DNA of 64,000 nucleotides from Chrysemys picta bellii (Eukaryota): contig NC_088797.1 of the NCBI RefSeq assembly GCF_011386835.1, forward strand, positions 116,188,001 to 116,252,000. The letters run 5' to 3'. Shown one piece after another: positions 1 to 64,000 of the stretch; the stretch's first letter is position 1, and every line of letters begins with the position of its first letter. Below the pieces are notes generated by a model. The model made no database searches. It was not told the origin of the DNA and saw only the letters and a list, made by a program, of their open reading frames with translations. A program made the position numbers and the translations under genes.

Positions 1-884
1 ACTGACAGCATGTTCTGACCACTGAGCACAGACAGTAAGAAGAAATAGAAGGGTAGATGTGCCAGTTCTATATTTTATACCCTCAACTCAGAACAGGAAC
101 AGCACCAGGGCCTTTTGTGGGAGCGGATAAGACCGCCAGTAAGGAATTTCCTCTACATTGCCTCCAATCCTAGGGCCCAATCCTACAAACCCTTATCCAT
201 GTGAGTAGTCAAAGAGGTTGCTTGATCAGACCCTTACAATGAATTACATTACTGTACTCTGCATAAATACATAATGAAACCATTTTGCCATTAAACTTCA
301 GATTAACGTTGCTTTGAGCTAACATTCTTTCTAATTGCATAACACAGTTGCCCTAGGGGTGCACTGATTTTTTTACCATCATTTTTACATCATTGTGATT
401 CCCTTATGTGACAGTATGTCTCATTGCTTTGATATGATGTCAATCCACTAAAAAATTAGAGACATCATTAAAAAAAGAATAAGAATTATTGTGTGTGAAG
501 AAGCTGGGAGATGGATGTTGAACCTAAATACAGAATCTTGCCCTTCAAAAACTTTTTTTTGTAAAAATACCATAAAAGGAGACAGTAATGACTAACTGCG
601 GTACCTAATTTTTTTATGTGATGCTAATAAAAGAGAATAAGTCAGCACATCCATAAGCACAGCCATACCTTTCAAACTGCTTCCACTTTTAGCCTCCGTA
701 TTTTTTAACTAAGTGTGGGTTGCATTTTTTTGTTATTTATAATGAATACATTTTGCAGATAGAGCACGAAACACACAAAAGTGTGTTTTGCCAACCTAAA
801 ATTATCTTCACCTTTTAAATAATTTTTGGCCTAACAACTTAATATTTTATGGCCAACGTATTTTTCAATATATTATTCTTGCTT

Positions 885-1340
885 TTATAATTATTTTTGA
901 GTGTCCAAAATGTGCTAAATGCCTCAAAGCAACAAGTATATATATGGTCCCAGCCCACAAGAACATGCAATCCAACTTTAACAAGACTTGAAAATAGGGT
1001 TATAAACATGCAAACGAGCAGGAAAAGTTGAAGAACAAGGGTATCAGTAATAAGATCACATGCTTATTCAGCTCAAAGAGGCATGTACACATCTTGATGG
1101 TCATGTTCCTTTTATTTTCCCCTCTCCCTCCCCTAATTTTTCATAGTCAAGACAGAAAAAGTTAGTTTTTAGGAGGTATCTGAATGAGGTGAGAGGTGGC
1201 TAGCAGAACAGGTTTAGGGATAGCATGGTAAGCATGGGGTAGCATGGAAGAAGGTGCAGATAAGGTCAGAGAGAAGATGATAAACAGGGTATTATGGCTG
1301 AAATCAACACTGGAGTGGAGCCAGGATGGAATGCAGAAGA
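885..1340 (-). mobile_element. Degraded L2-like LINE 3' remnant
   Basis: Purine-rich text (gaaaaagttagtttttaggaggtatctgaatgaggtgagagg...ggggtagcatggaagaagg) resembles the antisense strand of amniote L2 3' regions. Recognised by eye only. Confidence 0.4.
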
Positions 1341-2734
1341 AGACTATCTGCAGTGTATATACTCAATTTATGTTTACCACCATATTCTTCATTCTCTGTC
1401 CTATATTCTCAAGACTGAAGAATGATCTATATTATATACAGCTACAAACAGCCTATAATAGGCTTTCTAGTATCTGGGGAATAGCCAGAGAGATCCCTCA
1501 ACCACACCCCTTACACCAGAGGTCAAGAGTGAGGATGGTACACAAGGTACTACAAGGACCTATACCACCAGAAAATTCCCTTGCATGAGGAGGCTAGGTT
1601 AGGCTGGGTTTAAGGCTACTAGAGCAGTGGCAAAGCAGTTTTGATAGATGTATGAGTCTAGTACAATATCTTCTTTTTCATAGTTATAGAATAGTATTAA
1701 TTGTTGATTTTTTTGTGTCCATATTTAAAACCCAAATAAAATATTTAAATAAAAAACACATAGAAACCTACTATTGTTATACCACATTTATCAACAAAAT
1801 TAAATGGCCAAGATATTAAACCCTGGAAATCAGGGTACAGAATAAACTAAATTATTTTTGCACTCCATTGTTCTTTACAAACTACAATATGGATTCGATC
1901 CTGCAAGGTGTGATCAGCCTGAACTACTGGTGATTTCAGCGCAGATGAGGGCAATTAAGTAATTGCAGCAGTTGCTCACTTCATAGCATTCTACACATAC
2001 CAGACCTCAGCCTTAAAAACATGTCTTTTACCAACAAATTTGTTCTGGAAGTATGCAATTTTGGGATGGAAAGATAGCAAAGTTCAGAATAAACGGTAAG
2101 CTAAAATGTTTTTGGGTTTTGTGCCCACTGAAACTCATGTAAGTGTTAGCTCTTGTATTCATCTTCCACGTCCCCAAATTCACTAAAAAGTGTCCCTGTG
2201 TGCTCCTACATATATCAGTCAGATGTTGAGAAACTAACAAGACTTGTGCTTAACTTTTACATCAATCTCAATGCTTCTCTTTGTTCCATTTCAACCTCCT
2301 GCCTTCTTTGTATGTTTTCTGTTTACACTGTAAATGCCCTGAAGCATGAATTATGTTGTCTTCATACCTGTATGTTACCTTCTTGGCACAACGTTGGTGC
2401 TATAAAACTAAAAACTAACTAGCAATGATACTTCAATGGTTGCCAATAAAAAGTCAAGTTTTACCCAAAGTTACCACAATGTGGTATTCTGAAATCCAGT
2501 TACTTTGCACCCTAAGTGTAAGAAAATCATACAACAACTCAGATGCCACTGTGTGGTAATTGTGGGTAAGTGTTCACTTGTAATGTGGTATAACTGCAAT
2601 AAATTGATACAGAATTAAAAAGGAAAGGAAAACTTCTCAAAAATATCACAAAAGATAATGTACTATATATAAATGTATAGTCAATGTTACAATTAACTGC
2701 TGAAAAAAAATGTTTACTTAATCTTTCTGTCACT

Positions 2735-2799
2735 GACAGGTTTCAGAGTAGCAGCCATGTTAGTCTGTATCCACAAAAAGATGCCACAAGTACTCCTGT
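2735..2799. mobile_element. 65-bp Penelope pLTR micro-insertion with 13-bp TSD
   Basis: Inverted pLTR end (gtttcagagtagcagccatgttagtctgtatccacaaaaaga) plus forward end (tgccacaagtactcctgt), flanked by tctttctgtcact at 2722-2734 and 2800-2812. Confidence 0.85.
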
Positions 2800-3203
2800 T
2801 CTTTCTGTCACTACTATTCTTCGAGATGTGTTGCGCAAGTCCATTACACTGAAGATGCGTGCACACTTTGTGCAATGGTGATGGAGAGTTTTCCCTACCA
2901 AAACATGTACGGGCAGCCCTAGCCATCTTTGAGGCCTCATGCTGCAAAGTGAGTGTATAAAGGCAGAGTCACCCCGCCACGTCTTCTCAAAGAACAACAG
3001 TTATGGAAAGGTATGTAACCATTTTTTCTTCTTTGAGTGCTTCCATATGCTTATTACATTGTAGGTGACTCACCAGCTGCTACCACAGGTGGTGGAGTTC
3101 AGAATCTCATCAGAAGAGGAACTGTAGGACTGCCTTACCTATATTTACATCATCTGTTGATTGTGCAGACAGTGCACGAAATCTGTTGAAAGCATGCAAA
3201 AAA

Positions 3204-5172
3204 GTTTCAGAGTAGCAGCCGTGTTAGTCTGTATCCGCAAAAAGAAGAACAGGAGGACTTGTGGCACCTTAGAGACTAACAAATTTATTAGAGCATAAGC
3301 TTTCGTGGACTACAGCCCACTTCTTCGGATGCATATAGAATGGAACATATATTGAGGAGATATATATACACACAGACAGAGAGCATAAACAGGTGGGAGT
3401 TGTCTTACCACCTCTGAGAGGCCAATTAATTAAGAGAAAACAAACTTTTGAAGTGATAATCAAGCTAGCTCAGTACAGACAGTTAGATAACAAGTGTGAG
3501 AATACTTACAAGGGGAGATAGATTCAATGTTTGTAATGGCTCAGCCATTCCCAGTCTTTATTCAAACCGGAGTTGATTGTGTCTAGTTTGCATATCAATT
3601 CTAGCTCAGCAGTTTCTCGTTGGAGTCTGTTTTTGAAGTTTTTCTGTTGTAATATAGCCACCCGCAGGTCTGTCACTGAATGACCAGACAGGTTAAAGTG
3701 TTCTCCCACTGGTTTTTGAGTATTTTGATTCCTGATGTCAGATTTGTGTCCATTAATTCTTTTGCGTAGAGACTGTCCGGTTTGGCCAATGTACATGGCA
3801 GAGGGGCATTGCTGGCACATGATGGCATATATCACATTGGTAGATGTGCAGGTGAACGAGCCCCTGATGGTATGGCTGATGTGATTAGGTCCTATGATGA
3901 TGTCACTGGAATAGATATGTGGACAGAGTTGGCATCGGGGTTTGTTACAAAGATAGGTTCCTGGGTTAGTGGTTTTGTTCAGTGATGTGTGGTTGCTGGT
4001 GAGTATTTGCTTTAGGTTCGGGGGTTGTCTGTAAGCGAGGACAGGTCTGTCTCCCAAGATCTGTGAGAGTAAAGGATCATCTTTCAGGATAGGTTGTAGA
4101 TCTCTGATGATGCGCTGGAGAGGTTTTAGTTGGGGGCTGAAGGTGACAGCTAGTGGTGTTCTGTTATTTTCTTTGTTGGGCCTGTCTTGTAGGAGGTGAC
4201 TTCTGGGTACTCGTCTGGCTCTGTCAATCTGTTTTTTCACTTCAGCAGGTGGGTATTGTAGTTTTAAGAATGCTTGATAGAGATCTTGTAGGTGCTTGTC
4301 TCTATCCGAGGGATTGGAGCAAATGCGGTTATATCTTAGGGCTTGGCTGTAGACAATGGATCGTGTGGTGTGTCCTGGATGGAAGCTGGAGGCATGTAGG
4401 TAAGTGTAGCGGTCAGTAGGTTTCCGATATAGGGTGGTATTTATGTGACCATCGCTTATTAGCACAGTAGTGTCCAGGAAATGGACCGCTTGTGTGGATT
4501 GATCTAGGCTGAGGTTGATGGTGGGATGGAAATTATTGAAATCATGGTGAAATTCCTCAAGGGCTTCTTTTCCATGGGTCCAGATGATGAAGATGTCATC
4601 AATGTAGCGCAAGTAGAGTAGGGGCGTTAGGGGACGAGAGCTAAGGAAGCGTTGTTCTAAGTCAGCCATAAAAATGTTGGCATATTGTGGGGCCATGCGG
4701 GTACCCATAGCAGTGCCGCTGACTTGAAGGTATATATTGTCCCCAAATGTGAAATAGTTGTGGGTGAGGACAAAATCACAAAGTTCAGCCACCAGGTTAG
4801 CTGTGACATTATCAGGGATACTGTTCCTGATAGCTTGTAGTCCATCTTTGTGTGGAATATTGGTGTAGAGGGCTTCTACGTCCATAGTGGCCAGGATGGT
4901 GTTTTCTGGGAGATCACCGATGGATTGTAGTTTCCTCAGGAAGTCAGTGGTGTCTCGAAGATAGCTGGGAGTGCTGGTAGCGTAGGGTCTGAGGAGAGAG
5001 TCTACATAACCAGACAAGCCTGATGTTAGGGTGCCAATGCCTGAGATGATGGGGCGTCCAGGATATCCAGGTTTATGGATCTTGGGTAGCAAATAGAATA
5101 CCCCTGGTCGGGGTTCTAGGCATGTGTCTGTACAGATTTGTTCCTGTGCAGGATGGTGTAGTTTCTTTAGGT
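3204..5172 (-). mobile_element. Penelope-like retroelement, 5'-truncated, with 3' pLTR
   Basis: pLTR at 3204-3335 is near-identical to the copy at 46.3 kb and closely related to the 57.3 kb copy. It is followed by the RT/GIY-YIG ORF and is inserted in DIRS copy A. Confidence 0.95.
3293..3332 (-). ncRNA. Minimal type-I hammerhead ribozyme-like motif in Penelope pLTR
   Basis: Minus strand GCAU-CCGAAGA-A-GUGGGCU-GU-AGUCCAC-GAA-AGCU-U-AUGC. Stem I is GCAU/AUGC; the core is a CUGANGA variant (U4>C); stem II is 7 bp; GAAA is present; helix III is reduced to palindromic AGCU. Minimal hammerheads in PLE pLTRs are established. Confidence 0.65.
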
Positions 5173-5191
5173 GCTGGACTGACAAGCCCAA
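3524..5191 (-). CDS. Penelope RT + GIY-YIG endonuclease (N-terminally truncated open frame)
   Basis: FYLLPKIHKP..GRPII, GTAMGTRMAPQYANIFM, YLRYIDDIF and C-terminal NVIYAIMCQQC...YIGQTGQSLRKRINGH. No stops over about 550 codons. The first few residues come from flanking DNA. Confidence 0.93.
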   Translation of the reverse strand: MGLSVQHLKKLHHPAQEQICTDTCLEPRPGVFYLLPKIHKPGYPGRPIISGIGTLTSGLSGYVDSLLRPYATSTPSYLRDTTDFLRKLQSIGDLPENTILATMDVEALYTNIPHKDGLQAIRNSIPDNVTANLVAELCDFVLTHNYFTFGDNIYLQVSGTAMGTRMAPQYANIFMADLEQRFLSSRPLTPLLYLRYIDDIFIIWTHGKEALEEFHHDFNNFHPTINLSLDQSTQAVHFLDTTVLISDGHINTTLYRKPTDRYTYLHASSFHPGHTTRSIVYSQALRYNRICSNPSDRDKHLQDLYQAFLKLQYPPAEVKKQIDRARRVPRSHLLQDRPNKENNRTPLAVTFSPQLKPLQRIIRDLQPILKDDPLLSQILGDRPVLAYRQPPNLKQILTSNHTSLNKTTNPGTYLCNKPRCQLCPHIYSSDIIIGPNHISHTIRGSFTCTSTNVIYAIMCQQCPSAMYIGQTGQSLRKRINGHKSDIRNQNTQKPVGEHFNLSGHSVTDLRVAILQQKNFKNRLQRETAELELICKLDTINSGLNKDWEWLSHYKH

Positions 5192-6350
5192 AGAAAATGT
5201 GACAACTTGTCCCAGAGAGATGGAGAAGGGTCTATAAGTTACAGGTTGAATAGAACACTGTCCTCAAAAAGAATCAAAACGGCTGCTTGGAGGCTCGTGG
5301 CTGCCAAGAAGAAGACAGCGAGGAAGTAAAGGGCATGGACATCTTCCGATGTGACCTTCACACCACCACATGGACTGGTCAAGCTGCCAGAAAGCATAAT
5401 ATTGTTGTCTGAGCTGGTACTTCAGACAATATTTCATCCTCCTTGTCATAGGCACATCGAGGCCTAAGGACTTGAGCACTCTCCTTGAGTCCTTTAGTGT
5501 GTGCAGAGCCTCATCTGTCTTACAGTACAAGGCACAGCCCTCAAAAGTGGGTACTCAATAGTGTGTGTTGCACCTCCACAGGAATCCCAGAGGCCAGCAA
5601 CCAGGATGCTCTATGCATAGTCATCGCTATCACCTTGGCCCTAGCTGCAGAACCCACTGCAGCCAAAGAAGCCTGTAAAGCTGAACAAGACACAAGGCAT
5701 TCCTCTGCAACACGTGACTGGAACTGCTCCCTGGAATCCTATGGTAGTTTACTAGCAAACTGGGATATTGCTTCCCAGTTTGAAAAGTCATACTAAGACA
5801 GCAGAGCACTACTCATAAAGTCAAGCTTCTTGGCATCTTTATTCTTAGGGGTAACCTTAGCTCTGACCTGTCAGCTCCTCTCATTCCCTCCAGCCACCAC
5901 TAATGACCTAGGTGTGGGATGTAAATAAAACTGCTGAACCCCAGGAAATGGAACCTGATCTTTTTGTTTCATTCTTGTAGCAATTAGTGGAATGGAGGAG
6001 GAATGGAGGAAGGGGTTTGCCGGATTGTTTTGGCTGGCTGCATAATGGCCTTATTTATGGGCAAGGCAACCTTCCCTGTCCCAGTGGGATTTAGAATGTC
6101 AATGAGCTTGTGCATATTGTCTTCCATTAGTGCTATTTGAATACCCAGGGAGGCTGCCATTCTTTTGAGGAGCTCCTGGTGCACCTTAAAGTCATCTGGG
6201 ACAGGGATGGTAGCCTCTAATAACAGCTCCTCATCAGGAGACAAGGATGCCTGCAGGGGCGACAGCCTCTGATACAAAGTCCTCATCAGGCAATAAGGAG
6301 GATGCCTGCATGGGAGACAAGAGAGAAAAAATCCTTTCTGATGTTTCTGT

Positions 6351-7384
6351 TGTGACAACTATGAATTTACTTGAATTGTGAGCTGAACTGTGCAAAATAT
6401 GTAGAAGTTCAGAAGATATTACAATAACCCATAACAAATGATGATGGGAAAAGACATGAAAGGGAGACAAAACAACTGAATTCATCTAAACCAAAAAGGC
6501 CACGTTGACATAATTCAAAGACTGTATTAAAATTATGCTAGTTAAATAACAGGAGATGTGGAGCCAGAAGTTAATGAGCCAAAATTGGTAGTCAGAAAAT
6601 TAGGCCTAACTGGTGGATAAAATAATGAAGGGCTGGACTATTGCACCCATCACTCCCTTTTTGGGTCTTTAGAAGAAAGAGATTTTGTGGGGAAAGGACA
6701 ACAAGGAAAACAGATGGAAAGAACTGACAGAGGCTACTGGAGCAAGCTTCACTATCATGGCTGCCATCCCCACCATTTCCTGGGACCCTGGACCTTCATC
6801 ACCCTGATCCTGAGAGGTGACCTGACCAAAATAGGCCAGAGAGAGGGGACCCAGATGACATCATCATACTTACCAGCTCCAGCTGGATCACAACCACCAC
6901 CTGGGATAACAGTTATCATCATCTTTGATTCCATCTAAGTCAAGAGACAGTCAAACAAGGGGGCTTTACCTTCTCAGACTGGACTTTAACTACAACAGTA
7001 GCAAGGATATCTCCAGACCATCTCAACTAACTTCTTCTCTTTTCCCAAAAAAGGACAGTTACCATAATCTTTGATACCATGTCAAACAAAAGGTTTTTTT
7101 TTTTCCTTCTAAAAAACTGTCTACAGCTAAAGGAAAAGGGAACAAGAGATGTTAAAATGAAAACCTTAATTAATACTTTACATTCCAAATGCTTTAATTA
7201 TTTTTCCTTCTTTTTTGTATCTTTAACAAAGGGTTAAAAGGATTTTTAACAACATGTTTGCCATGGTGCTAAGAAGGCTAAGGTCTTTGTATACCAAGCC
7301 CCATAGCTTGTTTAACACTGTTTAATGGACAGCAACTAACTTATGTTAACACTTTAGCCCATATATTCCAACTAAGTTAATACA
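6351..7384. mobile_element. Probable solo LTR inserted in DIRS copy A
   Basis: About 1 kb interrupting DIRS gag. Begins tgtgaca and ends ...aataca; non-coding with LTR-like composition. No TSD found. Confidence 0.4.
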
Positions 7385-7448
7385 ATAGGTCTATCAGTAT
7401 TGGCAGGAGAAGGCTCCCTCCTGGAAGATCAACCTGTGTGAGGGAGTA

Positions 7449-7545
7449 GCTCCTGGCTTGAAGTAGTTTCCATTATATACAAGGTTTAAGGTTTGGTTCA
7501 ATGGTTCTCAGGACCCCCACTATGCAAACTGTTCCAGAGCCCCCG
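7449..7545. mobile_element. Truncated hAT-type MITE (same family as 29730-29841)
   Basis: Shares cctggcttgaagtag...cccactat...aaactgttcca with the TSD-bounded copy at 29.7 kb. Confidence 0.5.
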
Positions 7546-8040
7546 GGGAGTGGTGAAGTAGATCTGGATGTTGAAGACAAACTCCAAGCCATCCAAGAGG
7601 GCCACTGCGGGGGCTGGTACAGTACTGGGCCACAGGCACATCTGACCCGACCATCTCTAACAGATGTCCTCTTGGAATCATGCCGACAAGTGTGGGAACA
7701 GGAACAGAAAGGCGCTCTAGAATCTCAGTACCAGGATACCTGAATCTGACAAGGAGTCAGAATATTTCAAGAGCCAGGGTGGTATGGTACCAGGAGGGGT
7801 CCTCAGAGATTGCAATCTGGATATGTACCAACATGATACCAGAGGAAGTATAACAGGTTTCTTAGCTGCTGGTATCATTTGGTATGGAGGACCTGGTTCT
7901 GGCCCAGAAGATAAGTCAGGAGTTGGCACCGGGGCTGAGGTGGGCAGTACTCTAATACAGTGCTCCAGTGCCCATGATCTTGACTGCTGCACTAATACCG
8001 GACAAGAGTCCTCAATCTGCAGAAAGGGGGAGGGCAGTAC

Positions 8041-8163
8041 TAGGGTGACCTGACGGCAAATGTGAAAAATTGGGATGGGGGTGGGGGGTAATAGGAGCCT
8101 ATATAAGAAAAAGACCCAAAAATTGGGACTGTCCCTATAAAATTGGGACATCTGGTCACCCTA
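8041..8163. mobile_element. hAT MITE, 123 bp
   Basis: TIRs tagggtgacc / ggtcacccta. Perfect 8-bp TSD ggcagtac at 8033-8040 and 8164-8171. A second copy lies in the opposite orientation at 39327-39451. Confidence 0.9.
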
Positions 8164-10084
8164 GGCAGTACTGTCAGGCATAGTAAATCTTTGGCCACTG
8201 CACAGGCCTCCAGCATGATCAGCACCAATATGGGCTGTTGATTCACAGAAATTAAGGATGACTGCTCTGTCACAGCTGACAAAATAGCTAATCTTGATGG
8301 TCCTGGAATTGATGGCTCGGGTCTGACTGTATAAGCTGGTACCAGGCAGCAGTGAGCCAAAAGGCATGCTCTACCATAGGTCCTGGATTGGCCTTCTGTG
8401 GAGGAGTCCTAGGCTGGGACTTCAAAAAACGAGACAGCAACTTTTTCTTATGCTTCTGTGGTAAGGACTGTTCAGAAGCCCTAGATTTAGAAGATGGTCC
8501 CAGTGATCAGGAACTCCTCCGGCACAGCTCTGCCAGTAAGGCTGGAAGAATCTCTGAGGAACTTCCTTTCAGTGACCAAGAGGGTTCCAATGTTGGTCTC
8601 AGGGCTGCCTCCCTGAGAATGTATCAGAGGCACTCTTTGTTTCTTTGTCCTAGTCTTGAACCCATGACAGATGGACTTAATCTGACCCTCACCCAGGCAC
8701 TAAAGACAGTGCAAATGAGTGTCATTAACAAGCACAGACTTTCTGAAGCCCACACACAGCTTGAACCCCAGGGTCCTTGGCACTGGTCCTCCTGGTACTG
8801 GGTAGGGCCCAGAGGCCTTCTAAGTGAAACTCAAAGCAAGAGTATAAGAAGTTAAAAGAAAACTAAAACCACAATGAAAATAATAAAGATTTTTGAGTGT
8901 CAAGGGCAAAAGAGTAAAAGTTAGGTAAGTAGCTCACAAGAAACACTAATGCTCCAACCACAGAGGTGAAAAGGAACTGAGGGAAGGGCAGAGAAACTGC
9001 CCTTTATACCCTCATTTCACAGCATGAGTTGCTTCGCAATTGGCAGGGCCACTGCCTGGGTACCACTAGGAAAAGCTCTCTGGAATCAGTGCTGACAAGG
9101 CATGCAGACACCTACGGTGTAATGGACATACACAAGCACTCACAAAAAAGAATTTGTTCTTGCCTTCTGGACACACATACATACCAAAAGTGAACAATGC
9201 ACATAGATAAACTTGAAAAATAATAAGCACTAGCGAATTTCCCAAGATAAGCCATGATGTGTATCATTGATTAAGATTGGCCCTTCACACTTATTCTTTC
9301 CTTAACTGCCATCAGTAATGCCCATGAATCTTTCAATAGTCCTATACACATTAACACAAATACACTGGGTTGAGCCACAGTACATTTTTCAATAGTAGAA
9401 TTCCATATTTTATATACACCCACTTTTATTTATTTATAAATAAATAGTGTACATGAAATAAAGACTAAATATGGAGATAATTTTATAGAAGTGGAAGCAA
9501 AAGACAGTGCTACATTGCATTAACTAGTTAGGGTAATTCTTTAGCATTATAATGCCCCAAATTATTATAATTTAACAAAAAATAGCTATAGAACCTTGGA
9601 AGTCTTATTAAAAAGCTCTCTCATCTGTATTAAAAAAAATCACTAATGCTTGCATTGTATTACTGAATGTTCCTTCAAATAAAGAGACTATGATATTATT
9701 TTCCTTTCATAAGCTAGTGGAAAAAGCCTTAAGCTATGGATGATGACAATAAGATAGTATTATGAATTTGGTCGCTTAAAAATAGATAAAAAGGGAGAAA
9801 AAATTCTTCTTGTAATGTTGCCAAATTGCCATAAGCTAGTGGCATTTAAAATACAGATTCGGCAGTCAAATCAAACTCACACGTTTCTTAACATTTCCAA
9901 CAAGCTGACCCGAGAGCAAACCTTCTGTCCTTTAAATGAAGCCAGTAATGCCCAGGGCAAATATTAAATTGGAGGAATAAAATGTTCAGATATAGAACTT
10001 GATCTTGAAACAGCTCTAAGGTGAAAAACTCAAAGGTCAGTTTGTGCATAGAACACACAAGCAGCATTAATAAATTACAGTAAA

Positions 10085-10144
10085 CTTGAGGGACAGACTG
10101 ACAAATAGAAGCTTCTTGAGGGACAGAGTGACAAATAGAAGCTT
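10085..10144. repeat. 30-bp tandem duplication (2 copies)
   Basis: cttgagggacagactgacaaatagaagctt followed by cttgagggacagagtgacaaatagaagctt (1 mismatch). Confidence 0.95.
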
Positions 10145-11296
10145 CAAGCCTACAAACAGAATATTAATTTAACTGAGGTATCTATTAGCACATGCTTAAG
10201 TGCTATCCTGAATCAGGGCAACATTGTACACAACACCCATATCAAAGCACATGGAGCAAAATTTCACCCTGAACATATTTGGCACATAATTATATCATCA
10301 TACTATGTGCAATCAATTTTAAATACTGTATAAGTACACCATGAATTATATTAATATATTTTTTTTAATCGAGTTGATATCTTCATCAGTGGTGTAACTC
10401 CCTCAAACTGATCATTTTGCTGAATTAATTTATCACCTATAAATTACAACCATGAAGATTAATAGACATTATTAAGGCATCAACTGGAGACTCAAAATCA
10501 CACAGCAGCCAATGGTCTTGATATGGCTGGGGCTCTGATATTTTAAATCTAACACTAAGAAGGACAGTCCTAGCCTCTCTCATTACAGCACCACAGAAGT
10601 TTCTTTTAAACAGCAACACCAGTCTCCCGCCAATGAAAGGACACGCACACCAAGGTGATGGGCAGTACTCTCACACCTGTAAGACTGCTGGCTGAGTGCA
10701 CTGCACAGTCAGTCTTATTGTCAGGACTTATCTCATCTACACTCCATCACAGATACAAGCAGGAGTGGAAAATAATCCAGGCTGTGAGAGTGGTTAGAGA
10801 GGGCAGTCAGCCAGTGAGCCCCAAGCAGTAGCAATACTTCACAACAGCCATCCCTCCCCTTCTCTCTAATATGACGAGAGGACCACAGTTTACTAGTCCT
10901 TTGCAGTAGGCTTACAAATCCAGGATTCTTAGAAAGAAGAAAAATTCTCTGTGGACGATCACCTTCACCTGCTTAAAGCTGCACTGGGCAGAATAGTGTG
11001 GTGATGGTTCAAGACATGATCAATTGTGCTTCAGATGGAGTTACAGATGCAGTCAACTGCACTGGAGCCAAAGGACAGAAATGCGGTCAGCTGTTCTTTG
11101 GGGGAAAGATGGGTGTGGGAAAATGGAGAAATAAGAATGTAACAGGAAAGAGGGGGAGGACCCCATGCTCCCATCACCCTCCCTGCACGTCTACGCCAGA
11201 AAGGTGAAAGAGGAAGATACTGAGTGTGACTGAGCTCACTGTTGTCATCATCCTGAACAAACCATTATTAATATCTATATTACCGTAGGCCTTAAT

Positions 11297-12060
11297 TAGG
11301 CTTGGCAGGATTCAATTTAAATTAATATATGTTGGTAAAGTCCATGTCACCTGACATCTGAAACTGACAAAAACACCATATCACTCGGTAACAGTTGGCC
11401 AGAGTGCCTCCCCTAACATTTTGTACCTGCAGGGATCGGGTTTCACCAGCTCAGCAGCAGCACAAATTGCTCTCAGCTGCCTCGCTCACTCACTCTTGTG
11501 ACATCAGGACTGCAAAGAGTTCCCTGCATAGCTGTAGAGCCAGTGACATCCCATCCCTGTAAGCGTAAGGGGTAGGGAAGTATGTGGTCTTGGCAGGACA
11601 GAGCAGAGACGGAGGACAAGCCCCCAGCCCTGGGGGTGGCCACCACATTGTTGTAACAGATGTCGCAGCCCCGCTCACTCAGTCACCAGCCAGGACTGTG
11701 GGAGCTGTCCCTGGCAAGAACTATTCAACAGCACCATATCACCAGAGGTTAGTCTTCCTCTGTGCAGTCCTGGCCGGAGGTCTCTGTTCCACTGGGCCAC
11801 AACCACAGCCTCTCCTGCACCTTGTGCCCTGGGGTCTTTTGGGCCTTTCTGCCATGCTGGGAGTCCCCTGCAGCCCTGCTGTCAGTGCTGAGAACCTCCT
11901 GCAATGCCACTGTCTCTGCTACCCTAACCTTGACCCTCCCCATCAATTTCCAACCGTAAAAATAAATAGTTAAAAATTGAAAATCAAAACCTTGAAAATG
12001 AAAATGTATATTAATTGTTGAAATTAAAAAAAAAATCAAAATGAAATTCTGCCAAGCCCA
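11297..12060. mobile_element. Non-autonomous hAT element, 764 bp, inserted in an L2-like remnant
   Basis: TIRs taggcttggcagga / ttctgccaagccca. Perfect 8-bp TSD gccttaat at 11289-11296 and 12061-12068. The right flank (gtccctgcccccaaagagcttacagtctaa) resembles an L2 3' end. Confidence 0.88.
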
Positions 12061-12569
12061 GCCTTAATCAACACCAAGGCCCCTGCATGCTGAACACTGT
12101 AGATACATAAAGGTGTGCATGTGCAGACATAGTCCCTGCCCCCAAAGAGCTTACAGTCTAATTAGACAGGAGTTCTAGATCTCTGGGCCTTGATCCAACA
12201 AGGCAACTAGCAGTAGGGAGAGCCTGCTGAGGAATGAGAATTTGGTAGGCTCTCCACAGGTTCCAAAAGGAGGCTGACACAGTTTCCATAAAATTCAAAC
12301 TTCTGGATGTTTTTTTAAAATGACCAGACCTTTTAAAGCCTAAAATTAATATACTAAATATTCTAAAATTAACCTGCCAGCACACAATACGTTTTGTCTG
12401 CTAAATCTTCAGTTTCGATGGAAAATTATCCCTCTATTTTCTTTCTGAAAATTCCAGCATTGAAAATTATAAAATCATTACAACGTAAATATAAACATGA
12501 ATAAAGAAGTTATTGTAAATATCTCACTATTGTATATGCACTAACAACAATTGTCTTAATTCTACTTAC

Positions 12570-12753
12570 CATGTCCTCGTATTAACTTCATATCTATAAA
12601 GGTCATCCACCAATCCATATTTATTGCCAGGTAATGCTTTGTATCCACCATGAACATAAATGGATTTTGTCATTTCATCATAGACACTAGTATGACCATA
12701 TCCACCTTGCACAATTGCTCCTTTTGTTTCTGGTACAAGCCATGAATTTGATC
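12570..12753 (-). CDS. ATRNL1: ATRNL1 coding exon, 184 nt (kelch repeats)
   Basis: ctcttccag|GA TCA AAT TCA TGG...ACA TG|gtaagt encodes (R)SNSWLVPETKGAIVQGGYGHTSVYDEMTKSIYVHGGYKALPGNKYGLVDDLYRYEVNTRTW. GGYKALPGNKYGLVDDLY is ATRNL1-like. Phase 1 in, phase 2 out. The next exon (TILKESGF...) was not found in 1-12569. Confidence 0.96.
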
Positions 12754-13006
12754 CTGGAAGAGACATATGAGAGAGATAAAATAAAACTCTAATCTTGCAA
12801 GGACCTACTCCTGGGATAAGTGCTTACTTAACACCCAAAGAAATCAATCGTAAAATCAGGGACTAACAGTTTATATCTTTGAAACCATGTAGAAGTGTTG
12901 GATATATTGTGCATGTTTTTCCAAGTTTTTAAATTGGCTTGGTTCATATTAAAAATACCCCTATGTAGACATAAAACTTTTAAATCTATAATACAAGCAA
13001 GAAATA

Positions 13007-13025
13007 ATAGATAGATAGATAGATA
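13007..13025. repeat. (AGAT)n microsatellite
   Basis: atagatagatagatagata. Confidence 0.8.
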
Positions 13026-15894
13026 TTTAATTTTTATAATGTCATAATCTGAAGGCTAGGCACATTCTTTCCCAACTGAAAAATAACTTTTGCATAAAAT
13101 AAAAGTAATCTTTATTGCCCTTCACCAGTTTACAGTACACACACATGCACAGTAATACATTTGGCATCATGTAATGTTTTGTTTGCTTGTGTGGCTATAA
13201 CTTGTAAGCAGCAGCTGCGTCTAAGATTAACTGTTGGTCAGACATAAATTTAGGCAGAGAAATTACAGCAATAATTACAGCCTTTTATTGGTGATAGAAT
13301 GAGCTTCTAAAAAGAACTGGATCACAACTCATAATAAGCATTCCTCTAAGATCTAATTCCTATACATTCTGATAAATAGAAGGCCAACTGGCAATACCAC
13401 TGTCTGGTAATTCCCAACAATGCTACATATTCTACTTCCTTTCCTCAAAATTTGAAACACTCTTACTGTCATCACCCAATTCACCCTATGAAAACCTTCA
13501 ATATTCTACTATTTTTGGGGTAAATTTGCTATATAACAATCAGATAAAACTACAATTTATATTTAAAGGAACTCCATCAACCTGTATATCTAATTTTTTT
13601 AACTGAATATAGTTATTCACTATATTTATAAGTAACACCTACAATTATTAAAAGTGAAAGAAGCCGGCAACAAAAAGAAGCCCCCCCCCCCCCCCCAATT
13701 TGTTTACTCTGTGCATTTGACTCTATTCTGTGTAACACCATTTCCACTGCTTTGTTGATGGCCAATTGAGCTTCCTGTCTCATGTACTAACATGATGACA
13801 ATCTATTTCACCCTTCAGGGAAGGCTCAGCTGCATGCTCTTTTCCTGGCTCTCCAAATCTATGTTTACCAGTATCAACAGCAAACAAACTGAGGAGATGG
13901 TATGCAGGCATGTGCACAAAACAGAAGAACAACAAAAGACTGAATATATTGAGTGCTGTTGCTCTGCCTTATTTTTTAATAAGACCCTGATAAATATCTT
14001 CTTGGTATATAAAGAAAATATAATTCTGTGCACTTTATTTAAGCCATCGCTTCAGTCAGGCACATAAGTATGTACTTAAATTAAAGAATGTGAGTAAATC
14101 CTTCCCTACTCAGTAAATTAATTAAGCACATAATTAACTTCAAGAATAAATCATCCTATTGAAGTCAATGGGACTTCAGCACACACTTAAACTTAAGTAC
14201 ATACTTTTGTGCTCGGATGAATTGATGTCTAGGCAGTATTCTATCAGAAGTATAGTTTGTTTGTTTTAAATTAGTCAACTTCAGGACTTCAAGTTAACAG
14301 TATCCTTATAACGAAAACAAGAAGGTAACATTTATTGCAACAGTCCAACAATGTTTATTATACTTGCATATTCAGATAAAAAAGTAATACCATAGGGTAG
14401 TAATACAATAAATCCAATTAAACAAAATCTGGCAACAACCCTGATTTTAAAGTCATGTAATGCAGTGTAACTGTAGAGGGGAAAATGTACATATATTTCA
14501 TATCCATTTCAAATACATTTGTCACAATATACAGTTATTTTCAGAATAATTATAATAATTTTTCTTTCAAATTAAGCATATTTTAACAAAATTGTCCTTT
14601 GGCTCCTTCCCCCAGTTACCAAGGTCTCTTTGATAGTGTGTCTGTTACCTTGTTTTAGAAAGCAGACACTTTAAAACTTTTTCCTAGAAAAATATAGTTC
14701 CACCTCTATAACTTGGCTAACATTCTTTATCCACTGATCATTTCAGATTACCTGACACAACTAAATTTTAATAAAAGTACTAAGATTTGAACACCATATT
14801 TTGCTGTACTGCGCAGTGATAAAAATTATCACCAAAAAACCTATTCATCAAATAAAACAACTTTTTATATATGAGTAATAAAATACAACTCCTAAGTCAT
14901 CAGGACTAGCTTAATATTCAGATTGCTACAGTGAATTTAATCACTTTACTGCAAACCTTAACTCATTTTTTGTTTTAAATTCAACAACTGTTGGCTTGAT
15001 TATTGTTCTGAAACATAGGTCATATTATATTATTTGGTATTTTTGTTATAAGCCCACAATGCAGAAAGGACAGAACATATTTATAGGTCAGTAGACACAA
15101 TAACTTCTCATGAAGTGTGCTAGATACAAATGGACAATTAGCTTCAGAAGCTAATAAAGAGAGACTATTAAACTAATCCATCTGAATTTGCAACCATTGC
15201 TTGTTAGTTATTTAATTGACAATATGGCTCAACAGTTCAGCTGCTGAAATTCACAAAAGGATAAGTCTGTTAATAGCAAATTTAATGTAAAAGCAAAGTC
15301 ATGTACAAATCTACTTTCCACATCACATTTCAAACCAAGAACATCAGGTCAAGCCAGCCAGTTTGTAAAAGTTGTGCTAATCACAGATGCTTCTCTGGGT
15401 CTGGGTTTTTAGGGAGTATATCAGTACAATACTACGGCATCCTCCAGAAGAAACACATGACCACTTCACTTGATAGCTATGGAAAGTAGGAAAAGGCTAC
15501 CGCATTCTGGGTGAATGCAGCAAAAGATGCAAGCCCAAGAACTACATCTGGATACCCTGTATGTGGGAACAATGTCAGGAAAATCAAGAGCAGTAGTTGA
15601 GACTCTGAAGAGAAGAAGAATGTACATTGTATACAAGAACCAAAATGGAAGGGGTTGAAATCCACAAACATCAGGGATGGTTACAAGATAATGTATGATG
15701 GTTCAGTAGCAAGGAGGAATGGGGTAAAAATAATCATAGCAGAAATATTAAAGAATAAGGTAGCAGACATCCAAAGGAATAGTGGCTCATGAAAGTTAGA
15801 ATAGCACTGAGCAGAGAACATATATTTAATGTTATATGCACATACATGCCGCAGGTTGGCTATATGATTGAGTAGGAGGAGGAATACAAGATGG

Positions 15895-18258
15895 GAGTGA
15901 AGTGCAGTGGTTCCAATGTTAGTAGGAATCTGTGTTTGCTACGTATGATACACTGACTTGCAGTGCCTATTGCTTTCCTGGGTTAAGGTATCTTTTACTT
16001 TATGCAATAATAAAGAATGTTTTCAAAGAAAATAATCCATTTATTGAAAAGAAAATGCATTTATTGAAAAGAAACACAACTGCTTGGGAAACAGAAAGTG
16101 CAAGGGGGTGGGGTGGGGAATGATACAATCACAGATTTGCATATGTTCTGTTACCATACTCAGCCTTCCTGTCTGGAGTGCTGTGCAATGAGTGCTGCAC
16201 TTCAGGATGGCTATACTGCATGGTGATGGGGTTGAGTGCAGTGGGTAAGGGACGCAGTTTTCAGGGCTGGGGGGTGAAACTACAGCTGTTGGAGGCAGCT
16301 GGTGGCGATAAGAACCCGGATGTTGGGGAAAGTGGGTTGGAGGTGACATGGGGCCACAAGGGAAAGAGTTTCGGGACAAGGGCTGCAGGGGGGTGCAGGC
16401 ACGGTAGTGCTCCGCCTGCATGGCTACAAGTGCCTGGATCAAGTCCGCTTGGTGCTCCATGATGCTTATCAGCTGCTCCGTGCTTTGGTGCCGGCGATCC
16501 GCATTTTGCTGGCAGACCCTCCTTTCACTCTCCCACCACTCCTGCACTTTTCGATTTTCATTAAGGGAGTGAGTGCTTCATGACTTCATGCAGCATGTCC
16601 TCTTTGCTTCTAAGTGGCCTCTTCCTGATTCTTTGCAGCCTCTCGGCTGGTGAAAACACAGACGGCCGAGATCTCAAGGTTGCATCTGTAAAGGCAAAAT
16701 GCAACATTAACAGAGGCGGCATTGTTCACACCAGACAGAGCAATGATTCCCCTGTACTTAAGGAGGGCACGCAGTCTACACAATAGCATAATTTGCCCGT
16801 CCCAAAGTGAGCACACACAACCCACGGGAGCCACAAAATGGTGAGTAAGCACAGGGTCAGGGGGGACTGATTCTTTCATGGCTGTACTGTCCTTTCGGTT
16901 TCTGTGCCTTCGGGAGAACCAACAGCTGCAAGGGGCCCCTATACTGAACACTGTCCCCACATTTTCCACAGGAGTTCGTCCTGGAAGATATCTCACTGCT
17001 GAGGGTGACCTGGGAAGCAAGGGAGGGTCTTCTAATGCAGCTTCCACCCTGGCCCATATGCAGCTTGCCTGTGTGCAGCAATGGTCCCACTGCCCTTCAC
17101 AGCACAGTGGCGTAGACACATTAGCCTGACTGGGACAAGGACCACAGCAGCTCTCCCAAGAAACCTGCGCAAGCGCATTGCCCAAGTTCTCACTGAGACC
17201 TTTGAAGAGATCACTGAGGCCGATTACCGCGATGTGAGAGAGCACATCAATGCCCTATTCCGTATCTAGGCATGCATGCAACCCTAACCCTCCTTGCCCC
17301 AAGAACCCACACCGAATAACTTCCTTCCCAAAATAAAAGCCACTTACCGGGAACCTCCTCTGGTGTTTGTCCTTCCCCAACCACTGGCCGCTGCAACTGG
17401 CTACCTTGCTCCTGGCTTGAGAATAGGTCCTGGCTTCATGCATCTAGGGATGCCGGAGTGTCTTCCTCCTCCTCAGCACCCTCGCTCCCACTTTGCTCCT
17501 CCTCCTGCCTTGTTGGACTGGGCTCTGAAGTGTTCATGGTGGTACTCAGAGTGGAGGTGGATCACCCCCAAGTATCGTGTCCAGCATTTTGTAAAAATGG
17601 CAGGTTGCAGGAGCAGCACCAGAGCACCTGTTTGCCTCGCGGGCGTTGCGGTAAGCATTCCACAGCTCCTTCACTTTAACCCTGTACTGCAGAGCGTCCT
17701 GGTGATGGCCCCTTTCCATCATGTCCCTTGATATCTGCCTGAAGGTATCTTAATTCCTACAGCTGGAGCGCAGCTGCAACTGGACAGCTTCCTCCCCCCA
17801 AACACTGATGAGGTTCAGCACCTTGACATTGCTCCATACTCGGGATCCCCTGGCGTGTGGAGGCATGGTCACCTGGAAAGATTCGCTGAGAGCACTCCAC
17901 ACCTGAATGAGCAAACGGGAAGGGGATTTTCAAAATTCCCTGAGAATTTAAAGGGCGGGTCTGATGGTTGGTCACCTGAGGGCAGGGCAGTAGAGTTCAA
18001 TGATGACCAGAGTGGCTAGAACATGCATTGTGGGACACTTCTGGAGGCCAATCAGAGCGCATTAACAGACCATGGCGTCCACACTGGTGCTGCGGCGTTC
18101 CAGCCGGGGCGCATCAAACATTATTCCACTCGCCGAGATGAAGTACCAGGATCACTCTAGCCAGAATGCTCTATGTGCCTTGCAAGCGTGGACGGGTTGT
18201 GAGTTAGAGCGCACTGGGCTGCTTTAATGCGCTCTAACTCGCAAGTGTAGCCATGTCC
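15895..18258. mobile_element. Harbinger copy 1 (right half only; transposase and left TIR deleted)
   Basis: Colinear with 50.1-52.8 kb of copy 2. Right TIR caagtgtagccatgtcc ends at 18258. Confidence 0.92.
16129..17866 (-). pseudogene. Harbinger Myb/SANT-like DNA-binding protein gene, spliced (exons 17866-17348 and 16685-16129)
   Basis: Donor CCCG|gtaagt and acceptor ttttgcctttacag|AT join ...GQTPEEVP-D-ATLRSRPSV... in frame. Stops and frameshifts are present. Confidence 0.75.
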
Positions 18259-19961
18259 TGAGATTTAAGGATGAGGTACTGCAGCCACTGCACAATGACC
18301 AAACCAACTACGATGATACCAATGAGATTTGGTGAAAAACATCCAATTTTACAGAAAGTGCAAAGGAAGCCTCTTGCCAAACAAAAGGAGATAAATTTCA
18401 TGGCAAGAAGACATGATGGTCCAGCAATGTGCAGGAGCAGTAAAGAAGGAGGAAAGGTTTAAGCCATGGCAGAAAATAAAAATGGTGCAAAAGTTATGAG
18501 GAATACAAGCTTTAAAGAAAACAGCAAAAAGAACAGTTGTGGAAGTTCAGAGGCAGGCATTTAAAACTTTATACGCAGGACTACTAAAGAAAGAAAGGGA
18601 AAAACAAAATGTAGATTAGACAAGATTAGGCAAAGAAGCATAGAGGACTTGGTAGCAATGAAGTGTGTCAAAGAAGAAAATGGAAGACATTGAACTCATT
18701 AGGAAGTAACAGTGATTTTATGAGAAACTGTTCAATGAAAAGAATGCAAAGAAACACTTGAGCGAAGTATGCACAAGCAATAACCACACAAGATCTATCA
18801 CCATGGTGGAGACTCAGATAGCACTAAAAATGATGAAATATGGGAAGGCAGAGGTCCATGGTACCAAATGAGGTATTTAGAGTATTAGGCCATGAGGGTA
18901 TGGTGGTGATGAACTTTTTCAACTTAATTTTATCTACTGGAAAAATACCCAACAAGCAGAGGAAGAGCACACTGGTCCCTATCTTCAAAAATAAAGGAGA
19001 TTGCTAGAATGTGGTAATATTCAGTGAGTCACATGATGAAATGGTTGGAAAGAAGACTTTGGATAGAGCTGGAACATCAAGTAAGCGACGACCAATTTGG
19101 GTTTATGCCAGGAAGAGCAACAATGGATGCGGTGTTTGCAGCCCAAATACTGCAGGAGAAGTACAGAGAAATGCACGGAATTACATTTAGTGTTTCTGGG
19201 TTTAGAAAAGGCTTATGATGGAGTTTCTACAGAGTTGTTATGGTGGTGCCTGCAGTCCGGCAATCTGCTGGAGACATTTGTTCAGAATATTATGTACGAG
19301 GGTAGCACAATGGTAGTAAGATGTAGCAGCTTCAGTGAGTCATTCACTGTGGGGGTAGGTCTAAATCAAGGATCACCCTTAAGCCCATTGCTATTTGGAC
19401 TGTAATGGACATCTTGGCACAGGAGATTAGGGAAGAGCATGCTTTTTGCCAATGACATTAAATTATGCCATGAAGATAAATATAAATTGGAAATGGACCT
19501 AGAACTATGGAAGGCTGCATTAGAAGAAAATGGCTTATGACCAACTGACAAGACAGAATATATGCAATACTTCACTGATAGGAAGCATGAGAAGCCAGTA
19601 AAACTAGATGGCCTACAGTTAACATTTGTGCAACAACTTAAATACCTCAGTTCAGTGTTGAGCTTCGATAAGAATGTGGATGCGGATGTTAGGAGCCACA
19701 CGAAGAGTGCTTGGTATAAATGGAGGGAGGTGACAGGAATTCTCTGTGATAAGAATATGCCAAATAAACTAAAGAACAAAGTGTATAAGATGATGATTAC
19801 GCGAGCCATGATGTATGTATTGGAATGCTGGCCAATGAGGAAGAGAGAACCACCACTACTTCACAGTACCACAATTAGAATGCTCAGGTGGATGCTGGCT
19901 AAGACAGGAGTTGATAGGCTACACAATGAAATGGCAGGAGCCATATGCAGGTTGCCCCCAT

Positions 19962-20217
19962 CACAGGCGTCTGCTTTTTCCTTTCCTTGGGGGTGCTCAA
20001 ACCCTGCTCAGCCCCAGGACCCGCACCTACTCCACCCCTTCCCCAAGGCCCTCCACTATTCCCGCCTCCGATCCGTCACTCCCCCACCTCTTCCCCCTGT
20101 ACCCCAGTGCCTCCTACATGCCACAGGACCACCGGTGGGTGGGAGGCACTGGGGGTGAGGGGGATGGCTGCCAGTGGGTGCTAAGCACCCACTAATTTTT
20201 TTATGTGGGTGCTCCAG
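19962..20217. mobile_element. GC-rich MITE fragment inside the RTE 3' region
   Basis: Interrupts the RTE between ...gcccccat and aaaaagatgagggagtatcgactgagatgg. Contains gggtgctaagcaccc; right end missing. Confidence 0.5.
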
Positions 20218-20900
20218 AAAAGATGAGGGAGTATCGACTGAGATGGATAGGTGCGAGACTGCCACAGGTGGAATACGTTGGCCAGACAGAACAAGAGCTA
20301 GAAGCCATAGGACAAAGAATCACGATGAAGACCTAAAAATAGGTGGTTCAAGATGGTGAAGAAGGACATGCAGGAAGTTGGTGTCAGCATAGAAGACACA
20401 CTGGATAAGAATGCTTGGAGACAAAGAACAAGAGCCACCGACCCTAATGGAACAACATGAAGGCAAAAAAAGATTGCTTTTTAATCCCTCAGCCTCAAAG
20501 TGTTTTACCAAGTTTTCATCACTATTACAAATAGGATAAATGAAGCAGAGAGGTTAAGTAATTTGCCTGTGGTTGTACCTTAGGTCAATCGCACAACATT
20601 TAGTCCTGCATTTAGTCTGCAATGTCTTGTCAAAACTACACTTTCAATTCAGCTCCATTCATGTATTTAAAAAGTATGCAAGCTCACGGACACTCACTAT
20701 GTAAAAAATGGAGTCAGGATGAGAGAGGGGCCAATTTTCAGCCATCAAAAGTATTATATTTCAACTTAGACTCATTCCAGGGCCATATCTAATTTTTTTC
20801 TTGTCTTCCTGGTTCTAAGACTACCTGAACTCTGCTGATGATTTAATAGGCCACCTCAGCAGCATGGAGGAAGGAAACACTTGCTGGAGAAGCCTTAAAT

Positions 20901-21110
20901 CAGTTGTTCTCAAACTTTTGTACTGGTGACCCCTTTCACATAGCAAGCCTCTGAGTGCGACCCCTCCCCCCGATAAATTAAAAATACTTTTTTATATATT
21001 TAACACCATTATAAATGCTGGAGGCAAAGCTGACAGCTTGCGACCCCCCCCCCCATGTAATAACCTCACAACCCCCTGAGGGGTTCTGACCCCCAGTTTG
21101 AGAACCCCTG
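20901..21110. mobile_element. hAT-Charlie-type MITE, 210 bp
   Basis: TIRs cagttgttctcaaac / gtttgagaacccctg. TSD ccttaaat / ccttaaac (7/8). Confidence 0.85.
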
Positions 21111-21123
21111 CCTTAAACGTTAA

Positions 21124-21227
21124 GGCTGGGGTTTTCAAAAGAGCCTATGGGTGTTTTGAAAAGGACCTACGAAAGGCAATGGGAGTTGGACACTTAACTC
21201 CCTTACACTCTTTTGAAAATCCCAGTC
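21124..21227. mobile_element. Palindromic 104-bp MITE with TAA TSD (PIF/Harbinger-like)
   Basis: ggctggggttttcaaaagag ... ctcttttgaaaatcccagtc, with taa on both sides. Confidence 0.7.
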
Positions 21228-22792
21228 TAAAGTATACAGGTGTGGAAAGTTTTCCCCTATGTAGAGCAGAGGTTTGCAAATTTATAAGCCACAGTGGCTG
21301 CTATGATATAGGTTATTTTGCCACAGTTACCAAATAATGGCATATACTGGCTCCAACTTAACTTAAAGGCCACATTAGAGTCCATTTTTCTCCTCTATCT
21401 CACCTAACACAGGTAGGCAGACTGACCTTATAGAAGAAAAACAAAATATTGTTGTCTGCTTGGTGGCAAACTACATCACTTTACGGCCACTATAGTTGAA
21501 ATCCAAATTTCAGCACACACTTTTCAGACACTACCTTCTTAAGCAAGTTAAATCTTTTGTGCAAAAGGCAGACACAATAAAATCAATTTCCATGGGATGG
21601 ATGACAGCAGCTTTATTCTTATCCATCTTTGGTGAATTGTAATATATGAACATAGCTAGTAGACTATGTTGCATTGTTCTTTTGCTCTTAGCTAGTGTTG
21701 AAATTTAGGGCGTATACCCTTTTAATGAAAATACAATATAACTGGTATCACACCACACCCCAAACCAACTGCTGGATATCTCTTAACTATTAAGGACTGT
21801 GTCTACGAGCATGCCTCAGAAATCTATACCCAATGACTTCAAATTTTATGTGCAGGCTACATAATACTTACCAGTAAATAAATACACTTTGTACAATTTA
21901 GATAAAAATAGGAGTTGATATGCTGAAAATCCTACCCCTCAATCCTCTTGCCTATCATGTCACAGACCTGTTTAAGCCTCTCGTGGGAAAAAATAAATAT
22001 TTCTCTGGGAAAACATATATGGTACTGTTGACCCAATGAGTTACACTTTGATTCTACTTTTAGTATTCTTATTTGTCTTATTCAAATAATATTTTGCATG
22101 GTAAATTGTCTGAGTAAACTCTGTCTAAATACTGTATGAGCTCTCTGAAAAATAGAGGAAGAGAAAAGAGTTTTTATTCCTTGTATTTAAATCTTACGAA
22201 CTGAATGGACAGTTAGGAATTTTAGTTAGAGAAGTTTTCAGTGCCAAAACCAAATAAGGAAATCACTCCCGTAGTCAGGGCTTGCCAGTAGTGTCCTCTT
22301 GTAATTTGAATCTTAACAAAGAACTTGATGTCTTCTGTCAAAACTTTGATAGTTTTCCAAAGACAGCAGAAACATTTTTTTGCCAAGTGCATAGATAACT
22401 CACTACAGTAACTTAAGATCAATTAAGTATGCCAGGTACTAAACACATGGTCAAGGTTAATTACTGCCCCTATCCTGATCATCCTCATCAAATAGAATCA
22501 GGCATTCCAGATCCAGCTCTACTACTCTCATTTCCAGAAGACTGATCCAGTCTATAGCATGGTTAAATGCTTATGCTCATTAAGTAAAATCATACCCAAA
22601 GATGCTTCACATTCAGTCAGCAAAACACAGCAAAGCAGGTGAAGTCACAGACAACTCCCCCAAATATTAGAAGAATAATTTTCCATGAGGATGCCTGATG
22701 TTTAATTCTCATTGCATTACAATAAAAATATACTTCATAAATGTTCTGGAAACTAGGACTGTTGCTCAATCAAAGGGAGCAGGGGAAGGAAC

Positions 22793-34327: not shown

Positions 34328-37300
34328 ACTCCGACAGAGGGGTAGGAGGGCAGGTAATGAAATGGACTTGAGCAACACATCTCTAAGAACAACAGTTATG
34401 AAAGGTAGGTAACCTTTTTTTCTTCTTTGAGTGCTTGCTCATGTCAATTCCATTCTAGGTAACTCACAAGCAGTATCCCTAGAGTTCATAGATGTATGGC
34501 TTGTAACATGGAGCGTTGTCTCGGGCTTGCTGTGTAAGCTCATAGTGAGACGCGAACATATGTATGGAGACCAAATGTCAGCCCTGCAGATATCTGAAAT
34601 TGGCACATGGGCCAGGAACGCTGCTGATGAGGCTTGTGCTCTAGTTGAGTGGACGGTTACAATCGCTGGTGAAGGCACCTTTGCCTGATGATAGAATCGG
34701 ATGCAGGCTGTGATCCAAGATGAAATTCTCTCTATCTGCCACCACAACAAACAACTGTGTCAACTTATGAAATGGCTTGGTCCTCTCGATGTAGAAGGCT
34801 AGTGCTCTCCTGACATCCAGGGAGTGCAACCTACATTCCTCCTCAGACTTATCAGGCTTTGTGCAGAAGACTGGCAAGAATATGTGCTGGCTTGTGTGAA
34901 ATTGCCAAACCACCTTGGGCAGGAAAGCCGGATGTGGCTGCAACAGGACCTTGTCCTTGAAGAACACCATATAGGGCGGCTCCGATGTAAGCACCTTAAT
35001 CTCAGAGACCCTTTGGGCAGAAGTTATCGCCACCAGGAATGACACCTTCCAGGAGAGCAGAAGAAGGGAACAGGACACCAAGAGCTTGAAGGGAGCTTTC
35101 ATGAGCTGTGCGAGTACCAGATTCAGGCCCCATGGAGGGACTGGATCCTGGAATTAAGGGTAGAGCTGCTCCAGACCTTTTAAGAACCAGACCGTCATGT
35201 TATGAATGAAGACTGATCTGCCCTGGAATGGAAGGTGAAAGGCTGACATAGCAGCCAAGTGGACCTTAATTGACGAAAGGGACAAACTCTGAAGCTTGAG
35301 ATGTATACGGTAGTCCAGGATCAGCTGCAGTGAGGCCAACTCAGGCCTAATGTCTTGGGCCGAGACCCAGCATGTGAATAGTTTCCATTTGGCCAGGTAG
35401 GTTGCTCTAGTGGAGGACTTTTTACTCTCCAGTAGGACCTGTTGGACATCGGGATGGAGAGACCACTCATGTCGAGATGAGACGGTTCTGCTGAGGTGAT
35501 CTGCCAATACGTTCCTGGTTTCAGGGAGGAGTGCTGCCACGAGATTAATGGCATGCTGCACACAAAAGTCTCATAGTCTGAGGGCTTCTTGGCAGAGGGC
35601 TGATGACCTGGCTCCGCCCTGCTTGTTGATAGAAAGCTTCGTGGTGGTGTTGTCCGTCAGGACTTGAACCACTTTGCCTTGTAACTGGGACCAAAAAGCC
35701 AGGCAGGCCAGGTGAACCGCCCTGAGCTCCCTGACATTTATGTGGAAGGAGCAGTCGACTCCCAACCAGCGGCCCTGTGTACTGAGCTCACCCAGGTGGG
35801 CTCCCCAGCCTAGCTCCAAGGCATCGGACACCAGAGACCACAACAGGGCCGTGAAGGGGACTCCCTGCAACACCGATGCGGGGTCCAGCCACCACGCCAG
35901 GTCCAGGTATTGCCTGTTGGGGATGTAGACCGACACCAACCACACCTGCAGTGGCTGGAGGTGATGCCGGGCATGACAGACAAGTACAAGTAGCCATGTG
36001 GCCAAGAAGCCTTAGGCAAGTGCGGACAGTTGTGAGCGGGTGGCCCCTCACCTGGGAGATTACATCTAACATGGCTCAGAAACAGGTCTCCAAAAGGAAT
36101 GCCCTGGCCCACATGGAATAGAGAACCACCCCAATATGCATTGCACTGGTACAAGGGTCGATTTCTTTTCATTCAATAACAGGCCCAGGTCGCAGCATAT
36201 GGACCGCAGCGGATCGAGGCTGCTCTGCACGTGATCCCACTATCTGCCCTTGATGAGCCAATCATCGAGATAAGGATAGACCTGGACCCCTTGCCTCAGG
36301 TAAGTGGCTACAGGGGCAATGCATTTTGTAAAGACCCGCAGGGCTGAGGAGAGGCCAAAGGGGAGCACCAAGAACTGGAAATGGCGCCGACCCATAAAAT
36401 GGAGAGACTGTGCCTTTGGAAGATAGAGATATGGAAATAAGCATTTTTCATGTCGAGAGCGGCATACCAGTCTCCCAGATCCAGTGAGGGAATAATGAAA
36501 GCCTGGGACGTTATGCAAAACTTCAACTCCTTGAGACACTTGTTGCGTCATCGCAAGTCCAGAACAGAACATAGGCCCCTTTTTGCCTTCGGAATCAGGA
36601 AATAGTGGCAGTAGAAACCTTTCCCTCTCATTTCCTCAGGGACCTCCTCCACTGCCCCCTCCTGAACGAGGAGATGCTCATGAGAAGGGACCCTGAAGAG
36701 GGATGGGAAAGAAGGAGAATGGCCAAAAACTGAAGGTTGTAGCTTAGTGACAATTTCTAGCACCCAACAGTCTGTGGTGACTCTCAACCAGACCGAATGG
36801 TAGGAATGGAGATGATTGAGGAAAAGATGGGGCAGATCCAGGGAGGTGACCGCGGTGTCACTCTCGAGCGTACCCTCAAAACACCCACTTCTGGCCCCCG
36901 TTGTGCTTCACCGGATCAGGCTGCGCAGGCAAGTGGGAGGAGGAAAGGTGGCAGCGACTGAACCCAGCATCCCTTCTCCTCGAAGATCCCTGCGGAGGCT
37001 GCCAAGGCGTTAGCAGAGGGGGCAGCCAGAGCAGCTTCCTCTCAGACTGAGGCGTATTCATCCCCAGGGAGCGGAGGGTGGTCTGAGTGTCCTTCAGACC
37101 ATTCAACCTCATGTCAGTCTGATCGGAAAAGAGCCCAACTCCATCGAACGGAAGATCTTGTATGGAGGACTGCATCTCCTGGGACAGGCCGGCGGTCTGA
37201 AGCCAGGAGCTGTGCCTCATGACCACCACTAAGACCATGCTGGCAGCCAAACTGGCCGCATCCCAGGCCAATTGGAGGGAGCACCGACCTGCTGCAGTGC

Positions 37301-38633
37301 CTTGCTCCACAAGACCCCCAAACTCTTGAGCCACCTCCTGGGACATGGAATCCTTAAACTTGTGAAGGGAGTCCCACAAGTTAAAATTATAACATCCCAA
37401 AAGAGCTTGGTGGTTCACTACCCAGAAATAGAGACTTGCCGTGGAAGAAATTTTAATTCCAGAAAGGTCCAGTCTCTTGGCCTCCTTATTCTTGGGGGTG
37501 GAACTGACAGGCCTCTGCTTGTCCTTTTTGTTAGCCATTGACCATTGACCCCCAGGGGCGGGAGGGTATATAAGTATTTGAACCTTTTCTTGGCCCTCTT
37601 GGAAGTGGGCAGGATAGAGGACATGGTTTGCCAGAGGCCTTTGGCAATGTCCAGGACCCCTTCATGCACCACGAGTGCGACACGTACGGGGGTGGACGTG
37701 GAGAGCACATTGAACAACGTGTCCGATTGATCCCCCCATCTCTTCCACCTCGAGGCCTAAGTTGGTGGCCACCCATTGGAGCAGGGCTTGGTGCTCCTTA
37801 AAGTCATCTGGTGGGCTAGCATAGGAGGGCCCCTCCTCTGGAAAGGAGGACGACGACTGAACCACTGGGAGAGGGCCTGGGGCATCATCCCCCAGAGGAG
37901 AAGGGGGTCCCATGGTGGGACCCTGTTCCTCCACTACAGCACCAGCCAGCACATCCTGCACTGAGCCTAGTGAGATCAGTGACAACTGGGCTTTGTCTGA
38001 CGCAGCGACCGAAGACCAGTGAGAAGGGGCATCAGCATAACTGGCACACCCCAGACATTCCAGTAATGCTACTGTGCTGGCCACTGGCCCTGCTGCCAGG
38101 TCAGCATCACTGCGGCAGATGCACCCTCTGGAACCTAGTCGCGATGGTGTTGCTTCAGCGAGGGGCTGAACTTCCTCTCCATGCCGGAGAAATCCTCCTC
38201 TGGTGACCAGAGCAGGGTCGTCGGCGCCTTGGTCTGGCGGCTAACTGTCGGCGTGGGTGACTGGTGCCTCAAATGGTCAGACCGATGCCAGGAGTACAGG
38301 GAGCGGCACCATGTTGGGGAGCATCCCCGAGGTCTCAGAGACAGTGTCTGTCGGTACAAAGACAAGCGGTGCCGACTTTAAGGCGACCGGTGCGTCCCTC
38401 TGGGTGAGGCCCAGTGGAAGAGGGTGCACTACACACCAAAGCCAAAGGGCATTAAAAAGGAACTGAGATGGCGTAAGGCCGGCGGTACCTGACGTAACAA
38501 TGTATGACCGCAGCACTCAAGGAGACGCCAAGCCAGCCCTATGGATACTGCTAAGGCAAAAGTCTCTGACAACTGCACCTGGGCGTGCACACACCTAGAA
38601 TGGAATTGACATGACCAAGCACTTGAAGAAGAA
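34328..38633 (-). mobile_element. DIRS copy C (gag, RT, RNase H, YR; right ITR missing)
   Basis: 5' terminus 38593-38633 is the reverse complement (38/41) of 34420-34460 in the ICR. RT LPFGLSSALRVFTK..YPYLDDWLI; RNase H HINVRELRAV..LTDNTTT..INKQGGARS; YR LLVAITSAQRVSE, LHSLDVRRAL, HSTRAQASS. Frameshifted. Confidence 0.93.
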
Positions 38634-39326
38634 ACCCTAATAAATATTGGTTTTGGCACACACGGATCTACAGGTGTTTATGCAAGTGTGACTGAGTGAA
38701 TGAGCAGGCAAGTCTGGAATTAATGTAAATACAGAAAAGAGGTCTTTGGACCATGATAAGGTTCATACCATATATGTGGATTCAGAAATTGAGCAAGATC
38801 TTTGGATTCACAGGGGAGTGGAAATTAGTGTTGGGTTTTTTTGTTTTGTTTTTTAAACATATCCCCATGACACCTCATGTTTGTCATGATCAACATGCTT
38901 GAAAAATTAACTTGCCATTCTCTGTGGTAAGATGTTAACCAAAGACATTGGCAGAGTCTATAGTCTACCTATCATGCCCCCTTCACCTCTCAACAGTATA
39001 CCCTGTTAAAATACTTAAGTTTGCAACGAAATCCTTCATGTCAAAACAGGATTTTGTTACATTGCCAAATTATCTGAAATAAAAAAAATTGATTTGTCAT
39101 CATGTGTCCATCCCCCAACATATGAATTATTTTAAACTTTTAACACATTTTGTTTAGGAGACACTTGTCCTGATATTTTTAAACTGTTTCACTTTATTAT
39201 ATGTTTTTAAATGGGTTTTTGTCAGATGGTAAAAGATGAATGACGTGGATGAATAAGTAGCGCTCTTAAGAGAATTCTAGATATGTCACTTTTCCAGCAC
39301 TTTTATTTAAATAAGTTCCTACAAAG

Positions 39327-39451
39327 TAGGGTGAACAGATGTTCCAATTTTATAGGGACAGCCACGATTTTTGGATCTTTTTCTTATATAGTCGCCTAGT
39401 ACCCACCCACCCCCAATCCCGATTTTTCACATTTGCTGTCTGGTTACCCTA
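39327..39451. mobile_element. hAT MITE (family of 8041-8163)
   Basis: tagggtgaacagatg ... ctggttacccta. TSD ctacaaag / ctataagg (6/8). Confidence 0.82.
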
Positions 39452-40742
39452 CTATAAGGTGAAGTACAAACCAAAAACTTAAAATGAGTTAAACATAGAT
39501 TTTTGTGCTGAATGCCTAAGAACCAGTCCCCCCGCCCCCGAATGTTTTGTGAACAAAAGTTGTTTAATGTAGTTAAAACTTATTTTTGTGCTGAATGTCC
39601 CCATGCTACTGGTACATTCAGCAAAGAGATCTGTACTTTGAACTTCACCTTTATGAAGAAATTAGAAATTAGTAATATTACATACACACACTTGTTCTTC
39701 AAAATGTGTTTCTGAAATTCTTGTAAAATTCTTGTAAAACTATCATGTAAAGTTACGGTATGTGCTGTTTTCTAAAGTTAGTGTACACAGACTTGGCTTT
39801 TTGCTGTTAACTGGAACCTCTGGCCCTTTCCCTTGCTTCAGTCATTGATCTTTCTCAAACACCTGACTAGAGAGAAGGGATCTTAGTACCAACAGAACAG
39901 AGGCATGTTCCTCACATGTGAGGCAAACAGGGAGCCAGATCAGTGGCTGGCTGTGTTAAACACAATAACATATTGCCAAACTATGATGCATAAAAGACAG
40001 GTAGACAGGGAGAAGGATTAACTGCATAGGATTCTAAGTGGAGCACGTAAAGGAAGAGGGAGATGAGCAGAATCTTGAGGTCAGAACAGAGAAAATAGAA
40101 CTCAGCACTGGGGACATAAGGAGGGATACAAAAGGAATGGACATGATTCAGTATCAAGGAAAAAAGGATGTTATTCAAAGAAAGAAAAAGAAACAAAGCA
40201 ATGGGAATAAAGGGGAGAAAACAGATGGGAAAGAGGAAAGGTAGTTAAGACATGGACAGAATTAAAGATAGGATTAGACTAAAAGAGCAGAAAGAATTAA
40301 GATATTTAAATAAGGAAAGAAAGGGGTTAGGGATTCTGAAGATCATCAAGTTCAGGCTTGGGCTGGGCTATAGGCAATGAGAATAACAAAACTGAGGAAT
40401 CATCAAGAAGATTGCCCTGCCAGTATGCTGTTAGCTCAAAAACCTTAGGATGATCACAACTGTCAAAGTATCAGAAGAAATGAGGACCTAAACCATTTGG
40501 GGCTTTAATATAATAGGTCAAAATCAACAGCTTAAATTTCACCCAGCAATTAAATGGTAGACAGTGAAAATCATAGATTGGTGTTTACTTTGCAATTCAG
40601 GGATTACTTGTTCTGGATACATTACTTCATAGCTTAAGAAGTTGCAGAAACCTGAAAACTTTCGTAAACATCAAAGGATGAATGGGCCAATAGTTGTGTG
40701 TAAGTGTTAGTATATGAAGTCAAGAATGTATATTTTTTTAAA

Positions 40743-41093
40743 TAGAGCTGGTTGGAACCCAGAATTTCCATTCCAGGGGATATTCCCAAATTTATAATTT
40801 TTTGCATACCAAATCCGAACAAAAAATAGAAATTTCCCAAAGGGAGCCAGCTAGGCTATCTGCCAGTAACGAAGTCAGTTGGGGAGCTAGGCAGTCCAGC
40901 ATCCTAGTTTCTTCCAGCCTAGCAAGCTGGCAGACAAGTCAGCAGAGAGGCAGGCTAGGTGGGCCTCCGACTCTCCTGATTTCCAACAAAAGTTTTGACA
41001 GAATCAACACGTTCCCATAGAACATTTGAAATTTATGGAATAAGCATTTTTCAATAGAAAACTGTCTTGTCAGAAATGTTTTGACCAGTTCTA
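40743..41093. mobile_element. Old hAT-type MITE
   Basis: Termini tagagctggtt / gaccagttcta; flanks tttttaaa / attataaa. Confidence 0.55.
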
Positions 41094-42500
41094 ATTATAA
41101 AGGAATGTAACAAAAGTTGTATGCTCTGAAAATAATAAATAGTGCCTCTTCTAGGGGTCTTGTGACATCAGCTGATATATAAACCAAGTGATAAAATCAC
41201 ATTTCTCATGGCTAGAAGGAAAATGAGAATGAGACCTTTTACGGTGACTTGATGGATTTGTGGATAGAAATGTTCTTACAGAAAGAGTGGGCACTGAAGC
41301 TCAGTTAGTCAGCAGGTTGTGAAAAACATTACTCAAACACAGAAGACGGACTTTGAAAATAGGTGAGCTGACCTGACCCGACACTATTTGAAAAAACTGC
41401 TAGAGGGAACTCTGAGTTTTATGGTTGCAAGAATTACCTTAATTTTTTTTGCTTTATTTGCTATATTCTTTTAAGAGTTTGGCCTGATAATAATCCAATG
41501 AAGTATGTTGTTATTAAGTAAATATGGTTGCTCAGGGTTTTTCCCATTGAATTTTCTATTACAAAAGAGCAAAAGCCACCAAGAGTAATAATCAGATGAG
41601 CAAGCGCAACATCCCGAGTGAGAAACAACAGAAAATACTTTTCATAAAAGAGATTAAAATTTTATAAAGGAGTCTCACTTTGACAAAATAAACATATGGT
41701 AAAGGAGTAATTTAAAAACAGCTATTAAATAGAAACAATTGACTCTGACTAGTGATTTTAGATGCTTAACTTGAAGTTGACTGCAGAGCAGGTGCTCAGC
41801 ACAGTCTAAAAAGCATGCCCCTTTAAAGTGCCTCCTGATGTAGCCCCAAAAAAAAGATGCACCAAAAATCACTAGTCACGTTGGAAATCTTGGTCTGTGT
41901 AAAATCTCCAAGAGCCATCCACATATAAATGGCAGTAATGCTATTAGAACTCAAGATTTCCCTACATCCAGCCATGTTCTCTCTACCCCAGGCCTTGCAA
42001 TATCAGAGAGTGGCTTACATGTGACTTTCCTTCTAAAAGACCAGTTCCTATTAGTTGTGGTAATTGTAGATGGAAACTCTGACAATGTGAAAACTCTGCC
42101 GATATATTAAAAAAAAAAATCTAATTTGGTGGATTGACTAGAGAAGATAGGGTTAGAAAGAGGAGAGGTGGGGTTTAGTACATTGTCTAGAGATGAACAA
42201 GAAATCAACATGGATCAAAATGAAATAAGCATGTATAATTTCCTTTTCTATTTGCTATTTGTTACATCAGTGAAAAAATGTAAAGTAAAAAAATATTTGA
42301 AACCACCAGGCTCTCCCCACTGATATTTGTATATATCCAATTAGTTCTACCTGAAAATCAGGTCACAGAGGGACGAATCCGAAGTAACGTGAATTTAAGC
42401 CAACAGAAACTTAAAATCCAGACTGAGGAGGGAATTAAGATAGAGCAACTATAAGTTGGTTTTGGACTGTTTTAAACCCTGTGAGATTTTCTTTCTTTAA

Positions 42501-42575
42501 GGGTTTGATCCTAAAGCACCATGAAGTCAATGGGAGTCTTTCCACCAACTTCAATGGGCTTTATGAATCAGGCCC
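42501..42575. mobile_element. 75-bp palindromic MITE with TAA TSD
   Basis: taa|gggtttgatcc...tgaagtcaatgggag...gaatcaggccc|taa. Similar cores occur at about 14150 and 31450. Confidence 0.65.
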
Positions 42576-43551
42576 TAAATGTTGCTCTTATTCAGAGAGT
42601 GACTTGCTGCTTGACCTGGATTGGTCAGACACTTAGAATTAGTTATGAAGAATCAATAGAGAAAGTAGTAGTCTGGTCAGAATAAGTCTCAGAAACAAGA
42701 CTGGAGAAAATGAAATATATTCTAACCTAGAAACCAGGTTCTAATAAAAGCCTGAGGAAAGAAACACCAAAACTGACCAACCTAGAGAGAAGAAATCAGT
42801 CAAGTTCTCCAACTTTGAATATGATCTATATTATAAATATGACTATATATGTATATACCATACATGTATATAATTATGGTCACCCATAAAAATCTGCCAC
42901 TTTAATGTAACACCTTAACTAAATAAAGCTTACCATGTTATTCATAGTATGAAGAGTATTTCCTATAGTAATAAGGAAGCAATACATAGAAAAAACAGAT
43001 AATGAACCTTTTCTATAAATTTAAAGTAAAATTGGCCAATTTGTAAGGGTGACCACTCTTTGTGAACACATATCAAAGCTTTAAAGGGGACAATCCCAGC
43101 TAACTATAAATTGAGTGCCTGGAAAAGATTTCCTTGCCCACATAACTATAAAAATTATCCCCAAACTGGACCTTTGGACTTGGCAGAATTCAGGAATGGA
43201 GGCATGAAAGTGGCTTTAAGCTACTTTCCTTCCCCCACCCCCAACTTTGCTGTGAAAGGGTCACTAGGTCAGTGCTGAAAGTACAGTTTAAAGCAACCTC
43301 AGGACTTTGTGATGCCAGAATGGAGACCAAATTTGGCACATGATGGGATCTCAATTTATTAGAAATGTATATAGAAAAATTGTAAAGGGTAAAACTACAA
43401 AATTAAATTGATTTAGAAAATAAGACTGCCATAGATTTGATGCTATACCGCATGATTTATAAAGAAAACTACGTAGAGAAATCAAAAATTTTAAGTCTCC
43501 TGAAAGAATCCCACTGTTTGTGCATAAGTGGAAGTTATGCACATAATATAA

Positions 43552-45168
43552 TAGGGCTGTCAAGCGATTAAAAAAATTAGTCGTGATTAATCGCACTATT
43601 AAACAATAGAATACCATTTAAATATTTTAGATGTTTTCTACATTTTCAAATAATTAATTTCAATTACAACAAAGAATACAAAGTGTACAGTGCTCACTTT
43701 ATATTTAATTTTGATTGCAAATATATGCACTGTAAAAAAATTAAAAAAAAATATTTTTCAATTCATCTCATATAAATACCATGGTGCAATCTCTTTATCA
43801 TGAAAGTTGAACTTACAAATGTAGAATTATGTACCAAAAAAACCTGCATTCAAAAATAAAACAATGTAAAACTTTAGAGCCTAAAAGTCCACTCAGTCCT
43901 ACCTCTTGTTCAGCCAATCACTCAGACAAACAAGGTTGGTTACAATTTGCAGAAAATAATGCTGCCTGCTTCTTGTTTATAATGTCACCTAAAAGTGAAA
44001 ACAGGCGTTCACATGGCACTGTTGTAGCTAATGTTGCAAGATATTTACGTGCCACATGCACTAAAGATTCATTTGTCCCTTCGTGCTTCAACCACCATTC
44101 CACAGGACATGCTTCCATGCTGATGACGGGTTCTGCTCGATAACAACCCAAAGCGGTGCAGACTGATGCATCATCATCTGAGTCAGATGCCACCAACAAA
44201 AGGTTGATTTTCTTTTTTGGTGGTTCAGGTTCTGTAGTTTCTGCATCGGATTGATGCTCTTTTAAGACTTCTGAAAATATGCTCCACACCTAGTCCCTCT
44301 CAGATTTTGAAAGGCACTTCAGATTCTTAAACCTTGGGTCGAGTGCTGTAGCTATCTTTACAAATCTCACATTGGTACCTTCTTCGCGTTTTGTCAAATC
44401 TGCAGGGAAAGTGTTCTTAAAACAAACAGCAACATATGCTGGATCATCATCCAAGACTGCTATAACATAAAATATATGGCAGAATGTGGGTAAAACAGAG
44501 CAGGGGACATACAATTCTCCCCCAAGAGTTCAGTCACAAATTTAATTGATGCATTGTTTTTTTAAACGAGCATCATCAGCATGGAAGCATCTGGAATGGT
44601 GGCTGAAGCATGAAGGGGCATATGATTGTTTAGCTATATCTGGCACCTAAATACCTCGCAATGCTGGCTACAAACATGCCATGCAAATGCCTGTTCTCAC
44701 TTTCTGGTGACACTGTAAATAAGAAGAGGACAGTATTATCGCCTGTAAATGTAAACAAACCTGTTTGTCTTAGCGATTGGCTGAACAAGAAGTAGGACTG
44801 AGTGGACTTGTAGGTTCTGAAGTTTGACATTGTTTCATTTTTGAGTGCAGTCAGGTAACAAAAAAATCCTACATTTGTAAGTTGCACTTTCAAGACAAAG
44901 AGATTGCACTACAGTACTTGTATGAGGTGAATTTAAAAATACGATTTCTTCTGTTTATCACTTTTACAGTGCAAATATTTGTAATCAATTACAACAATTT
45001 GATCTCAATTACAACACAGAATATGAGATATATATGAAAATGTAGAAAAACATCCAAAATATTTAATAAATTTCAATTGGTATTCTCTTGTTTAACAGTG
45101 CGATTAAAACTGCGATTAATTGTTATAAATTTTTTTTTTGAGTTAACTGCAATTAATTGACAGCCCTA
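43552..45168. mobile_element. Fold-back hAT element built from two transposase 3' ends
   Basis: TIRs tagggctgtcaa / ttgacagcccta, flanked by aatataa on both sides. hAT dimerisation domain on the minus strand (WWLKHE..VARKYLATLATTVPCERLFSLLGDIINKK) and again on the plus strand at about 44640-44730 (LAPKYLAMLATNMPCKCLFSLSGDTVNKKR). Confidence 0.88.
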
Positions 45169-46308
45169 AATATAACAGGAGAGACTGAAGAGACCTTTAA
45201 ATGTACTCTTATAATTGTTGTCCCTATTCTTTAGTGATTTGAAATATGAATGAAATTGTGCATGAACACTTATTTTCTGATTACCATTAAAGATTTCATG
45301 AGAAACTGAAATAAAAAGGAGATGTTTAAAAGGTTTTGTTAAAAGTTACAAATAAATTTAAATAAGTGAATTGCTGAAACAGTCATTCAAGGGATTATTA
45401 TTCCTTCTAATGAAGGAAAGTCTGAAATATATTGAGTACTTACAAAAGTTTTTGTTTCCTTAAACAAGTTTTCCCATGTTTTATACAGTATTTCAAATTC
45501 AGGCAAAAGCTGATAAACTAATCACCTGGAGCTCAGAAAAGGAGTATTTAGATTATTTTCCTGGTCAGAAAACTATAGCAATGAACATGATGTAAAAATT
45601 TAGTTGGATAGTTACTGAAAGAAACAGTCTTTGAGACAAAGGAGTTCAGATAACTGGCAAAAGGGCAGTGTTGGCGATTCTCCCTCTGAATTACCTGGTG
45701 CTCAAATAAAAATAGAAAAGATTAATTAACCCATCTTGCTCTCACATTTCCAGGTGCCATACATCTTTGACTGTAAGAAGAGATTAACAGGTGGCATGAT
45801 GTTATTATCTGACAGTTAAGATAAAACCTGTTCAACAAGTTGAAAAATCAGTTCATGTGGAAAATTAATGGCTATGCTTGAAAAGAAGGCATACAGCAGC
45901 ATCCTCTCAGGAGGAATCATTTTGTTTGTTCCATATCTTCAGGGCTGTTTTTCTTGTCAGATGTGGAGGAAACAAAGCTTTCTACAAGTTTGATAAAACT
46001 TTTCTATGGAAAAAAATCTATTATGAAAGCAGTTATTTGCTTTAGTTTAAACAATATTGAATAAGAATCTCATACACTGAAAGTTTAATCTTTTGGTATT
46101 GAATATTTTATTGTTGTGACACTGACAGATGGTCAACTTGGGTATGACCCATAACAACAAAAGGCACTGAAATGTAATCAAGACAATGTACTTGTATTTG
46201 AATTTCAAAGAGAAGTCGTAAATCAGGAATCATTAGCTCGTATTTGTAGTAATAGAAATCAAGGGTAGATGCTAAGTGTATTGGTCTATGTTTACCCATC
46301 TCTTGTTA

Positions 46309-46519
46309 AAAGAACAGGAGTACTTGTGGCACCTTAGAGACTAACAAATTTATTAGAGCATAAGCTTTCGTGGACTACAGCCCATTTCTTTGGATGCATA
46401 TAATTGGGCTGTAGTCCACGAAAGCTTATGCTCTAATAAATTTGTTAGTCTCTAAGGTGCCACAAGTACTCCTGTTCTTTTTGCGGATACAGACTAACAC
46501 GGCTGCTACTCTGAAACCT
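46309..46519. mobile_element. Penelope inverted-pLTR insertion, 211 bp, 11-bp TSD
   Basis: TSD atctcttgtta at 46298-46308 and 46520-46530. Perfect 76-bp inverted arms at 46309-46384 and 46405-46480. Confidence 0.92.
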
Positions 46520-46542
46520 ATCTCTTGTTAGAAATTTAACAA

Positions 46543-47564
46543 TGTAATCAGATTATCTTGCAGACAATTCCCTTTCATATCTTAATGGCCCTATATTATG
46601 TATGCAAATGGCTCAGTTAACCTTAAGATCAAAGATGTAAGATACTGCAGGAACTAATATTATTATTTATATTATCTTCAGTTTAATTATCTATGCTATA
46701 ATGAACTGTCTTGATAGTTTGAATGGCTAATTGCCTTATGTTAATGAATAAAACTAGTTTACCTGTGTACACATAGGAAATAGAAGAGTACCTTCAAAGC
46801 AACAATATGGACCACCTATTCTTCATTGGCAAAAGGTCCTGCTGTGACAATTGCTGTCAAGAGCCTTATCAGCTTGCTAGAAGACTATAAAGGAAAAGCT
46901 CCAGTCTTGTTTTTTTTTAAACTCAGGTCTGCTTAAACTTTAACAGGGAAGGTCTAAGCCACAAGACTGAGGTCTCCAGGTTTACTCTGGATTTACCCTG
47001 GAATTCTCATGGAAGAATTTGAACAAACTCTAAATCTGGACTGCCCACTGAACTATAACCTTTTAAATTGATTCCAGAAAAACTTTTACAAATATGCAGC
47101 CTCACCATCTCTGCTATGAAACTTTTCACATATCTGTATGTATACTGATCTCTTAACCACTACAATTCTCTTCCTTTTTCCTTTTATTATTAAAATCTTT
47201 ATAGTTTTAATTACTAAAGGATTGGCATCTGCATGATTATTGGGTCAGATCTAAAACTCATATTGACCCAGGGATCAATGTCTGGTCCTTTGGGACTGGT
47301 GCACCTAACATATGGTGAATCTGGTTTTCAGTAACCACTCAGTTGGACTTGGATGTCTAGATGGGAATCAAGGGCTGAGACGCTTAAAGGAAGCTGTATT
47401 TGGCTTCTTGGTGATCAGTGTGGTATTACAAAAGCTGTTTGGTTACTGGTTTGGTGAATATAATTATAGAATAAAACACCAATTTGAGGGATTATCTGAC
47501 CTATTCCTTGCAGTTTGCCCTGAGCAAGCATTCACCGTGTGGCCCCTCCAGGGACTCAGGCACA
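46543..47564 (+). mobile_element. Probable solo LTR
   Basis: tgtaa...ggcaca termini, TATA-like tataaaagg at about 46886, and an attaaa in a T-rich R-like tract. No TSD identified. Confidence 0.4.
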
Positions 47565-47744
47565 ACTGTATTGCATCTTCTGTAAAATGCTGTACACTTT
47601 AAGAGCACTGTACCTGTAAATGAATGGTTTTTATCAGTAGCGAGTCTAAGATTGATGGACTTTGTATCTCTGTGAAAACTATCTATGTGGAGAGGCAAAA
47701 TTAGTTCTATTGTGCGGTAAATGTCTAATATCTGAAACTGTTGT

Positions 47745-48470
47745 ATGCAGTGTTATTGTAGCTGTGTCGGTTCCAAGATATTAGAGAGACAAGGTGGGTG
47801 AGGTAATATCTTTTGACTTGAGGAAGAATTCTGTGTAGCTCAAAAGCTTTCTTTCACCAACAGAAGTTGGTCCAATAAAAGATATTACCTGTTTAATATC
47901 TAAATGAATTATAGGTAGTTAAGGAGAAAAAAAAAGTTTGTTTCCCCCCCCCTTTAACTGGAGAGGTTTTAATTGGCCCTTGAAATGTGTGTTATCTACT
48001 TAGGCTAAACAATCTTTTCAACCTCGCATTTAACTATGACACTATAGATATGTCTACACTACAATTAAAAACTTGCGGCTGGCCCATGCCAGCTGACTCA
48101 GACTCTCAAGGCTCGGGCTAAGAGACTGTTTAATTGTGTTATAGACTGTCAGGATCAAGTTGGAAACCAGGCTTTAGTATTCTGCGAGATGGGAGGGTCC
48201 CAAAGCTAGGGCTGAAGCCCAAACCAGAATATCTACAGCATAATTAGCCTGAGCCCTGAAAGCCTGAGTCAGCTGGCATGGGCCAGCCACGGGTATCTAA
48301 CTGCAGTGTACAACATACCCTCTGAGTACATTTCCCAGACCTGAAGAAGAGTTCTGTGTAAGAGCAAAAGCTTCTCTCTCTTACCAATGGAAGTTGGTTC
48401 AATAAATGATATTATCTCACCCCCTTTGTCTCTCTAATATCCTGGGACCAACACAGCTACAACACTGCAT
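47745..48470 (+). mobile_element. Second Penelope-like family: inverted pLTR tail plus two forward pLTRs
   Basis: 47745-47814 is an inverted copy of about 48400-48470. Forward units (aagctt..tcaccaacagaagttggtccaataaaagatatta) occur at about 47845 and about 48368. Each is preceded by a hammerhead-like motif (agac CTGAAGA agagttctgtgtaagagc AAAA gctt). Confidence 0.7.
48046..48320. mobile_element. Harbinger-type MITE nested in the second Penelope family
   Basis: agatatgtctacact / cagtgtacaacataccc; internal inverted repeat gctggcccatgccagctgactca; 3-bp flanks tat / tct. Confidence 0.75.
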
Positions 48471-48959
48471 AGAACTAAATTATTCAAATAATATAAAAAA
48501 GCTCAAGATTTGAAAAAATAAATATGACTAGAGATCATGAAAAAGAAATCTAAGGTGGATTGGTTTGCCATCAGCTGAGCTTGCTCTAAGGGTATGGCTA
48601 CACTTGCAGATGTAGAGCGCTTTGAGTTAAACCCGCCTTCGGAGAGCGCAGTAGGGAAAGCGCTGAAGTCTGTCCACACTGATAGCTGCAAGCACACTGG
48701 CGTGGCCACATTTGCGGCACTTGCAGTGGCACTGGGAGCGGTGCATTACGGGCGGCTATCCCACAGAGCACCTCTTCCCATTCTGGTGCTGTGACTTGTG
48801 GAAAGGGGTCAGGGGAGGCGGGGCATTCTGGGTCCTGTCCCAACGCTCCGTAATGCATCGGTTCGCAACCCAGCAATCCCTCTGCTTCCGTCCACATTTG
48901 GCACCATCTTTCAACGTTTTTTGTGCTGCACGCTCTGTCTTCCCTTTCGGTCTGTGGGA

Positions 48960-50084
48960 ATGGAGCCTGAACTGCTGAGGAATATGCTGACGAGTCCCAC
49001 CAGCATGTCACGTTTGGCACTCGAGTTACTCCTTAAGATCCAAACTGACAGTGAGGACTCCGCCGATATCGACTCGAGTAGTGCATACAACACAAGATTG
49101 CTTGTGGCATTCACGGATATGCTTACCACCGTGGAACGCCACTTTTGGGCTCGGGAAACAAGCACTGAGTGGTGGGATCACATCGTCATGCAAGTTTGAG
49201 ATGACGAGCAGTGGCTGCAGAACTTTCAGCTATTGCAATCTGGAAGCTGGCAACTCCAAACAGCTACTGATCGATCGTTAACAAGTTTGGAGTCGGGAAG
49301 TCAACCATTGGAATCATGTTGATGCAAGTTTGCAGGGCCATTAATCGCATCCTGCTCAGAAGAACCATGACTCTGGATAACGTGCATGATATTGTGGCTG
49401 GCTTTGCACAAATGGGTTTCCCAAACTGCGGAGGGGCGATAGATGGCATGCATATTCCAATTCTGGCACCAGCCCACCTAGCCTCCGAGTACATTAATCG
49501 GAAGGGCTATTTCTCTATGGTTCTCCAGGCGCTTGTGGATCACCGTGGGCCTTTCATTGACATTAACGCAGGCTGGCCCGGAAAGGTGCATGTCCACACA
49601 TCTTTCGGAACACTGGCCTGTTCAGGAAGCTGCAAGCAGGGACTTTGTTCCCAGACCAGAAGATCACTGTAGGTGAAGTCGAAATGCCCATTGTGATCCT
49701 TGGAGACCCCACTTACCCCCGCTCACGAAACCCTACACAGGGAGCCTTGACAGCAGCAAGGAGCGGTTCAAGAACAGGCTGAGCCGGTGCAGAATGACTG
49801 TGGAGTGTGCTTTTGGCCGTTTAAAGGGCCACTGGCACTCTCTGTATGGGAAGCTAGACCTGGCCAATGACAGCATCCCCGCGGTTATATCCGCGTGCTG
49901 TACCCTCCATAACATTTGTGAAGGGAAGGGTGAAAGATTCACGGAGGCATGGACCTCGGAGGTTCAACACCTGGAGGCTGAATTTGAACAGCCAGAGAGC
50001 AGGGCTATTAGAGGGGCCCAGCACAGGGCTGCAAGGATTAAGGATGCCTTGAGGGAGCAATTTGAGGCTGAAAGCCACCAGTAA
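48960..50084 (+). pseudogene. Harbinger (HARBI1-like) DDE transposase, disrupted
   Basis: FWARETSTEWW, GFPNCGGAIDGMHIPI, NRKGYFSMVLQALVDHRG, GDP, RMTVECAFGRLKG..ACCTLHNICE. Stops, frameshifts and an apparent internal deletion near 49225. Confidence 0.92.
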
Positions 50085-50307
50085 TGTCTGGTGCCCTGCA
50101 TGGAAGTGAACTGCAGTGGTTCCAATGTTAGTAGGAATCTGTTTGCTATGCTGACTTGCAGTGCCTGTTGCTTTCCTGGGCTAAGGTATCTTTTACTTTG
50201 TGCAATAAAATAGAATATTTTCAAAGCCAGAAAATTCATTTATTGAAAAGAAACACAACTGCTTGGGAAACAGAAAGTGCAAGGGGGTGGGGTGGGGAAT
50301 GGTACAA

Positions 50308-52406
50308 TCACAGATTTGCATATAACCTGTTATCATACTCAGCCTTCCGGTCTGGAGTGCTGTGCAATGAGTGCTACACTTCAGGATGGCTATACTGCAT
50401 GGTGATTGGGGTTGAATGCAGTGGGTAAGGGTCGAAGTTTTCAGGGCTCGGTGGTGAAGCTACAGCTGTTGGAGGCAGCTGGTGGTGATAAGAACCCAGA
50501 TGTTGGTGAAAGTGGGTTGGAGGTGACATGGGGGCACAAGAGTTTTGGAACAAGGGCTGCGGGGCGGGGGGCTGGCGGGCATAGTAGTGCTCTGCCTGCG
50601 TGGCTGCAAGCACCTGGCTCGAGTACGCTTGGCACTCCATGATGCTTATCAGCCGATCTGTGCTTTGCTGCCAAAGCTCAGCGTTTTTGTGCCGGCCATC
50701 CACATTCTGCTAGTGAATCCTCCTTTCACTCTCCCTCCACACCTGCGCTTTAGATTCTCGTTAAGTGACTGCTGCATTACTTCATACAACATGTCTTCTT
50801 TGCTTCTAGGTGGCCTCTTCCTGATTCTTTGCAGTCTCTCGGCTGGTGAAAACACGGACGGCGGAGATCTCAAGGTTGCATCTGTAAAGGCAAAATGCAA
50901 CACTTAACAGAGACAGCATTGTTCACACCAGACAGAGTAATGATTCCCCTGTACTTAAGGAGGGCAAGCACAGTCTACACCAGGGGTCGACAACGTTCAG
51001 CACGCGGCTCGCCAGGGTAAGCACCCTGGCGGGCCGGGCCAGTTTTATTTACCTGCTGACGCGGCAGGTTCGGCCGATCGCGGCCCTCACTGGCCGCGTT
51101 TCGCCGTCCCGGGCCAATGGGGGCTGCGAGAAGCCGCGGCCAGCACATCGCTCGCCTGTGCCGCTTCTCGCCGCCCCCATTGGCCCGGGATGGCAAACCA
51201 CGGCCAGTGGGGGCTGCGATCGGCCGAACCTGCCGCGTCAGCAGGTAAATAAAACTGGCCCGGCCCGCCAGGGTGCTTACCCTGGCGAGCCATGTGCCGA
51301 ATGTTGCCGACCCCTGGTCTACACAATAGCATAATTTGCCCGTCTCAAAGCGAGCGCATGTAACCCACGGGAGCCACAAAATGGTGAGTAAGCACAGGGT
51401 CAAGGGGGGACTAATTCTTTCATGGCAGTACTGTCCTCTGGGTTTCTGTGCCTTGGGGAGAACCAACAGCTGCAGGGGGCCCCTATACTGAACACTGTCC
51501 CCACATTTTCCACAGGATTCATCCTGTTGAGGGTGACCTGGGAAGCAAGGGAGGGTCTTCTACTACAATGCAGCTTCCGCCCTGGCCCATATGCAGCTTG
51601 CCTGTGTGCAACAATGGTCCCACTCCCCCTCACGGCACAGTAACGCGGACATGTTAACCTGACTGGAACAAGGACCACAATGGCTCTCCCAAGAAACCTG
51701 CGCAAGCGCATTGCCCAAGTTCTCGCTGAGACCTTTGAAGAGATCACTGAGGCCGATTACCACAATGTTAGAGAGCACATCAACACCCTATTCTGCATCT
51801 AGGCATGCATGCAGCCCTAACCCTCCTTGCCCCAAGAGCCCGCACCGAATAACTTCCTTCCCAAAATAAAAGCCATTTACCGGGAACCTCCTCTGGTGTT
51901 TGTCCTTCCCCAAGCACCGGCTGCCGCGACTGGGTACCTTACTCCTGGCTTGAGAATAGCTCCTGGCTTCATGCATCTAGGGATTTTGCCGTGTCTTCCT
52001 CCACCTCAGCACCGCACTCCTGCTTTGCTCCTCCTCCTCCTCCTGCCTTGTTGGACTGGGCTCTGAAGTGTCTATGGTGGTACTTGGAGTGGAGGTGGTA
52101 TCACGTATCAAGTATCAAGTCCAGCTCTTTGTAGAAACAGCAGGATGCAGGAGCAGCACTGGAACGGTGGTTTGCCTCACGGGCGTTGCGGTAGGCATTC
52201 CGCAGCTCCTTCACTCTAACCCTGTACTGCAGAGCGTCCCGATCATGGCCCCTTTCCATCATGTCCCTTGATATCTCCCCGAAGGTATCGTAATTCCTAC
52301 GGCTGGAGCACAGCTGAGACTGGACAGCTTCTTCCACCCAAACACTGATGAGGTCCAGCACCTCGCCATTGCTCCATACCTGGGATCGCCTGGCAAGTGG
52401 AGGCAT
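50308..52406 (-). pseudogene. Harbinger Myb/SANT protein gene, spliced (exons 52406-51881 and 50881-50308)
   Basis: WSNGEVLDLISVWVEEAVQSQLCSSRRNYDTFGEISRDMMERGHDRDALQYRVRVKELRNAY..CFYKELDLIL is a Myb/SANT-like domain. Donor and acceptor are homologous to copy 1. Confidence 0.85.
50981..51316. mobile_element. Young hAT-Charlie-type hairpin MITE, 336 bp
   Basis: TIRs caggggtcgacaac / gttgccgacccctg. Perfect TSD gtctacac at 50973-50980 and 51317-51324. The empty site is visible in Harbinger copy 1 at 16774-16781. Confidence 0.95.
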
Positions 52407-55400
52407 GGTCACCTGGAAAGATTCGCTGAGAGCACTCCACACCTGGATGAGCAAACAGGAAGGGGATTTTCAAAATTCCCTGAGAATTTTAAGGGTGGGT
52501 CTGATGGTTGGTCACCTGAGTCCAGGGCAGTAGAATTCAAACTGATGACCAGAGTGGCTAGAACAGGCATTGTGGGACACTCCTGGAGGCTGATCAGAGC
52601 GCATTAACAGACCAGGGCATCCACACTGGCGCTGCAGAGCTCCAGCGGGGGCACATCAAACATTATTCAACTCGCCGTGGTGGAGTACCAGGAGCGCTCT
52701 AGCCGCGGAGTCAGAGTGCTCTATGTGCCTTGCCAGCGTGGACGTGTGGTGAGTTAGAGCACACTGGGCTGCTTTAATGCACTCTATCTCACAAGTGTAG
52801 CCATGCCCTAAATTATACTCTGTTCAAACCAGCATCTATTTTATTCTGTGAGTATGTAAAGGAAGAATCAATCTTCAGTAAACAGAGATGTTCAATATTA
52901 GCATGAACTGTTGCCAGATATCAACTAGTTGGCAGAATGACAGTCCTTAGCTCTCTCTCTGGAGCCTGAATTTCTCCTGTCTGGCTATTGATAATGAAAT
53001 GACAGTGAGAGGAGGAGCCAAATTAAATAATAGCAACTGTATAGTTAAAGACTGTGTTAAAAAATCTTCAGTACCTCCATACATCCCCCAATATGATAAC
53101 TGAGAATTTTTGGAGAAATCTCCCTGTGGAAATTAAATTATACCATACTTAAAACTTGGGGACTGAAAATACACCAATTGGAATGGTATATATGCAGAAT
53201 TTAGTATTTGTCACTTAGTTTTGGAGCAAAGTGGAAATTCTTATAAAAGGGACTATTGAATCTTCTCAGAGTAATAGATGTCCCTTGACTAAGAAGAAAT
53301 AAGACACTGAATCTTTTCTCATGAGTATATGGGAAAAAAGGTCCAAGTGATAACGCTAGAAGGATGGAATTGATTATTCTGTTAGGGACTGATTATTTTC
53401 TTAAGAAAACATTCATGTTGGCATCCATGGAACACAAGATGATGATAATATCACTGCAGCCTATATGCTTCAAAGGTAAACGAACTCATCCAGGATACCT
53501 GTCTGCAGATTCCCAATAGACATTTACAGTCCCTCAGGCATGATGACTGCAACCTGATGTCTAATTTTAAATGCATCTGTGATCCAATTATTAGGTGTCA
53601 GATCTTTTCTGTTCTTGTCGACAGTACGCAAGCCTCACATTTAAAATATTTCTCTAGAAGTAGTAGTGATTACTAACTCTTTTTCGACCTTTTCACATAT
53701 AAAAAGGTATGACCGATCCTGTTGTCCACAAGTCATACTATACAACCTTTACATTGGTTGTCTTTTTAGAGTAAGAGCACAATTTGTATCTCAGACTTTA
53801 TACTATACGCCCATGTACCCTATTGTGCTGTTAAGGCAATTTTCTTGCTACATAATTTCAACCAATGGGATAAAGAACAAAAAAAACCATTTTGCAGACA
53901 GTACTTCAGTGCTGGAATGAAAGCAGGCTTCCCTAACAGAAGAAATGGAACGTATAGTGTAATATTGTGCCTAACTAAACCAAGTATTGTGAAGTAGTCA
54001 TGTTCTTAAATTAATTGGCCCTTTTCTTTTTAGTAGATACAATACCTGACATACTAGCAAATCTTTAAAAGTACACCTTCACAAGTGACTACATACATGT
54101 ATCAAGGGTGTTTACTGAAGACAAAATTTCCAATTAAAAGCCTCTATTTAACATGCATCCTCATTTTACAGATGTAGCAATAAAGGAATATACTATTGGT
54201 AATTCCGCTAGAATTGGATTATCTTTCAAAATATAAGACAGCTTTCAAAATCATGAACCCATGTAAATTGGCAATGGCTGGCACATTTTGGCAATAGTAG
54301 CCTTCTCTGATAGAATTCCCAGTTCTCTTTTCTCTCTCTAGAGGTACCTCTCCCTTGGCACCATAAATTTACCACAGGCCACCAAGCTATGAGTGAATAA
54401 GACAGCAGGGTGGGAACCACAATTGGCAATGCAGACTTATGCCTGCATAAGGAATATGTAATCTTTAGAGTGGCATTTTCAAAAGCACTCAATATTGCCC
54501 AAACACTGCTCCTACTGAAGTCTATGATAAAATATCCCATTGTCCCAGACATGGCAGAAAAAAGGCAAGACACCAGGAACTGTGGTTTAACAAAGTCATA
54601 ACTTCATTAACTTAACATCTGGGAAACTCTGGCAGTAATTCCTCCACTGCAGGTCAACATTCCTTCCATAATCCATACTCTCGGGGGGAGGGCAGCCCTG
54701 AGCCCCTCCTTCCCGCTCCAAACTTTTAACCTGGACTGGCACACTTTCTGGCACCACACTACTCTCTCTTTGTACAAAAGTTGAGGGTATAGGGAAATGG
54801 GGTTGTGGCCCCTCACTGTAGTAGACATTAGAAGCCCTAGCTTCACACACCCCTATCTTCTTTAAGGAATAACCTCCCCTATTCCTGATTGCAATTCTAG
54901 TTTATCAGAAATCCAGAACCCCCTATTAAGTGAGTGCCTACATTGGACATTTGCCAAGTTGCAACAACATGAACTCATTATGACCTAATTTACCCACTTG
55001 GTCCCTGGGCTGATAAGAGAAAGGCAAAAAAACCACCACCACCCAGGCCATCTGGCATTGAGGGGGAAATTCCTTCCTAGCTCCCAAAAAGGGCAAGTAA
55101 TGTGATGCCTACAGAGAGAGTCACAAACTCAGTGCTACTCTAATTTCCAAAGTGTGTATGAGTGTGCTGGGGACTGGGGTGCCCACAGACAGGCTTTGAT
55201 GCACCTTTATTTCTAGCCAGTCAGCCAAGGAGCCCACTGGTACACTCCCAAGCTCACAAAATCTTTGAAGGGGTCCATGGATTTTCTTTCTCCTATTGGC
55301 CCAAACAAAGTCTCTCCACCTTAGAGGTCTTTGATAAAGGTGCGGGGGAGGGGAGTGGGGAGAGAGACTATTAACTTTAGTGATGCAGAGTTAGGCCAAA

Positions 55401-57088
55401 GCAGAGCACTTCTGAAAATCCCACCCCTACTCTTTACAAAGCCTCTAATTATTAAATGTTGTATTTGTCATTATGTCTAATATCTGACAAAGAAAGGGAA
55501 CAGACTTTCCCCCCAAAAATCAATATATTACACAGAAAACAAAAATATTCAGAAATTCATGAAATAGAAAGCATATTTCAATATAGAACTTCTTAACACA
55601 CTTTAATACAATTCCTACAAACTAAACTGTAATATTACACACAAAATGCAAATGAAATTGACTTTTTTATTATGAAATACCATGACTATAGTTAAGAAAA
55701 ACAGTTGAGTAATGAATAAACTAAATCTCAAGAAATATCAACTCTTTAAAAATATGTTGCCCGTGTCATCAACATTTTAATTTGGATACAATATTCAGTA
55801 TTTGAGGTTTTACCTATTTAAACCAATTTAAATTCCCCCAAAAGATAGGAAAGTAACAAATAAATCAAAATTAATTTAATAGAATGAATAGTTACAACAT
55901 TACGTTAATATTTTGGCAAAGCACAAACCAACATTTCTGAAGAAAAATGCTTATTAATTTAACCAATATTAAATGTAAAGTTGACATTCATTTGGACAGC
56001 AGTTATATTTTGATTCAACAGCATGGCTACTGACAGTATATGTACGATCTGTGTCACATAATTCTTAGAAGAGAAATAACCGATACTTTTTAATTTTCCA
56101 CCATTGTATTATACCAGTTTTCCCATATTCTCTAACAAGAATGAATATGATTCAAAAACTTTTAGCAGCCATGAAAACCACAGATAGATATCTTGTTTTA
56201 TATCTGCATTTAAAATTATCACTGTGTAATGCAATGAAATACACTATCACAAATCTCAACACAAATTAATATTTCCTGACACATCACATCAATTACTTTT
56301 TACTGGCTGAAAAATTGCTCCATTAGAAAAATGTGCAACACCATTCTGGGACACTAGCTGATGTGTACCTAAGATACCTATTTTGTAGATTCTAGCCATT
56401 TCAGTTAACATAAAATGTAAATTAATTACTTTCATTAGACACACACAGTGATGGTTTTAATATTCTTCCTATTCACATTTGAAAGCACTTCACATCTGTT
56501 TTATTCTATTTTATTTTTTTAATTTTCAAACTCAGGGATGAGTAATTGACTTAATATTTTAAAAATGTGTTTTTGCTACAACTCTCGTAAGAAATAATTT
56601 TACTTCACTATGCCCTACCCTCCTTAAGCAGTAAGCAAGGATCAGGAAAAAGCAATATGACTCTTCATTTGTCAGATATTTTCTGAATCACTGCATGGAG
56701 ACACTAGAGAGAGACTGAAATGACTATAAAGACAAAAATAATCAATTATATAACTCGCCTAACCTTGTACTGTGCTCAGCAGACCTTACATTGATGAATG
56801 ACAGATGACTGGAGAAACAAAGTATTTTTTAAAGTGTCAGTTATGAAGTAAAGTTGTACAGTCTGTCATTAGCTCTTGTTATTTCCTCTGCCATCACAAT
56901 GAAATGGCACAAAGATTAGTGTGCTGGGATGGCAAGTGGAAGAGGAAATAAGAAACTTTGTTCTCCTTATAACTCCCTTCACTAGGCAAGTTACCAAGAG
57001 GTAACAGAATTTATACTAAATGTTTTAGTTGATATAATTCACAGAGCTTGCTTCACATTACAGAAGCTCAATTATTACCTAAAAATGA

Positions 57089-57363
57089 CAAGTTTCAGAG
57101 TAGCAACCGTGTTAGTCTGTATCTATAGGTCATCTCGATTATCACTTCAAAGGTTTTTTTATTCCTGCTGATGATAGCTCATCTCAATTGATTGGCCTCT
57201 TACAGTTGGTATGGCTACTTCCACCTTTTCATGTTCTCTGTATGTATAAATATCTTCTGTGTGTTCCATTCTATGCATCCGATGAAGTGGGCTGTAGCCC
57301 TCAAAAGCTTATGCTCAAATAAATTTGTTAGTCTCTAAGGTGCCACAAGTACTCCTGTTCTTT
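57089..57363 (+). mobile_element. Penelope 3' end with short inverted pLTR, 14-bp TSD
   Basis: TSD ttacctaaaaatga at 57075-57088 and 57364-57377. Inverted gtttcagagtagcaaccgtgttagtctgtatc is followed by the forward 3' UTR/pLTR. Degenerate hammerhead at 57275-57314. Confidence 0.9.
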
Positions 57364-57689
57364 TTACCTAAAAATGAGTATACATGTCTCTCCATAATAA
57401 CTAAGTATTACAGTACTACTCTATGGCAGTAGTTTTAAAAGCTTTTGAGGATCTCAGTAAAAAAACAACAGGGTTGGGGGGTTTTTTGGAATCTGACCCT
57501 TTAATTGAAAATAAAGTTGTCATACTGAAATGCATTAAAAATAATAAAACACCGAAGACGGTGCTTTTCTATAGTTTTGGAAGGCAGAATTTTGCTTTCC
57601 AGACCAGATATGTTAAATCTTCTGTTTTGATCAGGAGATTGTTTTTAGTGGTCTTTTCCTGTTCTCCTTTCTCTGTAGGCTGTTTATTT

Positions 57690-58599
57690 ACAGATAAGCA
57701 AGGCCACTCTCTGCCAAACCTCTATGATTAGGCTCCCAGCCAAGTGGACTCTGATATAGAGATGAAGGCTGGAGAGTACAGCTCTCCAAACCACCTGTGA
57801 CCGTAAACTCAGTACAATGGCTATGATACTCGTCAATACTCTAACCATCTCCACCTGACCACAGAGGCCTATAAACAGTAACCAGGGGTCCACAGCCAGG
57901 GCCAGAGTCCTCTTCTCCCAGCCAGGGAGTATCAGGCAGAGGCAACCACAGTGTTCCCCCTACTAAGTCTATCCAGACAGAAATCAGCGGCCAGACACTA
58001 GGCTCTCAATCATTTAGGGGCCAGAAGCCCAGCCAGAACATCTATTCCCCAAGCTACCCCTGAAAACACATTCACAATAGTCCTGGACCATACCAGGGCA
58101 GATTCTAGCCTGCACCTGGAATACTGGGCTCTCACACAACTGGTTACATCTCTGTGATTCTTTGCCGCAGACCTGGTTTAAGTTAAACCTCCTGCCAGCT
58201 GGCTAGCAACCCCAAGGGACTAAATACCAACTGTGGATGGCCAGAGCACAGTAGCTACAGCCACTTTCCAACATGCCCCATGCACAAGCAACACTGACTT
58301 TCTACCCACTGGAGACTCTCCCATGCTTAGGAGCTTGCATGTGGTTTCCACTCCTTTTTGCACCACTAATGGAAGAGATTGCCTGAGCAATCAATGTTTC
58401 AGCAACTGTCATGGGAGGTAAGAAGAAACTGAAAGAGAGCAGGGTCATCAAGCCCTTATACTGATGCTATGAGCATGCAACGCCAGAGGCACTAGAACCG
58501 ACCCAACAGATATTGCTAAGGGAAACATTTCCGGCAATTGTGCTTGGGGCGCACAAATATCTACAATGGAATGGACATGTGCAAGCACTCAAAGAAGAA
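57690..58599 (-). mobile_element. DIRS copy D, small deletion derivative
   Basis: 5' terminus (ctacaatggaatggacatgtgcaagcactcaaagaagaa) matches copies A and C. Degraded RNase H-like text (MVRVLTS...RVHLAG) near 57700-57860. Confidence 0.65.
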
Positions 58600-61500
58600 C
58601 TAGTATTTGAATTGCACATATTTTAAATATATTGAAAGGAATAAAAAACAAAAACTATATAAAAATGTACTAACTATAGATTATAAGCTTTTAGGCCTCC
58701 TGGAAATGATTGCCAAAACAGTATTATGCTAACGAACTAATAAGAATATAACAATAAATTGAATTTTGAAAAATCTCAGCCTTTAATAGCAAGAAACAAA
58801 CTCCATCAATGATTGAGGTCTACTGAATTGAAGAAAAACTTTGAATAAATCAGTTGTGTGCCAATAAGAGACTTTTCTAACCTCTGTACAGTATGTGTGT
58901 GATGGTTCATTTTATCTAGCTCTCAATCACTTCTAAGATACTGTATAGATCAAAATGAGAAACCAACTTGTGGATGTATAGTAAGTAACCGAAAGATGTA
59001 CAGAATTAAACCATGTGACCTGTGGTTACCTCTTGCTATCAAAGGCTAACAGAGCAGTGAGAAAAGACCTTTGAAGCATTATGTAAGTGTTCTGAAGTAA
59101 ATTATAATAGCCTACACAAGTGCATGCATACATCTAATGGCCACAATGAACCAGCTGATAAAATAATTTTGCCTAAGTGGTATTAAAGCAAATACAGAAA
59201 CTATTTACTCCTTTTTAATTCTAGGAACAGCTCTTGATCAAATCAGTGAAATCATATTTGAAGGGCTATATGGTCTCAACATCAATACCAAAGAATTAGC
59301 TTTCTTTGATAAAACCTTACTTATTAAATTAATATAATCTGGAGTGGAGGGAAGTGAATTTAGAGTTTCTGCAAGTGTCAAATTGACTGGCTTGAATACT
59401 GAAGTTCTTTGTCTATACAAAGAGCAATACCACTATAGTCATTCTTACATCACCCTACCCGTGTGCTTCATCCTTGTTCCTTCAGAATTCAATCTTAATC
59501 CCCTTTATTCTTTGATTGTCTTGAAACTGCCAACAATAGTGGCAATTATGATGGAAAATTTTGTAATGTGACTACCAGATCACTAGAAATCCAAATAATA
59601 TTACCAACCACATTCATTTTCTGTGAAACTGCATTTTATTGTATGCCTAGGGGTATGCAAGAAAAGATGGTATTGTCTAACTTCATACTTTAACACCCCC
59701 CTTATTCATCATTTAGCGAAGATATCCACATTTATTTCTCTAATGTCAGAAACTATTCCATCAAGGCTCTTAATTTTTCTTCTATGAATTCCTTCCAATT
59801 TGCTGATTTCCTTCTATTATTGAGGTGTTTGGAACTATATGCAGTCTTCTTCATGGTGGTGCATCAATGCCACGCAGAGAGAGACGAACAACTTCCTAAT
59901 AGCCAGTTTGGTCATGAGAAGAGGTGTTTAAGATAATGCCATGTAAAGCTTTAGATGGGTCTAAAAGCAAGAATGCTTCTATGCTTTCCTGCCTATAAAT
60001 GCATAAAAATGTCTAGGGCACTTTATATAACTATACATCAGCGAGAATCTTCTGATCTTTTTACCTTCAGAATAAAACATTTCAACACTTCAACTTTAAC
60101 TAAAGTAGCTTTCTAAGGAATGGCACAGTAAGTTATTTCATTCTCCACAGAGTCAATTATATAGCTTCAATTTACTTTGCACCACAATCAGGCTACACTG
60201 GCTCCTATGCTCTCACTTTGGTCTGGAGTGAGACTTTAAAATCTCAGGAGTTAAAGTTTAAAACTTAATCTAATCACTTCTTTCTGTGGATATTTTTGTT
60301 CTTAAATAAAAAGTGTTATATAATGACTAGTCCACAGCTCAAAGCTGCCATCTCCAGGTACTCTTCTACAATAAATTAGGTTCCTGTTCAATTTCTTGAA
60401 GATCTCAAAAAGTAAATAATCAAACTTTGTCCTAGAAAGATTTTAAAGGATTTTTAAAAGTCTGTACATTTTGAATATAGTTCAACTGAAATTCTTTCAT
60501 CTTACTCACATGTGAATACTCATTTGGCCCATACTAATTTCACAACTGATTATTTAATCATCTGTTTTATACTGCTGGTCTTGTATGTTCACTAATTGCA
60601 GATACTAATTACCAATAAATTTGGTTTCACTGAATAATATCTTTTCAGATGTGTGCCTACAGCTCTCATTATTATCATCAAGAGCTGTATGTCCACACTG
60701 AGGTTGAAATAGATCCCTATGTTATCATGTCCTTTTATTACAATTACTGCTTTTTAAAATTTTCTATATATTGCTGGTAAAAGAACATTTAAAACAGATG
60801 CAGATTACACTGAAATAGCACAAGAAAAGTATTTGTAGAGTGAAATTTAGAAGCCTTAAATTATTTGTTTAAGCATTTATTAAATCACATATTACTAGAG
60901 TGGTCACTATCTAAAAAGTTCACATTGGCCAACAGCAGTAATGACAGGAGATAATGGTTAGGGCATTTTGTCTTAAGTCAACTGAACTGGAAACCCTTTT
61001 ATATATCAGGACCTAAAACCAAGGTTCTGTGTTTCTCCTGCAAGAGTCAATGAGATTGCTAACATTTAAAGCTACCTAAAGAATTACACTGCATTCCCTG
61101 AATACCTTACGCTGCTTTAAAAGTCGGAGAGGTCTCAAACTATAGGCCAAGAAAATCTGATTTTAAAAATTGTGTTTAATTATAAGTATCGACTCCGCAT
61201 CTGTATACTGTTAATGTAAACAGGCTTTTTAATTAAAAAAAAAAAGCCTTTGAGTTTACCTTCAAGAAAGCAGCACAACAGCTTTCTCTAAGACTTAGTT
61301 CAGTTTTTCCAGAGATTCTGCCATAGCAACAAAACTGACAGTTCAGTTTACCTATACATCTTACAGTACATGATACTACTGTACTGCAATTTTATTTTTG
61401 TAATACAGCTATGGCCCTGCATGTGCTAGCAAGACGACAGTGAAATTGAAATAAGTAAATTAACAAAAAAATGTACTTCTGACGTCAACAGTTCAAATTA

Positions 61501-61790
61501 CACAAAACCATACGCTCCTATTCTGCACTATTTTACTCAGTCTCAGTTTTCAGAGTTTAGGGTCAGCTTGAAAACTGAGTTACCATCAACATTAAGAAAT
61601 GGTACAACAATCTTTCTAAGTCAGGACTGAAGAAGCTTATGGCACAAGTGTAAACCTAGAAACGAGATTATCCTCACAGTTTAAAATTTATGGCTAATCA
61701 CATTTTCAGCTTCAGACTGCCATTTGCACAATATATGATCATTAACATTGCACATGAAAGAATGAATTAAAATATTAAAATTATCCCAAC

Positions 61791-61878
61791 CTGATATAAA
61801 GCAAGACTGTGTCCATATCTCTGGAGAGGTCCTTTTGATACAGGTACTACATTCCATATGTTGCTGTCTAAATTATAG
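61791..61878 (-). CDS. ATRNL1: ATRNL1 coding exon, 88 nt (kelch region)
   Basis: Minus strand ttttag|C TAT AAT TTA GAC...TAT CAG|gttggg encodes (N)YNLDSNIWNVVPVSKGPLQRYGHSLALYQ. This matches the vertebrate ATRNL1 segment I recall as YNLESSIW...GPLQRYGHSLALYQ. Phase 2 in, phase 0 out; joins the next exon in frame. Not in the ORF track. Confidence 0.93.
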
Positions 61879-63314
61879 CTAAAAGATAAACAGAGAAGTA
61901 AACATTTTATTATCTAGAACAAAATGCTGGGTTTGGACATTTCTGGACACGTCATTTTCTTGCATTATACATACTAGACATAAAATCCCTATTTTTCTGA
62001 ATGTTTTTTCTTGCTCTGGGCTTCAATATTCTAGTATGGAATTGTGAAAATCAGGAAAATGTCACTTTATAGGCATATATCAAATAAAATTATGATTACA
62101 AGGATCCATTTGGCCAACTCTGTATTTCATGATTCATATCCTGTTCATTAATGCATACAAATATGTTTAATAGTGGCATAGTATTGTTACAATAGTATGT
62201 TTACAGTATTATTACAATAGTTAACATATGGTTTAAAACATACAGCATGTCTTTCAAAAACGAAGGTGCAATGAGACTTCATTCTTTGCTTCTATCCAAA
62301 AGGAAAGTTACCTGAAGTCATAGTTCCTTTCCTCATTTTACCATTAATGAAATCTAAAACTGATGTGCAGTGCTGATGTGCACTGTTAAATAGCTAGGGT
62401 ATTCTGCCTTAGAGGTATTTTAGGAATGGAGTGAAGCAATTACTTTGTATATATCATGTCAGATTCTATGGTCCGGCCAATAAACTGTGGGGAAGGAGGG
62501 AGACGCTTGGGGCAAAAGCAGCTTCAAGCCACTTTGCTTTCCAGCTTCTCTCCTAATAGCGACTATATAAAATTGTACCAGATGCTAAAAGACCAGCTTT
62601 AGGCCTACTTTGTGCCAACAGAGCAGTACAAAACAGTCACAGCACACTGGAGTATCGGGCCTATAGTTTGTAAAATGTTTTGGGATGACCATTGCTATAC
62701 GTATACTATATTTTTATTGAATTTTCCAAATTCCCTTAATATACTGATTTTGCCAAGAAAATTCCTCTTTCTTGGTCAAAGAGCTTTCATTTATTTCGAG
62801 AAACCCTGAATCATTGTTTTAAGCATATATCTCTTGCCAAGACAGGTGAACAAAGTTATAATTTGATTCTAATTAGCACTCCCACCAGTTGTTAAGTAGT
62901 CCCTTCCTTCCTGCCTGTGAAAACAGCAGAGAAATCACTTCCAAAATCCTCTTATTATTTCAAGCAAACATCAGCATCAAAAGGAACTAGCATCTGGAAT
63001 GTGAGACGTTTGATCACAAGGCTGCATGTGTAAAATTATAAGTCATTCTTGATAAAACTGAATTACAAAATATTACATGACACAAATATTCTAATTTAAA
63101 CATATTAAGCACCAGTACTGAAAAAACAAAAGGGACAAATTCTTCTCTGAGTGATGCATGCACAAACGGAGAGTAATCCTATCGACTTTAATTATTTCCA
63201 ATAAATACTGAGGTAACTCACAGCAGAATTTGGCCCACAGTATTTTACTTTAGTCCTAGAAACTCACATTGTTTCTCTTAGTACTTTAATCTTGCTTTTT
63301 CATGCACTTCCTCC

Positions 63315-64000
63315 TTCCACCACCGTCACTCTGTCTCATCGAATCTTGTACAGTACTCAAGGTAAAGCGGTAGCGGAAGAAAGACACAGTTGAGTTGGTC
63401 CTACCATGGGTGTAGGAGGGCATCAACCTCTGGTGGCTGAGGGCTCCCCTGGAGCAGTATGTTTTGCATTTGCTGATCACTTGCAAAGTGAACAGATTTC
63501 TGGCAGAAATCCCCCACTGAGTGAAAATGTCATGTACTACCAAATTGTGAAGTTCCCACTCCTGGTTGAGCACAAAATGTCTGCTGAGCGAGTCTGAGAA
63601 TACCTTCTGTGTCCCAGGTACATAGGCTGCAGACAAGAGTATTTGGTGGTTAATGTAACAATTCCAGAGATTGATCACCTCTGCGCTTAATGCGGATGAA
63701 CTCGTCCCTCCCTGTTTGTTGATGTAAAAAACAGTGGTGGTGTTGTCAGATGTAGTGAGGTGGTGTGGCCTCCCTCCTAGCCAGAGGAGGAGGGACCAGT
63801 CTCTCCGCCCACTGGGCAGTGTCCAACCGGGCCCGGCCCTCCCACCAGAAGTTGAGAGGCGGTGCAGGAAGTACAAAAGGTGGAGCTCCCAGCCCAGGGA
63901 GGCTGAACCAGAGAAGGAGACAGACATGTCCTGCTTGCTACTGCCCGCAGACCCTGCAGCCGAGCCAGATGGCGGCCTGGACCTAGAGAAGCTGAGGTTA
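63315..64000 (-). mobile_element. DIRS copy E fragment (RNase H tail plus start of methyltransferase-like domain); continues past the window end
   Basis: SDNTTTVFYINKQGGTSSSALSAEVINLWN..AAYVPG..SDSLSRHF..EWEL..DIFTQWG..NLF..KCKTYCSR. Confidence 0.85.

What the first reader, a model, noticed from the sequence alone, without database searches (positions are those of the whole stretch)
16838..17269. Candidate third Harbinger gene: a spliced ~101-aa ORF antisense within the Myb-gene intron
SEEN: both Harbinger copies carry, on the + strand inside the Myb intron, cacaaaATG|gtgagt (A at -3, G at +4, consensus donor). A 131/132-nt intron follows, ending in a branch-like tactgaac and ttttccacag|G. 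The frame then runs to a shared TAG (copy 1: ATG 16838, intron 16841-16971, stop 17267-17269; copy 2: ATG 51381, intron 51384-51515, stop 51800-51802). Each copy is broken at different places. Copy 1 lacks 5 nt (ctaca). Copy 2 has a 1-nt loss, an in-frame 15-nt loss and TGG>TAA. Merging them gives one open frame: M|EFVLEDISLLRVTWEAREGLLLQCSFRPGPYAACLCAAMVPLPFTAQWRRHISLTGTRTTAALPRNLRKRIAQVLTETFEEITEADYRDVREHINALFRI*. The C-terminal third looks like an amphipathic helix. KNOWN: Harbingers normally encode a transposase and a Myb/SANT protein. INFERENCE: this family may encode a third small protein from an antisense, intron-nested gene. Caveats: only two dead copies are available, their substitutions look neutral or CpG-driven, and which allele of the 5-nt indel is ancestral is unresolved.
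Basis: partly seen in the sequence, partly recalled or inferred. Interest (0 to 1): 0.75.

Follow-up and report, generated by a model that had tools for sequence, protein, structure and literature searches.

The report
BEN-fold third gene in turtle Harbinger
The small frame hidden backwards inside the Myb-gene intron of these two dead turtle Harbinger transposons is a real, conserved coding exon for a ~100-residue BEN-fold protein, so this "two-gene" transposon lineage carries a third coding unit.

Summary
Every other copy I aligned has the 5 nt that copy 1 lacks, so that loss is private to copy 1.

The frame is not chance. A full-library phmmer search found 59 relatives (27 at E<=1e-10), down to 25-50% identity. 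AlphaFold gives pLDDT 95.5. The only strong structural matches are BEN domains (Z 6.5-8.8; next 4.3). The exon lies antisense in the Myb intron in three diverged Harbinger lineages. Between two subfamilies it is as conserved as the transposase and the Myb domain (82%; flanking intron 63-64%). dN/dS is 0.48 in frame and about 1.2 out of frame.

The transcript structure is unsettled:
- Against it: no RNA contig showed that junction, although the Myb intron junction was seen in the same runs.
- Public gene models join other upstream exons to the same acceptor (transposase 5' part, host exons).

Both window copies are dead relics.

The scan has already noted this feature on other DNA of the same genome. 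I found no paper describing it.

The parts
15891..18258 (.). Harbinger copy 1: a remnant lacking the transposase. It holds the Myb gene and the nested BEN unit; the right TIR ends at 18258.
   Evidence: Self-BLAST against copy 2 gives 84-88% identity. The right end reads ...GCAAGTGTAGCCATGTCC.
16838..16840 (+). ATG at the 3' end of the upstream exon of the BEN unit (cacaaaATG|gtgagt). How far the 5' exon extends is unknown.
   Evidence: ATG|GTGAGT is also present in copy 2, L001, L010, L004b and L006.
16841..16971 (+). Proposed 131-nt intron of the BEN unit (GTGAGT ... tactgaac ... ttttccacag).
   Evidence: The donor and the branch/acceptor block are conserved in L006, where the intron interior no longer aligns. 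No RNA joint was seen.
16972..17269 (+). BEN-fold coding exon of copy 1. It is broken by a private 5-nt deletion after 17034. The open piece is 17036-17266 and the stop is 17267-17269.
17332..17337 (+). AATAAA, 63 nt after the BEN stop. It is the likely polyadenylation signal of a terminal exon (inference).
   Evidence: The same signal is at 51865 in copy 2.
16686..17347 (-). Myb-gene intron (662 nt, GT..AG on the minus strand) that hosts the BEN unit.
   Evidence: RNA-contig joints 16685/6 -> 17348-53 in X15 and X16; none in X1 or X2.
17348..17866 (-). Myb exon 1 coding part (Myb_DNA-bind_4 domain plus acidic tail). It has an in-frame stop.
16129..16685 (-). Myb exon 2 coding part. It has frameshifts and stops.
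48590..52808 (.). Harbinger copy 2, near full length. It has 18-nt TIRs (GGGTATGGCTACACTTGC and its reverse complement) and TAA target duplications at 48587-48589 and 52809-52811.
   Evidence: It aligns to the full-length copy in L002.
48960..50084 (+). Transposase gene of copy 2 (DDE_Tnp_4). It has frameshifts and runs convergent with the Myb gene.
51381..51802 (+). BEN unit of copy 2: ATG 51381-51383, intron 51384-51515, exon 51516-51802. It is broken by a 16-nt gap and by TGG>TAA.
51881..52469 (-). Myb exon 1 of copy 2 (Myb_DNA-bind_4, E 2e-15).
50973..51324 (.). Secondary hairpin insertion in the Myb intron of copy 2 (165-nt arms, 91% complementary). It is not part of the family.
   Evidence: It is absent from copy 1 and from L002.

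Best explanation
This turtle Harbinger lineage carries a third coding unit besides its DDE transposase and its Myb/SANT-like gene. It is a ~300-nt 3'-terminal exon on the transposase strand, nested antisense in the Myb-gene intron, and it encodes a ~100-residue stand-alone BEN-fold domain.

In the window's subfamily I think translation most likely starts at an ATG that is the last codon of a short upstream exon (ATG|GTGAGT). This exon is joined over a ~131-nt intron to the BEN exon, and the transcript ends at the AATAAA 63 nt after the stop.

By analogy with solved BEN domains, the protein most likely acts as a DNA-binding or partner-binding accessory or regulator of the element. Possible roles are recognising element or chromatin sites, or repressing transcription.

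Shown: the domain is coding, constrained and BEN-folded; its position is conserved; the splice signals are conserved.
Inferred: the transcript structure and the function.

Both window copies are decayed relics and encode nothing now.
For: Homology:
- The word search found intact 101-aa models in sea turtles.
- The locus L001 has the same ATG|GTGAGT...CCACAG|G structure, intact.
- Full-library phmmer gave 59 hits, 27 at E<=1e-10. Many cover residues 3-99 at 25-50% identity.
- The 41-sequence alignment has near-invariant G57, P65 and N67.

Fold:
- AlphaFold2 gives pLDDT 95.5 and pTM 0.85.
- In Foldseek only BEN domains exceed TM 0.5; BEND3 BEN4 has TM 0.69 and rmsd 2.6 over 90 columns.
- In the VIA wide search the top five are all BEN (BANP 8.8, BEND6 8.1, Bsg25A 7.0, NACC1 6.8, BEND3 6.5); the next hit is 4.3.
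- Pfam BEN is the only family hit repeatedly: 6 of 41 members, all below threshold.

Conserved architecture: the exon lies antisense in the Myb intron in family 2 (L005, L009) and in L006.

Constraint between L002 and the 73%-identical subfamily copy L004b:
- BEN exon 0.82 identity with 1 gap column.
- Transposase CDS 0.82 and Myb domain 0.82.
- Flanking intron 0.63-0.64, with many gaps.
- dN/dS 0.48 in frame and about 1.2 in the other two frames.

Start and splice signals:
- ATG|GTGAGT and CATTTTCCACAG are kept in window copies 1 and 2, L001, L010, L004b and L006.
- AATAAA follows the stop.
Against: - No RNA contig joint 16840->16972 is among the 15 joints listed, although the Myb intron joint was found in the same two RNA runs. 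RNA contigs run unspliced through the small intron. These are contigs from unknown tissues, and 11 further joints were hidden.
- Family 2 lacks the upstream ATG|GT and has an ATG inside the exon, so the start mechanism is not universal.
- Public models join other exons to the acceptor: a far 5' exon, the transposase N-terminus, or host genes.
- The turtle protein itself has no Pfam BEN hit. Its pI is near neutral at 6.9, which is weak for a DNA binder.
- L001 and L010 were found through open-frame gene models, so they are an ascertained sample.
- An omega of 0.48 is only moderate and includes post-insertion decay.
Confidence: 0.6

Rival explanations
1. The BEN exon is real and constrained but is not a gene of its own. 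It is an alternative 3'-terminal exon of the transposase transcription unit. Transcripts from the transposase promoter splice from a 5' donor (in the UTR or early coding part) to the BEN acceptor. The product is either BEN alone or a fusion of the transposase N-terminus with BEN.
For: - RefSeq isoforms in Malaclemys (P0168, P0131) read ...WWDRIVLQ|V-BEN.
- RefSeq model P0123 skips the whole transposase, going from a 5' exon 4.2 kb upstream to the acceptor.
- The window subfamily has the same Q|V (CAG|GTG) site, and the junction would be in frame (my reading).
- Family 2 has no ATG mini-exon.
- An earlier scan note (s1-314110) reached this reading.
Against: - ATG|GTGAGT sits at a fixed distance upstream of the acceptor in three subfamilies, including L006, where the rest of the small intron has diverged beyond alignment.
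- The donor used in the Chelonia model P0116 (GAT|GTGACT) is absent from window copy 2.
- Whether RNA supports the public models is unknown.
- No loose end at 16972 was listed for the RNA runs.
Confidence: 0.28
2. The BEN exon is a passenger. It was a host or other-element BEN exon picked up once by a Harbinger and carried along, with no role for the element.
For: Relatives in zebrafish and gecko have no transposase or Myb gene within 8 kb, so the domain also lives outside Harbingers.
Against: - It is kept open, free of indels and as conserved as the transposase and the Myb domain between subfamily founders.
- It keeps the same nested position in lineages whose Myb proteins are only about 50% identical.
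- A functionless passenger should decay in the active lineage.
Confidence: 0.07
3. It is a chance open frame in neutrally decaying repeat copies, with no coding function. This is the null that the reader's own caveats allow.
For: - Both window copies are broken.
- Differences between copies look neutral.
- An in-register minus-strand frame is also open for 214 codons in copy 1.
Against: - Protein-level homology to diverged families, down to 25% identity, with conserved motifs.
- A confident BEN fold.
- Constraint relative to the flanking intron.
- The minus-strand frame is closed in copy 2.
Confidence: 0.03
4. The conserved block is a cis-acting DNA or RNA element, for example a signal for Myb intron splicing or an enhancer, rather than a coding exon.
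For: It lies inside an intron that is demonstrably spliced.
Against: - Conservation is at the amino-acid level while the nucleotides diverge.
- The omega pattern is frame-specific.
- The 41 homologues fold as one domain.
Confidence: 0.02

Closest known systems
BEN domain (Pfam PF10523). Solved examples: BANP 7yuk, BEND6 7yul, BEND3 7w27/5jno, NACC1 8yzs, Drosophila Bsg25A/Elba 4x0g.
   Same: The fold matches: five helices with a short hairpin, about 90 aligned residues, Z 6.5-8.8 and TM up to 0.69. Some homologues give sub-threshold Pfam BEN hits, and UniProt names one 'BEN domain-containing'.
   Different: - Sequence identity to solved BENs is 6-18%.
- The turtle protein has no Pfam BEN hit at all.
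- It is a bare ~100-residue domain with near-neutral pI.
- It is encoded by a transposon.
- DNA binding is untested.
Canonical PIF/Harbinger transposons (DDE_Tnp_4 transposase plus a Myb/SANT-like protein; TWA target duplication).
   Same: The transposase, the Myb gene, the 18-nt TIRs and the TAA duplication are all present.
   Different: Surveys of the superfamily describe two ORFs only (PMC4482050; PMC9179366). Here a third conserved coding unit sits antisense in the Myb intron.
Host-transposase fusion genes formed by exon capture through alternative splicing (Cosby et al. 2021, cited from my own knowledge).
   Same: Public gene models join truncated host genes to this exon's acceptor: 6PF2K, a protein kinase, Ras/Rab, TEDC1 and an SLC6 transporter. 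In amphibians KRAB or KRAB-zinc-finger N-termini are joined to it.
   Different: The captured module is an accessory BEN exon, not the transposase's own DNA-binding domain. RNA support for these models was not checked.
Xenopus germ-plasm protein Xpat, named as the nearest named relative in earlier notes of this scan.
   Same: This is only a lead from earlier notes.
   Different: Not tested here; no Xpat sequence was available to me.

Membership tests
PIF/Harbinger DNA transposon | DDE_Tnp_4-type transposase | tested here: met
   Window 49271-49669 and 49677-50081 hit PF13359 at E 2e-8 and 4e-11, both above the cut-off. The gene is frameshifted.
PIF/Harbinger DNA transposon | Second ORF with a Myb/SANT-like domain | tested here: met
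   PF13837 at E 2e-15 in copy 2 and 1e-6 in copy 1.
PIF/Harbinger DNA transposon | 3-bp TWA target-site duplication and terminal inverted repeats | tested here: met
   Copy 2 has TAA on both sides and 18-nt TIRs. The left end of copy 1 is missing.
BEN domain (PF10523) | Match to the Pfam BEN profile above the gathering score | tested here: not met
   P0002 and the window pieces give no BEN hit. Six of 41 homologues hit below threshold; the best is 20.8 bits against a cut-off of 23.2.
BEN domain (PF10523) | BEN fold (helical bundle with a short hairpin) | tested here: met
   The model has pLDDT 95.5. The top five of 48,161 representative chains are all BEN, at Z 6.5-8.8; the next is 4.3. Foldseek TM is 0.5-0.69 for BENs only.
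BEN domain (PF10523) | Sequence-specific DNA binding | not testable with these tools
   There is a conserved ALPRNLRKRI block, but the pI is 6.9. This needs SELEX, DAP-seq or EMSA.
   ATG|GTGAGT and the acceptor CATTTTCCACAG| are present in W_c1, W_c2, L001, L010, L004b and L006. They are lost only in decayed copies: L002 has ATC, and L004a has an insertion. The ATG|GT is absent from family 2.
   No such joint is among the 15 listed in two RNA runs, while the Myb intron joint is seen. The evidence is contigs only, and 11 joints were hidden.
   No start-site data were available; contigs cannot show transcript starts.

The most novel reading that the evidence does not exclude
The BEN exon, with its strong acceptor and its own polyadenylation signal, works as a built-in exon trap. 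Harbingers that land in host introns would then donate a ready-made BEN module. This would make the lineage a vehicle that has repeatedly seeded host BEN-domain fusion proteins in vertebrates: KRAB-BEN in amphibians and chimeric isoforms in turtles.
Probability: 0.2. Interest if true: 0.85.

Novelty: new variant of a known kind. Interest (0 to 1): 0.66.

Why it matters
Harbinger/PIF elements are the textbook two-gene DNA transposons, and two-gene thinking shapes how their domesticated descendants (HARBI1/NAIF1, the MSANTD genes) are read.

A conserved third BEN-fold unit adds three things:
- A new player to the transposition or regulation machinery of a vertebrate lineage.
- A testable candidate for how the element recognises DNA or controls itself.
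- A concrete route by which BEN modules could enter host genes.

It also shows that intron-nested antisense exons in repeats can be missed by ORF-based annotation. The two copies in this window are dead and matter only as witnesses.

Tried and rejected
- Direct Pfam and PDB sequence searches with the window pieces gave only noise: UNC45, YfcL, FliG. A profile search of PDB sequences gave a weak TFIIA-gamma match (E 0.03), which I treat as spurious because the fold search says otherwise.
- The 97-102-aa 'stand-alone' proteins P0126, P0127 and P0142 looked like spliced mRNAs. Their Logan contigs are unspliced, and the 'M' is a GTG or other alternative start from a prokaryote-style gene caller.
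- The Chelonia model P0116 (transposase residues 1-39 joined to BEN) uses a GT that is absent from window copy 2. I take it as an ab initio artefact.
- The L. olivacea model P0006 takes its first exon from outside the element.
- I looked for a Harbinger context around the zebrafish and gecko relatives and found none within 8 kb.
- The 214-codon minus-strand frame through the intron in copy 1 is in antisense register with the BEN frame and closed in copy 2. It is a by-product.
- P0131 was not on record for locus retrieval.
- Literature: no paper in the library links the BEN domain to Harbinger.
The window's open pieces were searched by reference, and the public protein P0002 served as the intact representative.
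- The N run at 31700-31833 was left alone.

Full report
**What is in the window.** The window is vertebrate DNA (GC 41%, CpG observed/expected 0.26). Every close protein match is to turtles. Earlier notes of the scan call it a painted-turtle genome; I did not verify that.

Two copies of one repeat are present: 15891-18258 and 48590-52808. They are 84-88% identical.
- Copy 2 is a near full-length Harbinger. It has 18-nt TIRs and TAA duplications on both sides.
- It carries a frameshifted DDE_Tnp_4 transposase on the plus strand at 48960-50084.
- It carries a convergent Myb_DNA-bind_4 gene on the minus strand.
- Copy 1 begins just after the position of the transposase stop, so it lacks that gene.
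- Copy 2 also carries a secondary 352-nt hairpin insertion in the Myb intron.

**The observation.**
- ATG|gtgagt, a 131/132-nt intron, ttttccacag|G and a shared TAG.
- A 5-nt loss in copy 1.
- A 15+1-nt loss and TGG>TAA in copy 2.

The host 'intron' is a true intron. Laying Logan contigs of two RNA runs (X15, X16) on 16450-17480 gave several joints that skip 16686-17347, with GT..AG on the minus strand. The two DNA-like runs (X1, X2) gave none.

**It is coding.**
- A word search with the 77-codon open piece found sea-turtle hypothetical proteins.
- Its locus L001 has the same ATG|GTGAGT...CCACAG|G structure, fully open.
- The full-library phmmer search with P0002 returned 59 hits, 27 at E<=1e-10. 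Many cover residues 3-99 at 25-50% identity.
- The hits include other turtle Harbinger lineages, gecko, amphibian KRAB proteins and fish proteins.
- An alignment of 41 domain segments shows a coherent motif: D-I-x-L-x-R, PGPYAA, and G-x-R-x-K-x-ALPRNL. G57, P65 and N67 are nearly invariant.

**It is a BEN fold.**
- AlphaFold2 on that alignment gave pLDDT 95.5 and pTM 0.85, with five helices and a short hairpin.
- In Foldseek only BEN domains exceed TM 0.5; the best is BEND3 BEN4 at TM 0.69.
- The aligner that does not rely on Foldseek ranked five BEN domains first among 48,161 chains, at Z 8.8-6.5. The next hit is at 4.3.
- Pfam's BEN profile is the only family hit repeatedly by the homologues, always below threshold. 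It is not hit at all by the turtle protein.
- I therefore call it a divergent BEN-fold domain. It is not a Pfam-defined member.

**It belongs to the element and is constrained.** The exon lies antisense in the Myb intron in three settings:
- the window's subfamily;
- a second family whose Myb protein is about 55% identical (L005, L009);
- a third, more distant one (L006, BEN 46% identical).

Two full-length copies from subfamilies 73% identical overall (L002 and L004b) compare as follows:

| Segment | Identity | Gaps |
|---|---|---|
| BEN exon | 0.82 | one gap column |
| Transposase CDS | 0.82 | few |
| Myb domain | 0.82 | one gap column |
| Intron either side of the exon | 0.63-0.64 | many |

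Nei-Gojobori dN/dS between the two open copies L001 and L004b is 0.48 in the BEN frame and about 1.2 in the other two frames.

In the DNA-like runs, depth at 80% likeness peaks over 16940-17080. This fits contigs of other subfamilies aligning only where the exon is conserved (my reading).

**How it is expressed is the open question.**

- ATG|GTGAGT and the branch/acceptor block are retained in window copies 1 and 2, L001, L010, L004b and L006.
- In L006 the interior of the small intron can no longer be aligned.
- An AATAAA follows the stop by 63 nt.
- A pyrimidine tract plus AG is conserved about 30 nt upstream of the ATG, so the ATG may sit in a tiny internal exon. This is an untested idea.

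Against it:
- No joint 16840->16972 is among the listed RNA joints, and RNA contigs read straight through.
- Family 2 has no upstream ATG|GT. It has ACCATG just inside the exon.
- Public models join other exons to the acceptor: a far upstream exon (RefSeq P0123), the transposase N-terminus (RefSeq P0168 and P0131), and truncated host genes.

I put about 0.6 on the free-standing two-exon gene in this subfamily and about 0.3 on an alternative terminal exon of the transposase unit.

**Function.** Solved BEN domains are sequence-specific DNA binders or partner-binding modules. Dai et al. 2013 is cited in PMC11601247 for the DNA-binding role. The BEND3 BD1-PICH complex appears among the structural matches.

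I infer an accessory or regulatory role in DNA or partner recognition for the element. The near-neutral pI of 6.9 is a caution against assuming DNA binding.

**Novelty.**
- The superfamily surveys in the library describe two ORFs only.
- No paper pairs the BEN domain with Harbinger.
- The scan itself has 19 earlier notes of the same feature elsewhere in this genome. I reached the BEN reading, before reading them.
- Those notes add two leads: Xpat as the nearest named relative, which I did not test, and splicing to the transposase start, which I tested partly.

**Limits.**
- The read evidence is from contigs, not raw reads.
- L001 and L010 were found through open-frame models.
- No consensus of many copies was built.
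- The joined or merged window protein was deliberately not assembled or searched.

Noticed in passing
window 50973-51324: A hairpin insertion with two 165-nt arms, 91% complementary, 22 nt apart. It sits in the Myb intron of copy 2 and is absent from copy 1 and from L002. It looks like a MITE.
   Followed up: partly
window 16613-17254 (minus strand): A 214-codon open frame runs through the whole Myb intron in copy 1, in exact antisense register with the BEN frame. It is closed in copy 2. It is probably a by-product of the codon usage of the BEN frame.
   Followed up: partly
proteins P0124, P0133, P0134, P0137, P0141 (public gene models): Truncated host proteins are joined to the family-2 BEN exon at its acceptor: 6PF2K/His_Phos, TEDC1, a protein kinase, Ras/Rab and an SLC6 transporter. 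The exon behaves like a terminal-exon trap in gene models. RNA support is unknown.
   Followed up: partly
proteins P0156, P0162 (Pelodytes, Microcaecilia): Amphibian proteins combine a KRAB box (one also with C2H2 fingers) with this BEN-like domain at the C-terminus. They may be host fusion transcription factors.
   Followed up: no
window 16660-17150 in the read laying depth table: In the DNA-like runs, summed contig depth is 5-8 times higher over 16940-17080 than over the flanks. This may reflect cross-subfamily conservation of the BEN exon or a higher-copy derivative that shares this part.
   Followed up: no
window ~16806-16837; L006 ~400-434: A pyrimidine tract plus AG is conserved about 30 nt upstream of the ATG|GT in three subfamilies. 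The ATG may therefore lie in a ~30-nt internal micro-exon.
   Followed up: no
window 19024-20158 (plus strand): Reverse-transcriptase-like frames (FGFMPGRATMDAV...) just right of copy 1. This is an unrelated retroelement fragment.
   Followed up: no
window 43711-44126 / 44573-44988 and 46308-46481: An inverted pair of ~415-nt repeats (79% identity) and a 174-nt perfect-register palindrome (95%). They lie upstream of copy 2 and their nature is unexamined.
   Followed up: no
L004 9619-11861: The Pangshura copy of the window's subfamily has its ATG/donor region replaced by a short palindromic insertion, and its acceptor is mutated (CCACCG). It is another independently decayed copy.
   Followed up: partly
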